Of a DNA stretch of 64,000 bases, positions 1-64,000 are shown one piece after another. The stretch comes from an uncultured delta proteobacterium (GTDB lineage Bacteria; Myxococcota_A; Polyangia; Fen-1088): positions 1,920,001-1,984,000 of the forward strand of contig CAVYGB010000002.1 in the NCBI GenBank assembly GCA_963767925.1. Direction: 5' to 3'. The notes beneath the pieces were generated by a model. It did no database searches. It was not told the DNA's origin and saw nothing but the letters and a program-made list of their open reading frames with translations. Made by a program: the position numbers and the translations under genes. How positions within the stretch are numbered: the first letter of the stretch is position 1; every line of letters starts with the position of its first letter.

Positions 1-1234
1 GGCCTCGCTGGGCGACGTCACGCTGGCGGTGGCTCCGGGCACGCGCTGGGACTACTCGAACTTCGCGGTGATGGTGCTGTCGTACGTGCTGTCGCGGGCC
101 TCCGGGCAGGACTACGAGACCTTGCTGCGGGCGCGGCTGCTGCGGCCGCTCGGGATGAAACAGGCCTTCATCGCCCGCAAGCCGGGCGGGGTGGCGGTGG
201 CCCGGGGGCACCTTCCGACCGGCCAGCCCACCAGCCCCTGGGACATCCCGGTGAACCTGGCCGGGGTGGGCGGGGTGCGCGCCTCCCTCGACGACCTGGT
301 GGCCTACGCCCGGGCGGCGCTCGGGCGCGGCCCGGCCGGTCCGGTGGCGGCGATCCAGGCCAGCCAGCAGCCGGTCAGCCTGGGGCCGGGGGCGGCCTCC
401 GCGCCGGGCGCGGAGATGGGGATGGGCTGGGCCATCGGGCAGTTCGGCGGGCGGCAGGCGCTGCTGCACGAGGGCGGCACCGGCGGCTTCTCCGCCTTCG
501 TCGCGGTCGAGCGGCCGGCGGGCCGGGCGGTGGTGCTGCTGTCGGACACGGCGCTGCATGGGGTGGGTGGGCTGCAGGCGGTGGGGCTGCACCTGCTCGG
601 CCTGGGCCCGCTGCCGTCGCCCCGCAAGCTGGCGGCGCCCCCGGCGGAGCTGCTCGCCGCGCTCGAGGGGCGCTACCGCCTCGAGGGGGGCCTGGGGCTG
701 CGGCTGTTCGTGCGCGAGGGCAAGCTCTTCGTCCACGCCGACGGCCAGACCGAACACGCCATGGGCCACGACAGCGAGGGTGACTTCTTCCCGCTCGACT
801 TCGACGCCCGCCTGTCGCCCCTCCGGGGCAAAGACGGCATGACCTTCACCTGGGCCCAGGGCGGTGGCGAGGTGAAGGCCACCCGCGAGCCCGCCTCCCC
901 GGCCGGCGCCGGCAAACCCCCGGCGACCGCGAAGTCCGCGAAGCCGGCGGCGCCGGTGGCCACCGCGGATTACCTGGGGGAATATCCGCTGGTGCCCGGC
1001 TTCACGCTCACCGTCACCGGGGAGAAGGGCAAGCTGTTCGTGCAGGGGACCGGCCAGCCGCGCATCGAGGTGGACCCCGTCGGCAAAGACGTGTTCACGG
1101 CCGAGTCGGTGGGCGCGGAGCTCACCTTCGAGCGCGACGACAAGGGCCAGGTGCAGGCGGTGACCCTGCGCCAGGGCGGCCAGCGCCTGCGCGCTCTCCG
1201 TCGGGCCCCGGGTGCAGCGGCGACCGCGCCCTGA
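1..1234 (+). CDS. Serine hydrolase (class C beta-lactamase family) with two C-terminal DUF3471-like domains; 5' end outside the window
   Basis: YSN motif (WDYSNF), LGM motif and HEGGTGGF motif; two repeats beginning EGRYRL and LGEYPL; frame is open back to the window start. Confidence 0.85.
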   Translation, partial: ASLGDVTLAVAPGTRWDYSNFAVMVLSYVLSRASGQDYETLLRARLLRPLGMKQAFIARKPGGVAVARGHLPTGQPTSPWDIPVNLAGVGGVRASLDDLVAYARAALGRGPAGPVAAIQASQQPVSLGPGAASAPGAEMGMGWAIGQFGGRQALLHEGGTGGFSAFVAVERPAGRAVVLLSDTALHGVGGLQAVGLHLLGLGPLPSPRKLAAPPAELLAALEGRYRLEGGLGLRLFVREGKLFVHADGQTEHAMGHDSEGDFFPLDFDARLSPLRGKDGMTFTWAQGGGEVKATREPASPAGAGKPPATAKSAKPAAPVATADYLGEYPLVPGFTLTVTGEKGKLFVQGTGQPRIEVDPVGKDVFTAESVGAELTFERDDKGQVQAVTLRQGGQRLRALRRAPGAAATAP

Positions 1235-1245
1235 CCGGGAGCGCT

Positions 1246-1590
1246 TCAGCCCTTGCGGGCCCCCGGGCGGACGCCGGCCAGGGGGGTCAGCTCCGAGAAG
1301 ACCTTCGTCGCCTCCGGCACCTCGGCAATGGGGACGTAATCGCAGACCTCCGCGTAGCGCTCCCACATCTTCAGGACGACCGGGTTGGCGTGGGCGCTCT
1401 CGATGGCCTCGCCCGAGATCCACTCGAACACCTCGACCACCGTGCCGTCCTCGGCCAGCGCGGTGATGGGGGCCCGGTCGGTGACCAGCCCCTGGCCACG
1501 CAAGATGGCGACGTGGTCGAGGATCAGCGCCGCGAGCGCTTCTTTTTTTCCGGGCCGGGGGCGGTAGCAGGCGATGACGATTCGACCCAT
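1246..1590 (-). CDS. Small hypothetical protein, possibly a dimeric alpha/beta barrel (ABM-like)
   Basis: 114 aa with coding-like composition: IVIACYRPRPGK...VEVFEW...AHANPVV..MWERY. Confidence 0.65.
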   Translation of the reverse strand: MGRIVIACYRPRPGKKEALAALILDHVAILRGQGLVTDRAPITALAEDGTVVEVFEWISGEAIESAHANPVVLKMWERYAEVCDYVPIAEVPEATKVFSELTPLAGVRPGARKG

Positions 1591-3842
1591 GCTGGGTCGG
1601 ACGTTACCCCGGTTTTTTCACCCGGGCGACGGAAGATCCAGACGATCGCGCCGAAGGTGGCGAGGGTGGCGGCGGCCATCAGGGTGTATTGCTCGTCGCC
1701 CCAGCGGGACATCCCCTTCAAGGGGGCCCAGGCCACGAACTGGGTGAAGCCGGTCAGCAGCAGCAGCCAGCGGCCCACCTGCTCGCGCTGCTCGGCCAGC
1801 AGGGCGATCCCCAGGATGAAGGCGTAGTAATACGACGTCAGCTCGACCGCCACCGGGACGAAGGTGATGCCGAGGGCGGCGGCCACCCAGAGATCGACGT
1901 GGCGGGCGCACAGGCCGATCATCACGAGCCAGCCCAGGGCGATCAACAGGGCCAGCGGGCGGGCCTCCTTCCACGAGTCGAGCCGGGCCTGCTTCCAGGG
2001 TGACCAGGGGTCGATCAGGCGGCTGTCGTTGGTGAAGCGGCCCACCTCGGCGGGCCGCCAGGAGACGACCGTGCGCAGCCCCAGGTTGTTCACCAGGGGC
2101 GTCTCCTTGTGTTTCGTCGTGTTGGCCGCGAACTCCTGGTAGGCCCTGGTCCCGCCCGACACGGCCAGGCTGACCCCCACGAGCAAGCTGCCCACCAGCG
2201 CGGCCGAGACGAAGAAGCGCACCGCCCCCGACCGGGTGAAGGCCGCGCCGGACGCGCCGTAGTCCCAGCGGGGCGGCGGTGGATCGCTCGCCGGGGCCGG
2301 CGCCGGGCTCGCCGCCGCGGCCTTCGCCCGGCGGCCCTGGTAGAGGTGCCACACCAGCCCGATGGCCGGGCCGGCGAACAGGAACACCGGAAACACGCGC
2401 AGCCCGGTGGCGTAGGCCAGGGCGGCGCCGGCCAGGGCGGGCCGCTGCTTGCGCAGGCAGCAGATGGCGGCGATCGTATAAAACAGCCAGTCCCAGCGCA
2501 GGAACGAGCCCCCGGTCCAGTAGAACCGGGAGGGGAAGTTGGTGGCGAAGGCCAGCAGCGCCACCGCCAGCACCCGCCAGCCGAAGGCCCAGTAGACAAC
2601 CGCGATGGTGGCGGCCAGATACAGCGGGTCGAGCATGGCCAGCGCGTAGAGCTGGGTGTTGCTCGCCGGCGAGAGGTTGGCCAGCGTGGTGCCGAGCGCG
2701 TTCCACAGCGGGGTGGCGTTGTAGCCGTGGTCGAGCTGGATGTCGTCCCAGGTGCGGGCGCCCAGGCGGGCCCGGAAGAAGGAGACGTCCTTCCTGAAGG
2801 CCTGCCAGCGCGGCTCGGAGAAGTGGGCCTTGCAGCGCTCGGGGTTGGCGACGATGCCGGTGCTCGGCTCGAGCACGTTGGTGGTGAGGTTGGTGGTGCG
2901 GCGGCGCTCGACCCGCCGGCGCAGGCCATCTTCGACGTCGGCGACCGACAGGCAGTCGTACAGGCGGGTGTACGACAGCTCGGGGAAATATTTGCTGCCG
3001 ACGTAGTAGTGCACCCACTCGTGGGTGTGGATGAAGTTGCCGAAGTGGAAGAAGCCGAAGTTGATGAAGGTCAGCGCGCCCAGCACGCCGAGGATCTTCA
3101 GCAGGCGGAGGCGCAGGGGGCGGCGAAACTCCGGCCGCCCCTGCCGCTGCAGGGTCAGCCCCCATTGCAGCAGCCCCAGCCCCAGCACCGCCAGCACCAG
3201 CTCCCAGCGGGCGCTGCTCTCGTCGTTCCAGTAGGTCAAGATGGTGCGCGTGGTGGGCGCGGCCTGGGCGGTGCCCACCGTCATCGCCGGCGGGAACGGC
3301 TGCGGCATCTGGCAAAACACCTGGATCTCGGACAGCGAATACGAGCTGTCGCCCTCGCCCTCGCCGAACTTGAGGTAGCGGACCGGCTTGTCGCCCAGCG
3401 AGACGCTGCGCCCGCGCAGCCCGTGCCCGGCGACCGGATCGATGTGCCCCAGCTCGCTGAAGGTCTGCCCGTCGGTCGACCCCCACAGGGTGTAGGTGTC
3501 GTTGGCGTCGGCCTGGATCCAGGCCACCGCGAGCGGATGGGTCGCCCCGAGATCCCAGGTCACGGTGGCCGCGCCAGTATCGAGGATCACCGCCAGCGGC
3601 GCGTCCCAGATCGCCCCCTCGGGCGCCTTGATCCCGTCGGTGGCCTGCTCGAGCCGGCCCCGCATGTCCTGCCAGCTCCAGGCCGACTTGCCGGCCAGCA
3701 GGTTCCCGGCCGGGCAGGCGGACGCCGACGACATCGGGGGTTGCGCCGGAGTTTGCGCGGCGGCGAACCGGACCGGCAAGGCATCGTAGGCGGCGACGGC
3801 GGCCAGCAGCGCGAGGAGGGCCAGGGGGCGAACGGGCTTCAT
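1524..3842 (-). CDS. Membrane protein with N-terminal discoidin/F5-8-like domain and a GT-C/GT87-like multi-TM region
   Basis: Signal peptide; beta-sandwich segment (VTWDLG...IQADANDTY...VRYLKF...LSEIQVF); many hydrophobic helices; HGYNATPLW and WTGGSFLRWDW loops. Confidence 0.65.
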   Translation of the reverse strand: MKPVRPLALLALLAAVAAYDALPVRFAAAQTPAQPPMSSASACPAGNLLAGKSAWSWQDMRGRLEQATDGIKAPEGAIWDAPLAVILDTGAATVTWDLGATHPLAVAWIQADANDTYTLWGSTDGQTFSELGHIDPVAGHGLRGRSVSLGDKPVRYLKFGEGEGDSSYSLSEIQVFCQMPQPFPPAMTVGTAQAAPTTRTILTYWNDESSARWELVLAVLGLGLLQWGLTLQRQGRPEFRRPLRLRLLKILGVLGALTFINFGFFHFGNFIHTHEWVHYYVGSKYFPELSYTRLYDCLSVADVEDGLRRRVERRRTTNLTTNVLEPSTGIVANPERCKAHFSEPRWQAFRKDVSFFRARLGARTWDDIQLDHGYNATPLWNALGTTLANLSPASNTQLYALAMLDPLYLAATIAVVYWAFGWRVLAVALLAFATNFPSRFYWTGGSFLRWDWLFYTIAAICCLRKQRPALAGAALAYATGLRVFPVFLFAGPAIGLVWHLYQGRRAKAAAASPAPAPASDPPPPRWDYGASGAAFTRSGAVRFFVSAALVGSLLVGVSLAVSGGTRAYQEFAANTTKHKETPLVNNLGLRTVVSWRPAEVGRFTNDSRLIDPWSPWKQARLDSWKEARPLALLIALGWLVMIGLCARHVDLWVAAALGITFVPVAVELTSYYYAFILGIALLAEQREQVGRWLLLLTGFTQFVAWAPLKGMSRWGDEQYTLMAAATLATFGAIVWIFRRPGEKTGVTSDPAWVESSSPATAPGPEKKKRSRR

Positions 3843-3934
3843 GGGAGGGTCCGTATCTTAGAGCCGGATCGGCTCCAGGTGATCGCCCGGCTGCATCGCG
3901 TCTGGCTCACGCGGTCGAATCGAGCCGGACGCCA

Positions 3935-4867
3935 TCAAACCCGCGGCAACATCTGCGGATAAACCAGGTAAACCCGCTCGAACTGCCCCGTCCACAGCCA
4001 GGGCTCCAGCACCTCCACCCCCCCGAACGCCCCCCGCGCCACCGCGTCCTTGCGCAGCACCCGCGACACCAGCACCGGATTGGCCCCCGCATAAACCACC
4101 TGCTGCTGCGGGATCAGCTCCGCAGCCAGCGCCCGCAAGTCCGTCCCGGGCGGCAGCTCGTCGAGCGGGTAGAGCTGCGACGAGACGATATCGCTCGCCA
4201 GCAGCGCCGCCCCCCCGCTCCGGCACAGCCCCGCCAGCGTGCGCAGGTGGACCGCCATGGTGGCCAGCCGCAGCTCCAGGCTGGCCGGCCCGGGATCGCC
4301 GTCGTCTTCCCGGGCGGCGCCCCGCTCGCGCCGTCCCTCGCGCGCGTCGGTCAGCGCCGCCTCGAGGCTCCAGCCGAGCTGGCTCATCAGGCAACAGGAG
4401 ACCGCCACGTCGGCCCGCCCCGCCGGCAGCGCGCCGGTGATCGCCGCCGTCCCCTCGGCCACCGCCTGCTCGAGGGCGGCGGCGTCGGGCGCCTTGCTCC
4501 GCCAGCGGTCGAGCCGGTGGAGCAGCCCCGTCAGATCCACCCCCCCGTGGGCGGCGATCCGCTCGGCCAGCGCCGCCGGCTGGCGCTGCCGGGCGCGCTC
4601 GACCGCGCCGGCGTCGATGTCGACAAGGTGGATCGCGCCGAACCGGCCGGCCAGCGCCGGCAGGTCGACGTCGTTGCAGTTGCCCGCCCCCAGCAGGACC
4701 AGGGTCGAGCCGGCGCCGGCCCCGACCCGCTCGCCCACCGCCAGGATGGTGGCGGTCAGCCGCTCGCGGTGGGCGCGGTACAGCTCCCAGTCGTCGCGCG
4801 AACGCTGGTTGCCGTGGGCGTGCAGGCGGGTGACGCGCGACAGGCTGCTGGCGGTCGGATCGGCCAT
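3935..4867 (-). CDS. Hypothetical protein with class I SAM-methyltransferase-like Rossmann motif
   Basis: LVLLGAGNCNDVDL followed by IHLVDID. Confidence 0.6.
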   Translation of the reverse strand: MADPTASSLSRVTRLHAHGNQRSRDDWELYRAHRERLTATILAVGERVGAGAGSTLVLLGAGNCNDVDLPALAGRFGAIHLVDIDAGAVERARQRQPAALAERIAAHGGVDLTGLLHRLDRWRSKAPDAAALEQAVAEGTAAITGALPAGRADVAVSCCLMSQLGWSLEAALTDAREGRRERGAAREDDGDPGPASLELRLATMAVHLRTLAGLCRSGGAALLASDIVSSQLYPLDELPPGTDLRALAAELIPQQQVVYAGANPVLVSRVLRKDAVARGAFGGVEVLEPWLWTGQFERVYLVYPQMLPRV

Positions 4868-4939
4868 GGGGCTCTCGGCCCCAATCTTACCCCGGCCCGC
4901 CCCCCCTCGGCCCTCCCGGCGGCGGCCGGCGCCGCCGCG

Positions 4940-7087
4940 TCAGATGGCCTGGGCGGGCGTCTCCTGATCGACCTCGGCGGCCAGCGCCTCGTTGAGGCGG
5001 TAGAGGTGGTTGCCCACCGTCTCGTAGGCGTTGACCAGCTCGGTGCTGTTGAGGCGGCGGGCGATCATCACCGGCTCGCCCTTGTCGGCGTCGACAAGCA
5101 GCCCCTGGCGGCTCTCCGATTCGGTGGCGTTGAGGCGGATCTCCCGGGAGCGCGCGCTGTCGAGGTCGGGCGTCAGGCCGGCCTTCAGGTCACGGGCCAG
5201 CTCGTCGATCCCCTCGACCAGCAACGCGTGCAGCGCCTCGAGCGTCGTGCGGTCGCGGGGCGGCAGCTCGCCGGCCGCGCCGGCCGGCTGCAGGGCCAGG
5301 TTCTGCTCGGTGTTGCGCTCGGCGTGGTGGAGCAGCTCCTCGAGCGCGCGCTGGAGCTGCACCGTGGCCACCGCGGCCTGGCGCAGGCGCCCCATCTCCT
5401 GATGGTCGGTCCGGGTCAGCAGGGCCCCGCCCAGCAGGGGCTCGATCTCGGCCCGGGTCTCGGCCAGGATGTGCTCGCAGTCGCGGCCGCGCCGCCGCTC
5501 GCCCAGCACGGTGAGGTCGCGGATGGCGCCGAGCACCTCGCGGTAGCGGCCCAGCGCCGCCACCAGGCCGGTGCGCAGGGCGCTGACCCCCTCGGTGCCG
5601 TGCAGGGGCGTGACCCGCCGGGTGCGCGAGCGCAGGGCCATCCGCTCGACCGTCTTGACCGCCGAGGGGATGCAGGCCAGCAGCAGCACCGTCACCAGCG
5701 CCTGCCCGAGGGCGAAGCCCGCCACCAGGTGGCGCCCCATGAGGGGCAGCAGGACCTTCTTGCCGTAGGCCACCGCCGCCACCTGCCCCGGCACCAGCGC
5801 GTCGCTGAGATCGGCCAGCAACCCGGCCCCCGCGGCCAGCACCAGCGTCCCGCACAGACCCAGCAGCAGGTGCACCCGGGCCACCCGCCGCGAGGCCGAC
5901 CCGAAGGGGCCAGCGACGATCTGGGTGCCGATGGCCGCGCCGAGCGTGCTGCCCGACAGGATGGCCAGCGCGCTGGTCAGGTCGAGGCGGCCGGTGCTCT
6001 GGGCCAGCCCCAGCACCAGCACGAACACCGGCGCCGGCCCCTGCAGCAGGGCGGTCAGCAGCACGCCCGCCAGCACGCAGGACAGCCGCCCCGACAGCGT
6101 GCCGGCGTGGAAGTGGTCGAGGTAGGGCAGCAGCTCCGGGTTGGAGACCAGGGGCTCGAACCCCTGGCGCAGCAGGTGCAACCCGAAGAACAGCAGCCCG
6201 CAGCCGAGGATGATCTTGCCGAAGGCCTCGCTGCGCCGGTCCGAGGCCAGCGCCAGCCACAGCACCCCGATGCTGACCACCAGCAGCCCCTCGCGGGTGG
6301 AGACCAGCCCCAGCACCGACGGCGTCACCGCCGCCCCGAGCTGGGCGCCCAGCAGCACCGCCACCGCCGGCCCCACCGCGATCAGGTGCGACTCGACCAG
6401 GCCCACCACCAGCCCGGCTGCCGTGGTGGTGAACTGGGTGATGCCGCCGACCGCCACCCCCAGCCCCAGCGCCGCCGGCGTGCGCCGGCCGATCTTGGCC
6501 AGCAGGCCGTTGCCCCGGTCGCCGGTGTACTGGCGACCGCCGCGGGCCATCACCCGCAGCCCGAAGAACAGCAGCGCCAGCCCCCCGATCACCTCCCGGA
6601 ACAGCTTCCGGTAGCTGATGGTCTTGATGCGCATGTCGTAGGGCTTGCTGCGCTCTTCCTTGCTGTAGCCCACGCGCAGCTTGGCCCGACCCTCGAAGGC
6701 CTGCTGGGGGATGCGCACGACCAGCGTGTCCTCCCCCCGGTGCATGACCTGCATCTCGGTGGTGGGGAGCTGCCGGCCCGAGCGGTAATCGGTGACCGAG
6801 AGCGACGCCGCCAGCGGTCGGCTGCGCTGCTTGTAGGTGTCGATGAAGGCGACCTCGACCGCGCTGCCCGGGGTGGGCTCGCCGCGGACCTCGACCACCT
6901 CGATCAGCTCCTTGTTCCGGTCTTCCTCCGGGAGCTGGGTGGCGGTGGCGCCTGCGCCCTCTTCGGCCGGACCGGTCCCGTTGGAGGGCTCTCCCTCGTC
7001 GAGCAGCGTGTAACCGAGCAGCAGAGCGGCGGATACCGACCAGGCCGCGGCGGTCCGCCAGCGCCGGTGTTTAGTCTGCGACTCCAT
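4940..7087 (-). CDS. Na+/phosphate cotransporter (NptA family) with N-terminal extracytoplasmic extension and PhoU-like helical C-terminus
   Basis: IGGLALLFFGL, ITQFTT...LLGAQLGAAVT and second repeat LLQGP...ILSGSTLGAAI; helical cytoplasmic tail. Confidence 0.8.
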   Translation of the reverse strand: MESQTKHRRWRTAAAWSVSAALLLGYTLLDEGEPSNGTGPAEEGAGATATQLPEEDRNKELIEVVEVRGEPTPGSAVEVAFIDTYKQRSRPLAASLSVTDYRSGRQLPTTEMQVMHRGEDTLVVRIPQQAFEGRAKLRVGYSKEERSKPYDMRIKTISYRKLFREVIGGLALLFFGLRVMARGGRQYTGDRGNGLLAKIGRRTPAALGLGVAVGGITQFTTTAAGLVVGLVESHLIAVGPAVAVLLGAQLGAAVTPSVLGLVSTREGLLVVSIGVLWLALASDRRSEAFGKIILGCGLLFFGLHLLRQGFEPLVSNPELLPYLDHFHAGTLSGRLSCVLAGVLLTALLQGPAPVFVLVLGLAQSTGRLDLTSALAILSGSTLGAAIGTQIVAGPFGSASRRVARVHLLLGLCGTLVLAAGAGLLADLSDALVPGQVAAVAYGKKVLLPLMGRHLVAGFALGQALVTVLLLACIPSAVKTVERMALRSRTRRVTPLHGTEGVSALRTGLVAALGRYREVLGAIRDLTVLGERRRGRDCEHILAETRAEIEPLLGGALLTRTDHQEMGRLRQAAVATVQLQRALEELLHHAERNTEQNLALQPAGAAGELPPRDRTTLEALHALLVEGIDELARDLKAGLTPDLDSARSREIRLNATESESRQGLLVDADKGEPVMIARRLNSTELVNAYETVGNHLYRLNEALAAEVDQETPAQAI

Positions 7088-7958
7088 GGACAGCTTGGGC
7101 GGCCTCCTCGAACTTGCTGACCCGGCTCGGCTCCGCGCCGACCGTCCCGAGTAGGTCTATCAGCCAACCCGGGGGCGCGGTGCGACACTTTAGCTCGATT
7201 ATAGCTCGTTCGAACCTACGTTTGGCGGGTCCGAGCCCGTCGCGCACGAGCCCCTGATCGCGGCGCCACAGATCGGCCGGTGGAGCGAAGAACTCCACCG
7301 CCACGTCGAGGGTGACCCGCAGCCCACCCTCGGGGTCCTGCCAGGGGAGCCGCCGGTAGTGCACGAGGCAGTCCGCACGCAACGGCTCCGTATACCCGGC
7401 GCAGTAGGTGAGGATCTCCCGCAGGCTCCCCTCGCCCCAGAAGCTGGCCGGGGCGGGGGTCTGGGCGTCGATCTCGAAGTCGTGGGAGACGACCGGAGGG
7501 TGGGCGGCGCTGGTTTCCCCCAGCGAGGAGAGGACCTCGGGGACGTACTGTCGGGGGATGGCAAGCCGGTGCTTGCCGGTGCGGTTGCCGTCGCGGAACT
7601 TGAGCTCCAGCCAGATGCCCGGTGAGTGGTGGAAGACCTCGCGCGGGTCGGTGGCCAGCTCGGCCAGCGAGGGGTGCAGGTCGTAATAGGCCCGGGCGCG
7701 CAGCTTGGCGTGGTGGGCGCCGGGCTCGCCGGAGCGCAGGGCCCGGTAGACCTGGCGCGAGCGGGTGTCGAAGTACACCGTGGTCACGAAGTGCCGCGGA
7801 CGCGGCAAGGTGTTGGCGTCGGCCCCGATGAAGCGGTGGTGGCGCAGGTGCCGGTTGAGCGCCTGGGTGAACGCCTGCGCCCGGCCGGGCGCCAGGAGAT
7901 AACGGTGCTCCTGCCGCTCGGCGGACAGATCCGCCGCGGCCATTGCCAGTTGCGACAT
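7071..7958 (-). CDS. VTC domain (CYTH-like polyphosphate polymerase family) protein
   Basis: RQEHRY, TVYFDT, KLRARAY, WLELK, RVTLD, IIELK, SKF motifs. Confidence 0.85.
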   Translation of the reverse strand: MSQLAMAAADLSAERQEHRYLLAPGRAQAFTQALNRHLRHHRFIGADANTLPRPRHFVTTVYFDTRSRQVYRALRSGEPGAHHAKLRARAYYDLHPSLAELATDPREVFHHSPGIWLELKFRDGNRTGKHRLAIPRQYVPEVLSSLGETSAAHPPVVSHDFEIDAQTPAPASFWGEGSLREILTYCAGYTEPLRADCLVHYRRLPWQDPEGGLRVTLDVAVEFFAPPADLWRRDQGLVRDGLGPAKRRFERAIIELKCRTAPPGWLIDLLGTVGAEPSRVSKFEEAAQAVHGVAD

Positions 7959-8035
7959 GAAACGCGCCTTACCATTTAATGTGGCGGTTCAAGGGCGCGG
8001 CGGCAACCGCGGCCGGATGTGGGTACGGCCGGGCG

Positions 8036-9742
8036 TCAGTCCGACGGGCCGTCGGGATTGACGTGGCAGCCGAGCGCGATGGCCGAGACGTGCTTGAGCA
8101 GCGAGATGTTGTCCCCGTGGCGCCCGAGCTGGCGCTGAACCAGGGCCTGACCGCGCGCCGTGTCGGCCAGGGGACCGAGGCTCTTGACCACCGTCGAGGG
8201 CCAGACGTCTGCGAACTGGTCGCGCAGGCGCCAGGCCCGATCCCCGTCGAGCTCGTTCATGGAGTCGATGGCCTCTTTCACCATCGGGGCCAGGTTCTCG
8301 CGCAGGTCCCAGGCCCGGGGATCGTCGATCCGGGCCAGCGTCTCGAACACCGGCTTGGGGGCCCGGGTGACGTAGCGCTTGCGCCACTTGAAGGACCGGT
8401 CCGACAGGACGTATTTGAGCGAGGAGATGGCCACCGTGGGGGCGTGGTCGCGCATCACCTTGCGCAGGTCCCAGGCCCGCTCGTCGTCGAGGCCGATCAG
8501 CGATTTGCCGAGCACGCGCGCGTTCTCGAACAGGGCCAGCGCGGCGTCGCCGCCCCGGCTCTTGAGCCAGCGCTCCCGGATCTCCCAGGCCCGCTCGCTG
8601 GCCAGGCCGGCCAGCGAGGCGGCCACCACGTCGAGGTGCTCGGCCTGCAGGCGGTCGCGCAGGGCCCAGGCCTCCGCGTCGTCGATGCCGTCGAGGGCCA
8701 GCAACACGTCGAGGGGCGCCCGTTCGGCGAGGCGGCCGCGCAGCTCGGCGCTGCGGGGGTGGGGCTGGGCCAGGCCGCTCAGGCTGCGGGCCACCCGGCC
8801 GGGGAGCTGGTCCATCAGCTCGGTCCGGATCTGCCAGGACAGCGGATCGGTCAGGCCGCTGCAGCCGGCCAGCAAGGTCTCGGGCGCGGTCGGAAGCAGC
8901 GCCCGACGGCGATCGTCGACGCCGGGGCCGTGCAGGCCGCTCAGCAGATAGGCGGTCGTGTGGGGCTCGCGGGTCAGCCGGTCGTCGATCAGCTCGAGGA
9001 AGCGCCCGAGCGCCGCCGGCGGATCGGCCACCGGCGCGGCCGCCCGGGTGGGCGTCGCCTTGGCCTCCTCTGCCCGGGCCATCTCGAGCGCGGCGGGCAC
9101 GCCCTTCTGGGCGGCCAGCAGCAGGGCGCGGGACACCCGATCGACGGCGGCGTGCAGATCGCCGCCGTTGTCCACCACCAGCCAGCGCTCGGGATCGGCG
9201 GCGGCCATGGTCCGGTAGCCGTTGCGAAAGCGGTGCTGCATGCCCACCCCGCCCAGCCCCTTGCGCGAGGGCGGGCGGCGGTCGAGCGTGATCAGCTTGG
9301 CCACCCGCCGGCGGGCGCGGGCCAGGTGGGGGTCGACGTCGACGAGCACCACCAGGTCGGGGCGCAGCCCCCGGGCGGCGGCGTCCAGCACCGGCCGCAG
9401 CCAGGCCTCGGACAGCCCCCGCCCGTGCCGGGCCAGCACCTCGGCGCTGAACAGGAAGCGGTCGGCGATGACCACGTCGGCCCGGCCGAGGGCCGGGCGG
9501 GTCATCTCCTCGAGGAGCTGCACGTCGCGGGTGACGTAGAGGAAGAACTCGGCGAAGGGGGTGAGGTCGAGGTTGCGGGCGTCGCGCCCGAACTCGCGCA
9601 GGTTCTGGGTGACCGCCGAGGAGAACTTGCCCCCCTCGCGCAGGTGCTCCACCGTGAGGCCAGAGGCGCGCAGGCGCTCGGCCGCCAGGTTGGAGATGGT
9701 GGTCTTGCCGCTCCCGTCGATGCCTTCGAAGACGACGAACAT
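8036..9742 (-). CDS. tmk: Thymidylate kinase-like P-loop kinase fused to about 10 helical repeats of about 27 aa
   Basis: FEGIDGSGKTT P-loop, VIADRF and PDLVVLVDVDP motifs; C-terminal repeats of type SL.GL.D.RAW.LR; start overlaps the porin stop (TGATG). Confidence 0.8.
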   Translation of the reverse strand: MFVVFEGIDGSGKTTISNLAAERLRASGLTVEHLREGGKFSSAVTQNLREFGRDARNLDLTPFAEFFLYVTRDVQLLEEMTRPALGRADVVIADRFLFSAEVLARHGRGLSEAWLRPVLDAAARGLRPDLVVLVDVDPHLARARRRVAKLITLDRRPPSRKGLGGVGMQHRFRNGYRTMAAADPERWLVVDNGGDLHAAVDRVSRALLLAAQKGVPAALEMARAEEAKATPTRAAAPVADPPAALGRFLELIDDRLTREPHTTAYLLSGLHGPGVDDRRRALLPTAPETLLAGCSGLTDPLSWQIRTELMDQLPGRVARSLSGLAQPHPRSAELRGRLAERAPLDVLLALDGIDDAEAWALRDRLQAEHLDVVAASLAGLASERAWEIRERWLKSRGGDAALALFENARVLGKSLIGLDDERAWDLRKVMRDHAPTVAISSLKYVLSDRSFKWRKRYVTRAPKPVFETLARIDDPRAWDLRENLAPMVKEAIDSMNELDGDRAWRLRDQFADVWPSTVVKSLGPLADTARGQALVQRQLGRHGDNISLLKHVSAIALGCHVNPDGPSD

Positions 9743-10920
9743 CAGAACGCCGCTCCCAGTTGCAGCACGACCGCCCGGTGCGAGGCCAGGAAGCGCTGCT
9801 CGAAGTCGAAGAACATGCCGCGGGGGAAGTTGCGCCCCGCCTTGTCGTATTCGAGCTGGAGGGTGAGGCGCGTGTCGCGCCAGTGTCCCAGGTTGGCCCC
9901 CGCCATCACCTCGAGGAACAGATCGTCCTGCACGGCGGTGTCGGGCTCGAGCGCCCCCGCGGTGGCGAACAGCTCGAAGTAGGGCGCCCCCCGCTTCAGC
10001 CCGCCCCAGCGCCAGGCGCCCAGCAGGCGGCCCTCGACGAAGGTGGCGTCGCCGGTGGCGGTCGGATCGGCCTTGAACCAGCTCGTGCCGGTCAGCGCCT
10101 CGGCCCAGAAGCGCAGGCCGGTGCGCTCGAATTCGATGTCGCCGGTGGCGTCGACGCCGCCCGCCCAGTAGCCCTCGAGGCCGGTGGCCTGCTGGGTGAC
10201 CCGGTATTGCCCGACGGCGGCCAGCTCCACCCCGCCCGGGGTGGTGGCCAGCCGGGCGACGACGGTCTGGTCAGCCAGGGAGGCCCCCTCGACCGGGTCG
10301 CCCGAGTCGGCGCCCCACTGCACCGAGCGGAAGGCGCCGACCGTGAGCTCGGGGTCCCAGAAGCCGCCCCCCTCGATGCGACCGATGAAGCCCTCGCGCC
10401 GGCCGGTCAGCAACATGTGGTCGGACAGCAGCTCGTGCAGCCAGCCGCGGCGGGCGACCGGCAGGGTCCAGGGCGACTCCAGGTGGAACGAGGAGATGGG
10501 CATCTTGAATTGCCCGCCCCGCAGCAGCCAGCGCTTCTTGCGAGCCTGCACGTAGCCGTCGCGCAGGCGGACGTTGCCCGCGATCTCCGCCTCCAGCACC
10601 ACCGAGACCAGGTCGAGCATGTCGACCCGCAGCGAGGCGCGCGCGCTCGGCACCGACAGCGACAGGGCCTCGGCCTCGGTCTGGACGTTGCCGACGTCCT
10701 CGAGCCGCTGGTCGTCGTAGGCGGCGGCGGCGAACACGCGCCCCCGCACCTCGAAGGTGAAGCGCTCGGGCTCGGCGGCCGCCGGTGGGCCGGCCTGAGC
10801 TGCCGCCTCGCTCGACGGCGCGTCCGCCTCGGGCTGCGCGCGGGCCGGATCGGGAACGACGAGGACGGCGATCGCGGCGCAGGCGGACCATAGAAACGTT
10901 CGCAGCGGGGGCTTGGACAT
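9742..10920 (-). CDS. Outer-membrane porin, OprO/OprP (phosphate-selective)-like
   Basis: Signal peptide, LRDGYV and RGGQFKMPIS motifs, alternating beta-strands, C-terminal Phe; start placed at MSKPP. Confidence 0.7.
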   Translation of the reverse strand: MSKPPLRTFLWSACAAIAVLVVPDPARAQPEADAPSSEAAAQAGPPAAAEPERFTFEVRGRVFAAAAYDDQRLEDVGNVQTEAEALSLSVPSARASLRVDMLDLVSVVLEAEIAGNVRLRDGYVQARKKRWLLRGGQFKMPISSFHLESPWTLPVARRGWLHELLSDHMLLTGRREGFIGRIEGGGFWDPELTVGAFRSVQWGADSGDPVEGASLADQTVVARLATTPGGVELAAVGQYRVTQQATGLEGYWAGGVDATGDIEFERTGLRFWAEALTGTSWFKADPTATGDATFVEGRLLGAWRWGGLKRGAPYFELFATAGALEPDTAVQDDLFLEVMAGANLGHWRDTRLTLQLEYDKAGRNFPRGMFFDFEQRFLASHRAVVLQLGAAF

Positions 10921-11101
10921 TGCTTTTTGGAGCGTCCCCCGCGGTCTCCACTGGCTCACACCGCGACCTCGCTGGCGACCGGACGGTCAGGACGCGCGGG
11001 ATGCTACACGCCACCGCCAGGGCGGGCAATGGGTTGCCCGTCGCGCACGCGAGCTGTCGGTTCGCGTCAGCGGGGAAACCGGGGCATGCTGCCGCAGACG
11101 G

Positions 11102-12988
11102 ATGACGACGCTCGAGCGCCTGGCGGTCGCGCTGCCCCTGCTGCTGGCGGCGGCGTGCACCCTCGCGATCGCCCGCCGGCGGATCGTGCTGCTGCTCGGC
11201 CGTCAGGGGCCGCACCTGGCGCCGGCCGTCTGCATCGTCGTGTGGCTGATCGGGTTGACCCTGGGGCAGGCGGCCGGCTCGCTGGTGGCGATGTCGCTCG
11301 CCGGGAGCTTGCCCCTGCTCGGCCTGGGCCTGCTCGCCCTGCGCACGCCGCCGCTGCGGCGGCCCGGGCCCCGGCTCGGCCCGGCCCTGCTGCTCGCGCT
11401 GGCCGGCGTCGCCCTCTACCAGATCGTCGTCCCCGGGTTCGACAGCCTCTGCCACTTCGCCATCGCCGGCAATTACCTGCGCGGCAACATCCCGCCCACC
11501 GCCCTCGACAACCCGGACAGCCCGCTGCTCTACCACCCGCTGTTCGACGCCGCCGCCGCGGTTGTCACCCGCGCCCTCGGCACCGACCTCGAGCTGGGGC
11601 TCGATCTGGTGTCGCTGCTGGCGGTGCTGGCCTGCTTGCTGGCGGCCACCGCCCTGGCCCGGGCGCTGTCTCCCGGAAGCCGCCTGGTCCCCCTGCTCGG
11701 GGTGCTCGCCCTCCTGCTCGGCGGCGGGCCCACCTTTCTCCGGGTGCTCGGCAGCAGCGCGCCGGTCGAGGAGGCGCTGCACGGCCAGACCAGCCAGGCC
11801 TTCCTCGATCAGATGTTGCGCCGGCCGTTCCCCCTCTGCTTCGCGGTCGTCGCTCTGGTGCTGGCGCTGCTGCTGCGCCCGCCCCGCGAGGCGGCGCGCC
11901 GGCCCTGGCTCACCGGCCTGCTGCTGGCGCCGCCGTTCTTTCTCCTGCCCCAGGTGGGCGAGGAGCAGGTGCTCGTGCTCGGGCTGCTGGTGGCGGGTCT
12001 GCTGTTCTTGCGGCGCCTGCCGCTGCTCGCGGCGGCGATGGCGGGGGCGGCGGCGCTGGCCGGCGGGCTGGCCTCGGGGGTGTTCCGGGCCCTGCTCGCG
12101 CCGGCGCCCACCTCGATGGCCAGCCCGCGGCTGGCGCTGCAGTGGCCGCCGGCGCTGCCGACCTGGACCGAGCCGCTGGGGGGCTGGCCGATCCCGAGCT
12201 GGCCGGCGGCGGCGGTCGCCCTGTTCGAGCTGGGACCGTTCTTCTTCCTCACCGCGATCGCGCTCGGCGCGTGGGTGTTGTCGCGGCGGCTGCCAGCCGG
12301 GCCCGGGCCGCCCCGCGCGCCCGCAGCGATCCTGCTGGCGGTCGTGGCGGCCAACCTCCTCGGCGCCACCTGCTTGACCTTGCAGGGCTGGCCGCGCGCC
12401 GACCTCGACCGCTTCGTCTTCCAGGCCAGCAACCTGATGCTGCTCGCGACCCCCGCGGCGCTGCTGCCGCTCGCCCGCTGGCGACCGGAGCGGCCGGGAC
12501 TGCGGCGGCTGGGCTTCGTGCTCGCCGGCCTGTTTCTGATCGGGGGCAGCGTCGGGCTGGCCACCCACCGGGTGGCGACCCGCATCGCCGACTACCGCCC
12601 GCTGGGCCCGGAGCGCCCCTACGGGCAGCTCCGCCGGCTACTCGGCACGGCGGTGGGACCGCGCGATCTGATCGCGACGGATCCCGCTTCGGCCCAGATG
12701 CTGGTGACCGCCGGCTTCCTGGTTGTGGCGCCGATGGACAGCCACATGGTCGGGGTGGTCAACGGCGCGCGCTTCCATTCGTACCTGGAGGCGAACCGCT
12801 GTCGCGCCCGCTGGCGCTGGCTGCCGGAGCTGGATCCGGCCGTGCGCGCGAGCGAAGCGGTCGTCCTGCTGGGAGGCTACGCCTTGCTGCCGGGCTCAGG
12901 GTGCCCCGAGGGGCGCCCGCGCTCAGCGGCCAGCGGTCGCGATGTCGAGCGCGGTCAAGGCCAGGGTCGGGTTGTGTCCCAGCCGTGA
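11102..12988 (+). CDS. Polytopic membrane protein, possibly GT-C-like glycosyltransferase
   Basis: Many TM segments, FDSLCH and LLYHPLFD loop motifs; start MTTLERL chosen. Confidence 0.55.
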   Translation: MTTLERLAVALPLLLAAACTLAIARRRIVLLLGRQGPHLAPAVCIVVWLIGLTLGQAAGSLVAMSLAGSLPLLGLGLLALRTPPLRRPGPRLGPALLLALAGVALYQIVVPGFDSLCHFAIAGNYLRGNIPPTALDNPDSPLLYHPLFDAAAAVVTRALGTDLELGLDLVSLLAVLACLLAATALARALSPGSRLVPLLGVLALLLGGGPTFLRVLGSSAPVEEALHGQTSQAFLDQMLRRPFPLCFAVVALVLALLLRPPREAARRPWLTGLLLAPPFFLLPQVGEEQVLVLGLLVAGLLFLRRLPLLAAAMAGAAALAGGLASGVFRALLAPAPTSMASPRLALQWPPALPTWTEPLGGWPIPSWPAAAVALFELGPFFFLTAIALGAWVLSRRLPAGPGPPRAPAAILLAVVAANLLGATCLTLQGWPRADLDRFVFQASNLMLLATPAALLPLARWRPERPGLRRLGFVLAGLFLIGGSVGLATHRVATRIADYRPLGPERPYGQLRRLLGTAVGPRDLIATDPASAQMLVTAGFLVVAPMDSHMVGVVNGARFHSYLEANRCRARWRWLPELDPAVRASEAVVLLGGYALLPGSGCPEGRPRSAASGRDVERGQGQGRVVSQP

Positions 12989-13462
12989 CAGCTCCTGCTT
13001 GAGCAGCTCCGACTCGAGCGTCTTGCGGCCGAGCAGGCGCTCGAGCTCGCGCACGCGATCGCGCAGGTCGCGCACCTCCGTGCGGGAGTCGTCCTCGCTC
13101 TTGCTGCGAGCCGGGCCCGCGCTGCTGTCGAGCTGGCGCCGCCAGCGGAACAGCAGGCTCACCGACAGGCCATAGCGACGTCCCACCGACGACATGCTCT
13201 CACCCGAGGAAATCGCCTGCTGCAAAAATTGCCGCTTCTCCTCGTTGCTGAATCGGCGACGGCGTCCGGGCAGCGGACCGGGCAGTCCGTTCGCGTTCGT
13301 CTCGTCTTCCTGAGGAGGGGTCTCGGGCAGAGGAGCGGAGGGAGGGGGAAGATCCAGTTCGACCAGGTCTCGGACCGCGCTCATGATCTTCGTCTCTGCT
13401 TTCTGGCCTGCTTGTAGGAACTGGCCGGTGGATGTACCTTCATCGGGTCGTCCGGTTGCCAT
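12923..13462 (-). CDS. IS3/IS2-family OrfA-like HTH protein (HTH_Tnp_1) with no OrfB next to it
   Basis: RRRRFSNEEK...VGRRYGLSVSLLFRWRRQ HTH plus zipper RVRELERLLGRKTLESELLK. Confidence 0.75.
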   Translation of the reverse strand: MATGRPDEGTSTGQFLQAGQKAETKIMSAVRDLVELDLPPPSAPLPETPPQEDETNANGLPGPLPGRRRRFSNEEKRQFLQQAISSGESMSSVGRRYGLSVSLLFRWRRQLDSSAGPARSKSEDDSRTEVRDLRDRVRELERLLGRKTLESELLKQELSRLGHNPTLALTALDIATAGR

Positions 13463-13514
13463 AGGGACGACCCAAACAACTGGGTCCGTTTTTACACCTC
13501 TTTTACCGGCGTGT

Positions 13515-14162
13515 GTGAGCTTTCCGCAGAAATCGGTACCGCGCCGCGCTCAGGTCACCCCGATCGTGCTGGCCGCCGGCGCTTCGACGCGGATGGGCAA
13601 ACGGAAGGAATACCTGTCGTTTGGCCAGCTTACCTGCCTGGATCTGGTACTGGATGCGTCTCGTCGAGCGGGCCTGGGAGAGCCGATTCTGGTGACCCGG
13701 ATCGAGCGCCAGGAGGAGCTGAAAAGGGTGCTTTCGGCCCGCGGTGTCCCGGCCCGGATCGCGGTCAACGATAGGCCCGAGCTGGGGCAGACCTCTTCGC
13801 TGCGCGCGGGTCTGCAGGTGCTCTCCGATCAGGCGCAGGCCTTCCTGATCCACCCCGTCGACTATCCGCTCATCCGCGCGAACGATATCGAGCGGCTGTG
13901 CGAGGTCTTCGTGGAAGCGTTTCCCGCGGCGACGGTGGTGGCGCCGTCGTTCGCGCGCCGGCGCGGGCACCCGGTGATCGTCGCCGCCTCGGTCGCGCCG
14001 GCGATCCTCGCGCTGCCCGAAGGCGCCTCGGCCCGCGAGGCGCTCGCGCCCCACGCCGCCGCCACCCGCTACGTGGACTTCGAAAACGATCGCGTGCTCC
14101 AGGACATGGATACCCCTGACGACTACGCGCGCTGCCTCGCCCGCTGGACCTTCGGCGACTGA
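13515..14162 (+). CDS. mocA: Molybdenum cofactor cytidylyltransferase-like nucleotidyltransferase (MocA family)
   Basis: IVLAAGASTRMG, GQTSSL, VDYP, RRGHPV, DMDTPDDY; directly upstream of xdhC; start uncertain. Confidence 0.8.
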   Translation: MSFPQKSVPRRAQVTPIVLAAGASTRMGKRKEYLSFGQLTCLDLVLDASRRAGLGEPILVTRIERQEELKRVLSARGVPARIAVNDRPELGQTSSLRAGLQVLSDQAQAFLIHPVDYPLIRANDIERLCEVFVEAFPAATVVAPSFARRRGHPVIVAASVAPAILALPEGASAREALAPHAAATRYVDFENDRVLQDMDTPDDYARCLARWTFGD

Positions 14163-14332
14163 CCCCTCACCCCGCCCCTCTCCCCGCTACCGCGGGGCGA
14201 GGGCGACCAATCTCCTCGCCGCGACCGCCCTTCGCGAGCGCGATCGCCCTCGGCCTCTCGAAGAATCGTCGCGGCAGGTGGCGTGTTTGCCCTCTCCCCG
14301 CTACCGCGGGGCGAGGGAAAGGGTGAGGGGTC
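14161..14332. repeat. Pair of REP-like palindromic elements in inverted arrangement
   Basis: GACCCCTCACCCC..CCCTCTCCCCGCTACCGCGGGGCGAGGG and CCCTCTCCCCGCTACCGCGGGGCGAGGG..GGGTGAGGGGTC; same family as 58821-59412. Confidence 0.75.
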
Positions 14333-14483
14333 TGGCGTCGCCCCTCGCTGCGTGACCCATCGCCGGCGCGGGCGCTCAGGTTCGCGGGATTTTTACAGTG
14401 AGCAGGATGCGGGAGGGCAAGTGTGGTTGTCCCTACGCCAACTTGTTGTTACAGGCAGGATCACTGGATATGCTCGCCCGCCC

Positions 14484-15371
14484 ATGGAGGTTTCCCGCAA
14501 GGTGCTCCGTCGAGCGGCCGAGCTGGCGGATGCTGGCCAGCCTTTCGCGCTCTGTACGGTTACAGCCACCCGCGGGAGCGTGCCGGGCAAGGTCGGCGCG
14601 AAGATGATCGTCGACCGCCACGGCGTGCAGTTCGGCACCGTGGGTGGCGCGGGCCTCGAGGAGAAGACCAAGGCTCTGGCGGTCAAGTGCATCGCCGAGA
14701 AGAAGTCCGCCACCCAGAAGTTCGACCTGGCGTACTTCCGGCCTGGCGCGCTGGACAGCCTTTGCGGAGGCACCGTCGAGGTGCTGGTGGAGTACATGGG
14801 CGCAGTACCACACGTCCTCATCTGCGGCGGCGGCCACGTCGGCCTCGAGGTGGCCCGCCTGTGTGACCAGCTCGAATACGTCTATTCGGTGCTCGACGAC
14901 CGGGCCGAGTTCGCCGGGCGCGAGCGCTTCCCCCGGGCGAGCGGCCTTCACGTGGGCCGCCCGGAGGTGTTTTTCCCGGAGGCCGATCTCGGCGGGTACT
15001 CCCACCTCATCATCCTGGGGTACTCGCACCGGATCGACACCGACATCCTCTACGACTGTTGCAAACGCTTCCGCGGCTACATCGGGGTCATCTCGAGCAA
15101 GCTCAAGAAGCGCGAGATGTTCGCGCGCATGCGCGAACGCGGCGTGACCGAGGAAGAGCTGGCGCAAGTGGAGGCGCCACTGGGAATCGGGATCGGCGCA
15201 GAGACCCCGGCCGAGATTGCAGTATCGATAATGGGCGGAATCATCGCCCATCACAAAGGCATCAGCGCTACGGCGAACGAGCGTCCCTCACCCCTGGAGG
15301 CTAGCGATGGCGAAGAAGCGGAACCCCGCCAACGAGAAAAAGACGACCGGCAGATCAAGTCTGTCGGCTAG
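14484..15371 (+). CDS. xdhC: XdhC family Moco-insertion chaperone
   Basis: TRGSVPGKVGAKM, GTVGG, CGG, ICGGGHVG, DDR, APLGIGIGAETPAEIAVSI. Confidence 0.9.
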   Translation: MEVSRKVLRRAAELADAGQPFALCTVTATRGSVPGKVGAKMIVDRHGVQFGTVGGAGLEEKTKALAVKCIAEKKSATQKFDLAYFRPGALDSLCGGTVEVLVEYMGAVPHVLICGGGHVGLEVARLCDQLEYVYSVLDDRAEFAGRERFPRASGLHVGRPEVFFPEADLGGYSHLIILGYSHRIDTDILYDCCKRFRGYIGVISSKLKKREMFARMRERGVTEEELAQVEAPLGIGIGAETPAEIAVSIMGGIIAHHKGISATANERPSPLEASDGEEAEPRQREKDDRQIKSVG

Positions 15372-15972
15372 GCGAGAAGAGAACAGAAAGGCGCCCGCCG
15401 CCGGGCTGACCCGTCGTGGCTTCATGCAAGGGGTCGGCGTCGCCGGTGGCGTCGCCGTGGTGGCCAAGAGCGCCCAGGCCGCGGCCAAGCCCAAGGTCCT
15501 CCCCGCGAGAAAAGTGCCGATCACCCTGAACGTGAACGGCAAGGACTACCGGCTGAAGGTCGAGCCGCGCATCACCCTCCTGCGGGCCCTGCGCAACGAT
15601 CTCGATCTGACCGGCACGAAGGAGATCTGTGACCGGGGGGCCTGTGGCGGGTGCAGCGTCACCCTCGACGGCAACCTGATCAACTCCTGCATGTTGCTGG
15701 CGGTGGACGCCGTGGGTCGCAAGATCGGCACCATCGAGGGGCTGTCGAAGGGCGACAAGCTCGATCCCATCCAGGAGGCCTTCGTGAAGCACGACGCCCT
15801 CCAGTGTGGCTTCTGCACCCCCGGCATGGTGATGGCGTGCAAGTCGCTGCTGGCGACAAACAAGAACCCGACCCTGGTCCAGATCAAGAAGGGCCTCGCG
15901 GGCAACATCTGCCGCTGCGGCACCTACAACCACATCTTCGCGGCGGTGCAGACCGTCTCGAAGGCTGGCTAA
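15307..15972 (+). CDS. (2Fe-2S) subunit of xanthine dehydrogenase/PaoA (YagT) type with Tat signal
   Basis: TRRGFM twin-arginine motif; CDRGACGGC, QCGFC, CRC. Confidence 0.9.
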   Translation: MAKKRNPANEKKTTGRSSLSARREENRKAPAAGLTRRGFMQGVGVAGGVAVVAKSAQAAAKPKVLPARKVPITLNVNGKDYRLKVEPRITLLRALRNDLDLTGTKEICDRGACGGCSVTLDGNLINSCMLLAVDAVGRKIGTIEGLSKGDKLDPIQEAFVKHDALQCGFCTPGMVMACKSLLATNKNPTLVQIKKGLAGNICRCGTYNHIFAAVQTVSKAG

Positions 15973-15987
15973 CCGGAGGAATCAGCC

Positions 15988-18258
15988 ATGCCGAAAGTAA
16001 AAGCCAAGCTCGGCTTCCGTGGCCCCCGGGGCGTCAGCAAGGTGATGGAGATCGAGATCCCCGAAGGTGAGCCACCTCCCTGGGACCTCGACACCAAGTT
16101 CAAGCACGTCAACGGCAGCCTGCCCCGCATCGACGGCGTCGCCAAGGTCACCGGGCGGGCCAAATACACCTACGACCAGAACCCCCGGGGCATGCTCTGG
16201 GGCAAGATGCTGCACTCGCCCTGGGGCGCAGCCGGCATCAAGGCGATGGACGTCGAGGCCCTCAAGAAGGCCCCCGGCGTGCGCGCCGTGCACGTCTTCA
16301 AGGAGGCCGGTCGGCCGCTGCTCTATCACGGCGACGAGGTCCTCGCGATCGCGGCCGACACGATCGAGCAGGCCGAAGACGCCCTGCGGGACTTCAAGAT
16401 CACCTACGAGCGCAAGGAGGTGGCCACCACCATCCAGGCCGGCCTGCGCCCCGACGCCCCCATGGTGTTCGAGGGGGAGAAGAACGCGGCCGCGGTGAAC
16501 GTGCCCAAGACCGACGCGGCCAAGGCGGAGGACACCGACAAGGCCGCCAAGGCGGCGGCGCTCATGAAGACCGCGGACAAGGTGTTCGAGGCGACCTACG
16601 AGACCCAGGTGCAGACCCACTCGTCGCTCGAGACCCACGGGGCCATGGCCACCTTCGAGAAGGACGGCTCGCTGACCCTGCACATCAGCACCCAGGCCAA
16701 CTACGGCTGCAAGGGTGAGGCGGTCGAGTTTTCCAAGCTGCCCGACGACAAGGTCAACCTGATCGCCGAGATGGTCGGCGGCGGCTTCGGCGGCAAGTTC
16801 AACATCGCCCCCTCGGGCCGGGCCGCGATGGCGCTGGCCAAGCTGGCCAAGCGGCCGGTCAAGATCATGCTCGACCGGGAAGGTGAGCACACCACCGGCG
16901 GCAACCGCCCCGCTTCGTTGCAGAAGATGAAGGCGGGCGTGAGCAAGGACGGCAAGATCCTCGCCTACCAGCTCGAGGTCTTCGGCACGGGCGGCGTCAC
17001 CGGCGGCGGCACCGGCGCGGCCAACCCCGTCATCTACGACGTGGGCGCCTCGCACAAGAAGGAGACGCGGGTGTTCACCAACGGCGGCCCCTCGGTGGCC
17101 ATGCGCTCGCCGGCCTGGCCGCAGGGCGTGTACGCCATGGAGGGCTTCCTCGACGAGATGGCCTACGGGCTGGGGATGGACCCCCTGGAGTTCCGCAAGA
17201 AGAACACCACCGACGAGGTCTATCTCACGCAGTGGGAGATGGGCGCCAAGATGATCGGCTGGGACCGGCGCAACAAGGTCCCCGGCTCGGGCAAGGGTCC
17301 GGTCAAGCGCGGCCTCGGCATGGCCTCCTCCATGTGGCGCAACATGGGCGGGCGCGACGGCATCGTCGACGTGGTCATCCACCGCGACGGCACCGTCGAG
17401 ACTAAAAACGGGGCTCAGGACATCGGCACCGGCACCCGCACCCTGCTCGCCATCATCACGGCGGAGGAGCTGGGCATCCACCCCCTGCAGGTGAAGGTCT
17501 CGCTGGGTCAGACCAAGTGGCCCAAGGGTCCCTCCTCCGGTGGCTCGAAGACGGCCGCCACCCTGGCGCCCGTCATCCGCCGCTCGGCCTTCCAGGCCAA
17601 GGAGAAGCTGCTGGCGCTGGCCTCGGCCAAGCTGGGCGTGCCGGCGGCCGAGCTGCGCATCGAGGACGGGCTGGTGGCGGGGCAGGGCAAGAGCCTGCCC
17701 TGGAAGCAGGCCTGCGCCCTCATCAAGGAGAACGGGGGCAAGATCGAGGTGCGCACCGAGCGCCAGGCCAACTACGACTCGTACACCAAGCAGGTGCACG
17801 GGGTGCAGTTCGCCGAGGTGGAGGTCGACACCGAGACCGGCTACGTCAAGGTCATCAAGATCGTCACCATCCAGGACGCCGGGCTGGTCGCCAACAAGCT
17901 GCTGTTCAACAGCCAGCTCCTCGGCGGCGCCATCCAGGGCCTCTCCTACGCCCTGCACGAGGATCGCATCCTCGACGCGCGCTACGGGGTGCAGATGAAC
18001 AGCGATCTCATGATGTACAAGATCTCAGGCTCCATGGAGATGCCCGAGATCGTCACGGTGCCCTTCGACGTGCTCAACGGCGGCAACAACACCAGCATGA
18101 TGGGTGTCGGCGAGCCGCCCAACATCCCCACGGCGGCGGCCATCGCCAACGCCTTCTACAACGCCACCGGGGTGCGCATGCGGACCCTGCCCATGACTCC
18201 CGACAAGGTCCTGACGGCGCTGCTGAGCGCCGCCAAGTCGAAGACCGCGGCCATCTGA
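15988..18258 (+). CDS. Molybdopterin-binding subunit, xanthine dehydrogenase/PaoC (YagR) family
   Basis: RIDGVAKVTGRAKY, VGGGFGGK, MRSP, QDIGTGT, GVGEPP, NATGVRMRTLPMTPDK. Confidence 0.9.
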   Translation: MPKVKAKLGFRGPRGVSKVMEIEIPEGEPPPWDLDTKFKHVNGSLPRIDGVAKVTGRAKYTYDQNPRGMLWGKMLHSPWGAAGIKAMDVEALKKAPGVRAVHVFKEAGRPLLYHGDEVLAIAADTIEQAEDALRDFKITYERKEVATTIQAGLRPDAPMVFEGEKNAAAVNVPKTDAAKAEDTDKAAKAAALMKTADKVFEATYETQVQTHSSLETHGAMATFEKDGSLTLHISTQANYGCKGEAVEFSKLPDDKVNLIAEMVGGGFGGKFNIAPSGRAAMALAKLAKRPVKIMLDREGEHTTGGNRPASLQKMKAGVSKDGKILAYQLEVFGTGGVTGGGTGAANPVIYDVGASHKKETRVFTNGGPSVAMRSPAWPQGVYAMEGFLDEMAYGLGMDPLEFRKKNTTDEVYLTQWEMGAKMIGWDRRNKVPGSGKGPVKRGLGMASSMWRNMGGRDGIVDVVIHRDGTVETKNGAQDIGTGTRTLLAIITAEELGIHPLQVKVSLGQTKWPKGPSSGGSKTAATLAPVIRRSAFQAKEKLLALASAKLGVPAAELRIEDGLVAGQGKSLPWKQACALIKENGGKIEVRTERQANYDSYTKQVHGVQFAEVEVDTETGYVKVIKIVTIQDAGLVANKLLFNSQLLGGAIQGLSYALHEDRILDARYGVQMNSDLMMYKISGSMEMPEIVTVPFDVLNGGNNTSMMGVGEPPNIPTAAAIANAFYNATGVRMRTLPMTPDKVLTALLSAAKSKTAAI

Positions 18259-18270
18259 CGGAGGAACTCC

Positions 18271-19245
18271 ATGCGAAGCTTCTCGTACGTACTCCCTGAT
18301 ACGCTCGAGCAGGCCTCCGAGCAGGCCAAGCTCAAAGGCGCGCTCCTCAAGGCCGGCGGGATCGACATCCTCGACTTGCTGAAGGGGGACATCATCGCCC
18401 CCCAGCAGCTGGTCAACCTGTCGCACATCAAGAACCCCGCCATGCGCGAGATCGCCGTGAAGGACGACGGCGTGCACGTGGGGGCCCTGGTGACGCTGGC
18501 CCAGGTGGCTGGCAACGGCAGCGTGCCGGCGGTTGTGGCGGAGGCGGCGGGCAAGGCCGCCACGCCCCAGATCCGCAACGTGGCCACGGTGGGCGGGAAC
18601 CTCGCGCAGCGGGTGCGCTGCTGGTGGTTCCGCAGCGCCACCTTCCCCTGCGCCCGCAAGGAGGGGAACCAGTGTTTCGCTCAGAAGAGCGAGAACAAGT
18701 ACCACGCCGTGTTCGACAACAGCGAGTGCGCCGCGGTGGCGCCCTCCAGCCTGGCCCCACCCCTGGTGGTGCTCGACGCGGTCGTCGTCACCAACAAGCG
18801 CCGCATCCCCATCGAGCAGTTCTTCGTGCCGACCTCGGTCGACATCACGAAGGAGCACGTGCTCGAGCCGGGCGAGATCATCACCGAGGTGGTGATCCCG
18901 AAGGCGACGGCGGGCTGGAAGAACGCCTACCGCGAGGCGGGGGAGCGCGAGTCGCAGGACTGGCAGCTCCTCTCGGCCTCGGTGGCGCTCGACCTGAGCG
19001 GCTCGACGGTCAAGGCCGCCCGGGTGGCGCTCGGCGCGGTGGCGGTGGTCCCCTACCGCGTGCAGGACGTGGAGAACGCCCTCAAGGGCAAGCCGGTCAA
19101 CGCCGCCAACGCCGCCCGCGCGGCCGATCTGGCGTTCGCGAAGGCCAAGCCCTTCCCGGAGAACGCGTACAAGGTGCCGCTGGGCAAGGCCGTGCTCAAG
19201 CGGGCGATTCTGGCGGCGGCCGGTCTGCCCGAGCTCGGAGGTTGA
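18271..19245 (+). CDS. FAD-binding subunit, PaoB (YagS) family with 4Fe-4S Cys motif
   Basis: KAGGIDI, ATPQIRNVATVGGNL, RCWWFR..C..GNQC..EC, ENAYKV. Confidence 0.9.
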   Translation: MRSFSYVLPDTLEQASEQAKLKGALLKAGGIDILDLLKGDIIAPQQLVNLSHIKNPAMREIAVKDDGVHVGALVTLAQVAGNGSVPAVVAEAAGKAATPQIRNVATVGGNLAQRVRCWWFRSATFPCARKEGNQCFAQKSENKYHAVFDNSECAAVAPSSLAPPLVVLDAVVVTNKRRIPIEQFFVPTSVDITKEHVLEPGEIITEVVIPKATAGWKNAYREAGERESQDWQLLSASVALDLSGSTVKAARVALGAVAVVPYRVQDVENALKGKPVNAANAARAADLAFAKAKPFPENAYKVPLGKAVLKRAILAAAGLPELGG

Positions 19246-19250
19246 TCATC

Positions 19251-19547
19251 ATGGCCAACACGAACAAGGAACCCGTGGTGCGCAGCAAGTTCTCTCCCCG
19301 CGTGCGGGACGGCCTGTGCCGGCACATCCGCAGCAAGGGCATGATCGTCAACATCGACGAGTCTCCCGAGAACTCCTCCTGGCAAAAGAGCTACCTGGCG
19401 GTCGATCCCCACGCCCTGCCCTGGGACGGGACCACCTGGTGGTGCACGGAGACGTCGAAGACCATCGGTCCCGACGACCGGCCCTGCGGCACCGACCGCT
19501 GCACCAACGGCCGCGCCTGCTTCGAGGGCGAAGAGCCCCTGGTCTGA
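19251..19547 (+). CDS. Small Cys-rich hypothetical protein (98 aa)
   Basis: ATG 5 bp after the FAD-subunit stop; CRHIRSKGM...WWC...GPDD.PC...C...C. Confidence 0.7.
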   Translation: MANTNKEPVVRSKFSPRVRDGLCRHIRSKGMIVNIDESPENSSWQKSYLAVDPHALPWDGTTWWCTETSKTIGPDDRPCGTDRCTNGRACFEGEEPLV

Positions 19548-19571
19548 GCCTGGCGAGACTTTGACGCGGGT

Positions 19572-19597
19572 CGAGGGACCCCCTCGGGGGGCCCTCG
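19572..19597 (+). terminator. GC-rich hairpin downstream of the molybdoenzyme operon
   Basis: CGAGGG-A-CCCCC pairs with GGGGG-G-CCCTCG; no clear U-tract. Confidence 0.3.
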
Positions 19598-19638
19598 GCT
19601 TGTGTGCGGCGCCCGGGCGGTGTAGCAAGGGGGCCAGG

Positions 19639-20220
19639 ATGCCCGGACAGGACCTGGCCCCCGGGCTGCTGCTGGCTGCGCCTGCGCTGCGCGACCCGAA
19701 CTTCGAGAAGAGCGTGGTCCTGCTCGGCCGCCACGACGGCGCGGGGGCGCTCGGCTGGGTCATCAACGGCAAGGAGCTCGGCGCGGTGGCCGACCTGCTG
19801 CGCGGCTCCGAGCTGCTGCCGGTCGACCTGGTGCTGCCGGACCTGGCTGGTCTGGCGCTGCCCGCGCGGGTGGGTGGGCCGGTGGCGCCGGCGACTGGCT
19901 GGCTGGTCTACCGGCGCACCGAGGTGGCTCTGCCCGGCGAGCTGACGGTGGGTCCCGAGGTTGGGGTGACCGGGGAGGCGCTGGCGTTCTCGGCGCTGGC
20001 CCGGGGGGGCGGGCCGGTGGAGTTCCGGCTGGTGCTCGGCTGCTCGGGCTGGGGGCCCGGCCAGCTCGAGTCGGAGATCCGCGCCGGCGCCTGGCTCCCC
20101 ACGGCGCTCGACGCGGACCTGGTGTTCGACACCTTCGGCGACGCCACCTGGGAAGACGCCTACCGCCGCACCATTGGCTCCATCCCCGCTGCCTTCAGCA
20201 GCCGCCCCGCCAAAGCCTGA
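19639..20220 (+). CDS. YqgE/AlgH family protein
   Basis: LLLAAPALRDPNFEKSVVLL, GALGWVIN, GGPV, GCSGWGPGQLESEI..GAW. Confidence 0.9.
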   Translation: MPGQDLAPGLLLAAPALRDPNFEKSVVLLGRHDGAGALGWVINGKELGAVADLLRGSELLPVDLVLPDLAGLALPARVGGPVAPATGWLVYRRTEVALPGELTVGPEVGVTGEALAFSALARGGGPVEFRLVLGCSGWGPGQLESEIRAGAWLPTALDADLVFDTFGDATWEDAYRRTIGSIPAAFSSRPAKA

Positions 20221-20321
20221 CGCCCGGCCGCAGGCACGCGGCGGGCGGGGCGCCGCGTCCGAGGGATGGCCGCCGAGCGCGGGGGATGGGCGGCTCTGTT
20301 CGTTACGGCGGGGGACGGCGA

Positions 20322-20984
20322 TCAGCTAGGGTTGCATTTTCGAGATGGGCTACACCGGCCGTGGCAGCCGGCAGCTGCCTGGTCCGCGGCGGCGAAGCTT
20401 CGAGGGACCAGGGCATCGGGGCGCATCTCGCACTCGATCGGTGCACCGCGCGCATCCAGGGCGAAGCGACAGCAGGCTTCGAAGAGGGAACGGAGGCGCT
20501 TCCGTCCGCGCTGGACGCGCGATTTCACGGCCGTGGCTGACAGGCCGAGCTTCTGCGCAATGGCTGCGTGCGGCAGGTTCTGCAGCTCGCTCAGAACGAT
20601 GACGTCGCGGTAGCGGACGGGCAATTCCTCGATGAAGGGGCGGAGGATGTCAGCGAGGATGGCCTTCGTACGCTCGGGAGCGAAGGAAGGCTCGATGGCT
20701 GCAGGGGATCGGTCGGGGTCGTCCTCTCGAGCAGGTGTTGCCTCGGTCCGTGTCGCGCGCTGCCGGAAGTGGTCAGCGGCGGCCGTGTAGACCAGGCGCA
20801 TGATCCATCCGGCGAAACGCTCCTGATCTCGGAGCTCGTGTCCGTGGCGCCAGACGCGGACGAGCACTTCCTGAACGACGTCGTCGACGTCGGCGGGGTT
20901 CGACAGCCGCCTCGAAACGAGCCGGTCGACGGCTGCCCGGAGGTGGCGCCACTGCTCGTCCGAGGCGGGCTGGGTCCGGGTCAT
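20322..20984 (-). CDS. ECF sigma-70 factor, SigZ-like, with Cys-rich C-terminus
   Basis: DDVVQEV region 2; LPVRYRDVIVL...IAQKLGLSATAVKSRVQRGR region 4; ACC motif; ATGA-coupled to arsM. Confidence 0.85.
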   Translation of the reverse strand: MTRTQPASDEQWRHLRAAVDRLVSRRLSNPADVDDVVQEVLVRVWRHGHELRDQERFAGWIMRLVYTAAADHFRQRATRTEATPAREDDPDRSPAAIEPSFAPERTKAILADILRPFIEELPVRYRDVIVLSELQNLPHAAIAQKLGLSATAVKSRVQRGRKRLRSLFEACCRFALDARGAPIECEMRPDALVPRSFAAADQAAAGCHGRCSPSRKCNPS

Positions 20985-21802
20985 GGGCGAGGGTCGATGG
21001 CAGGTCGTCGGGCGGTCACCTTGGCCGAGGCGCCGAGCTTCGCCAGATCCAGGTCGGCGCCGACAGCCGTTGCCATCGCGGCCGTCCCCACGCCATCTAC
21101 CTCGATCTCGATGTCCTGGAAGCCAGCATCGCCCAGCCAGGACTCGAGCTGGTCGACGGTGGCGGCGCCAGCCACACATCCGGTGTAAGCGGCCAGGTCA
21201 CGCCGGACGTTGTCGGGGAGGGGACCGAACGCGACCACGTCGCTGATCGCGAGTCGTCCCCCCGGCCGCAGGACGCGAAAGGCCTCACGGAGGACGGCGG
21301 GCTTGTCGGGCGCGAGGTTGATCACGCAGTTGGAGATCACGACATCGACGGACGCGTCGGAGACCGGGAGGTGCTCGATCTCCCCGAGACGGAAGTGCAC
21401 GTTGCCCAGCCCTGCCTTCTCGGCGTTGGAGCGCGCGCGGGAGACCATGTCTGGCGTCATGTCCACGCCGATCACGCGTCCGGTGACGCCCACTTGTCGG
21501 GCAGCCAGGAAGCAGTCGAACCCTGCGCCGCTGCCGAGGTCGAGGACCGACTCGCCCGGCTGCAGGGCGGCGATCGCCTGGGGGTTGCCGCAGCCCAGGC
21601 CGAGGTTCGCTCCCTCCGGTGCGCTCTTCACGTCCGCCGGGCTGTACCCCATCCGCAGCGCCGAGCTGTCCGGCGGGGTCTCACTCGATCGGGGCGAACA
21701 GCAGCTCGGTGCGCAGCAGCTCTCGCCACCACGCGCGACCTTGGCGTAGTGCTCCCTGACCTCGGCTCGGATCTGGTCGTCGGTATCGGGTGTCGTCGTC
21801 AT
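20981..21802 (-). CDS. arsM: Arsenite methyltransferase
   Basis: VREHYAKVA, SCCAPSCC, LGLGCGNP, VLDLGSGAGFDC, ISNCVINL, GCVAGA. Confidence 0.95.
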   Translation of the reverse strand: MTTTPDTDDQIRAEVREHYAKVARGGESCCAPSCCSPRSSETPPDSSALRMGYSPADVKSAPEGANLGLGCGNPQAIAALQPGESVLDLGSGAGFDCFLAARQVGVTGRVIGVDMTPDMVSRARSNAEKAGLGNVHFRLGEIEHLPVSDASVDVVISNCVINLAPDKPAVLREAFRVLRPGGRLAISDVVAFGPLPDNVRRDLAAYTGCVAGAATVDQLESWLGDAGFQDIEIEVDGVGTAAMATAVGADLDLAKLGASAKVTARRPAIDPRP

Positions 21803-21856
21803 CTTCTGTCACCTCCATCTTGAAAGACGGAGGTCGCCTCCGAAAGACGCAGGAGA

Positions 21857-22708
21857 TCAGCGCGGCAACGCGAGCCGCATCAGCGCCGCAGACGACGGGC
21901 AAAGCGAGGCGAGCTCTCGGGTCTGACGGATCGCCTCCGGTGCGCTCTCTCGCGCTGCGCTGACGAACCCGTGCCTGGCGAACAGCGGGGCGGCGGTGGT
22001 GGTCAGGAGGAACACCTCCTGGACCCCAGCGCTGGAGGCGAGCTCGAGCACCCGCCGGATCAGCTCGGCTGACAGGCCGCGTCCCCGCCAGCTCGGCGCG
22101 ACGACAAGGGAGCGAAGCAGGGCCAGCGTGCCGTGAGCTTCCACCCCCACGCATCCGACGACCTCCTCTCCCGCCACGGCAACCAGGAGCAGGGGACGGG
22201 AGGTCGTCAGGTCTTCGGAAGGAAGGTCGTTGCCGCGCAGGAGCCGGATGACGTCGGGGAGGTCCCCCTCGGAGGCCGGCCGAACGGTGACCGGCGGTCG
22301 ACCGCCGTTGTCGTCGAGACCTTCGCGGGTGATGAGGTCGGCGACGCGTGCCCGCACTTCGTCGCGGATCTCTCGAACGCGCTGGGGTGGCTTTCCTTTG
22401 GGGTCCTCGAGCGGCCAGTCTTCGCGTCTGAGGCCCGGCACGACCGGGCAGGCCTCTCCGCAGCCCATGGTGACCAGGAGGGATGCCTGGCGCGCCAGAT
22501 CATCTGTCAGGAGCTGCGGCTGAGCGCGGGAGAGGTCGATTCCGCTTTCGCGCATCACCGCCAGCACCTCGGGATGTACGCGGGACCCCGGCTGGGTGCC
22601 AGCCGAGAGGGCGCGTGCCCGGCCGGGGCCGACCTGGTGGTTGAACCACGCCGCCGCCATCTGCGACCGGCCGGCGTTGTGGACGCACGCGAACAGGTAG
22701 GTCTTCAT
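21857..22708 (-). CDS. arsC: LMWPTP-type arsenate reductase fused to an ArsN-like GNAT acetyltransferase
   Basis: CVHNAGRSQMA, TMGCGEACP, DWPLEDP; C-terminal LLRSLVV..WRGRGL, LLTTTA, LCPSSA; ATGA-coupled to the aquaporin gene. Confidence 0.9.
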   Translation of the reverse strand: MKTYLFACVHNAGRSQMAAAWFNHQVGPGRARALSAGTQPGSRVHPEVLAVMRESGIDLSRAQPQLLTDDLARQASLLVTMGCGEACPVVPGLRREDWPLEDPKGKPPQRVREIRDEVRARVADLITREGLDDNGGRPPVTVRPASEGDLPDVIRLLRGNDLPSEDLTTSRPLLLVAVAGEEVVGCVGVEAHGTLALLRSLVVAPSWRGRGLSAELIRRVLELASSAGVQEVFLLTTTAAPLFARHGFVSAARESAPEAIRQTRELASLCPSSAALMRLALPR

Positions 22709-23460
22709 GGCGAGTCCTCCCCGGGCTGGCGATGCGAGGTGACCATCCCGGGCGCGGTCCTGCGCTCCAGCGGCAGAAGCCATCGGAAGAGCAGGGTGGC
22801 GGTCACCGCCCCGGCGAGCTGGGCGACGACGAAGCCGAACACGTCGGCGGGTCGGATGCCGGCGAAGGTGTCGGTCAGGGATCTGGCGATGGTCACGGCG
22901 GGGTTGGCGAAGGAGGTGGAGGCCGTGAACCAGTAGGCCGCGGTGATGTAGGCCGCCACCGCGAAGGGCGTCACCGACGGGCGCCTTCGCGTGCATCCCC
23001 AGATGACGGACAGCAGGCCGAACGTCGCGACGAACTCGCTGAGGACCTGCCCGCCACCCGCCCGGGCGCGGCCGGAGGTCATCAGCAGGGGCAGGTCGAA
23101 CATCCGGTGCGCGATCAGCACCCCCGCGACGGCGCCCGAGACCTGGGCGACGAGATAAGCGGGAACGTCCCGCCACGCCGTTCCGCCTTGCCAGGCGTCG
23201 ACGAGGGTGACCGCCGGATTGAAGTGCGCTCCTGAGATGGAGCCGAAGGTCAAGATCAGCGCCGCCAGACCGGCGCCCGTCGCCAGGGTGTTGGCCAGCA
23301 GGGCAACCGCGACGTTGCCGGCAGACAGCCGCTCCGCCATGATCCCCGACCCGACGACGGTCGCGAGCAGCAACGCCGTCCCCGTGCCCTCGGCCACGAA
23401 GCGCCTGCCGGAGGAGGGCCGCCCGCTCACCGACCCCTCCTGCTCCGATCGAGAGAGCAC
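22705..23460 (-). CDS. MIP/aquaporin family channel of ars operons
   Basis: SGAHFNPAVT and AYWFTASTSFANPAVT NPA boxes. Confidence 0.9.
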   Translation of the reverse strand: MLSRSEQEGSVSGRPSSGRRFVAEGTGTALLLATVVGSGIMAERLSAGNVAVALLANTLATGAGLAALILTFGSISGAHFNPAVTLVDAWQGGTAWRDVPAYLVAQVSGAVAGVLIAHRMFDLPLLMTSGRARAGGGQVLSEFVATFGLLSVIWGCTRRRPSVTPFAVAAYITAAYWFTASTSFANPAVTIARSLTDTFAGIRPADVFGFVVAQLAGAVTATLLFRWLLPLERRTAPGMVTSHRQPGEDSP

Positions 23461-23473
23461 ATTTCCTTCCCCA

Positions 23474-23758
23474 TCAGCAGCAGGCGGTCAGCAGTCGGAC
23501 CAGGTCGTTGACCATCCCGGTGCCCACCGAGTAGTAGATGAACCGCTCCTGCCGCCTGGCCTGGATCAGGCCAGCTCGCCTTAGCTGATCGAGGTGGTGG
23601 GACACGGTCGGACCGGGCATCCCAACCGCCTCCTGAACCTGCCCCGCCGCGAGCTCGCTCCGCGCCCTGACCAGCGTGAAGAAGACAGCGAGCCGTCCAG
23701 GATGGGCCAGGGCCTTGAAAGCATCGACGTGCTCCGGCGCCACCACGAGGGTAGCCAT
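23474..23758 (-). CDS. arsR: ArsR/SmtB regulator ending in vicinal CC
   Basis: FKALAHPGRL, TVSHHL..LRRAGLI, IYY, C-terminal ACC; alternative GTG start at 23779. Confidence 0.9.
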   Translation of the reverse strand: MATLVVAPEHVDAFKALAHPGRLAVFFTLVRARSELAAGQVQEAVGMPGPTVSHHLDQLRRAGLIQARRQERFIYYSVGTGMVNDLVRLLTACC

Positions 23759-23780
23759 GGGCAGTCGCCTCAAAGTCACA

Positions 23781-23816
23781 TTTTCAAATATAAGAAAACA
23801 TAACCCCCACCGTCAA
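23781..23816 (-). promoter_or_regulatory. Sigma70-like promoter of the ars operon with overlapping palindromic operator
   Basis: Minus strand TTGACG-N18-TATATT; inverted repeat TTTTC-N8-GAAAA at 23781-23798 in an AT-rich patch. Confidence 0.6.
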
Positions 23817-23980
23817 CCCCGATTCCCCTGGAACGTTGATCTCTTGCATATCTCGCCGGTCCTCTTCGTCCCTGGCTGCGTTGCTCGTCGGTTAAATACG
23901 CCCGGTATTCGCCCTCCTCGCGCCTTGCCAGGAACGAAGATGCCTCGCCGACATATGCAAGCCTTCACCGTTCCAGGGGA

Positions 23981-24658
23981 CTAGTTGGTGCCGTGGACGC
24001 TGATCAAAAGGTCGTCGACGGGGTCGGCTTCGATCCAGATCTCCTTGTATTCGGAGACGCCTTTGCCGTGGCGTTGCATGCCGATGGGGCCTTGCCAGCG
24101 GCGTTCGTGATCGGGGCTCTTGTAGGTCGTCAGCTCGACGCCGTTGACGGCGGCGCGCATGGTGCCGGTGTTGTAGTTGGCGAGGATCTCGGTGAGGTGC
24201 CAGGTCTCGTCGATGCGCTCGCCGCGGACGTGGCGGGTCTCGCCGATGTTGTCGTCGTTGACGAAGTAGTCCCACATGGCCCCGTGGGGCGGCTGGAACT
24301 GGATGTTCTTCTTGTAGGCCTCCTCGCCCGAGGGAGCAGGCCCCCAGAACAGGATGCCGAGGTGGTCGCCGTTGCGGGGGTTCATGCGGGAGGTGACGAA
24401 CAGCCGGAAGCTGCCGTACGACCTGGTCGTGTGCACGGCGCGCTCGCCGCCTGGCTCACCCCGCAGGACGCCTTCGGGCGTGATCGACCAGCCCTTCTTG
24501 CTGACCCAGCCGTCCCAGGTCTTGCCGTCGAAGATCCGCACGCAGCGCGGACAGGGTTTCTCGTCCTCGGCGAGAGAGGCCGCGAGGTTGGTGCCGCTGG
24601 CGGTGCCGCAGCCCGCCAGCACAGCCGCCGTCGAGAGAGCGATTGCAATGTGGCGCAT
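23981..24658 (-). CDS. DUF1080 (3-keto-disaccharide hydrolase-like) lipoprotein
   Basis: Lipobox LAGC; IFDGKTWDGW; VNGV; GPIGMQRH...YKEIWI. Confidence 0.8.
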   Translation of the reverse strand: MRHIAIALSTAAVLAGCGTASGTNLAASLAEDEKPCPRCVRIFDGKTWDGWVSKKGWSITPEGVLRGEPGGERAVHTTRSYGSFRLFVTSRMNPRNGDHLGILFWGPAPSGEEAYKKNIQFQPPHGAMWDYFVNDDNIGETRHVRGERIDETWHLTEILANYNTGTMRAAVNGVELTTYKSPDHERRWQGPIGMQRHGKGVSEYKEIWIEADPVDDLLISVHGTN

Positions 24659-24666
24659 GACGGCGT

Positions 24667-25137
24667 TTATACAACGCCCTCCGGGAGGGCAGGCAACACC
24701 TCGAATCCCGGGCCGGGACCGGGGCGAACGAGGTGGATCTCGTCGAACCCTTCGTCCGGGGTGGGGCGGCGCAGGCGGCGGGCGGTGGTGTGGATGGCCA
24801 CGTCGGGCACCCGGGCCTTCCCCTGGCGACCGCGGTTGCGGGCCAGGCAGTCGCGTGCCGGGCAGTCGAAGTAGTACCCGATGGCGCGGGCGCCGCCGGC
24901 CCGGGCCAGCGCCAGCAGCGGCGCGCGTTCGACCAGGCTGGCGTTTGTGTTGTCGATGACGACGCTGCGGCCGGCGGCGAGCGCCTGGGCCAGCAGGGCG
25001 GCCTGCTGGTAGTCGAGGCGCCGGCGATCGGCGAGGAGATCTTTGCTGATGAGGGCGTGGGTCGCCTCGAAGCGCTGCCGGTAGAAGGTGCTCTTGCCGG
25101 CGCCGGGCAGGCCGATCAGGATCACCACCTCGGGCAT
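24667..25137 (-). CDS. AAA_33 / polynucleotide-kinase-like P-loop protein
   Basis: MPEVVILIGLPGAGKSTFY, SVVIDNTN, CLARN..R, EGFDEI. Confidence 0.85.
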   Translation of the reverse strand: MPEVVILIGLPGAGKSTFYRQRFEATHALISKDLLADRRRLDYQQAALLAQALAAGRSVVIDNTNASLVERAPLLALARAGGARAIGYYFDCPARDCLARNRGRQGKARVPDVAIHTTARRLRRPTPDEGFDEIHLVRPGPGPGFEVLPALPEGVV

Positions 25138-25139
25138 GG

Positions 25140-25775
25140 TCAGCGGGCCGAGCGGCGCGGGCGGCGAGCGCGCGCCGGGGAGATGCCGGGGGCGCGCCCG
25201 CCGTGCCGGCGCGAGCCCTCGATGGGGGCGTACTCCAGCTCGCGCCCCTCGCGCGCGCAGCGGAGCAGCAGGGCGCCCCGGCTCATGTCCCCCCGGCCCA
25301 CGAAGTCGGGTGGGAACAGCAGGTGGTCGCCGAACACGCGGGTCAGCGGCTGGACGTATTTGTCGGTGGCCACGCTGCCCAGCAGGACGAAGCGGGTGGC
25401 GGCGCCGTGGGCGCGCTCGAGGGCCACCGCGTGCTCGATGAGCGGGCCGGTGAAGCGCGGGTTGGCGGCGTCGATGTCCACCTGGGCCCAGGCTCGCAGC
25501 CGGTCGATGGTCAGGGGCTCGTGCAGGAAGCGCAGCCCTTCGCCCGGGCTGATGACCAGGCCGCCGGCCAGGCCGGGCGGGGGGCGGCCGAAGCGTTCGG
25601 CGTAGGTCATCTTGCCCCGGAAATAAAGGCCGCTGACGAAGCTGAACAGCGGTCCGAGCTGGGCCCCGGCCGGCGAGTGGAGCTGGCGGGCGAGGGGAAA
25701 CTGCGCGTTCGGGTTGAAGACGAGCGCCGCCCGTTCCCCCCCGAGGTTGCAGGGCGAGATCAGGAAGATCGTGAA
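25140..25775 (-). CDS. Hypothetical protein; coding frame extends upstream of ATG 25610 with no canonical start
   Basis: In-frame FTIFLISPCNLGGERAA...FSFVSGLYFRGKMTYA...LLGSVATDKY...FVGRGDMSRGALLL; TAA upstream near 25806; possible indel. Confidence 0.65.
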   Translation of the reverse strand, partial: FTIFLISPCNLGGERAALVFNPNAQFPLARQLHSPAGAQLGPLFSFVSGLYFRGKMTYAERFGRPPPGLAGGLVISPGEGLRFLHEPLTIDRLRAWAQVDIDAANPRFTGPLIEHAVALERAHGAATRFVLLGSVATDKYVQPLTRVFGDHLLFPPDFVGRGDMSRGALLLRCAREGRELEYAPIEGSRRHGGRAPGISPARARRPRRSAR

Positions 25776-25997
25776 TTCCGGGCCGGGCGAGCCGATCCGG
25801 CAAGGTTAGCAGCCCGTTTCACCGTGTGACGTTCGGGTTCGGCACGTCTGAGCGCACCGGCCGTCTGCCGAGCATGGCACCCCGAGGCGGTACGTGAAGC
25901 GTCAGAGAACGGGCCCACCCACCACCCTCACGTCACGCGATTGTCGATTCCCCGGCAGGACTGGAACCTCCCCCGGGTTCCGGGGCAAACTGCGCCG

Positions 25998-26975
25998 ATG
26001 CAGACGCGTCAGCTCGGCACCAGCGACCTTCATATCCACCCCGTCGTCCTCGGCGCCTGGGCCATCGGCGGATCGATGTGGGGCGGCCAGGACGAGCAGC
26101 GCTCGGTCGACGCCATCATCGCCAGCATCGACGCCGGCGTGAACCTCATCGACACCGCGCCGGTCTACGGCCTCGGCAAGAGCGAGGAGCTGGTCGGGCG
26201 GGCCATCCGCGGCCGCCGGGACAAGGTGCTGATCGCGACCAAGTGTGGCCTGATCTGGGACCGCCCCGAGGGGACCCTGCGCTTCACCATGGTCGACGTC
26301 GACGAGAGCCGGCGGCCCATCCACTACGACATGTCTCCGCCGGCCGTGCGCCGGGGGATCGAGGACAGCCTCCGGCGGCTGGGCACCGACGTGATCGACC
26401 TCCTGCAGATCCACTGGCCCGACCCGGCCATCCCCACCGACCAGATGTTCGAGGAGATGTTGCGCCTGCGCCAGGAGGGCAAGGTCCGCTGGCTGGGCGT
26501 CTCCAACTTCACCCGGCCGGAGCTCGAGGTCGCCAAGCGGGTGGCCGGCATCGTGAGCCAGCAGCCGCAATACAACCTGCTCGAACGGGGCATCGAGGCC
26601 GACGTGTTGCCCTGGTGCCGGCGCGAGCAGGTGGGCGTGATCGTCTATAGCCCGATGGGCCGGGGCCTGCTGACCGGCAAATATGGCGCCGACCACCAGT
26701 TCCCGGCCAACGACCACCGGGCCGGCATCCGCTGGTTCACCCCGGAGTGGCGGCCCCGCGTCCTGGCCGCCCTCGACAAGGCTCGCCCCATCGCAGCGGC
26801 CCACGGCGCCTCGCTCGGCAACCTGGCGGTGGCCTGGACCCTGGCGCAGCCGGGCGTGACCGGCGCCATCGTGGGCGCGCGCGATGCGGCCCAGGCCGAG
26901 GAGAACGCCCGCGCCGCCACCTTGCGCCTGTCCGAGGCCGAGCTGAAGACCCTGTCCGACCTTTTCGCGCTGTGA
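25998..26975 (+). CDS. Aldo/keto reductase
   Basis: LGAWAIGG, DTAPVYG, ATKCG, DLLQIHWPD, GVSNF, YSPMGRGLLTGK. Confidence 0.95.
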   Translation: MQTRQLGTSDLHIHPVVLGAWAIGGSMWGGQDEQRSVDAIIASIDAGVNLIDTAPVYGLGKSEELVGRAIRGRRDKVLIATKCGLIWDRPEGTLRFTMVDVDESRRPIHYDMSPPAVRRGIEDSLRRLGTDVIDLLQIHWPDPAIPTDQMFEEMLRLRQEGKVRWLGVSNFTRPELEVAKRVAGIVSQQPQYNLLERGIEADVLPWCRREQVGVIVYSPMGRGLLTGKYGADHQFPANDHRAGIRWFTPEWRPRVLAALDKARPIAAAHGASLGNLAVAWTLAQPGVTGAIVGARDAAQAEENARAATLRLSEAELKTLSDLFAL

Positions 26976-27038
26976 GCCGGGTCGACCCCCGGGCCACCTC
27001 GGGGAATGCCGGCGGGGGTGCTAAGGTTTCTGGAGACC

Positions 27039-27623
27039 ATGACCCTGGCGCGCAAAGCCCTCTCCATCCTGGTGCCGCTGGCCACGCTGGTCGGGTGCGA
27101 CCACGTCACCAAATATGCCGCCAAGGCGGAGCTGGAGAGCCAGCCGCCCCGCGAGCTGATCGCCTCGGTGCTCGAGCTCCGCTACGTCGAGAACACCGAC
27201 GTCGGCTTCAGCCTGCTGCGCTGGATCCCGGAGGGCACCCGCCGGCCGCTGCTGCTTGTGTTCGGGGCGCTGGCGATCAGCGCGCTGATCGTCATGCTGA
27301 CCCGCTGGTCCGGGCCGCGGGCCGGGCGGGTGGCGGTGGTCCTCATCCTCGGCGGCGCGCTGGGCAACTACCTCGACCGGCTGGCCCGGGGCTACGTCGT
27401 CGACTTCATCCACCTGCGCCACTGGCCGATCTTCAACGCCGCCGACGTCTGGCTGACCGCCGGCCTGATCCTGTTCGGCTGGATCGCCCTTGTGCAGCGC
27501 CGCACCCGCGGCCAACGCCCCGCCGACCGCCGCGACCGTCTGACCGTTCAGCCGCGCTTCACGGATCGGCGAGAAACTCTGGATGGACCGGCGGCGGCGG
27601 GGGGCCGCACGCTCCGGGCATGA
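27039..27623 (+). CDS. lspA: Lipoprotein signal peptidase II
   Basis: [33 protein letters not shown]. Confidence 0.9.
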
Positions 27624-28402
27624 GCGAGCCGCTGGACGCCAAGCGCTGGGATCCCGTCGCCTACGATCGCAGCTTCGCCTTCGTCACCGCCTACGGCGAA
27701 GGGCCGCTGCAGCTCCTGGCGCCGCAGCCGGGGGAGCGGGTGCTCGACCTGGGCTGCGGCACCGGAGAGCTGACCGCCCGCATCGCCGAGCTGGGCGGCG
27801 AGGTGCTGGGGGTCGACCAGGACGCGGCCATGATCGAGCGGGCGCGTGAACGCTTTCCCGCCCTGCGCTTCGAGCGGGCCGACGCCCAGGCCTTCGAGCG
27901 CCCCGGCGGTGAGCCGCCCTTCGACGCCGTCTTCTCGAACGCGGCCCTGCACTGGATGCTTCGCCCGGCCGAGGTCATCGCCCGGGTGCGGGCGGTGCTG
28001 CGTCCGGGCGGGCGCTTCGTCGCCGAGGCGGGCGGGCGGGGCAACGTCGCCCGGGTCGAGCAGGCGCTGCACCAGGCCCGGGCGGAGGCGGGCCTGGCCG
28101 CCAGACCCTCCCCCTGGTTCCTCCCCTCGATCGCCGGCTACGCCCGCCTGCTCGAGGAGGGCGGCCTCGAGCCCCGGCACATGCAGGTCTTCGATCGCCT
28201 CACGCCGCTGGCCGAGGGGGAGTCGGGGCTGGTCGACTGGATGAAGATGTTCGCCACCTCGCTATTCGACGAGCTGGCCGACTCCGCCCGGGACGCCCTG
28301 CTGGCCCGCGCCGCCGAGCTGGCTCGCCCCGCGCTGTTCGTCGACGGCCGCTGGTCGGTCGACTACCGCCGCCTGCGCTTCGTCGCCGTGCGGGTCGCCT
28401 GA
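27620..28402 (+). CDS. Class I SAM-dependent methyltransferase
   Basis: [40 protein letters not shown]-coupled to lspA. Confidence 0.9.
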
Positions 28403-28409
28403 CCGCGCT

Positions 28410-29108
28410 TCAGGCCGATTGCGAGCGGGGGAGGGTGGCGCTCGAGAGGGCGGCGGGGGAGAGCGCCCAGTCGGTGGCGAGGGCGGGCGGTCGGGCGGGC
28501 AGGGGAGGGCGGGCGGGCAACGCGGGAAGTGCGGGCAGCGCCGGGCGGGCGCGCAGGGTGGTCCGGGCTCGCGCGGGGAGGCGACCGGTGCGCTCGGTGA
28601 GGCTGTCCCGCTGCAGGAGCAGGGTGCGCAGGCGGGCGCGCGCCCGCAGCACGCGGGTGCCCACCGTCGTCGGCGGGACCTGCAGCCGTTCGCCGATCTC
28701 CCGGTACGAGAGGCCCTCGAAGGCGTAGAGGTGGTAGGCCTGGCGCAGGCAGGGCGGCAGCAGGCTCAGGCAGCCGGCCACGTCGTCGAGCCCGAAGCAG
28801 CGCCACAGGGCGGGCTCGTCGTCGACGGGGCTCGTCGTCCCCAGCGCGGCGAGGTCCTGGTCCCGCAGGCGGGTGTGTTTTTTCCTGACCCCGCGCACGC
28901 TGTCGATGAAGAGGTTGCGCAAGATGGTGAGCAGCCAGCAGGACACCTTCTCGGGGGGAAGGTGGGCGGGCATCCGGGTCATCGCGCGTTCGAGTGTGTC
29001 CTGGACCAGGTCCCAGGCGTCGTCCAGGTTGCGGGTCAGGCTCCGGGCGCGTCCGAGGAGCGTGGAGACGTGCTCGGCGGCGACTTCGGCAGGCGATCGC
29101 GTGTTCAT
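28410..29108 (-). CDS. ECF sigma-70 factor with low-complexity PAL/PAR tail
   Basis: AWDLVQDTLERA, WLLTILRNLFID, EGLSYREIG..LQVP..TVGTRVLRAR. Confidence 0.85.
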   Translation of the reverse strand: MNTRSPAEVAAEHVSTLLGRARSLTRNLDDAWDLVQDTLERAMTRMPAHLPPEKVSCWLLTILRNLFIDSVRGVRKKHTRLRDQDLAALGTTSPVDDEPALWRCFGLDDVAGCLSLLPPCLRQAYHLYAFEGLSYREIGERLQVPPTTVGTRVLRARARLRTLLLQRDSLTERTGRLPARARTTLRARPALPALPALPARPPLPARPPALATDWALSPAALSSATLPRSQSA

Positions 29109-29159
29109 GACGGGACCCAGAACACCCCATCGGCGCGCCCCGATCGATTGCAGCTCGTT

Positions 29160-29940
29160 TCAGCGTCTTTCAGCCGCCGCCGCCCGGCGCCGGAACTCGT
29201 GCCAGGCCTCGGTGTATTCGAAGTGAAACGACGCGGGCGCGGGCGGTCCGGCGAAGGCCGGCGCATCGGCGGCCACCCGGAGCAGGGCCGCCTCGGCGTC
29301 CTGGCGCTTCTGGTCGACCCGGGCGCCAGGGGTCTGCTCGAGCCAGCGGGCGAGGCGGTCGGTCGCTTCGCCGGGGGTGGGATCGGCGGCCAGGATGGCT
29401 GCCAGGCTGCGCTCCGGATAGAACAGCGCCTTGCCGGTGCGGATCAGCCGCTCCCGGGTGGGGGCGTCGATGACGGCCTCCTGCTCGGCCTTGTGCAGGG
29501 TCGCGCGGATGTTCACCATGGCCTCCCCGAGGGCGCGGTAGGACCCTTCCCGACCCTGGTGGGCGACGGCCACCTCGTCGTCGTCCTCGAGGATCCCCGT
29601 GCGGAACGCCTCGAACACGGCGCCCACCCCCACCATCCCGAAGGCGGCCAGCTCGGCCGCGCGCAGGGCGCCCATGCTGGCGGCGCCGTAGACGCGGACG
29701 CCGTGGGCCAGGGCCCAGAGGATCTCCTTGTGCCAGATCGCGAGCGACTGGTCGAACACTCCGTCGATTACCAGCAGCGCCGCCGGCCGCTGCAGGGAGG
29801 CCCGGTAGACGTCGCCGAGCCGGGCGGGTCCCAGGAAGGTGGCGCCGGGGAGCAGGGCCCGCGCCTCGGCGGCCGGCAGGGTCGGCCCCAGGAAGACACG
29901 CGGACGGGACGACGGCGGCGGCGGCCGGCTCGCCGGTCAT
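29160..29940 (-). CDS. tfuA: TfuA-like protein (thioamidation partner); apparent frameshift near 29897
   Basis: VFLGPTL, PARLGDV, IDGVF...WHKEILWAL...GAASMGALRAAEL, DDDEVAV, MVNIRATL, QKRQDA; ATG 29940 with GGGAGG RBS is out of frame with the body. Confidence 0.9.
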
Positions 29941-31180
29941 GCGCCCTCCCGGGCGACGGCCGCCGCGCGGGGCCGGGGACGTAGGCCGGGTTCTCCGAGA
30001 CCCCCTCCAGCCCCGGGACGACGACCCGGACGACGTGGACCGGATAAGCCGGGCGGGACAGGTCGACGACGACCACCTGGTCGAAGCCCCGCCCGGTCAG
30101 CCGGGCCAGGCAGAGGCGCAGGTCGGCCTCGAGGTCGCCGGCGGGGCGGCCCTCGATCGCCGCCAGGCGGCGGGGGGGCCGGGCGGGCGTGGCCATCTGG
30201 GCGCGGTGGCGGGCGTCCTCCGCCTCCGACTGCAGCCGGGCGATCTCGTGGCTCTGCAGGTCGTCGCGCGAGCCGACGATGCGGGTGAGCCGGCTCTGGG
30301 CCGCCTCGGTGAGGGCGCGGGCCAGCGCCACCGCGGGGTCGTTGTGGCAGCCGCCGCCCCGGGCCAGGCCGACCGGCCGGAAGGGATCGAAGGTGGCGTC
30401 GAGGGCGCCGCAGAGGAAGCTGGGGATGCCGACGTCGGTCGTCGTGTCCCACACCGCCACCTCGACCCGGGCCTGCTGGTACCGTTGCAGCAGCGCCCGG
30501 CAGGCCGGGTCGGCGACGCTGTCGAGGTCGAGCCGGCGGGCCCACTGGGCGGGGGCGCTCCGCCGGAGAAACAGGCTGAGGGCGTCCCGCTCGATCACCT
30601 CCCACAGCCCGTGCAGCGTCGCCTCGAGCCGGGTGTTGCCCGAGGCCAGCCCGTTCGAGCCGACCGGAAAGCAGCCGCTCCCCTCCGGCAGCGGCAGCCG
30701 CAGGTCGAGGTGGACCATCTCGTAGGGCACCAGGAGCGGGCGGCCCGAGACCAGGTCGTCCCCCTCGGTCCACAGCACCCGCAGGTGCGGGTCCCAGGGC
30801 CGCACCGACCGGGGCAGGCCGGCCACCGAAACCACGGGCTTTTCCGGCGGCAGATCGGCGAACGACGCCAGGGTCGAAGGATTCATGACGCGCTCGGCGT
30901 GCCACTGCTCGACCGCCTCCATCACGCCCGAGGCCCGCGCCGCATCGAGGTCGATCCCCTTGCCCTGGCTCACGCTCAGCGAGCGGGCGTTGGGCCGCAC
31001 AACCATCACGGTCGGGATCCCCAGGTGATCCATCCCGGTCACGTTCGCCACCCGGGTAATGCCCATTTCATGCAGAAACGGCCGCATCCGCGCGACGGTT
31101 TCGGCCGGCGAACAGGCCCGCCAGGTCCCCGCCACGACGACCTCGCGATCTATTCTCGGCTCTGCCCAGGGAACAGTCAT
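29768..31180 (-). CDS. ycaO: YcaO family protein (TfuA-associated); probable true stop at 29937 if one C is missing at 29969-29972
   Basis: GITRVANVTGMDHLGIP, SVSQGKG, MEAVE, SNGLASGN, EVIERDA, ALTEAAQSRLT, VVRVVVPGLE. Confidence 0.92.
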   Translation of the reverse strand: MTVPWAEPRIDREVVVAGTWRACSPAETVARMRPFLHEMGITRVANVTGMDHLGIPTVMVVRPNARSLSVSQGKGIDLDAARASGVMEAVEQWHAERVMNPSTLASFADLPPEKPVVSVAGLPRSVRPWDPHLRVLWTEGDDLVSGRPLLVPYEMVHLDLRLPLPEGSGCFPVGSNGLASGNTRLEATLHGLWEVIERDALSLFLRRSAPAQWARRLDLDSVADPACRALLQRYQQARVEVAVWDTTTDVGIPSFLCGALDATFDPFRPVGLARGGGCHNDPAVALARALTEAAQSRLTRIVGSRDDLQSHEIARLQSEAEDARHRAQMATPARPPRRLAAIEGRPAGDLEADLRLCLARLTGRGFDQVVVVDLSRPAYPVHVVRVVVPGLEGVSENPAYVPGPARRPSPGRAHDRRAGRRRRRPVRVSSWGRPCRPPRRGPCSPAPPSWDPPGSATSTGPPCSGRRRCW

Positions 31181-31249
31181 ACGTCGTTGTCGTTGTGTAT
31201 TACGAGGCGACGGGATCATATTCCGTAGCCAACGACAAAGGGGGTTCCG

Positions 31250-31912
31250 ATGACCGAGCAGAAGGACGTGGCGAAGGTCCCGGCCGAAAACCGCGAAAAG
31301 GCCGCGGTGGCCAACGACGACAAGGTCCGCCACGACATCTATTTCGTGTCCACCAACGACGTGCTCTACAAGTTTCCCGTGGACGACGACGGTGGCTACA
31401 CGGCTCCGCCCCAGGCGCCCTCGTACAGCGAGGCTAACCTGAGGCACATCCACAACGTGGCCAACCCCGGTCTGACCGAAGAGGAGCCGCGGCCCCGCGG
31501 TCCAGTCTTTGCCACCTTGCCCGTGACGGCAGAACCCACGGCAGCCAGCATCTGGACTTGCTACGTCATCAACCCCAACAACCTCATCTATCGCAATGCA
31601 TATACCGCGGAGGAGTGGTTCGCGTCCGGGGCCAGTGAGACAGCCGGACCCACCATCCCCGAGAACTTCGATCTCATCGTTGCCGGGCCCAAGGGCCGCA
31701 TCTATCTCATGCAGGTCGGCGACGATGGGGAAGCGGCAACCTGCAGGCTCCTGAAGAACGAGGAAGTCAGGGACGAGATGGATCTGTGGGACCAGCTACG
31801 GAACGGGACGGTGGTTGGACGGGTCCTGTTCGGGAAGAAGATCGTACCAATGGTCAACGTGACCAGTGTTCAGCCCGACGCCAATGCTCAGGGCAACGGG
31901 AGTGGGCGATGA
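31250..31912 (+). CDS. Hypothetical protein with two internally similar domains
   Basis: 220 aa; DIYFVSTNDVLYKF..GPVFATLP..CYVIN resembles DLIVAGPKGRIYLM..GTVVGRV..PMVN. Confidence 0.7.
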   Translation: MTEQKDVAKVPAENREKAAVANDDKVRHDIYFVSTNDVLYKFPVDDDGGYTAPPQAPSYSEANLRHIHNVANPGLTEEEPRPRGPVFATLPVTAEPTAASIWTCYVINPNNLIYRNAYTAEEWFASGASETAGPTIPENFDLIVAGPKGRIYLMQVGDDGEAATCRLLKNEEVRDEMDLWDQLRNGTVVGRVLFGKKIVPMVNVTSVQPDANAQGNGSGR

Positions 31913-32862
31913 GCTGTTCTCCTCCTTCGTGGCTCGGCCATTCCCGTCGACTCGACCTCGACCAGGACCAGACCGATGCGCTGGACCCGGTCGAGATCGA
32001 CGGCACCTGGGACTTCAAGTGGCGGAAGGACGCCATCATTCGAGTGGCGTTCCAGACTCCGCCCGGCGGCGAAGAGGGAGCCAGGATCTTTCAGCACCTC
32101 GTTCCACGCGTCATCGAGGTTGCCCGGCGCTGGAAGACCCGGATCCGGATTGATTCCAGGTCTGCCGATCCGCCGCAATCCGTGCCTCTGACGTTGCACT
32201 TTCTCCCGAACCAGCCCCTTCTGGCCGCCCCACCTCCAGTCGGGATCGGTATAGGGGACGCTGTCCTCTATGACGTCCTGATCTCCCTCGCGCCTCTTCC
32301 GGTGCTGATTCCGAAGAGTCACAAGAGGCCCGAGCAGAAGGTCTTCCTCCCGCGTTCCGAGCTGGGTCGCTACGCGCGCCGGCTCGAGTACGGTACCCCC
32401 ACAGCGTTCCTGGGGGTCCGTCCGGGTCGGTCGTGGGCGTCGTTCTCGGAGACTCCCGAATGGGAGCACACCGTGCTCCACGAATTCGGCCACATTCTCG
32501 GCTTGGCCCATCCTTTTCAGCAGCACAACTCGAGGGTCGATTGGAAGGAGGACGCCGAGCTCAAGAAGATCCTTCCCGGCCTTCTGGATCTCGATCTATC
32601 TGAAGACGAGACTCAGGACTTCATCCACTGGCAGCTCAAGGCACGGCTTCCATCTCCGGCGGCTCTTCCGAATGCAGTGGCAGGAGGAGGTCCGTATTTC
32701 TCGGACGATTGGGAAGATGTGAGCGCGCCTTCGGTCATGAATCCGCCGTTCATGCACAAGCTCATGAGTCGCACCGGAACGGCCATCGAAGATGGCTGGC
32801 GGGTCAGTCCTACCGAGGCTGACCACGCCCACCTTCATGCGATGTATTTCGGGCGCAACTGA
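31909..32862 (+). CDS. Metzincin-type zinc metalloprotease with no signal peptide
   Basis: HEFGHILGLAH (HExxHxxGxxH) and putative Met-turn SVMNP; ATGA-coupled to the upstream ORF. Confidence 0.8.
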   Translation: MSCSPPSWLGHSRRLDLDQDQTDALDPVEIDGTWDFKWRKDAIIRVAFQTPPGGEEGARIFQHLVPRVIEVARRWKTRIRIDSRSADPPQSVPLTLHFLPNQPLLAAPPPVGIGIGDAVLYDVLISLAPLPVLIPKSHKRPEQKVFLPRSELGRYARRLEYGTPTAFLGVRPGRSWASFSETPEWEHTVLHEFGHILGLAHPFQQHNSRVDWKEDAELKKILPGLLDLDLSEDETQDFIHWQLKARLPSPAALPNAVAGGGPYFSDDWEDVSAPSVMNPPFMHKLMSRTGTAIEDGWRVSPTEADHAHLHAMYFGRN

Positions 32863-32865
32863 TCG

Positions 32866-35800
32866 TCACAGGAAGCGCAGCTCGACCGCCAGGCGAAGCG
32901 CCTCGTCCCATGACTTCGGATCGGCCTCCGCCGGTTCCCGGAGGCGCTCGAGGGCGGCCTCCAGGGCCGGCGGAAGCCGCTGCTGATCGGGCTGCAGAAG
33001 CTCTCCGGCCAGGGCCCGGATCTCGGCGGCCTGCTCCCGATCGCGCGCCACCGCCAGCTCGACGAACAGGCCCACCCAGCGAAACGGATAGGCGTGAGGC
33101 GTGGACCGCCAGAGGGCGCCGGCCCTCTGGGCTCCCGCCCTTGCCGTTTCGAGCTCACCCCGGTGCAGGGCACACCAGGCCCGGCAGGCCTCGGCGACCG
33201 CCAGGTAGGGCGTGAGCTTCGTGGCCTCCGCCATGGTTTGCAGGACGTCGGCGAGCTGCTCGGTCCGGACGAAGTCGCGTTGCCGTCGGGTGGCGATCAG
33301 CAAGTAGTTGAGAGAGCGCGCGAGGAGGCTCCGGTCCTCCACCCGCCGAGCCCCCTCGATGCCTTTGTCGAGCCAGCCGACCGCGGCCGCGACCTCCTCG
33401 GGGCCGCCCCATAGCAGGGCGAAGCCGAGCACGCAATAGGCCTCGCAGCCGTGCGCGTCGATGACGCCCGTCCGTTCGGCGGCGGCGACCGCCTTCTCCC
33501 CCGCGGTGACCGCCTCGGGGGTGAAGAAGTAGCGCCGCCTGCTCATCAGCTCGCCGCCCTTCGATGAGTAGAAGAGGCTCCGCTGCAGGGAGGTGCCGGC
33601 GGACTCCACCACCGGTTCCATCTTCTGGACGATCTCGAGGGTTGCGGGGCCTACCCGTCGCGAGTAGTACAGGATCGAGAGAAAGCCGTAGTGGATCGCG
33701 ATCCACTCCTGCTTCTGCTCGATGGTCTCCTGGGCCTCGATGGGGCCGAGGAGGGTGTCGGCTTGCTGGAGGTGGGTCTCGGCGGGGGCGTATTCGTGGA
33801 TGGTCCAGTGGGACTCGCCGAGCTTGCGGTGGAGGCGGGCGGCCAGGAAGGTGTCGGCGGGGGCGGCGCAGGTGAGGGCCTCGGCGAAGCGCTGGCGGGC
33901 TTCCTGGTGGCGGGCCAGGCGGAACAGGAGGTCACCCAGGGCCTCGGCGGTCTGGCCCAGCCGCAGGGCGCGGGTGGGGTCGGTGGGGGGGGCGGCGCGG
34001 GCCTGCCGGACGGCCTGGCGGTACAGCTCCACCGCCCGCTCGTTGGCGTAGACCGCCTCGGCCTGCCGGGCGCCCAGCACGAGGTGGGGGAAGGCGCGCT
34101 CGGGCACGCCGGCCAGGGACCAGTGCAGGCCGATCTCGCCCGGGAGCGAGGGGGCGCCCTCGGCAGCGCTCTCGCGGTCGAGCACCTCGGCCATCTGCCG
34201 GTGGAGGGCTTGCCGGCGGGCGGGATCGAGGTTGGCGGCGTGGACGGCGCGGAGCTGGTCGTGGACGAAGCGGTAGCGGTCGGGACCCGACGCCTCCAGG
34301 ATGCGGCGGGCGATCAGCTCCTCCAGGGCCTCGGACGAGGCGGCCATCGGCTGGCCGCTCTCGCGGGCCAGGGCCTGCAGGCGGGCGCCCGACCACTCGC
34401 GGCCCAGGATCACGGTCAGGTCGAGCAGGTCGAGCGACCGGCGGCTGAGGAAGTCCAGGCGCCGCTGGAACAGGCGCGCCACCGCCGCCGGGGCCAGCGT
34501 GTCGGCCACGCCCTCGGTCGGATCGAGCGGCCGGGCCAGGGTCCACCCCGACGGGCTCGACCACTGCAGGACGTCCTCCTCGACCAGCCCGCGCAGGTGC
34601 TCGGCTGCGAAGAACGGGTTGCCCTCCGACTGGCGGTGCAGCAGCTCGGGCAGCCCCTCGGGCAGATGGGCGGTGGCCAGCATCTCCCGGGCCATCGCCC
34701 GCAGGTCGTCGAGGTCCAGGCGGCCGAGCGCCAGCCGCTGGTCGGCGGCCAGGGCGGCCAGCCGGCTGACGGCGGCGCCGTCGTCGTCGGAGCGGTAGGT
34801 CCCGATGAGCAGCACCGCCCCCAGCGGCGCGGGGGCCGCGCCAGCGCCCTCGCCGTCGAGACTCTCGAGGAAGGCGAGGGTCAGCTCGTCGGCCAGGTGC
34901 AGGTCGTCCAGGATGAGCAGCAGCGGCGTCCGCTGGCTCTCGATCTCGATGAGCCGCCGCAAGCTGGCCAGCACGCGCCGCCGGCCCGGGCCGGGCGCCA
35001 GCGCCGCCGGCCGGGTGGGGTCGACCCCGGCGATGGCGCGGAGGCTGCTTTCGTAGGCCGCCAGCACGTCGAGGGCCTCGACCGCCTCGGCGGCGGGCGG
35101 CGGGGCCTCGGGGGCGCTCCAGCGATCGGCGAGGCGCTGCAGGAGCGGGCGGAACAGCGACAGGGCCGAGGCGCCCAGGGCGCCGTCGAGGCCCAGCTCG
35201 GCGGCGCTGCCCACCACCACCTCGAGCTGGCGGGCGCGGGCCTGGCGGCCCACATCGTTGAGCAGCCGGGTCTTGCCGATGCCGCTCTCGCCCGAGACGA
35301 ACACGCGGCCGCCGCGATCCTGACCGGCCAGGGCCTCGATCCGCGCGGCCAGGGCGCGCACCTCGGCGGTTCGCCCCTGCAGGCGGGGGCGATGCAGCGG
35401 CGGCCGGGGCAGCAGCCGGGGATCGGGATCGCGCCCCAGGGCGCGTTCGATGATCAGGACCACCTCGATCGCGCGGCCCAGGCGGTCCTCCGGGGCGTGC
35501 TCGAGCAGCCGCCCCAGCAGCCGCTGGATCTCGGGCGGCAGCCCGGGCAGGCGGCGGGCGATCTCGGCGCCGCTCAGACTCTGGCGCGCGCCGGGCGGGA
35601 GCGGAGGGGCGCCGCTGAGCAGCTCGAACAGGATGCAGCCGAGCGAATACAGATCGCAGCGCGCGTCGAGGCTCTCGCCCGCCAGCCGCTCGGGCGCCAT
35701 GTAAGCGGGGGTGCCGGCGACAAGGCCCTCTTCCTGGGCGACCTCGCGGGCGGAGGCCCCCGCGCGCACGGACAGCGCGGTCCCGAAGTCGATCAGCACG

Positions 35801-36553
35801 GGGCGGGTCCCGCCCGCCAGGATCACGTTGCGCGGGCTGAGGTCGGCGTGCACGACCCCCTCGCCGTGGAGGAAGGCCAGCGCGCGCGCCACCTCGGCGG
35901 TCAGCTCGAGGGCCACCTCCAGCGGGTGGCCGCTGCCGGGGGACACACGATCGGCCTCGCCCGGAGAGTCCCGCTCGGGCGCCGGCGCACCAGCCCGCTC
36001 GCGCGCCGGCGCGCCGGCCACTCTGCCGTCGGCGCACCGGCCCACTCTCCCGTCGGCGCGCCGGCCCACTCGCGCGTCGGCGTTCCCGCGCCCCGGCCGG
36101 CCGCCGCATCGATCACCACGGTCCGGGACACCGTGGCCGAGCTCGGGCTCCCCGTGGCGGCGGACCGCTGCGCGATCACGGCGCCGAGGTCGGGGCCGTC
36201 GATGAGCTCCATGGCGTAGAACGGGACCGGGCCTTCCAGGTCGGCCTCGAGGACGCGAACGATGCCGGGGTGCTGGTGGCGCGACAGGCGCAGCAACATG
36301 GCGATCTCCCGGCGCAGCAGCTCGCGGTGAAGCGGGGTCTGCGAGCGCGGGACCTTGAGGGCCACCAGGCCTTCGCTGTCGTCCTGCTGACCGCCCCGAC
36401 CGCCTCGGGCAAGACGCTGCCGGCTTTTCCTGCCTCGACGTCCTCGCTCACGCGCCGCGCCTGGTAGACGATCCCGGTTCCGCCGCGGGCCATCTCGCGG
36501 ACCAGGAGGAAGGAGCCGCAGCGGGGCTGCGCGGCGGATTCGGCGGGGAGCAC
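32866..36553 (-). pseudogene. Ser/Thr kinase - AAA ATPase - TPR protein split over three frames (two -1 shifts, near 36395 and at 36018); may be intact in vivo
   Basis: ARGGTGIVY (frame 1); VALK, HPGIV, YAMELIDG (frame 2); HADLSPRN, DFG, GTPAYMAPE, GESGIGKT, LDDLH, SEGNPFF, FVHD and TPRs (frame 3). Confidence 0.85.
35981..36082 (-). repeat. 24-bp coding tandem repeat (about 4 copies, TxEWAGAP)
   Basis: GAGTGGGCCGGCGCG-type units; one copy lacks a G and causes the frameshift. Confidence 0.7.
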
Positions 36554-36701
36554 GGGGCCAGGTTGAGGCGATGTTTCGCCGGGCGCAAGCCCCCCAGAAA
36601 TTTCGATTCGAGGGAACAGAGGGTTGGTTTGGGCCGGAACTGCAGTATGGTCTGACCGGTCTTTCCAACTTCGGGCAAGGCACTAGGCAGAGGAAGAACA
36701 C

Positions 36702-37616
36702 GTGGCGACACTGTGTCGCGCTGATGGGGGACATCGCGTTACGCTGGAAGCGGAGCACACGGTCGGCCGATCGTCGGACTGCCGGCTCAGCATCGCGGCC
36801 CCTTACGTCTCCACCCACCACGCGCTGGTGCAGTGGTCGGGCGCCGGCTGGGAGCTGCGGGATCTCGGCAGCACCAACGGCACCTGGATCAACGACGACC
36901 CGCTCCGCAGCGGCGAGACCCGCATCCTGGGCGAGGGAGACGCCCTCTGCTTCGGGCACCCCGACGAGCGCTGGCTTGTCGAGAGCCTCACGCCCCCCCG
37001 CACGCTGCTGATCCCCCTGCGGGGCGGGGTCCCCACCGCGGTCGAGGGGGACTTTTGTGGGCTGCCCTCGGCGGACAATCCGCTGGTGACCCTGTTTCGC
37101 GACGGCATCGGGAGCTGGAAGCTCGAGCGCGGCGAGGGGCAGGTGAGCGATCTGCAGGCCGGGCAGGTGTTCGACATCGAGGGGCGCAGCTACCGCTTCT
37201 CGCCGGCCGAGGTCCGCATGCGGACGGTGACGCCGGGCCAGCGCTGGGACCTGACGCGGATGCGGTTGATCTTCGGGGTCACGCGCAACGAGGAGCACGT
37301 GGAGATCGAGGTCCAGAACGGCAACGGCCGGACGCTCCCCGCCCGGGCCCACAACTACACGTTGCTCTTCCTCGCCCGCCGCCGCATCGCCGACCTGGAG
37401 GGTGGCCACCCGCCCAGCGGCTGTGGCTGGGTCGACAAGGAGGAGGTGCTGCGCGCGCTGTCGATGTTGCCGTCGCAGCTCAACCTGGAGATCTTCCGCA
37501 TCCGCCAGCAGTTCGCCGAGCTCGGCGTCGCCGAATCCACCCAGATCGTCCAGCGCCGCCCCACCACCCGCGAGCTCCGCATCGGCGTCGAGCGCCTGGA
37601 AGTTCGCGTCATCTGA
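36702..37616 (+). CDS. FHA domain protein with C-terminal wHTH-like domain
   Basis: VGRS, VSTHHA, DLGSTNGTWIN; C-terminal GWVDKEEV..LNLEIFRIRQQF. Confidence 0.88.
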   Translation: MATLCRADGGHRVTLEAEHTVGRSSDCRLSIAAPYVSTHHALVQWSGAGWELRDLGSTNGTWINDDPLRSGETRILGEGDALCFGHPDERWLVESLTPPRTLLIPLRGGVPTAVEGDFCGLPSADNPLVTLFRDGIGSWKLERGEGQVSDLQAGQVFDIEGRSYRFSPAEVRMRTVTPGQRWDLTRMRLIFGVTRNEEHVEIEVQNGNGRTLPARAHNYTLLFLARRRIADLEGGHPPSGCGWVDKEEVLRALSMLPSQLNLEIFRIRQQFAELGVAESTQIVQRRPTTRELRIGVERLEVRVI

Positions 37617-37629
37617 GGGCCGGGCGCGC

Positions 37630-38805
37630 TCAGGCCGCGCGCTCGGCGGCGGCGAAGCGGCGGCCGAACACGAGCGTCAGGACCAGCGGGATCACCTCCA
37701 GGGCGGCCGCGGCCAGGAAGGCGGTCTGGGCGCCGCCGCCCACGTCGACGAGGAACCCCGAGCCCATGTAGCCGATGAGGTTGCCGATGCCGAAGGTCGC
37801 CGTCGTGTAGAGGGTCTGGCCGGTGGCGCGCAGCCGCTGGGGGACACACTCGGCCAGCCAGGCCATCGCCGACCCCCAGAACAGGCCGAAGGTGAAGCCG
37901 TGCAGGCTCTGCAGCGCCACCATGGCCACCGGGTCGGTGACCAGCGCCGTCAGCACCCAGCGCACGACGGTGGCCGCCGCCGCCGCGGTGAACAGGGCCG
38001 GCAGGCTGAACCGCCGCCGGATCCGCAGGAAAAACACGAACGCCGCCAGCTCCGCCAGCACGCCCACCACGTAGGCGTAGCTGATGGTGATGGCCGAGAA
38101 GCCACGCTTGAGCGCCAGGATCCCCAGGAACCCGTGGTAGGGCGACAGCGACGCCCAGTGTAGCGGCGCGATGACCAGCAGCAGGCGCAGGCGCGGGTTG
38201 CGCAGGAGCTGCCCCACCTCCCGGATCCGGGGCGCCTCCCGCTCCGGCTCGCCCGGCACCGCCCGGATGCCGAGGGCGGCCAGGGCCGCCAGCAGGTAGG
38301 TCCCCGTGATGACCACCGGCACCAGCGGATCCCCGCCCACCCGCCCACGCGCCACCAGGATCGGCCCCATCACCCAGCAAGCCAGCACGAAGCTGGCCGA
38401 CCCCCACAACCGCAGCCGCGTGTAGTCCACCCCGGTCCGCCGGGCCTGCGCGATCGCCAGACTGTCGGTCAACCCGACGATGGCCACCGCCGCGATCTGG
38501 TGGAGCGCATACACCCCCAGCATCTCGGGCATCCCCCGCACCAGCACCATCGGCGCCATCCCCAGAAACGCCCCCAGACAAGCAATCCGCAAAACCCGAT
38601 CCGGCCGCCGCGTCCGATCCGCCACCCACCCCCAGAGCAGCGGCACCCCGAGATGAAACACCGGCGCCACCGACATCATCAGAGCAATCTCCCGCCCCGA
38701 TAGCCCCAGCCCCCACAGATAAGGCGCAAAGAACGGAATCGAGATCCCGAACGCCGCAAAATAACAAACGTAAAAAAGCTGCAACATCGCCCGAAGCCGC
38801 CGCAC
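37630..38805 (-). CDS. MFS transporter (MFS_1_like)
   Basis: About 12 TM helices; WGWVADR, YTRLRLWGS, LQSLHGFTFG. Confidence 0.88.
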   Translation of the reverse strand: MRRLRAMLQLFYVCYFAAFGISIPFFAPYLWGLGLSGREIALMMSVAPVFHLGVPLLWGWVADRTRRPDRVLRIACLGAFLGMAPMVLVRGMPEMLGVYALHQIAAVAIVGLTDSLAIAQARRTGVDYTRLRLWGSASFVLACWVMGPILVARGRVGGDPLVPVVITGTYLLAALAALGIRAVPGEPEREAPRIREVGQLLRNPRLRLLLVIAPLHWASLSPYHGFLGILALKRGFSAITISYAYVVGVLAELAAFVFFLRIRRRFSLPALFTAAAAATVVRWVLTALVTDPVAMVALQSLHGFTFGLFWGSAMAWLAECVPQRLRATGQTLYTTATFGIGNLIGYMGSGFLVDVGGGAQTAFLAAAALEVIPLVLTLVFGRRFAAAERAA

Positions 38806-38816
38806 TCATAACACAC

Positions 38817-38920
38817 CCTCTCTCTCCCCCCGCTCCGTCCGTCCGTCCGTCCCCGTCCCCGTAAGCGTCCCCATCCCCGTCCCCGCCCCCGCCCCCCTCT
38901 CTCTCTCTCCGCCCCCACCG
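38817..38920. repeat. Intergenic low-complexity pyrimidine tract; G-runs on the minus strand
   Basis: (CCGT)n, (CCCCGT)n, (CT)n units. Confidence 0.7.
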
Positions 38921-38925
38921 CCGGG

Positions 38926-39975
38926 TCACTCCACCACCTCATCTACCCTCTCCCCCGCCCCCGGCCGCAGCCCATACCTCTCCCCCAACCGCGCCAGATT
39001 CGCCACCGTCACCGTCGAGATCGGCGGCTCCACCGGATGATCCCCCGCCCGCCACCCCGTCTGCGCCAGCTCGAAGATCAGGTGCGCACACTGCACCCCC
39101 AGCGCCTCGTGATCCGGCACCACCGCAAACGACCCGAACCGCGCCGCTCCCGCCGCCAGACTGGTCACCCCCACCACCACCGGCAGATCGAGCTGCGCCA
39201 GCTCCGGCCGCCAGGCCACCTCGAGGAACTCGGCGTCGCGCAGCAGCCCGCTGTCGCCGAGCACCCAGAGCGCGTCGAGCTGCGGGGTATCGCGCGCCGC
39301 GCGCAGGGCCGCGCGGACCTCCGCCGCGCCGGGATCGTCCCCCACCACGAAGGGCACCAGCGCGATCTGCTCCCGGGCCGCCAGCCGCTGCTGCTGCTCC
39401 AGGAACCCCAGGAACCGGCGCCGGCAGGGGACCGCCACCCGATGCACCGGGCGGGCGATCACCGACCGGAGCTGCACCAGCGCGGTCACCCCCGGCACCT
39501 CGTAGGCGATCCCGGTCGTGTTGGCGAGGTGGCCCAGGTCCCCCAGGAACGAGGTCATCACCGCCACCGCCGGGGGCGCCGGCCGCTCGGCCGGGCGGCT
39601 GTCGGCGTAGCGCCGGTACAGCGACAGGACCGGGTCGTCCATCACCACCACCGCCGCGAAGCGCTCCCCCTCGAGCGCGCGGACCAGCGCCGCGACCTCG
39701 GGCGGGCCCGCGAACGCCAGGGTGGTGAGGGCGAAGTCGGGCTCGAGCTCCTCGAGCAGCGACCGGTGCACGACCCGGAAGGGCGCCAGATCCGGCAGCG
39801 CGACGAGGATGCGCGGAGGGTGCGCCGGCGCGGGGGGATCGGCGGCGATCCAGCCCCGGGGTGGCCCGGCGCCCGGCCGCGGCGGGCGTGCGCCGAACCC
39901 CCAGCCGAGCGCCCCGGTCAGCGCGCGGAGCAAGGACCGCCGCAGCCGATCGACGGGCGGCGGCTCCCCCGTCAT
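38926..39975 (-). CDS. ABC_sub_bind-like periplasmic binding protein, paralog of 40749-41891
   Basis: RRSLL Tat-like N-terminus; NTTGIAYEVPGVTA, DALWVL, FAVVPDHEALG, HPVEPPIST shared with the paralog. Confidence 0.65.
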   Translation of the reverse strand: MTGEPPPVDRLRRSLLRALTGALGWGFGARPPRPGAGPPRGWIAADPPAPAHPPRILVALPDLAPFRVVHRSLLEELEPDFALTTLAFAGPPEVAALVRALEGERFAAVVVMDDPVLSLYRRYADSRPAERPAPPAVAVMTSFLGDLGHLANTTGIAYEVPGVTALVQLRSVIARPVHRVAVPCRRRFLGFLEQQQRLAAREQIALVPFVVGDDPGAAEVRAALRAARDTPQLDALWVLGDSGLLRDAEFLEVAWRPELAQLDLPVVVGVTSLAAGAARFGSFAVVPDHEALGVQCAHLIFELAQTGWRAGDHPVEPPISTVTVANLARLGERYGLRPGAGERVDEVVE

Positions 39976-40748
39976 CGTCCCTTCCAGCGGTCGAGGCCCA
40001 GCATCCCCAGGGTGGCGGCGTCGAGCCGCATCACCTGCTGGATGACCAGGTCACGCCGGCTGGTGTTCCACACCCCCAGCGCGGGCAGGCCGACCCGGGC
40101 CTCCGGCAGGGTGTGCACCCGCAGCCGCAGGCGGCTGCGCTCGGAGATGCTGCCGACCGCCTCGCCGGGGACCAGGACCGCGCCCGCCGCCGAAAACTGC
40201 AGGAGGGGCAGCAGGTCCTCGAACTTGGTCACCCGGCGCAGCTCCACCGTCGACTTGCCGAGCAACCGGGTGACGAGCTGCTGGGTCCCGGTGCGGCCCA
40301 GCAGGTCCACCACGCCGATCACCTTCGCGTCGGGCCCGCCGTCGGCGGCGCTCTCGTCGGACATCAGGACGTACGACTCCCAGTCGCGATCGCCGCGCAG
40401 GCCCTGCAGGGTGGGCGTCATCGACAGCATCGCCAGCAGCGGCTGCAGGGCGAGGATGGCGTCGGGCTTGCGGGTGGCGAGGGCGTCCTCGAAGTCGCGG
40501 AAGCGGCCGAAGACGGTCACCTCCAGGGCCGGCAGCCCCTGGCGCAGGGCCTTCTCCAGCAGCGACGACTTGAGCGACGTGTGCAGGTAGACGTAGAGCG
40601 ACGGCCGGGCCGGCTGGGCGAGCGCCGGTGGGGGCCCGGGGGAAAGGGCCCCGCCGCGGGCGGCGACGCCGCACAGCCAGGCCAGCCCGGCCGCTGCGGC
40701 GAGCAGCCTCCGCCGGCCGGTCGATGGCGTTCCCCCCCTGCCCACCAT
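39972..40748 (-). CDS. Exported protein, possibly type II solute-binding-like
   Basis: RRRLL signal-like N-terminus; overlaps or abuts both neighbours. Confidence 0.55.
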   Translation of the reverse strand: MVGRGGTPSTGRRRLLAAAAGLAWLCGVAARGGALSPGPPPALAQPARPSLYVYLHTSLKSSLLEKALRQGLPALEVTVFGRFRDFEDALATRKPDAILALQPLLAMLSMTPTLQGLRGDRDWESYVLMSDESAADGGPDAKVIGVVDLLGRTGTQQLVTRLLGKSTVELRRVTKFEDLLPLLQFSAAGAVLVPGEAVGSISERSRLRLRVHTLPEARVGLPALGVWNTSRRDLVIQQVMRLDAATLGMLGLDRWKGR

Positions 40749-41891
40749 CTACTCCACCGGCTCGTCGATCAGGCTGGCGGCGTCCGGGCGCAGGCCCGCC
40801 TGCTCGCGCAGCCGGGCGACGTTGGCCAGGGTCAAGGTGGAGATGGGCAGCTCGACCGGGTGCTGGTCGGCTCGCCAGCCCGACTCGGCCACCCGCAGGA
40901 TGAGGCGGGCGGTCTGGATGCCCAGCTCCTCGTGGTCGGGCACCACCGCGAAGCTGGCGAACTCGGCCCGGGCCGCCACCAGGCTGGCCAGCCCGACCAC
41001 CACCGGGATGCGGAGCTGGTTGATCGCCGGTCGCCAGACCTCGTTGATGAAGCGGACGCTCTTGAGCAGGCGCCGGTCGCTCAGCACCCACAGGGCATCG
41101 ACGTCCGATTCGCGGGTCGAGGCCAGGGCGGCCCGCACCTCGGCGGCGGTGGGATCGGCCCCCACCTCGAGGGGCACCAGGGTGATGTCCTCCTTGGCCG
41201 CCAGGCGGGCCTGCCGATCGATGAACTGGCGGAAGCGCGGCCGGTAGACAACCGCCACCTTGCGCACCGGCCGGCTGATCACCGACCGCAGCTTGACGAA
41301 GGCGGTCACCCCCGGGATCTCGTAGGCCACCCCGGTCGTGTTGCGGATGCGCCGGAGCTCCTCGATGAAAAACGGGGTCATCGCCACCACCGCCGGCGGG
41401 ACCGCCTCGCTGTCCGCCTGGGCCTCGGCGTGGTGCTGGTAGAGGGCGAGCGCCGGGTTGTCGAGCACCAGCAGGCAGGTGGGGTGCAGCTCGGTCAGCT
41501 TGGCGGTGAACTCGGCCAGCTTGGTGTTGGCGTCCACCAGGGCGGTGACGACGTCGAGCTCGCTCTCCAGCTCGCGCACGACCGCCTTCCGCATGACGTT
41601 GAACGCCGGCGAGTCGGGCATCGCGATCAGGAGCAGCGGCCGGCCCGGCCGGCGGGGAGGGTCGGCGAACCGGGGGGGCGGCGGGGCCGCGGGCCCGCTC
41701 GGGACGCCGCCACAGCCCAGCCCCCCGGCCGCCAGGCCCGCCGCCAGCAGGCAGACCAGGGCCCGGCGCCGGCCCGAGGCGAGCGGGCAGCGGTCGGCCC
41801 GAGGTGGTGCCAGGGAACCCACTGACAGCCTCTGGCATCGGTCGATCGCGTCGCCGGCTAGATCGACAGGTGGGCCGGCGTCGGCCTGCAT
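40749..41891 (-). CDS. ABC_sub_bind-like lipoprotein
   Basis: RRALV...LGC lipobox-like; NTTGVAYEIPGVTA, DALWVL, FAVVPDHEELG; start uncertain. Confidence 0.65.
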   Translation of the reverse strand: MQADAGPPVDLAGDAIDRCQRLSVGSLAPPRADRCPLASGRRRALVCLLAAGLAAGGLGCGGVPSGPAAPPPPRFADPPRRPGRPLLLIAMPDSPAFNVMRKAVVRELESELDVVTALVDANTKLAEFTAKLTELHPTCLLVLDNPALALYQHHAEAQADSEAVPPAVVAMTPFFIEELRRIRNTTGVAYEIPGVTAFVKLRSVISRPVRKVAVVYRPRFRQFIDRQARLAAKEDITLVPLEVGADPTAAEVRAALASTRESDVDALWVLSDRRLLKSVRFINEVWRPAINQLRIPVVVGLASLVAARAEFASFAVVPDHEELGIQTARLILRVAESGWRADQHPVELPISTLTLANVARLREQAGLRPDAASLIDEPVE

Positions 41892-41926
41892 TAAAGCCAG
41901 GGCCCGGTTCGGTCGATCCGCCTGCG

Positions 41927-43567
41927 GTGGAGTCCCCTTCCGCTCCCCCCCCGCCCGGCCCCCGGAGCGTGCACGCCAAGCTCCTCCGCCTGGTGGTGAC
42001 GACCCTGCTGCTCGTCACCAGCAGCACCCTGGTCATCGTCGCGGGCTACAGCATGCGCCTGTCCCGGCGGACCCTGGCCGAGCTGGAGTCGCAGATCCGA
42101 TCGAGCATCGTCGCCCAGGGCCACAGCCTGGTGGCCGATCAGGCCGTCGCCCTGCGCAGCCTGGTCACCGACAACGCCTTCGGCGACGTCGCGGCGCTGG
42201 TCAAGGCCACCCGGGCTCGCGAGTCGGACGTGGTGTACGGCCTGTTTCTGGCCGCCGACGGCCGTCCCTGGGTCTGGGTCTCGCCCGACGCCCGGGGCGA
42301 GCCGGGGCTGCCCCCCTCGAGCGGCTGGAAGCAGCTCGGGGTGAACCAGAGATGGACCCCCCGGGCCCAGACCCGCCTGCGCACCTTCGACCTCGGCGGC
42401 GCGCCGGTGTTCGAGTTCTCGGCCCCCGTCCTGGCCGAGGACGGCGTGCTGGGTACGATCTTCTACGGCCTCTCGAGCGCCCGCCTGCGGGGGGCCTTGC
42501 AGCGGGCCCGGGGCGACGCGCGCTATGCGGCCGTGCGGACGGTGGCGCTGCTGGGATTGCTGGGCGTGGGCGGCCTGGCCCTGGGCTTTCTGCTCGCCCG
42601 GCGGGCGGCGGGCAAGATCACCGCCCCCATCGCCGTCCTGACCAGGGCGGCCCGCCGGATCGCCCTCGGCGAGCGGGACGTGCGCGTCGACGTGCGCAGC
42701 GGCGACGAGGTGGAGACGCTGGCCACCGCCTTCAACGCGATGATCGGGGATCTGTCGCGGGCCTACGGCGAGCTCGAGGTCCTCAACCGCGACCTCGAGC
42801 AGCGGGTGCGCGAGCGGACGGCGGAGCTGCAGCTCGCCAACTCCGACCTGGAGTCCTTCACCTATAGCGTCTCGCACGACCTGCGGGCGCCCCTGCGGGC
42901 CATCGACGCCTTCGCCCAGATCATCGAGGAGGACCACGGCACCACCCTGGTCCCCGACGCCCGCGAGCTGTTCACCCGCATGCGCAAGTCGACGAAACAC
43001 ATGGCCACCTTGATCGACGACCTGCTCAACCTGTCGCGGGTCGGCCGGGCCTCCATCGCGGTCGGCCGGGTCGACCTGCGGGCCCTGTCGAGCGCGATCG
43101 TCGAGGAGCTGCTGGAGGAGGAGCAGGCCCGGCCCGAGCGCTCCCCCGTCAAGGCCTCGGTGGCCGAGCTCCCCCCCTGCCAGGGCGACGCCAACCTGCT
43201 GCGCCAGGTGCTGTTCAACCTGCTGTCGAACGCCTTCAAGTTCACCCAGAAGAGCAACCCCGCCGTGATCGAGGTCGGCCACACCGTGACCGAGCAGGGA
43301 CCGGCCTACTTCGTGCGAGACAATGGGGCCGGCTTCGACATGAAATACGCCGACAAGCTGTTCGGGGTCTTCCAGCGCCTGCACCGCCAGACCGACTTTC
43401 CCGGCACCGGCGTGGGCCTGAGCATCGTCAAGCGCATCGTGCAAAAGCACGGGGGCGCCATCTGGGCCCAGTCGTCCCCCGGCAACGGGGCCGTGTTCTA
43501 CTTCTCGATCGGCGCCCCGCCCGCCTCCTCGGCCTCGACGTCTGCCAGCGCGATCGCCGCGGCCTGA
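41927..43567 (+). CDS. Membrane sensor histidine kinase (periplasmic domain - HAMP - HisKA - HATPase)
   Basis: Two TM helices, DEVETLATAFN HAMP, SVSHDLRAPLR, NLLSNAFKFT, DNGAGF, GTGVGL; start uncertain (41927 or 41969). Confidence 0.92.
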   Translation: MESPSAPPPPGPRSVHAKLLRLVVTTLLLVTSSTLVIVAGYSMRLSRRTLAELESQIRSSIVAQGHSLVADQAVALRSLVTDNAFGDVAALVKATRARESDVVYGLFLAADGRPWVWVSPDARGEPGLPPSSGWKQLGVNQRWTPRAQTRLRTFDLGGAPVFEFSAPVLAEDGVLGTIFYGLSSARLRGALQRARGDARYAAVRTVALLGLLGVGGLALGFLLARRAAGKITAPIAVLTRAARRIALGERDVRVDVRSGDEVETLATAFNAMIGDLSRAYGELEVLNRDLEQRVRERTAELQLANSDLESFTYSVSHDLRAPLRAIDAFAQIIEEDHGTTLVPDARELFTRMRKSTKHMATLIDDLLNLSRVGRASIAVGRVDLRALSSAIVEELLEEEQARPERSPVKASVAELPPCQGDANLLRQVLFNLLSNAFKFTQKSNPAVIEVGHTVTEQGPAYFVRDNGAGFDMKYADKLFGVFQRLHRQTDFPGTGVGLSIVKRIVQKHGGAIWAQSSPGNGAVFYFSIGAPPASSASTSASAIAAA

Positions 43568-43655
43568 AGGCGCCCCAGGGTGGGGGACGGGGCCTCGGGC
43601 GCCGGGGCCGTCGCCGCCAGGAACAGGAGGCCTTTCGTTGCAGTCATGGAGGGGC

Positions 43656-44114
43656 TCAGGTGCGGGTGCGGTTGGTGATCATCCAGTACAGGCCGAGGTT
43701 GGTCACGGCCTTGATGAAGCTGTCGTGGTCCACCGGCTTGCTCACGAAGCTGTTGGCTCCGTATTTGTAGGCGGCGGCGATGTCGGGATCCTCCGACGAG
43801 GAGGTGAAGACGACCACCGGCAGCTCCTGGAAGCGGGGGTCGGCCCGGACGGTGCGCAGGACGTCGAGGCCACCCAGCTTGGGGAGCTTGAGGTCGAGCA
43901 ACATCAGCCGGGGGATCGGCGCCGGCCCCCGGTTGGCGTAGGCCCCCCGGGTGAAGAGGAAGTCGATGGCCTCGGCGCCGTCGCGCATGACCGTCACCTC
44001 GTTGGCCAGCCGGAGCTTGCGCAGGGTGCGCAGGGTCAGGAACTCGTCGTTGGCGTCGTCCTCGACCACCAGGATCAGATCCCGGGTCGCGTCCAGCCCG
44101 TCCTGAGGGTTCAT
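43656..44114 (-). CDS. Single-domain response regulator (Rcp1-like)
   Basis: ILVVEDD, LLDLKLPKLGG, VVFTSS, GANSFVSKP, LGLYW. Confidence 0.92.
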   Translation of the reverse strand: MNPQDGLDATRDLILVVEDDANDEFLTLRTLRKLRLANEVTVMRDGAEAIDFLFTRGAYANRGPAPIPRLMLLDLKLPKLGGLDVLRTVRADPRFQELPVVVFTSSSEDPDIAAAYKYGANSFVSKPVDHDSFIKAVTNLGLYWMITNRTRT

Positions 44115-44286
44115 GGAGCCTCCCCCATGATCTTCGGCCGATGACCGCGCCGGGCTGAGACCGGCCCGCCGGACGCTCGACATCGGGGCGCCATCGGGGC
44201 AGACCCGCAGCGAGGTCTGCCGACACGGCGCCGCGCGAGCCGCTGCGCTCAAGCTGGGCGAGGGGCCGTCGATATCCGAGGGGGGG

Positions 44287-45636
44287 GTGGACGGCGTGAC
44301 GAGGGTCCATTGGGCGGCGGCGGCGGTGGCGTTGGTGGGGAGCGGGGCCTGTGGCGAGGGCGATACCGACGGCGGTCCGATCACCATCAACTACCTCCGG
44401 CAGGACAACCCGGACTTCATGAAGGCCGACGACGACGCCTTCGCCAGCTACACCGATCTGCACCCAGGGGTGAAGGTCGCCGCCACGACGATCAAGTACC
44501 AGTCGCTCTCGGCCAGCCTGCTGTCCGAGCTGAAGAAGGATCAGCTCAGCGCCGACCTGGTCGCGGTGACGCCCTCCTGGGTCTGCACCTTCGCCGAGAA
44601 CCTGGCGGATGTGCCCGAGGACATCGTCACGCTGAGCGCGGCGCAGACCACGTTCTTCGCGCCGCCCCTGGCGGGCGCCACCTGCAACGGCCGCCTCAAG
44701 GGGTTGCCGATGGAATACAACCTCGAATACGGGGGCGTGGTCGTCAACCTGGACATGTACCAGGCGAAGTTCCCGGGCCGCACGCCCGGCTGGACCGACT
44801 GGGCCAGCTTCATCAGCGAGGCGTCCGCCCTGAGCGAGGTCGACGCGGGGGGCGCCGGTCGGGCCAACGGCCTCGACATCGATCCGGTGTGGCCGCAGCC
44901 GGCCAAGCACCTCTTCCTCAGCCAGATCCTCCAGCGGGGGGGGACCTACTGGTCGCCGGACGGCACCCGGTTCGACTTCGGCACGGCGGCGGCCCGCGAC
45001 GCGCTGACCGAGATGGTCCGCTGGATCGCCGGGGCCAAGGTGATGTTCCGGGATCTGGTCCCCGACCGGAACACCTTCGTCACCACCCGGCTGGCGATGG
45101 GCGCCACCACCCACGGCTGGATGGATCTCGGCCGCCCGCTGAGCGCCATGGGCTACGCCGGCACCTGGGCCCTGCCCAACACCGTGGGGCAGGTGCCCTC
45201 CGGGACCGCCCGGCGGTTCGAGTTCGCGACCGTGCCCCCCATGGTCGGCGGGCAGCACCGGTTCGTGCAGAACTCGGGCTGGGCGCTCGTGGTCCCGCGC
45301 TCGAGCAAGAACGCCCGGATCGCCTGGGACATCGCCCGCTCCCTGGCCCTCGATCCGCAGGCCGCGCGGCGCTGGTCCGCCACCGCCGGCACCCTGCCGG
45401 CCCTGCGGGCCAACGGCACCCCGGAGGCGGCGGCGGCCGACCCCCTGCTCAGCAAGGTGCAGCCCCTGCTCGAGCACGGGCAGTGGGTCGGATACATCCC
45501 GGCGGCGGCCATCGAGACCGTCGAGGGGGCCATCGTGAGCAACTTCTTCGACGCCGCCACCGGCAAAAAGGCGATCGAAAAGGCGCTCTCCGACATGCAG
45601 GACACCGCCAACGCTGCGCTCGAGCAGCACCGCTGA
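44287..45636 (+). CDS. Extracellular solute-binding lipoprotein (family 1, sugar-type)
   Basis: SGAC lipobox-like; KGLPMEYN, GTWA, SGWALVV. Confidence 0.75.
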   Translation: MDGVTRVHWAAAAVALVGSGACGEGDTDGGPITINYLRQDNPDFMKADDDAFASYTDLHPGVKVAATTIKYQSLSASLLSELKKDQLSADLVAVTPSWVCTFAENLADVPEDIVTLSAAQTTFFAPPLAGATCNGRLKGLPMEYNLEYGGVVVNLDMYQAKFPGRTPGWTDWASFISEASALSEVDAGGAGRANGLDIDPVWPQPAKHLFLSQILQRGGTYWSPDGTRFDFGTAAARDALTEMVRWIAGAKVMFRDLVPDRNTFVTTRLAMGATTHGWMDLGRPLSAMGYAGTWALPNTVGQVPSGTARRFEFATVPPMVGGQHRFVQNSGWALVVPRSSKNARIAWDIARSLALDPQAARRWSATAGTLPALRANGTPEAAAADPLLSKVQPLLEHGQWVGYIPAAAIETVEGAIVSNFFDAATGKKAIEKALSDMQDTANAALEQHR

Positions 45637-45652
45637 GGCGGCGGCGCGGGTC

Positions 45653-46870
45653 ATGAGGGGGCGCCCGAGGGATCCGCGCCGGGTGGCGCTCCTGGTCGGG
45701 CTGGCCCTGGCGGCGCCGCTGGCCTGCGATCCGCCGGCCGATCCGGACAGCCTGCCGATCGGCCTGATGCTCTCTTATTCCGGCTACCTGGCGGCCAACA
45801 GCGTCAACTCCGAGCGGGCGCTGACCCTGGCCATCGAGACGGCCAACGCCGCCGGCGGGAGCGCCGGGCGCCCCCTGCGGATCCTGGCCCGCAACACCCG
45901 CAGCGATCCCAGCCAGGTCTCCCTGCGGGCGCAGGAGCTGATCGACGCGGGGGTGGTCCTCGTCATCGGCCCCGACACGATCGACTTCGTCACCCAGCTC
46001 CGCATCATCATGAAGGACCGGGTCCTCATCCTGCCGAGCTTCGCCACCGCCTCGGACATCGAGTGGAAACACGCCTCCTGGTTCGTCATGGGGCCCGGGA
46101 CCTCGCAGGTGGGCTGCGAGCTGATCGCCCGGCTGCGCGCCGACGGGCGGGTCAACCCGCTCGTGATCGTGAACTCCACCGGCTACAACGGCTGGCTGGC
46201 CTGGGAGCTCACCAACGGCTTCGGCTTGCAACGGGTCCTGCTGGCGCCCGACGAGGCCTCCACCAAGGAGAGCGTCCAGCCCATCGTCGCGTCGCCCGCC
46301 GACGCCTACGTGCTGGCGGCCTACCCGGCCTCGGCCACCTCGCTGCTGTACGCCCTGCTGGCCACCGGGGCCCTCGACGATCCCACGCGCTGGTACCTGT
46401 CGCCCACCTTGCACACCCCGGCCTTCCTGGAGTCGAGCCCGCGCGACGCCCTGGTGGGGGCCCGGGGCATCGCCCCCGGCACCGGTCCGGACGCCTTCGC
46501 GTTCCGGGCCCGCTTCCGGGAGCGCTGGCACGACGAGCCGCTCGACGACGCCCACCCCTTCTACGACGCCGGCGCCGTGACCGCCCTGGCCCTTGCCCGG
46601 GCCTTGCAGCGCGAGGGGGCCCTCCCCGGGGAGGCCGGCCTGAGCGCCCACATCATCGCCGTGACCCGGGCGGGCGGGGAGATCGTCCGCTGGAACGAGA
46701 TCGGCCGCGGGCTCGCGCTGCTGGGCCAGGGCCAGGAGATCGAATACGTCGGCCTGACCGGCACCATCCAGTTCGACCTGTCGGGGCAGATCCCGGTGAC
46801 CCGGACGAGCTGGTGGAACATCACCCCCGACGGCTTCGCCGACATCCCCCGCGACAGCACCTGCCGCTGA
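45653..46870 (+). CDS. Branched-chain amino acid-type periplasmic binding lipoprotein
   Basis: LAC lipobox; IGLMLSYSG, AIETANAAGG, VIGP, YDA, VGLTGTIQFD. Confidence 0.8.
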   Translation: MRGRPRDPRRVALLVGLALAAPLACDPPADPDSLPIGLMLSYSGYLAANSVNSERALTLAIETANAAGGSAGRPLRILARNTRSDPSQVSLRAQELIDAGVVLVIGPDTIDFVTQLRIIMKDRVLILPSFATASDIEWKHASWFVMGPGTSQVGCELIARLRADGRVNPLVIVNSTGYNGWLAWELTNGFGLQRVLLAPDEASTKESVQPIVASPADAYVLAAYPASATSLLYALLATGALDDPTRWYLSPTLHTPAFLESSPRDALVGARGIAPGTGPDAFAFRARFRERWHDEPLDDAHPFYDAGAVTALALARALQREGALPGEAGLSAHIIAVTRAGGEIVRWNEIGRGLALLGQGQEIEYVGLTGTIQFDLSGQIPVTRTSWWNITPDGFADIPRDSTCR

Positions 46871-46895
46871 CCGAGCCGGGCGGCCGAGCGCGCCG

Positions 46896-49088
46896 CTAGA
46901 TGTTCAGGTTGAGCTGCAGGAAGAATGAGCGGGGGGCCAGCGGGTAGTCGACGCCGGAGAAGCCGGGGGTGGGGCCGGCGGCGCCGAGCAGGTTCTTGCC
47001 CTGCAGGGCGACGGAGACGTCGTTGCGGCGGCGGCCGAACAGGTCGAAGGGGAGGCTCTGCAGCCCCGCCTCCAGCAGCAGGTAGGCCGGCAACGAGTAG
47101 ACCCCGTCGTTGAGGAGGATGTTCGTGTCGCTGGCCCGCCGCGCGCCGACCAGCGAGCCCTGCAGCGAGGCCCGGAGGGGGAGCCAGCTCGGCTGGGTGA
47201 CGACGCCAGCGTGGATCATGAACGTGGGGTAGATGCCCCCCGCCGAGCCGACCAGCGAGCCGGAGTACCCTTCTTGCCCGGTGTCGCGCACGGTGCGCTG
47301 GGCCTCGAAGCTCAGGTGGGCCCGGACCAGGTCCCGGTAGCGGAGCTCGGCCAGCGTCTCCCAGGAGAGCGTCTCGGCCCGGGCGATGTTGCGCGCCACC
47401 TGGCTGATCCCTTGCTGCACGAACTCGGTCTTGTTGGCCAGCACGCTGTAGGCCACGTCGCTCGAGAAGGCCAGCAGCGGCAGCGGCTCCCAGGTGACCT
47501 GCAGCTCGACCGTGCGCACGTGCTGGGGCTCGAGCTGCGGATTGCCCATGACGTCTCCGGCCGCCGACGGGACGGCGTGGAGGAGCAGAGGGGAGGGGGC
47601 CTTGAAGGCGCTGCCGTAGAGCAGCTTGGCGTGGACGCCGGGCAGGGGATGCGAGACGAGCCCGATCCGCTCGCTGGTCTGGCCCCCGTAGACGTTGTGC
47701 CAGTCGTAGCGCAGGCCGCCGGTCAGGTCGAGCCGGCCTTCGAGGGGGCCCCAGGCGCTCCAGATGCCGTGCAGGTAGGCCCCGCCGTTGAGGAAGGTCC
47801 GGCGCGCCTGGCGAACCGAGATGCTGTCGATGACGTCGCCTGGCTGCCCGTCCTCGGTGACCTGCTTGGAGATCCCGATCCGCGAGGGCAACAGCTCGTC
47901 GTCGTAAAAGCCGCTGGCCCCCGCGACGACCCGCAGGCGGCGCGCCGCCCGGCGGGGCGTCCACTCGAGCTGGGCGTCGAGGTCCCCCCCGCGAAAGCCG
48001 TAGGTCCGGCGCACGTAGTAAAACTCGCTGCCCACCTCCAGGCGGCTGTCGGGCCCGGGGCCCCCCCGGAACGCCGTCGCCCGCAGCGAGAGGCGCAGCG
48101 TCGCGCCGGAGGCCTGGGTCCAGAACAGGCCGGTCCGGAGCTGGGACTGCGCGACCCGGTTCTCCGAGAGGATGCCGTCGTTCACCCCGTGGGCGAGCTG
48201 GAACAGCGATCCGAACTCGGCGCCCCGGCGCATGGCCGAGTAGTACCCGAACAGGCCGAGCTCGCCGCCCTGGTCCGGGCGGTAGGTCAGGCGGAAGAGG
48301 GCGGCGGTGGAGGTCTGATCCAGCCCCTGCGCCTCGCGCGCGCCCCGGCGGTGTTCGGGCAGCGACGGCTCGGGCGAGCTGTCCGGCAGGCGCAGGCCCG
48401 ACAGATCTTGCTGCGTCCGCCGCAAGGCCAGCAGGACGTCGAGGTCGCCCCGCTCGAACCCGGTCGAGAAGTCGAGGTCGGTCGCGGGCTCCCGGCCCAC
48501 CCAGCCCCCGCTCAGCCCGGCGCTGGCCCCGCTCAGGCTGGCGCCGGTGCGGGTCCTGATGTGGATGACCCCCAGGAAGGCGTCCGCTCCGAAGAGCGCC
48601 GAGGCGGGGCCGCGCACGATCTCGATCCGCTCGATGGCCGACAGGGGCACCAGCTCGGGCCCCAGCCAGTTGCCGCCGGTCGAGTGGTAGGCGACCGAGT
48701 GGCCGTCCATCATCACCTTGACGATGCTGCTGTCCGAGTAGAGGCCCCCCGAGATGCCCCGCACCGCCAGGTTGGCGGAGCTGTGGTCGTCGACCAGGTA
48801 AAAGCCGAGCAGGTGGCCGAGCAGCTCGGCCACCGAGCGGTAGCCCCAGACCGCGATCTGCTCGCGGGTGACGGTGGTGATGACGGCGGGGGCCTGGTGG
48901 TTCTTCTGCTCGGTGCGGGTGGCGGTCCAGACCTCGTCGGGCACCGCCAGCAGCGAGGCCAGGCTCAGGTCGTCGCTGTCGATCTCCTCGGGCGCGCCGG
49001 GCTCCGCCGTGGTGGCCCGGGCCGAGGTCGGCAGCGCGCCCAGCAGGGCCAGCAGGACGGGGACCCGGAGGTGGGAACGGGCGGTCAT
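46896..49088 (-). CDS. TonB-dependent receptor
   Basis: Signal peptide; plug IERIEIVRGPASALFGADAFLGVI; GLRYD, YGSAFKAPS, KNLL. Confidence 0.9.
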   Translation of the reverse strand: MTARSHLRVPVLLALLGALPTSARATTAEPGAPEEIDSDDLSLASLLAVPDEVWTATRTEQKNHQAPAVITTVTREQIAVWGYRSVAELLGHLLGFYLVDDHSSANLAVRGISGGLYSDSSIVKVMMDGHSVAYHSTGGNWLGPELVPLSAIERIEIVRGPASALFGADAFLGVIHIRTRTGASLSGASAGLSGGWVGREPATDLDFSTGFERGDLDVLLALRRTQQDLSGLRLPDSSPEPSLPEHRRGAREAQGLDQTSTAALFRLTYRPDQGGELGLFGYYSAMRRGAEFGSLFQLAHGVNDGILSENRVAQSQLRTGLFWTQASGATLRLSLRATAFRGGPGPDSRLEVGSEFYYVRRTYGFRGGDLDAQLEWTPRRAARRLRVVAGASGFYDDELLPSRIGISKQVTEDGQPGDVIDSISVRQARRTFLNGGAYLHGIWSAWGPLEGRLDLTGGLRYDWHNVYGGQTSERIGLVSHPLPGVHAKLLYGSAFKAPSPLLLHAVPSAAGDVMGNPQLEPQHVRTVELQVTWEPLPLLAFSSDVAYSVLANKTEFVQQGISQVARNIARAETLSWETLAELRYRDLVRAHLSFEAQRTVRDTGQEGYSGSLVGSAGGIYPTFMIHAGVVTQPSWLPLRASLQGSLVGARRASDTNILLNDGVYSLPAYLLLEAGLQSLPFDLFGRRRNDVSVALQGKNLLGAAGPTPGFSGVDYPLAPRSFFLQLNLNI

Positions 49089-49094
49089 CGCGGC

Positions 49095-51299
49095 TCAGAG
49101 CTGGAAGCTCGTGGTCAGGAAGAAGGTGCGGGGGGCCAGGGGATAGTCGGCCCCGGAGGAGCCGGGCGCCGGTCCGGTGGCGCCGGCGAGGTTCTTGCCG
49201 GTGAGGGCGAGGGACATCTCCGGCCGGCGCAGCCCGAACAGGCGAAAGGGGACGGTGGCCAGCCCGGCCTCGAGCAGCACATAGGGGGGGAGCTGGTAAG
49301 AGAGCCGGTTGATGAGGATGTTGGTGTCGCTGGCCCGGCGGGTGCCGATGTACGAGGCGGCCACCATCGCCCGCACCGGCGAGCGGGGCGGCTGGGCGAC
49401 GAGCCCGGCGTGCACCATGGCCCGGGGGTAGATGCCCCCCGCCGATCCGAGCACCCAGTCCGCGTAGCCGACCTGCCCGGTCCGGCGCACCGTCCGCTGG
49501 GTCTCGAAGCTCAGCCGCGCGCCGAGCAGCGCCCGGTAGCGCAGCTCGAGGATCGACTCCCAGGACAGGGTCTCGGCGCGGGCGACGTTGCGGGCGACCT
49601 TGTTGATCCCCTGCTGCACGAACTCGGCCTTGTCGGACAGGACGTTGTAGGCGGCGCTGCTCGACAGGCTGATGAAGTCGGTCGGCTCCCAGGCGAGCTG
49701 CAGCTCGAGGGTGCGCCCGTATTGCGGGGCCAGCTCGGGGTTGCCGACCACGTCGCCGACCGCCGAGGGCACGGCGTACAGCAGGTTGGGCGAGGGGGCC
49801 TTGAACGAGCTGCCGTAGAGCAGCTTGGCCTGCAGCACCGGCAGCGGGTTCGACACAAGCCCGACCCGCTCGCTGAGCTGGCCGCCGTAGACGTTGTGCC
49901 GGTCGTAGCGCACGCCGCCGGTCACCCCCAGCCACTTCGGCACTGCGCTCCAGATGCCCTGCAGGTAGGCCCCGGTGTTGAGGAAGGTCTTGAGCCCCTG
50001 GCGGATCGAGACCGCCTCGATGATATCCCCCGGCCGGGTCAGCGCGGTCGCCTCCTTGACCACGCCGAGGCGCGAGGGCAAAAGCTCGTCGTCGAGGAAG
50101 GCGCTGGCCCCCGCCACCAGGGAGAGCGGGCGCGGGGTGGGCCAGCGGGGGCTCCAGTCGACCTGGGCTTCGAGTTCGGCCCCCCGGAAGCTGAACTGCG
50201 GGCGCAGGTAATATTGCTCGCTGCCGATCTCCAGGCGGTGATCCTTGCCGGGCCCGCCCCGGAAGACCGACCCCCGCACCGACAGGCGCAGCCCCTCGCT
50301 GAGGCCGGTGGTCCAGGACAGCCCCCCCCGAATCTGCGCCAGGGAGACCCGGTTGCCGGCGAAGACGACGCTGTCGCTCTGGCTGCGCACGAGCTGGATG
50401 ACCGACCCGAACTCCGCCCCCCGCTCGATCGCCGAGAAGTAGCCGAACAGGGCGAGCTCCGAGCCGGGCTCGCGCCGATGGGTGAGGCGGAACAGCACCG
50501 AGGTGGAGGTCTGGTCGAGCGCCCGGGAGGGCCCCCGGTAGCTCGAGGAGGGCGCGCTCGGCGGAGGGCTGAGCGAGAGCCCCGACAGATCCTGCTGGTG
50601 CCGGCGCGCCGCCACCAGGACGTCGACCGCCCCCCGGGCCAGGCCGGCCGACACGTCGACGTCGCCGGCCAGGTGGCGCCCGGCCCGTCCGGCCGCCAGC
50701 GTGACCTCGGCGCCGTTCACGGTCTCGCCCCGGCGGGTGACGATGCTGATGACCCCCAGGAAGGCATCGGCCCCGAACAGCGCCGAGGCCGGCCCCCGCA
50801 CGACCTCGATGTGCTCGACCGCCGACAGCGGGACCAGCTCCGGCCCCAGCCAGTTGCCCCCCGTGGAGTGAAAGGCGACCGAGTGGCCGTCGATCAGCAC
50901 CTTGACGATGCTGCTGTCCGCGTGCAGCCCGCCCGAGGTGCCCCGCACCGCCAGGTTGGGAGAGGTGTGGTCGTCGACCACATAGAAGCCCAGGAGGTGG
51001 CTCAGCACCTCGGCGACCGACTGGTGCCCCCAGATCGCGATCTGCTCGCGCGTGACGGTGGTGATGATGGCTGGCGCGTCCTGCCGCCGGAGCTCGGTCT
51101 TGGTGGCCGCCCAGACCTCCAGGGGGCTGTCGAGCATCGAGGCCAGATCCATCTGCTCGATGTCGCCGCCCGGCTCCTCGGCCCGGGCCAGCGCCGGCCA
51201 GGCCAGGCCGGCCAGCAGCAACGGCGCCAGCCGTCTCCGCCTCCGCGCCGGGCCTCGTTTGCCCACCCCCTGCCGCACGATCCCGCCAATCGAGTCCAT
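49095..51299 (-). CDS. TonB-dependent receptor, paralog of the adjacent one
   Basis: IEVVRGPASALFGADAFLGVI, GVRYD, YGSSFKAPS; start uncertain. Confidence 0.9.
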   Translation of the reverse strand: MDSIGGIVRQGVGKRGPARRRRRLAPLLLAGLAWPALARAEEPGGDIEQMDLASMLDSPLEVWAATKTELRRQDAPAIITTVTREQIAIWGHQSVAEVLSHLLGFYVVDDHTSPNLAVRGTSGGLHADSSIVKVLIDGHSVAFHSTGGNWLGPELVPLSAVEHIEVVRGPASALFGADAFLGVISIVTRRGETVNGAEVTLAAGRAGRHLAGDVDVSAGLARGAVDVLVAARRHQQDLSGLSLSPPPSAPSSSYRGPSRALDQTSTSVLFRLTHRREPGSELALFGYFSAIERGAEFGSVIQLVRSQSDSVVFAGNRVSLAQIRGGLSWTTGLSEGLRLSVRGSVFRGGPGKDHRLEIGSEQYYLRPQFSFRGAELEAQVDWSPRWPTPRPLSLVAGASAFLDDELLPSRLGVVKEATALTRPGDIIEAVSIRQGLKTFLNTGAYLQGIWSAVPKWLGVTGGVRYDRHNVYGGQLSERVGLVSNPLPVLQAKLLYGSSFKAPSPNLLYAVPSAVGDVVGNPELAPQYGRTLELQLAWEPTDFISLSSSAAYNVLSDKAEFVQQGINKVARNVARAETLSWESILELRYRALLGARLSFETQRTVRRTGQVGYADWVLGSAGGIYPRAMVHAGLVAQPPRSPVRAMVAASYIGTRRASDTNILINRLSYQLPPYVLLEAGLATVPFRLFGLRRPEMSLALTGKNLAGATGPAPGSSGADYPLAPRTFFLTTSFQL

Positions 51300-51389
51300 C
51301 AGCGGAACCGGGACGAACCTTGAGGCGCGCGCTCCGCGGTCGGGTGTCACATGTGGGGGTCCGCCGGGCGACGCGCGCGGCGTCCGGGC

Positions 51390-52226
51390 TCAGCGCAGGC
51401 CCAGGCGGCGCCGCAGGTCGCGGGCGGCCTGGCGCGAGACCTCGATGGCCTGTCCGTCGGCGGTGCGGGCCAGGAAGCCGCCGGTCTCGGCCGGCTCGAG
51501 GCGCACCACCTTGGCCAGGTTGAGCAGCGCGCGCCGGTGCACGCGCAGAAAGCCATGGGGCGCCAGCCGGTCGGCCAGCTCGTGCAGCGGCAGGTCGCAC
51601 AGGAACGGGCCGCGGGTCGTGTACACCGTCACCAGGGCGCCGTCGAGCTGGGCGTGGCTGATCTCCTCGGGGGCCAGCAGCACGATGCCCTGCCGGGTCT
51701 CGAGCGGCAGCCGCGGCGGCAGCCCGTCGCTGTTGCGGTCTCCGTTGCGGTCTCCGTTTCGCTCCCCGCTGCGCTCGGCGGCCCGGGCGCCGGGGCGGTG
51801 GCGCTCGGCCTCCCGCAGGAAGCGCTTGCGTTGCTCGGCCTGGCGGGCGCGCTCGAGCGCCTTGCGCAGGCGGGCCACCTCGACCGGCTTGAGCAGGTAG
51901 TCGACCGCCCCCACGTCGAAGGCCGAGACCGCGTGCTCGGCGTGGGCGGTACAGAAGATCACCACCGGGCCGTCGTCGGGCAGCAGCCCCAGCACGTCGA
52001 GGCCCGACAGGCCCGGCATCTGGATGTCGAGCAACATCACGTCCACCCCGCCCGCGCGCACCCGCTCGAGGGCCTCGTCGGCGTCGGCGCACTCGCCGCA
52101 CAGGCGCACGTCCGGCGCCGACTCCAGCAGGCGGATCAGCCGGCGGCGGGCGGTGGCCTCGTCGTCAACGACCAGCACCTGCAGCGGGCGCGGCGACCCG
52201 GCCGCGTCGTCTTCCTCCCGCTTCAC
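51390..52226 (-). CDS. LytR/AlgR family response regulator (REC + LytTR)
   Basis: VVDDE, LDIQMPG, AVDYLLKP, FLRVHRRALLNL, VSR; GTG start overlaps the kinase stop. Confidence 0.92.
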   Translation of the reverse strand: MKREEDDAAGSPRPLQVLVVDDEATARRRLIRLLESAPDVRLCGECADADEALERVRAGGVDVMLLDIQMPGLSGLDVLGLLPDDGPVVIFCTAHAEHAVSAFDVGAVDYLLKPVEVARLRKALERARQAEQRKRFLREAERHRPGARAAERSGERNGDRNGDRNSDGLPPRLPLETRQGIVLLAPEEISHAQLDGALVTVYTTRGPFLCDLPLHELADRLAPHGFLRVHRRALLNLAKVVRLEPAETGGFLARTADGQAIEVSRQAARDLRRRLGLR

Positions 52227-53332
52227 GCCGGCGCCTCCCGCACCGGGCCGCCCAGCGGCAGGGTCAGCTCGGCCACCGTGCGGGCGCCGACCCCTCCGAT
52301 GGTCAGCGTCGCCTCCGCGCCCTGGTCGGGGTAGGCCAGCGCCAGGCGGCGGGCCACCATCCGCAGCCCCTCGCCGCCGGGCCGATGCCCCTGCCAGCGG
52401 CCCCCGTTGTCCAGGGTCACCACCAGCCGGCCGGCGCCCTCGTCGGTGGTCACGGTCATCACGACCGGCCCGCGGTTTCCGGCGGCGGGGCCGTGTTTGA
52501 TGGCGTTCTCCGCCAGCGGCAACAGCAACAGGGGCGGCAGCTCGACCGCCGGCAGGGGGGTGGGCGCGTGCAGCTCCAGCCGGTACAGCTCGGCGTCGCG
52601 CAAGCGGTAGAGGTCGAACAGCGTGCGGATCAGCTCCAGCTCGGCGGCCAGCGGCCAGCTCACCGCCCGCACCCCGGTCAGGATCTCGCGCAACATCGAG
52701 GAGAGCTGCAGCACCGCCCGCTCGGCAATCTCGCCGTCCTGGCGGCACCACTCGGCGATGGCGTTCAGCGTGTTGAAGAGGAAGTGGGGATCCAGGTGGG
52801 CCCGCAGCGCCAGGAGCTGGGCCCGCTCGGCCGCCCGCTCCAGCTCCACCGCGCGCGTCTCCGCCGCCCGCAGCCGGTCGTGAAAGTCGATGTCCCGGGC
52901 CAGCCCCCAGCCGCCCGCCAGGAACAGGGCCAGGCAGACGACCAGGCTGCCCCGCAAGGTGATCAGCGTCGGCTGCATGTCCAGCACCCGCGGGATCACC
53001 GCCCCGATGACCAGCACCACGCCCACGCCGACCGCCGCGTACAGCGACAGCCGGACCGAGAGCTGACCGAGCTGGGGCCCGAACGGGAACAGCACCCGCC
53101 AGGACACCGGCGCCACGAGCACGAACGCCAGGCACATCGCCACCCCCAGCGGCACCGCCAGGGGGTCGCCGCCGAAGCTGGCCTGGGCCGTCACCAGCGC
53201 CGCCGACACGAGGAGCACGGGGGCCAGCCGCTTGGGCTCGAGCAGGGCCCGCCAGGTGCGGCGCAGGATCGAGCCCGCCGGCTCCGGGCTGACCGGCGCC
53301 AGCGCGCCCCGGGCGGCGGGGGGCCCGCTCAC
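52223..53332 (-). CDS. LytS/YehU family membrane histidine kinase
   Basis: LRAHLDPHFLFNTLNAI, LLPLAENAIKHG, DNG; GTGA-coupled to the upstream transferase. Confidence 0.9.
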   Translation of the reverse strand: MSGPPAARGALAPVSPEPAGSILRRTWRALLEPKRLAPVLLVSAALVTAQASFGGDPLAVPLGVAMCLAFVLVAPVSWRVLFPFGPQLGQLSVRLSLYAAVGVGVVLVIGAVIPRVLDMQPTLITLRGSLVVCLALFLAGGWGLARDIDFHDRLRAAETRAVELERAAERAQLLALRAHLDPHFLFNTLNAIAEWCRQDGEIAERAVLQLSSMLREILTGVRAVSWPLAAELELIRTLFDLYRLRDAELYRLELHAPTPLPAVELPPLLLLPLAENAIKHGPAAGNRGPVVMTVTTDEGAGRLVVTLDNGGRWQGHRPGGEGLRMVARRLALAYPDQGAEATLTIGGVGARTVAELTLPLGGPVREAPA

Positions 53333-53907
53333 GCCAGTCCAGGGGGCAGCGGGCGCGTGCCCCGGCGTTTGCCCACCAGGTTGATCCATGCGGTACGCAT
53401 CAGGATGGCCAGGTCCAGCCCCGGCGTCCACCGCTGCGCATAGTGCAGCTCGAGGGCCGACGTGAGCGCGGCACCCCGCGCGCCGCACACCTGCGCCAGC
53501 CCGGTCAGCCCCGGCGGCAGCTCGAGGCGGCGGGCCAGCTCCGGGTGGATGGCCGCCAGCCGCTTGAAGTCGTCAGGGGTCAGCGGGCGCGGGCCCACCA
53601 GGCTCATGTCCCCGGTCAGGACGTCGAGGAGCTGCGGCAGCTCGTCCAGGCCGTGTTGCCGCAGGTGGCGGCCGAGGCCAGTGGGCTTGCGCGCCAGCGG
53701 GTCCGCCTCGGTGGTCATCGAGCGCAGCTTGAAGATGCGAAACCGCCGCCCCCCGCGCCCCAGCCGTTCCTGGGGAAACATCACCGGCCGCCCGTCCACC
53801 AGCAGCACCGTGAGGGCCAGCAATCCGAGCAGGCCTCCCCAGAGCGGGAAGGTGAGGAGCGCCAGCGTCATGTCGATCATCCGTTTCTGAAAGAGGCGAA
53901 GCGGCAT
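53329..53907 (-). CDS. Monotopic phosphoglycosyl transferase (bacterial sugar transferase)
   Basis: KRMID, FKLRSM, LDELPQL, GDMSLVGPRP, PGLTGLAQV. Confidence 0.92.
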   Translation of the reverse strand: MPLRLFQKRMIDMTLALLTFPLWGGLLGLLALTVLLVDGRPVMFPQERLGRGGRRFRIFKLRSMTTEADPLARKPTGLGRHLRQHGLDELPQLLDVLTGDMSLVGPRPLTPDDFKRLAAIHPELARRLELPPGLTGLAQVCGARGAALTSALELHYAQRWTPGLDLAILMRTAWINLVGKRRGTRPLPPGLA

Positions 53908-53952
53908 GCCTTCAAGATGACCGGGGGCGGCCCGGGCACAGGCCCGCACTGG

Positions 53953-54070
53953 CTGGACGGTCGCGAGCCGCCGGTGAACGGCCGCAATCGCACCCGGGCG
54001 GCGGGACGTGCCGGGCCGGACCGTTCGCGGTGGCCGGGCGGACGCTCGCGCCCCCGGCCCGACCGGTCAC
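53953..54070. promoter_or_regulatory. Putative LytTR binding repeats in the divergent promoter
   Basis: Plus strand CCGTTCGC (54021), ACGCTCGC (54042), CCGGTCAC (54063); minus strand CCGTTCAC (53981), CCGTCCAG (53960); 21-bp spacing in both sets. Confidence 0.5.
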
Positions 54071-54135
54071 CGGGATCGCCAGAGCGTACCGCGACGCTCG
54101 CTCGCACCATCGTCGAGAAAGCGAGGACATCCCCG

Positions 54136-55140
54136 ATGCCGCCAGCCGCCGCCCAGCCCACCCAGCCCGACCACGGTCGATCTTCAGACGATCGACTGCC
54201 CAGCAACGATCGATCGCCCGCGAGCCGTCTACCGTCCGCGGACAATAGACTGCCCGCCAACGATCGCTCGTCCGCGAGCCGTCTACCGTCCGCGGACAAT
54301 AGACTGCCCGCCAACGATCGCTCGTCCGCCGGCCCTCGACCGCCGTCCCCCTGGGAGCATCACCGCCAGCACTTCGAGCACAAGCAGAGCCGGCCGCTGC
54401 CCCCGGTGCCGGCCGTGCTTGCGCCTTCACCGCCCGGAGTGGCGGGGGCGTTCGCCCGGGTCCTGGCGCGGTTTCAGCTCGGCGAGGCCGGGGAGGGGCG
54501 GATCGCCCGCGAGATCCACGAGGTTCAGCTCCCCGGCGTCGACGCCGACTACCGGCGCGCGCTTGAGCTGTTCGTGAAGGAGGAGGGGCGGCACGCCCGC
54601 ATCCTGGCCGCCCTTGTGCGCGCGCTGGGTGGCAGCCTGCTGTCCCACCGGGCCAGCAACCACCTGTTCCGCTGGTGCCGGCGCCTCCTGGGCCTGCGCT
54701 TCAAGCTGCTGGTGCTGCTGGTCGCCGAGGTTGTGGGCGGCGAGACCTACGCCGCCCTGGCCCGGGTGGCCCGCTGGCCGGCCGCGCGCGCCGCGCTCGA
54801 GGAGCTGGCCGCCGACGAGCGCCACCACCTCGTCTTCCACACCGCGTTCCTGCGCAGCCAGGCGCGCACGCCGCTGGCCCGCCTGGCCGGCCGCTGCGCC
54901 CTCTGGCTGGTGGGCCTCGGCGCCCTCACGGTCGTGTTGCTGGAGAACCGCCGGGATCTGGGCGTCGTGACCCGGGCCTTCGCCAGCCCCCTCGACCCCG
55001 GTGGCCGCGCAACCACCCCGACCAGCGGCCGCCGCGCCCTCGTCGAGCGCATCGTCACGACCTTGCACCTGGCCGATCGAGCCGCCTTCGGCCGCACCCC
55101 GCCGCAAACCCTGATCCCGGTCCGGGCGGTGCGGACATGA
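54136..55140 (+). CDS. Ferritin-like diiron domain protein with repetitive N-terminus
   Basis: FQLGEAGEG, FVKEEGRHA, LVAEVVG, LAADERHHL: E/ExxH twice; ATGA-coupled to uppS; start uncertain. Confidence 0.8.
   Translation: MPPAAAQPTQPDHGRSSDDRLPSNDRSPASRLPSADNRLPANDRSSASRLPSADNRLPANDRSSAGPRPPSPWEHHRQHFEHKQSRPLPPVPAVLAPSPPGVAGAFARVLARFQLGEAGEGRIAREIHEVQLPGVDADYRRALELFVKEEGRHARILAALVRALGGSLLSHRASNHLFRWCRRLLGLRFKLLVLLVAEVVGGETYAALARVARWPAARAALEELAADERHHLVFHTAFLRSQARTPLARLAGRCALWLVGLGALTVVLLENRRDLGVVTRAFASPLDPGGRATTPTSGRRALVERIVTTLHLADRAAFGRTPPQTLIPVRAVRT
54194..54329 (+). repeat. 54-bp tandem repeat, about 2.5 copies
   Basis: Units start at 54194, 54248, 54302 and encode RLP(S/A)NDRS(P/S)ASRLPSADN. 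Confidence 0.85.
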
Positions 55141-55850
55141 ACCCCGCCTGCCACGTGGCCATCATCATGGACGGCAACGGCCGCTGGGCCGAACGCCGCG
55201 GCCTGCCCCGCCTGTATGGCCACGAGCGGGGCGCCGACGCCGTCCGGCGCACCGTCACCGCCGCCCGCAAGCTCGGCCTGGAGGCGCTGACCCTCTACGC
55301 CTTCTCGGAGCAGAACTGGGGCCGCCCCCCCGGCGAGGTCAAGCACCTCATGTCCCTCATGCGCGCCTACCTGCGCCGCGAGCGCGGGGAGCTGCAGAAA
55401 AACGGCGTACGCCTCCGCCTCATCGGCGACCGCACCCGCCTGCCCCCCGAGGTCCGCAGCGAGCTCGACGCCACCGAGGCCGCCACCGCCAGCAACACCG
55501 CCCTCCTCCTCTCCCTCGCCGTCTCCTACGGCGCCCGCGAGGACCTCGTGCAAGCCGCCCGCACCCTGGCCCTCGCCGTCCGGGCCGGCCACCTGCCCCC
55601 CGAGTCCATCGACGAGGCCTCCGTCGCCGCCGCCCTCACCACCCACGGCCTCCCCCCCGTCGACCTCGTCATCCGCACCTCCGGCGAACAGCGCCTCTCG
55701 AACTTCCTCCTCTGGGAGGCGGCCTACGCCGAGCTCTATTTCACCCCCACCCTCTGGCCCGACTTCGGCGAAGACCCCCTCCGCGCCGCCCTCGACGCCT
55801 ACACCCACCGCCAGCGCCGCTTCGGCCTCGTCGCCGAACAGGTGGGTTGA
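55137..55850 (+). CDS. uppS: Polyprenyl (undecaprenyl) diphosphate synthase
   Basis: HVAIIMDGNGRWA, YAFSEQNW, SYGARE, IRTSGEQRLSNFLLW, LWPDF, RRFG. Confidence 0.95.
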   Translation: MNPACHVAIIMDGNGRWAERRGLPRLYGHERGADAVRRTVTAARKLGLEALTLYAFSEQNWGRPPGEVKHLMSLMRAYLRRERGELQKNGVRLRLIGDRTRLPPEVRSELDATEAATASNTALLLSLAVSYGAREDLVQAARTLALAVRAGHLPPESIDEASVAAALTTHGLPPVDLVIRTSGEQRLSNFLLWEAAYAELYFTPTLWPDFGEDPLRAALDAYTHRQRRFGLVAEQVG

Positions 55851-55865
55851 GCACAGCCCGCTGGT

Positions 55866-56549
55866 CTACCGGGAGCTGGCGCAGCGGAAGCCCTGGCGGG
55901 ACCAGGTGCCGCCGGGGAAGCGGTGGCGGAGGGTGGTCGTGTCGTTGGGGCTGACCCAGACGTCGGAGCCCATGTAGATGCGCCCCTCGACCCATTCCTT
56001 GGCATTGCCGTAGAGGTCGCAGGCGCCTTCCTGGCTGTTGCCGGCGGGGCGGCTGCAGACGGGGGCCGACCAGTCTGCGGCCGCCAGACATTGCTTGATG
56101 GCGGCGCGCTCGCAGCTCGGGGGCGCGTCGCCCCAGGGGAAGCGGCGGGAGGTGGTACCGAGGGCGGCGCGCGTCCACTCGGCCTCGGTGGGGAGGCGCT
56201 TGCCGGCCCAGCTGCAGTAGGCGATGGCCTGGTCGTACTTGACGGCGGTGATGGGCCGGTCTTCCTGGCGGCGGCGGTATTCGTGGCCGGGGCAGCGGGC
56301 GGCGCACGTGGGGCGGTCGGGGGGCTTGCACGCGCCGGCCTCGACGCAGCGGCGGTATTGACCGACCGTGACCTCGCCCTTGTCGAGGCGGTAGGCGGTC
56401 ACGCACACCTTGCGATCCTCCACCGTGATGCAACCCGCGGGGATGTCGACCATGACCGCCGCATCCCGGTCCGGTTCAGCAGCGGCTGCGCCCGTGCGCA
56501 GCGCAAGCACGACGAGCAAGACACGTGCGGGCATCCCGGTTTCCCTCAT
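55866..56549 (-). CDS. Secreted FGE-sulfatase (SUMF1/EgtB-like) domain protein
   Basis: EVTVGQY..CV, AYCSWAGKRLPTEAEW, FPWG, DLYGNAKEWV, GFRCA. Confidence 0.88.
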   Translation of the reverse strand: MRETGMPARVLLVVLALRTGAAAAEPDRDAAVMVDIPAGCITVEDRKVCVTAYRLDKGEVTVGQYRRCVEAGACKPPDRPTCAARCPGHEYRRRQEDRPITAVKYDQAIAYCSWAGKRLPTEAEWTRAALGTTSRRFPWGDAPPSCERAAIKQCLAAADWSAPVCSRPAGNSQEGACDLYGNAKEWVEGRIYMGSDVWVSPNDTTTLRHRFPGGTWSRQGFRCASSR

Positions 56550-56552
56550 CCG

Positions 56553-56630
56553 TCACTCATGGACGCAGGGCATTCCTGCCTCCCTCTTCATCTGTCACCC
56601 ATGGACTCACTCCTGGACTCACTCATGGAC
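56553..56630. repeat. 12-bp repeats of the neighbouring gene's 3' end (three tandem plus one displaced)
   Basis: TCACYC(A/C)TGGAC at 56553, 56595, 56607, 56619. Confidence 0.7.
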
Positions 56631-57659
56631 GCGGAAACCGTCGCGTCTGTTCCAGGTGGAGACGCTGGCGTACCTGGGGTCCACCCGGCTGGGGTCGTCG
56701 CCGTCGGTGAGGCTCTCCCAGGTGGCGAGCTGGCGGGGGGCGCCACCTTCGGCCTTGGGAGAGAAGCCGTCGTAGGCCCAAACACTGTCGAGGTTGGGGA
56801 ACCAGCTCCGGTATTTGGTGATGTCGTCTTCGCCGCCGCAGTTGCACGCCGATACCGCCAGGTGCTCGATCTTGCCGGCGCCCCCGGGGAAGATCGCCGC
56901 CACCTCGCCGACGGTGTCGAGCACGATCTCGTTTTCGCTCGGCGAGCTCGTGTCGCCGCCCCAGAGGGTGCCGCCGCTCTGGTGGCCCGAGAGCACGAGG
57001 CGGCTGGCGGGGACCGCGCCGGTGCCGACCTGCCAGAGGCTCACGCCCAGCAGGGCGACCTCGTCGCGGGCCTCCTCGACCTGGCGGCCGACCACCCGCA
57101 GCAGGGCGTCGGCCTGGGCGGCGGGCATGCCCTCGCGCACCAGGGCGCCCCGGAAGCTGGTCCGGCCGGACGCGGTCGCCAGGTCGTGGGTCGCGCCGCC
57201 GAACGCCACCCCGCCGTCGTAGTCGCCGGCGATCCGGTGGACGCCGCCACTGGTTGCCGGGTTGGCCGTGGCCAGTCGGTCCGCCTCCCGATACGACTCC
57301 GGCCGCATGCCGAGGTGGATGATACCGCGGGTCTGCGCCCCCAGTCGGTGGCGATTGGCCTCGTCCTTCAGCTCGTCGAACAGCGCGCCGGCCTTGGTCT
57401 CGGCCCCGGCGGCGTCGAACGCCCGAAAAGTTCCGGCGTTTCCGTCGGTGTCGAAGCCATCGACCAGCTTGAACAGCTTGCCCCACTCCGCGTCGCCCTT
57501 GATCTGCCCGTCCCCTCCCGCCACCCGGCGGAGGTCGCCGGCGTCGAGGCCGGCGGCGGTCAGGGCCCGCGTCATCTCGGGGGACAGGTCGTTGACGTTT
57601 ATCGCGCCGCCGTCCCGACCCAGGTCACCCGCGAACCCCCGCTTGCTGATGCTCGTCAT
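56619..57659 (-). CDS. Hypothetical protein with caspase/CHAT-like His-Cys motifs
   Basis: RLVLSGH and HLAVSACN 46 aa apart; N-terminal D/G-rich loops (DGFDTDGN). Confidence 0.6.
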   Translation of the reverse strand: MTSISKRGFAGDLGRDGGAINVNDLSPEMTRALTAAGLDAGDLRRVAGGDGQIKGDAEWGKLFKLVDGFDTDGNAGTFRAFDAAGAETKAGALFDELKDEANRHRLGAQTRGIIHLGMRPESYREADRLATANPATSGGVHRIAGDYDGGVAFGGATHDLATASGRTSFRGALVREGMPAAQADALLRVVGRQVEEARDEVALLGVSLWQVGTGAVPASRLVLSGHQSGGTLWGGDTSSPSENEIVLDTVGEVAAIFPGGAGKIEHLAVSACNCGGEDDITKYRSWFPNLDSVWAYDGFSPKAEGGAPRQLATWESLTDGDDPSRVDPRYASVSTWNRRDGFRVHE

Positions 57660-57723
57660 GAGTCGGTATCGGCTCCCCGGTGGTCGAGTTGCGTCTGTCG
57701 GGGTCTCGGCTGAAACTGGGGGG

Positions 57724-58815
57724 GTGAAGTTGCCGGTGGTGCCGCCTGTTCCTCCCATGCTGGCCAAGCTCGCGCGCGGGTTGCCGGAGGGGGAGGGGTG
57801 GCTGTTCGAGCCGAAGTGGGATGGGTTTCGCACCCTGGTGTTCCGGGACGGGGACGAGGTCTACCTGCAGAGCCGGGACGAGAAGCCGATGAACCGCTAT
57901 TTCCCGGAGCTGCTGGCCCCCCTGGCGGCGCAGCTCCCGGCCCGGGCGGTGCTCGATGGCGAGATCGTCATCGCGGGCGAGGGGGGGCTGCGGTTCGAGT
58001 CGCTGCTCCACCGCATCCACCCGGCCGCCTCGCGGGTGGCCATGCTGGCCGAGCAGACCCCCGCCTCGATCGTGTTCTGGGACCTGCTGGCCCTCGACGA
58101 CGAGGACCTGCGCCCGGCCCCCTTCTCCCGCCGCCGCCACCTGCTCGAGGAGCGCCTCGGCGCGGCCACCCCGCCCTTGCACCTCACGCCCGCCACCCGC
58201 GACCGGGCCCTGGCCCTCGACTGGTTCACCCGCTTCGAAGGGGCGGGGCTCGACGGCGTCATCGCCAAGCCGCTCGATCAGCCCTACAAGCCGGGCGAGC
58301 GGGCCATGTCGAAGGTAAAACACGAGCGCACGGCCGACTGCGTGGTGGCCGGCTTCCGCTGGCACAAGAACGGCCCCGGCACGATGATCGGCTCGCTCCT
58401 GCTCGGCATCCACGACGACAAGGGGACCCTGCACCACGTGGGCATCGCCGCCAGCTTCAGCGTCAAGGTCCGGCACGAGCTTGTCGAGGAGCTGGCCCCC
58501 CTGCGCGAAAACGCCCTCGAGCAGCACCCCTGGCGCCAGTGGCGCTTCGACCCCGAGGAGTCCCCCGGCAAGCGCATGCCCGGCGGCGGCAGCCGCTGGA
58601 ACCGGGGCAAGGATCTGAGCTGGGAGGCGCTGCGCCCCGAGCGGGTCTGCGAGGTGGCCTACGACCACCTGCAGGGCAGCCGCTTCCGCCACGCCACCCA
58701 CTTTCGCCGCTGGCGCCCCGACAAGACCCCCCAGGACTGCCGCTACGACCAGCTCGAGGAGACCCCCCCCTTCGAGCTGAGCAAGATCTTCGCCGAGGCC
58801 AGCAGCACCCGCTGA
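57724..58815 (+). CDS. ligC: ATP-dependent DNA ligase, LigC type
   Basis: PMLAK, EPKWDGFR, LDGEIV, DGVIAK, KVKHERTADCVVAG, EVAYD, WRPDK. Confidence 0.92.
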   Translation: MKLPVVPPVPPMLAKLARGLPEGEGWLFEPKWDGFRTLVFRDGDEVYLQSRDEKPMNRYFPELLAPLAAQLPARAVLDGEIVIAGEGGLRFESLLHRIHPAASRVAMLAEQTPASIVFWDLLALDDEDLRPAPFSRRRHLLEERLGAATPPLHLTPATRDRALALDWFTRFEGAGLDGVIAKPLDQPYKPGERAMSKVKHERTADCVVAGFRWHKNGPGTMIGSLLLGIHDDKGTLHHVGIAASFSVKVRHELVEELAPLRENALEQHPWRQWRFDPEESPGKRMPGGGSRWNRGKDLSWEALRPERVCEVAYDHLQGSRFRHATHFRRWRPDKTPQDCRYDQLEETPPFELSKIFAEASSTR

Positions 58816-58820
58816 CCCAG

Positions 58821-59412
58821 CCGCAGACCCCTCACCCCCCCTCTCCCCGCTGCCGCGGGGCGAGGGCGAACGGGCAGGGGCCAGCAAGAATCTGGGACGA
58901 GTCGGCGACTGAGCGCGGCTCGGAAGATGATCGAGGCACGTGACCAATTGTTCGCCCTCGCCCCGCAGCAGCGGGGAGAGGGTGGGGTGAGGGTGGGCGA
59001 GGGCGAACGGGCAGGGGCCAGCAAGAATCTGGGACGAGTCGGCGACTGAGCGCGGCTCGGAAGATGATCGAGGCACGTGACCAATTGTTCGCCCTCGCCC
59101 CGCAGCAGCGGGGAGAGGGTGGGGTGAGGGTGGGCGAGGGCGAACGGGCAGGGGCCAGCAAGAATCTGGGACGAGTCGGCGACTGAGCGCGGCTCGGAAG
59201 ATGATCGAGGCACGTGACCAATTGTTCGCCCTCGCCCCGCAGCAGCGGGGAGAGGGTGGGGTGAGGGTGGGCGAGGGCGAACGGGCAGGGGCCAGCAAGA
59301 ATCTGGGACGAGTCGGCGACTGAGCGCGGCTCGGAAGATGATCGAGGCACGTGACCAATTGTTCGCCCTCGCCCCGCAGCAGCGGGGAGAGGGTGGGGTG
59401 AGGGGTCTGCGG
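58821..59412. repeat. Array of four 137-bp tandem units containing REP-like palindromes, bounded by long inverted repeats
   Basis: AGAATCTGGG recurs at 58887, 59024, 59161, 59298; ends CCGCAGACCCCTCACCCC... and ...GGGGTGAGGGGTCTGCGG are complementary. Confidence 0.9.
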
Positions 59413-59462
59413 TGTGACGGTGGGGACGGCGGGAAAACCCGGCTGTCGCTCCGCGGGTGACG

Positions 59463-61130
59463 TCAGACGCGGGCGGCGACCGGCACCACCACGTCGAAGA
59501 CGGTGCCGTTGCCCTCGCGTTGCACGACCAGGTGCCCGCCGCTGCGGTTGAGCAGGCGGTAGGCCAGGGCCAGGGCGATGTTGAGCCGCATGGTGCGCGA
59601 GCGGGTGTATTGCACCTCGATGCGGGGGTCGAACAGGCGGCGCATCTCCTCCTCGGTGAGCTTGAGGCCCTCGTCGGCGATGCGCAGGTGGGTGACCGTG
59701 TTGTCGGAGCGGGCGCTGATCCGGAGCAGGCTCCGTCCGTTGCCCGGGCTCCGCTCGGGGCGGCGCAGGAAGGCCAGCACGTTGAGCACGGCGGTGCGCA
59801 GGTCCTCGCTCGAGACCGCCACCATCAGCACCCCCGGCAGGTTGCAGCTGATGTTGGTGTCCTCGGGGTACACGGCCGCCAGGCAGTCCTTGACCACCCG
59901 GCTGACGTCGGCCTGCCCGCGGATTGGCTGTGGCTCGACGGTGCCCAGGCGGGTGAAGCCCGCCACCAGGTCGGCGATGCGGCGAAAGGCCTCCACCACG
60001 TCCTCCACCACCTCGGCGATGTCCCGCACCGCCAGGTCGTAGCTGTCGCCCTCGCCGAGCAGGCGCGCGGAGACCTCCCTGGCCTGGCGGTCGGGCAGCT
60101 CGCGCAGGTAGTCCGCCGCCGCCTTCGCCGACTGCCAGAGCTGGCTCACCTGGGCGGCGTAGTCGGTGAGCGAGCGCAGGTTGAGCTGCACGGAGGCCAG
60201 CGGGTTGTTGAGCTCGTGGGCCACCGCGCTGGCCAGCTCCCCGGCCAGCGACAGCTTCTCGGCCTGCACGAGCTGCTCGCGGGTCCGCACCAGCTCCTCC
60301 ACCTTGCGCCCCAGCTCCTCGTGCAGGCGGGCGTTGTCGAGGGCCAGGGCGAGCTGGCCCGAGAGGACCGTGCCCCGCTGCAGCTCGCTGCGGGAGAAGG
60401 GGGGGATGGGCAGGGTCCGCAGCAGCACCAGCGCGCCCAGGTGGGCGTCGCGCGCCGAGAGGGGATAGGCCAGGGCCGACCCCACGCCGGGGAAGCAGCG
60501 GGCCTCGTCGCCCGCCACGCGCAGGGGGCCCGTCTCCAGGGCCCGGGCGGCCAGGTTCCGGTAGGTCTCGGGGCTGGCCGAGTTGCCCGAGCGGTGCACC
60601 GTCGCGGTGGGGGCCACCGGGTCGCCCAGCACCAGCCCGGCGTCGTCGGTGTGCAGGACCCGCCGGGCCAGCTCGAGGATCAGCGTCACCAGGTTGTTGG
60701 GGTTCAAGGTGGCCAGCAGCGCCCGGCTGGCCTCGTACAGCGCCACCACCCCCTGCAGGTGGCTCTTCTCCATGGCCCGCCCGATCAGCGCCTTGAGGTC
60801 GTTGAGGTCGTAGGGCTTCTGGATGTAGTCGTAGGCCCCCAGCTTCAGGCTCGCCACGGCGGTCTCCACCGTGGCGTAGCCGGTGGCCACGATGACCTCG
60901 ATGTCGGGATCGATCTTGCGGAGCGCGTCCAGGGTGGCCACCCCGTCCATGCCCGGCATCTTGAGGTCGGTGATGGCCAGGTCGAACTTGCGCTCGCGCA
61001 GGCGCTCGACGGCGGCCATCCCGTTCTCCGCCGCCTCCACCTCGAACCCCTCCTGGGACAGCTCGTAGGCCAGCATCTCCCGCAGCCCGGGCTCGTCGTC
61101 GACGATGAGAACGCTGCCCCGAGTCTTCAT
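59463..61130 (-). CDS. Hybrid REC-GAF-HisKA protein with degenerate HATPase domain
   Basis: IVDDE, DLKMP, QKP; GAF-like LALALDNARL; AHELNNPL; N, G1 and G2 boxes eroded. Confidence 0.85.
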   Translation of the reverse strand: MKTRGSVLIVDDEPGLREMLAYELSQEGFEVEAAENGMAAVERLRERKFDLAITDLKMPGMDGVATLDALRKIDPDIEVIVATGYATVETAVASLKLGAYDYIQKPYDLNDLKALIGRAMEKSHLQGVVALYEASRALLATLNPNNLVTLILELARRVLHTDDAGLVLGDPVAPTATVHRSGNSASPETYRNLAARALETGPLRVAGDEARCFPGVGSALAYPLSARDAHLGALVLLRTLPIPPFSRSELQRGTVLSGQLALALDNARLHEELGRKVEELVRTREQLVQAEKLSLAGELASAVAHELNNPLASVQLNLRSLTDYAAQVSQLWQSAKAAADYLRELPDRQAREVSARLLGEGDSYDLAVRDIAEVVEDVVEAFRRIADLVAGFTRLGTVEPQPIRGQADVSRVVKDCLAAVYPEDTNISCNLPGVLMVAVSSEDLRTAVLNVLAFLRRPERSPGNGRSLLRISARSDNTVTHLRIADEGLKLTEEEMRRLFDPRIEVQYTRSRTMRLNIALALAYRLLNRSGGHLVVQREGNGTVFDVVVPVAARV

Positions 61131-61507
61131 GTGCTCTCCCCCGCCCTCGCCCCTTCCAGCGCCGCGATCAGCTCGTCGAGGCCGATCGGCTTGTGCAGGC
61201 AGCAGATCCCCTGGCCGATCACCCGCTGCTCGAACACCCCCTCGAAGTCCGAGTTGCTGGTGACAACCACGATCGCCTGACCGGGCCGCAGCTTGCGAAT
61301 CTCGTCGAACGCCTCCGGGCCCCCCATGCGGGGCATGTGCACGTCCAGCACCACCACGTCGAAGGCCCGCCCCCGGATCGCTGCCACCGCCTGCAGCCCG
61401 TCGGGCACCGTGACGACCTCGTAGCCCAGCGGCTCGAGGGCAAAGTGGCACAGGTCGCGCAACCCCGCCTCGTCGTCGGCCACCAGGACGCTCCGCCCGT
61501 TGCCCAT
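61127..61507 (-). CDS. Single-domain response regulator
   Basis: VADDE, LDVHMP, VVTS, HKP. Confidence 0.9.
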   Translation of the reverse strand: MGNGRSVLVADDEAGLRDLCHFALEPLGYEVVTVPDGLQAVAAIRGRAFDVVVLDVHMPRMGGPEAFDEIRKLRPGQAIVVVTSNSDFEGVFEQRVIGQGICCLHKPIGLDELIAALEGARAGEST

Positions 61508-63003
61508 CAGGCGCGCTCCGCCGGCAGCACCACCGACATGGTGGTCCCCTTGCCGGCCTCGCTCTCGACCCGCATGCTGCCCCCGTGCTGCTGCACGATC
61601 TCGTGCACCAGGCTCAGCCCCAGGCCGGTGCCCTTGCCGGGATCTTTCGTGGTGAAGAAGGGGTCGAAGATGCGATCCAGGATCTCCTGGGGGATCCCGC
61701 TGCCGGTGTCGATCACCTCCAGCGAGGCGGAGGCCCCGCTGGTCCGCGTGCGCAGGGTGAGGACCCCCCCGCCGGTCATGGCGTCGAGGGCGTTGGTCCC
61801 CAGGTTGACGATGATCTGCTGGAGCTGCGACTGGTTGGCGACGACGATGGGGGCGCTCGGCGCCAGATCGTGTCGCACCTGGACCGACTGGGTCTTGGCC
61901 CGCGACTCCAGCAGGACCGAGGAGTCCTTCACCAGCGTGTTCAGATGCACCGGCTCGAGCGTCTTCCTGGCCGCCCGGGCGAAGGTGAGCAGCTCCTTGA
62001 CCAGCGCCTTGCAGCGGAGGGCCTCTCGCACGATGGAGCCCACCGGCAGCCGCATGGGGTCCCCCTCCTTCACCCGCTGCTCCATGCCCTGGGCGAAGCC
62101 CAGGATGACGCCCAGGGGGTTGTTGATCTCGTGGGCCACGCCGCTGGCGAGCTGACCGATGGCGGTCATCTTGGAGGTCTGGCTGTGGGCCTCGGCGCGG
62201 GCGGCCCGCTCGGTGGCCGCCACCTCCCGGCGCAGGATGTCCTGCAGGTTCCCCGCCATGCGGTTGAAGGCCACCGCCAGGGCGGCGAACTCGGCGTCCC
62301 CCTGCTCGGGGATGCGGGCGGCGAGGTTCCCCTCGGCCAGCCGGGCGCAGCCGGCCAGCAGGTCGGACAGGCTGCGGCGAAAGCGGGAGAACACCAGGAA
62401 GACCCCCACCGCCACCAGCACGAAGACGAGCACGGCCGAGGTCCGGGCCACCGTGGCCACCCGGGCGTGCAAGGTCGAGGCGGCGTGCAGGATGCGGTTT
62501 CGCTCGGCCCGCTCGCTCTGGACCCAGCCGTCGAGCGTGCGTTGCAGCTCGGCGATCGGCAGGGACGGCGGCGCCTCGCGCGCGGCCCCCCGGAAGGCGC
62601 GGATCTGGGACACCAGCCGCTCGACCCGGACCAGGCGGCTGATCTCCGCCCGCCGGAGGTCATCCATCCCCTCGTGGTCATCCGGGTCGGCCCCGCCCTC
62701 TCGCTCGACGAAGCGGCTCTCGATCACCGTCGTCTTGCGCAGCGAGGCCATGGTCTCGGTCAGGGTGGCCCCTGCCCAGAGGCGCTCCTTCTCGCCGCTG
62801 CCTCCCGCCAGCGACAGGGTGTGCAGGTAGCGATCGAACGCCTCCCGCACCATCAGCACCGCCTCGAGCTGCGCCGTCGCGTGCCCGACACGCAGGTGGG
62901 TGTGCGCGTAGCTCTCCGAGCTGCGGTGGAGCTGCACTCCCAGCAGGATGATGGCCAGCAACACGGTGCCGACCAGCAGGTACACCTTTGTGAGAAAGCG
63001 CAT
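61507..63003 (-). CDS. Membrane sensor histidine kinase with HAMP (NtrB-like)
   Basis: Two TM helices, AHEINNPL, NALDA, DTGSGI, PFFTTK, GTGLGL. Confidence 0.92.
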   Translation of the reverse strand: MRFLTKVYLLVGTVLLAIILLGVQLHRSSESYAHTHLRVGHATAQLEAVLMVREAFDRYLHTLSLAGGSGEKERLWAGATLTETMASLRKTTVIESRFVEREGGADPDDHEGMDDLRRAEISRLVRVERLVSQIRAFRGAAREAPPSLPIAELQRTLDGWVQSERAERNRILHAASTLHARVATVARTSAVLVFVLVAVGVFLVFSRFRRSLSDLLAGCARLAEGNLAARIPEQGDAEFAALAVAFNRMAGNLQDILRREVAATERAARAEAHSQTSKMTAIGQLASGVAHEINNPLGVILGFAQGMEQRVKEGDPMRLPVGSIVREALRCKALVKELLTFARAARKTLEPVHLNTLVKDSSVLLESRAKTQSVQVRHDLAPSAPIVVANQSQLQQIIVNLGTNALDAMTGGGVLTLRTRTSGASASLEVIDTGSGIPQEILDRIFDPFFTTKDPGKGTGLGLSLVHEIVQQHGGSMRVESEAGKGTTMSVVLPAERA

Positions 63004-63290
63004 CAGGCTCCCTCCGTCCTCCGCGCTCGCGCGGGCGACCGCGGGACGGACCGCTGGCGAGTGGCCCCGTCGTCGAGGGCCCTCGCGCCGGCCACCGGGT
63101 GCGCGCGAGGGTCATCCGCGGGCGCGGACCCGGCCGGGGAGAGCGGGGGCCCCCGCCCGTCCGCCCCCGGGGCGAAGGGGAGGGGGTGCCCATGTCGGTG
63201 CGGCATCGCGGCTGTCCTTGGATCCGGCTCCCACGTGGTCACCGGGACATCGGCCGCGTCGCCTCCAAACTGGAGGCTCCGGAGGGGGCG

Positions 63291-64000
63291 TCAGCGGTCG
63301 AGCGCGAAGACGAAGATGGCCTGCCCGGCGGGGATGGCGACGTGCTGGCGGCCGTCGATCTCGAAGGAGAGGGGGTTGGCCCAGATGAGGCCGCCGGTCT
63401 GGAAGCGCCAGAGCGGCTTGCCGGTGCGGGCGTCGAGCGCGAAGAAGTACCCCTCGCGGTTGCCGCTCCAGACCAGCCCACCGCCGGTCGAGAGGACGCC
63501 GCCCGAGGGGGCCGAGTGCAGCGGGAACTGCCAGGCGACCTTGGCGGTCAGCGGATCGATCGCCTTGATGACCCCGTAGTGCTCGGAGCCCTCCACGTCG
63601 CGGGCGGCGCCGCCCTCGAAGCGACCGCCCGGCGTGTAGGGGGCCTCGTGTTTGTAGAAGATCTGCGCGTAGTCCTCGTGGGCCTGGACGTAAAACAGGC
63701 GGGTGGCCGGGTTGTAGGCGGGGCTATACCAGTTGGTGGCGCCGGCCAGCCCGGGGAACACCTTGGTCCCCTCCTCGCTGGGGGCGGTGCCGGGCAGGCG
63801 CAGCGGGCGGCCGCGGGCGTCGAGGCCGCTGGCCCAGCTCTGCCTGGCGAAGGGCGCGCCCAGCAGGAAGGCGCCGGTCTCCCGGTCGAGGAGGTAAAAG
63901 AAGGCGTTGCGGTTGGCCTGGGCGATCAGCTTGCGCGGGCGCCCCCCGAAGGGCGCATCGATCAGCACCGGGACCTGGTTGCTGTCCCAGTCGTGCAGGT
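63291..64000 (-). CDS. PQQ-dependent dehydrogenase (methanol/ethanol family), C-terminal part
   Basis: HDWDS, NRNAFFYLLDRETG, GATNW, LSTGGGLV, LDARTGKPLWRF; runs off the window end. Confidence 0.88.
   Translation of the reverse strand, partial: LHDWDSNQVPVLIDAPFGGRPRKLIAQANRNAFFYLLDRETGAFLLGAPFARQSWASGLDARGRPLRLPGTAPSEEGTKVFPGLAGATNWYSPAYNPATRLFYVQAHEDYAQIFYKHEAPYTPGGRFEGGAARDVEGSEHYGVIKAIDPLTAKVAWQFPLHSAPSGGVLSTGGGLVWSGNREGYFFALDARTGKPLWRFQTGGLIWANPLSFEIDGRQHVAIPAGQAIFVFALDR

Follow-up and report, generated by a model that had tools for sequence, protein, structure and literature searches.

Gene content and organization of the locus

The window analyzed here is a stretch of DNA of 64,000 nucleotides, and it contains four co-oriented genes that span positions 4940 to 10959 on the basis of ORF calls (Table 1). 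The GC3 values of all four ORFs are of the coding type, ranging from 0.88 to 0.97. The porin stop codon and the start codon of the Tmk-solenoid gene have one base in common in the sequence TGATG, the VTC and transporter ORFs overlap by 17 nt, and the Tmk-solenoid and VTC genes are separated by a 77-nt gap. Since the ORFs are supported by GC3, two of the three junctions overlap, and no convincing terminator was found inside the four-gene run, the genes are predicted to form one operon. The shared orientation and both overlaps had already been noted in the initial annotation and are confirmed here. The likely porin start is the ATG, from which the protein begins with MSKPPL and carries a signal peptide; this codon is also where the locus ended in that annotation.

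Table 1. Predicted genes of the operon
Feature	Position	Strand	Length	Support
Porin (outer-membrane barrel)	9742-10959 with GTG start; ATG alternative at 10920	-		ORF and GC3
Tmk-solenoid protein	8036-9742	-	568 aa	PF02223
VTC protein	7071-7958	-	295 aa	PF09359
Na/Pi cotransporter-family protein	4940-7087	-	715 aa	PF02690

VTC protein

The VTC protein is a stand-alone VTC/triphosphate-tunnel domain (PF09359; E value of 1.4e-20) that carries neither an SPX nor a TM domain. The family profile matches Vtc4 (3g3q) over the whole domain with an E value of 2.2e-18, better than the noncatalytic Vtc2 and Vtc3, and a PDB search at E values of ≤1 returned only VTC subunits and no hydrolase chain. Among 54 VTC sequences, the equivalents of Vtc4 R264, E426, K428, and K458 are invariant, and those of K200 and R266 are always Lys or Arg, with the K200 equivalent being Lys in 36 sequences and Arg in 18, including the window protein. 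An S-K-F motif that matches Vtc4 S457/K458 is also conserved in the family and was reportedly tied to polymerase activity by Hothorn et al. in 2009. With every mappable catalytic position of Vtc4 kept, the protein is Vtc4-like, in line with the VTC4-type domain proposed at the outset. Mutating R264, R266, or E426 of Vtc4 impairs catalysis, according to one study (PMC9911596).

The features shared with the eukaryotic VTC complex (yeast Vtc4 TTM; 3g3q, 7ytj, and 8i6v) are a catalytic domain that can be aligned from end to end, conserved counterparts of K200, R264, R266, E426, K428, S457, and K458, and an association of the enzyme with membrane proteins. In contrast, the window protein and its operon have no SPX sensor and no VTC1-type TM channel domain, and the bacterial partners are a Tmk-solenoid protein, a DUF4956 protein or SLC34-like carrier, a lipoprotein, and an outer-membrane porin. 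No bacterial VTC protein or system is described in the papers searched, and the predicted polymerase activity is therefore an extrapolation from yeast.

Porin and Na/Pi transporter

The window porin, which ends in GAAF, has no Pfam or NCBIfam match even at E values of ≤10. Among 40 aligned members of its family, however, 14 match Porin_O_P (PF07396; E values of ≤0.01), and an hhalign comparison of the family profile with the genome's own canonical Porin_O_P protein gave a probability of 96.7% and an E value of 3.6e-10. The AF2 model (pLDDT of 85.6) shows a barrel of 16 strands that has an L3-like loop and constriction. It resembles OprP/OprO (2o4v and 4rjw), with Foldseek TMq values of 0.59 for OprP (2o4v) and 0.58 for OprO, although the general porins PorB (E value of 2.8e-13) and Omp32 score equally well by Foldseek E value. 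The family has 13 conserved basic positions, of which 12 are within strands, and many of the conserved Arg and Lys residues face the lumen, as in OprP/OprO. These comparisons indirectly support the barrel as a divergent member of the Porin_O_P lineage, which agrees with its earlier description as an OprO/P-type porin.

The transporter matches PF02690 in two stretches (E value of 2.6e-28), scores 71.2 bits against NF037997 (cutoff of 50), and matches SLC34A2 (9z60) at the profile level with an E value of 4.2e-6. Like NptA/YjbB and SLC34 proteins, it has two Na_Pi_cotrans repeats, with a Q-[ST]-T motif in each half. The protein also contains predicted hydrophobic segments. Its sequence thus supports an SLC34/NptA-family inner-membrane protein, and the NptA-type assignment of the initial annotation is borne out. 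It differs from these relatives in an N-terminal anchor, in a domain of ∼130 amino acids with conserved basic residues, and in its translational coupling to VTC. The C-terminal helical region of ∼230 amino acids showed no PhoU match in Pfam.

Tmk-solenoid protein

Residues 1 to 213 of the Tmk-solenoid protein form a P-loop kinase with the thymidylate kinase fold; after these come linker helices and, at residues ∼241 to 556, ∼10 two-helix repeats of ∼27 amino acids each with an "AW.LR" motif (AF2; pLDDT of 95 and pTM of 0.92). The protein had been labeled a Tmk-repeat kinase, but it has a single Tmk domain and an α-solenoid tail of ∼330 amino acids rather than a repeat of Tmk. Residues 5 to 192 match PF02223 (E value of 8.6e-20; 71.6 bits), the TIGR00041 score is 84 bits (cutoff of 83.25), and the sequence matches a PDB Tmk with an E value of 6.7e-21. 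In structure comparisons, the kinase domain aligns with Thermus thermophilus Tmk (5x7j) with a VIA Z score of 22.8 and an rmsd of 1.6 Å over 180 residues (35% identity), versus Z scores of 11.5 to 12.3 for PPK2, and PF03976 (PPK2) is not among the Pfam families listed at E values of ≤0.01. The models and profiles therefore point to a true Tmk fold and not PPK2.

The P-loop (EGxDGxGKTT), the DRF motif, and the arginine-rich lid are shared with Tmk, and the P-loop, E65, Y69, R72, D94-R95, R144, and R160-K161 are invariant in 68 Tmk-solenoid sequences, as are the DRF and lid residues. In an ungapped alignment with Thermus Tmk, the position of the conserved Arg is shifted by one residue toward the N terminus ("YVTRD" versus "FSADR"), and "VLAR" stands in place of the "AFQG" that follows the DRY motif. 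Because these motifs, which we take to function at the NMP site, are shifted or replaced, the substrate may not be dTMP. Each solenoid repeat has one invariant Arg, which may be structural, and the net charge of the solenoid is about zero. The solenoid resembles an Rpn2-type repeat (Z score of 14.1), and its 27-amino-acid repeats match no Pfam model or PDB sequence. The same repeat was also seen in large transglutaminase-like proteins, in 8 of the 16 outliers that were scanned, and the solenoid is likely to be a generic scaffold and not a polyP-binding element.

A canonical tmk gene encoding 209 amino acids is present on another contig of the same genome; it scores 131.8 bits against PF02223 and shares 34% identity with the Tmk-solenoid protein over 141 amino acids. 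Only 4 of 401 genomes sampled from the phylum, and 15 of 41 genomes of relatives, were found to encode the solenoid domain, and so it is not essential. VTC linked and patchy rather than universal, the Tmk-solenoid protein is a dedicated, specialized paralog and not the housekeeping dTMP kinase. The initial proposal of a polyP-linked, PPK2-like kinase distinct from the housekeeping enzyme thus stands in its second part, whereas the analogy with PPK2 is weak.

A conserved module in Polyangia

The gene neighborhoods of 72 Tmk-solenoid loci from MAGs of Polyangia (Myxococcota) were surveyed, 44 of which are flanked on each side by at least 4.5 kb of sequence. One or more partner families are present at 68 of the 72 loci and at all 44 well-flanked loci, indicating that the adjacency is not due to chance. 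Partners in the well-flanked loci are VTC (36 loci), DUF3108-like proteins (41), porin (30), NaPi (22), and DUF4956 (20). NaPi and DUF4956 rarely occur together (both in 1 and neither in 3 of the 44 loci). Synteny supports a functional link among the genes and is kept in at least five gene orders, which correspond to clades in the Tmk-solenoid tree: PT3VN (12 loci), VT43 (10), PT43 (3), P3VNT (2), and TN'V'3'3'P' (2), where P is porin, T is Tmk-solenoid, 3 is DUF3108-like, 4 is DUF4956, V is VTC, and N is NaPi. Among the 41 genomes of relatives, 29 carry VTC, and these include all 15 with the solenoid domain; the module is also patchy within the same family (11 of 24 genomes).

Six families make up the full module: VTC, the Tmk-solenoid protein, a Porin_O_P-like outer-membrane channel, an SLC34-like Na/Pi transporter, DUF4956, and a DUF3108-like lipoprotein. 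With lipoboxes in the DUF3108-like partners and four hydrophobic segments in DUF4956, the module extends across the envelope. We have high confidence that this module is real and VTC centered. The window operon is a reduced copy of this accessory module (porin-Tmk-VTC-NaPi) and could be a decaying version, given that it carries neither DUF4956 nor the lipoprotein.

CotH usually adjoins VTC in bacteria, and VTC, DUF4956, and CotH co-occur in the control genomes of Bacteroides thetaiotaomicron, Corynebacterium glutamicum, and Methanosarcina acetivorans. The reported absence of DUF4956 and CotH partners holds for the window, with none of the 28 CotH matches in the genome lying within it, but DUF4956 is a regular partner in relatives (31 of 72 loci), and an orphan copy is present elsewhere in this genome. 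Relatives thus resemble the bacterial VTC-DUF4956(-CotH) clusters, known from annotation only, in pairing VTC with DUF4956. The window differs from such clusters in having no DUF4956, in a Tmk-solenoid P-loop protein at the place of the kinase partner, and in additional outer-membrane and periplasmic components. The same genome also carries a second partial module, in which another VTC copy adjoins a porin paralog, a lipoprotein, and a TonB-type barrel. No bacterial system combining VTC, a porin, a phosphate transporter, and a nonhousekeeping Tmk-like protein is described in the papers searched.

Possible functions of the module

Three possible functions are considered for the module: coupling of phosphate uptake to the synthesis of polyP, export of polyP, and scavenging of polyP. 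We give a probability of about 0.5 to the first, an uptake-to-polyP-synthesis operon built around a Vtc4-type polymerase. Phosphate anions would enter the periplasm through the arginine-lined porin and the cytoplasm through the Na/Pi transporter, and cytoplasmic VTC would make polyP from NTP, forming a sink that drives uptake, as is thought for yeast VTC. Uptake and polymerization would be only indirectly coupled, because VTC uses NTP and not imported Pi. The Tmk-solenoid protein would be a nucleotide-handling or regulatory partner: NMP kinases are reversible, and it could recycle the NDP released by VTC (2 NDP <-> NTP + NMP) or control how much NTP is available locally, with the solenoid docking the kinase to other subunits. 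Several observations speak against uptake coupled to synthesis, namely, the two PPK1 genes and one PPK2 gene already in the genome, the Arg at the K200 position, the deviating NMP-site motifs, the occurrence of the 27-amino-acid repeat outside the module, the failure of the porin to match its Pfam model, and the missing DUF4956 and lipoprotein.

An export machine is unlikely. Here, VTC would make polyP at the inner membrane, and the chain or short oligomers would pass outward through a membrane partner (the NaPi-family protein or DUF4956), then the DUF3108-like lipoprotein of the periplasm, and lastly the O/P-type porin, so that polyP would end up in the periplasm or on the cell surface. Such a machine would be the Gram-negative counterpart of eukaryotic VTC, which, according to the same study, couples polyP synthesis to translocation (PMC9911596). 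Parts in each layer of the envelope (cytoplasmic VTC and Tmk, 4-TM DUF4956 or NaPi, lipobox lipoprotein, and outer-membrane barrel) are consistent with such a route, as are OprO and OprP being among the closest structural matches of the porin by TM-score and the envelope proteins beside the second VTC copy. However, polymer threading is not expected of an SLC34-type carrier, yet a carrier of this type stands in for DUF4956 at about half of the loci; the porin, with 16 strands and an L3-like constriction, fits small anions; and the VTC1-type channel domain PF02656 is absent from the Pfam matches of all proteins scanned.

Scavenging of external PPi, tripolyphosphate, or polyP through the OprO-like porin and an inner-membrane partner is rather improbable. 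The tunnel enzyme would be a tri-/polyphosphatase or run backward (polyP + NDP -> NTP), and the Tmk-like kinase would pass the phosphoryl group to NMPs, making the pair a two-protein functional analog of class III PPK2, close to the polyP-linked kinase idea of the initial annotation. The reversibility of NMP kinases and the noncanonical NMP-site motifs are compatible with this chemistry. Many triphosphate-tunnel enzymes are hydrolases (PMC4641920), which also favors scavenging. The accessory and patchy occurrence of the module is often seen for nutrient-scavenging loci. Nevertheless, the VTC profile is nearer to catalytic Vtc4 than to any PDB hydrolase chain, the S-K-F motif, reportedly a mark of polymerases, is conserved, and the kinase resembles Tmk rather than PPK2.

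Finally, an ordinary housekeeping dTMP kinase that neighbors phosphate genes by chance, with a lineage-specific tail unrelated to VTC, is highly improbable and already contradicted by the separate canonical tmk, the rarity of the solenoid domain, and the linkage of the protein to VTC-module genes in 68 of 72 loci, although public sources label the protein "dTMP kinase," it passes the TIGR00041 cutoff by 0.75 bits, and every catalytic motif is intact.

Operon and genomic context

The source genome (G000; 9.3 Mb in 13 contigs, 83.8% complete, 5% contamination) carries on contig C2, within the window (G000:C2:1920001-1984000), four minus-strand genes encoding an outer-membrane barrel protein (porin), a Tmk-fold kinase fused to alpha-solenoid repeats (Tmk-solenoid), a VTC protein, and a NaPi-family transporter. 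The GC content of the window is ~73%, and the four genes have GC3 values of 0.88 to 0.97, which are of the coding type according to the open reading frame (ORF) listing and codon-position GC. The porin and Tmk-solenoid genes overlap by one base (TGATG), the VTC and transporter genes share 17 nt, and a 77-nt gap lies between the Tmk-solenoid and VTC genes. The ORFs, GC3 values, and overlaps confirm the four co-oriented genes with porin/kinase and VTC/transporter overlaps described in the initial annotation, and the four genes form a real operon. A promoter/terminator scan of the operon revealed no sigma-70-like site and just three terminator-like hairpins, which were weak and all located within coding sequence.

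Large polytopic membrane proteins, neither of which has a Pfam or NCBIfam match, border the operon on both sides, and the downstream one has a signal peptide and an ~180-aa soluble N-terminal domain. Neither the two downstream flanking genes nor the divergent one had a tblastn match in any of 80 related loci, and they were ruled out as module members for this lack of counterparts. Further along the plus strand, the MobA-like NTP transferase and the XdhC/CoxI-family protein look like a molybdenum-cofactor maturation pair with no relation to the VTC operon.

Locations of the operon genes, their neighbors, and related genes elsewhere in the source genome
Feature	Location	Strand	Remarks
Outer-membrane barrel protein (porin)	window 9742-10959	-	ATG at 10920, giving MSKPPL... 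with a signal peptide; C terminus ...GAAF
Tmk-solenoid protein	window 8036-9742	-	568 aa
VTC protein	window 7071-7958	-	295 aa
NaPi-family transporter	window 4940-7087	-	715 aa
Downstream flanking gene	window 3935-4867		
Downstream polytopic membrane protein	window 1524-3842	-	
Divergent polytopic membrane protein	window 10913-12988	+	
MobA-like NTP transferase	window 13383-14162	+	
XdhC/CoxI-family protein	window 14283-15371	+	
Partial module on C13	G000:C13:209000-226000; L087 2648-5503, 5763-6965, 7028-7957, 8012-8920	+ (all)	
Lone DUF4956-like membrane protein	G000:C10:212126-213127 (L088:6126-7127)	-	333 aa; 28 bits, below the cut-off of 30.6

VTC protein

The 295-aa VTC protein matches PF09359 at model positions 2 to 235 of 235 (E = 1.4e-20; 74.3 bits; cut-off, 23), and this is its sole Pfam domain, without SPX and without a transmembrane (TM) domain. 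The single sequence had no match among the PDB sequences. A profile of 54 VTC sequences matched the Vtc4 catalytic domain (3g3q) over its whole length with an E value of 2.2e-18, and its matches to the noncatalytic Vtc2 and Vtc3 were far weaker, at 1.3e-7 and about 1e-4. The VTC4-type domain proposed initially holds as to family and catalytic positions. Positions were mapped to Vtc4 by counting along the printed alignment, the native number being the 5iiq index minus 3. K200 and K458 of Vtc4 are also counted among the catalytic residues, reportedly on the basis of Hothorn et al. (2009). On the basis of this mapping, the protein keeps the catalytic positions of Vtc4 and is a putative polyphosphate (polyP) polymerase. 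Impaired catalysis of Vtc4 R264A/R266A/E426N is described in one study (PMC9911596). The eukaryotic VTC complex has an SPX sensor and a VTC1-type TM channel domain, whereas no protein of the operon matched SPX (PF03105) or the VTC1-type channel (PF02656) in Pfam searches.

Positions of the VTC protein corresponding to Vtc4 residues
Vtc4 residue	Window residue	Occurrence across the 54 sequences
K200	R19	K 36, R 18
R264	R87	invariant
R266	R89	K 31, R 23
E426	E255	invariant
K428	K257	invariant
S457	S281	S in 52
K458	K282	invariant

Tmk-solenoid protein

Residues 5 to 192 of the 568-aa protein match PF02223 (E = 8.6e-20; 71.6 bits; cut-off, 27), and the TIGR00041 match is borderline (84 bits against 83.25). 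An AF2 model built with an alignment of 68 homologues as input (pLDDT 95; pTM 0.92) consists of a Tmk fold (residues 1 to 213), two linker helices, and approximately ten two-helix repeats (residues 241 to 556). In a structural comparison (VIA) of the model with 48,161 PDB representatives, the top match of the kinase was Thermus thermophilus Tmk (5x7j; Z = 22.8; rmsd of 1.6 Å over 180 residues; 35% identity), and Foldseek likewise assigned the head of the protein to Tmk. The PPK2 analogy drawn initially is weak, since PPK2 chains reached Z scores of only 11.5 to 12.3, PF03976 was absent at an E value of ≤0.01, and Tmk was the best match in both profile and structure.

All 68 aligned sequences share the P-loop MFVVFEGIDGxGKT (M1-T14), E65, Y69, R72, D94-R95, R144, and R160-K161 without variation. 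The catalytic positions of the kinase thus appear to be kept, and the invariant P-loop, DR, and lid residues indicate that it is under selection as an enzyme. In an ungapped alignment of the NMP-site segments with the Thermus enzyme, 'YVTRD' stands against 'FSADR' and 'VLAR' against 'AFQG'. We take the FSADR and AFQG segments of canonical Tmk to bind the dTMP phosphate and base, and the canonical dTMP site presumably has an Arg four residues past the stacking aromatic and an A-Y/F-Q-G segment after DRY. Provided that these motif roles hold, the substrate may have changed from dTMP.

PF02223 has three matches in the source genome, namely, a tmk gene on contig C6, a deoxynucleoside kinase, and the window gene. 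The C6 gene is the separate short tmk sought following the initial annotation, a canonical 209-aa enzyme (131.8 bits) to which the window Tmk domain is 34% identical over 141 aa, and the Tmk-like gene is accordingly distinct from the housekeeping dTMP kinase, as had been supposed. Four of the 401 genomes sampled from the phylum have the solenoid domain, as do 15 of the 41 nearest relatives; 11 of these 15 are among the 24 relatives of the same family. The Tmk-solenoid is accessory, and it is a dedicated, non-housekeeping member of the module. A public protein search gave 255 matches at an E value of ≤0.001, with metagenomes and metagenome-assembled genomes (MAGs) as the sources among the 120 listed; the family is named 'dTMP kinase' in public sources, and the plain name carried by about 250 members is corrected here.

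The solenoid repeats recur every ~27 residues, show an 'AW.LR' motif, and contain a single invariant Arg each; the net charge of the domain is approximately zero. The last 354 residues of the protein have no Pfam or NCBIfam match even at an E value of ≤10, no Pfam model covers the repeat, the solenoid profile matched no PDB sequence, and the ESM Atlas gave no usable match. Structural similarities to the proteasome Rpn2 and PSMD2 repeats (Z = 14.1 and 12.8) are barely over chance for helical repeats. A repeat profile recovered 545 representative proteins at an E value of ≤0.001, of which the majority are the same ~565-aa fusion and some are 1,000 to 2,400 aa long. Among 16 outlier repeat proteins scanned, a transglutaminase core was present in eight and a Tmk domain in one. 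P0156, P0172, P0177, P0227, P0229, P0241, P0252, and P0260, proteins of 950 to 2,400 aa matched by the profile, combine several 'AW.LR' repeats with a transglutaminase-like core, and the same repeat also occurs in stand-alone proteins of ~340 to 385 aa. Because the repeat is also found in the transglutaminase-bearing giants, we read it as a probable general scaffold and not as a polyP-specific module. The candidate role of the invariant Arg residues as a polyP-binding stripe was downgraded in view of the near-zero charge and this sharing.

Porin, transporter, and envelope layout

The barrel protein of the window has no Pfam or NCBIfam match, even at an E value of ≤10. At the family level, PF07396 matched 14 of 40 aligned members at an E value of ≤0.01 (best, 3.8e-9), and an hhalign comparison of the family profile with the canonical Porin_O_P protein of the source genome gave a probability of 96.7% (E = 3.6e-10) over 154 columns, which take in a loop-3-like 'GQFKxP...LP..RG' segment. 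The AF2 model (pLDDT 85.6) is a 16-strand barrel in which the loop following strand 5 contains short helices. By Foldseek, it resembles OprP (2o4v; E = 7.5e-11; TMq 0.59) and OprO (TMq 0.58), with general porins being similar in score (PorB; E = 2.8e-13), and neither OprP nor OprO was found by a PDB sequence search with the window porin or its family profile. With regard to the OprO/P assignment of the initial annotation, the 16-strand barrel is OprP-like and the family shows Porin_O_P homology, and the window protein itself misses the Pfam model. In the porin alignment, 13 positions are at least 75% Lys/Arg, and several acidic positions are also conserved. Twelve of the 13 basic positions are in strands and in the model should therefore face the lumen.

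The 715-aa transporter matches PF02690 in two stretches (E = 2.6e-28; 99.2 bits against 29.1), passes NF037997 (71.2 against a cut-off of 50), and falls under the cut-off of TIGR00704 (89.2 against 210.1). Its profile matched SLC34A2 structures in the PDB (E = 4.2e-6), and each half of the protein contains Q-[ST]-T motifs. Its naming as a Na/Pi cotransporter is therefore supported as to family by the double PF02690 match, NF037997, and the SLC34A2 structures. Pfam searches at an E value of ≤10 gave nothing useful for the N- and C-terminal regions, and no PhoU was present in the latter. Residues 1 to 165 comprise an extra N-terminal hydrophobic anchor and an ~130-aa domain with conserved R117, R125, R138, R146, K148, and K161. 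A periplasmic location of the ~130-aa domain would mean that the added helix turns the carrier core around relative to its usual orientation. Lipoboxes are present in the DUF3108-like partners found in related loci, and four hydrophobic segments in DUF4956; together with the other parts, these features place the full module in the cytoplasm, inner membrane, periplasm, and outer membrane.

Conservation of the module

The related-locus search covered 80 loci, of which 72 (L004 to L075) carry the fusion, the remaining eight being either fragments or short Tmk genes from other phyla. Loci were searched by tblastn with the window proteins and locus-derived proteins as queries, the Pfam assignments of the latter being DUF3108-like (E = 3.5e-7), DUF4956 (E = 4.5e-11), VTC of a second type (E = 7.4e-21), and Porin_O_P (E = 3.1e-6). 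A flank-filtered set of 44 loci had at least 4.5 kb on each side. The module comprises up to six families, and the synteny survey proposed initially revealed linkage to at least one partner family in 68 of the 72 Tmk-solenoid loci. VTC is present in all 15 solenoid-bearing relatives and in 14 of 26 relatives without the solenoid among the 41 relatives. The module is conserved and VTC centred.

Partner families at Tmk-solenoid loci
Partner	All loci	Flank-filtered loci
Any partner	68/72	44/44
VTC	54/72	36/44
DUF3108-like	59/72	41/44
Porin	46/72	30/44
NaPi	33/72	22/44
DUF4956	31/72	20/44
NaPi and DUF4956 both present	4/72	1/44
NaPi and DUF4956 both absent	12/72	3/44

With P for porin, T for Tmk-solenoid, 3 for DUF3108-like, 4 for DUF4956, V for VTC, N for NaPi, and a prime for the opposite strand, the gene orders in the 44 loci are PT3VN (12), VT43 (10), PT43 (3), P3VNT (2), TN'V'3'3'P' (2), and TP3 (2), with others being single. 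The window order, PTVN, was seen again in L048, and L020 has TVN. Gene orders fall into clades of an approximate, midpoint-rooted FastTree of the fusion protein, the deepest being PVT4(3), and DUF4956 is scattered within the NaPi-bearing clade (L012, L042, L051, L056, L057, and L069). This pattern fits a history in which NaPi was gained and DUF4956 was then lost repeatedly, a reading that depends on the root and the approximate tree. As had been remarked initially, neither DUF4956 nor CotH accompanies the VTC gene here. The bacterial VTC-DUF4956 pair, by Pfam, is lacking in the window operon, in contrast to its presence in related loci. The CotH kinase family (PF08757) is unusually expanded in the source genome, and none of its 28 matches is in the window or next to either VTC gene.

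Possible functions and significance

Pi would be taken up via the porin and the NaPi protein, polyP made by the VTC protein would serve as the sink, and nucleotides would be recycled or gated by the kinase. We infer and favor this reading, with a probability of about 50%. Its weaknesses are that the substrate of VTC is NTP and not Pi and that the window copy is without two module members. With the module spread from the cytoplasm to the outer membrane, polyP might instead be exported across the envelope, which we consider unlikely. Slightly less likely still is the scavenging of condensed phosphates, in which the tunnel enzyme would work as a hydrolase or in reverse. A housekeeping coincidence, set against the conserved linkage, is highly improbable. 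A speculative and rather unlikely reading is that the Polyangia VTC synthase could be an envelope-spanning machine built in part from components unseen in other systems, in which the Tmk-solenoid would take the sensing/nucleotide-gating role that SPX has in yeast, and an interchangeable inner-membrane partner (DUF4956 or the SLC34-like carrier), the lipoprotein, and the O/P-type porin would provide vectorial Pi/polyP traffic between the medium and the polyP pool, perhaps with polyP export to the periplasm or surface.

Bacterial polyP synthesis is ascribed to PPK1 and PPK2. VTC-type polymerases appear as the eukaryotic route in a 2025 review (PMC12526157). No functional study of bacterial VTC, DUF4956, or CotH was found in the PMC open-access papers and bioRxiv searched. 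VTC-type polyP synthesis is of a known kind, and what is new here is the Tmk-solenoid subunit and the bacterial envelope context: an enzyme resembling Vtc4, in which every catalytic position that was mapped is intact, resides in a conserved multilayer bacterial module with a previously undescribed Tmk-solenoid. If the enzyme is active, it would represent a third route of polyP synthesis in bacteria, provide a functional context for the uncharacterized DUF4956 and DUF3108-like families, and offer a tractable bacterial system for the coupling of VTC to membrane transport and nucleotide supply.

Other phosphate- and polyP-related genes

A second, partial module on contig C13 lacks Tmk-solenoid and NaPi genes and encodes a TonB-type barrel (CarboxypepD_reg and OMP_b-brl_4) and a DUF3108-like lipoprotein, along with paralogues of the window porin and VTC protein (49% and 54% identity, respectively). 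The most divergent module, L072, has the order porin-VTC-Tmk-DUF4956, with a Bax1-I family membrane protein after DUF4956 (L072:9368-10120 [+]) and two arginase-family genes before the porin (L072:3037-4640 [+]). The lone DUF4956-like gene on C10 matches the DUF4956 of L072 (tblastn E = 8e-44) and has a Ser/Thr kinase-TPR gene and a TsaB-like gene as neighbors. The source genome also has two PPK1 genes, one PPK2 gene (on C1), and two canonical Porin_O_P matches, all located outside the window. One of the PPK1 genes and a canonical Porin_O_P match are separated by ~7 kb (C8:3190294-3190839 and C8:3197161-3197574), and this stretch may be a conventional phosphate/polyP neighborhood.
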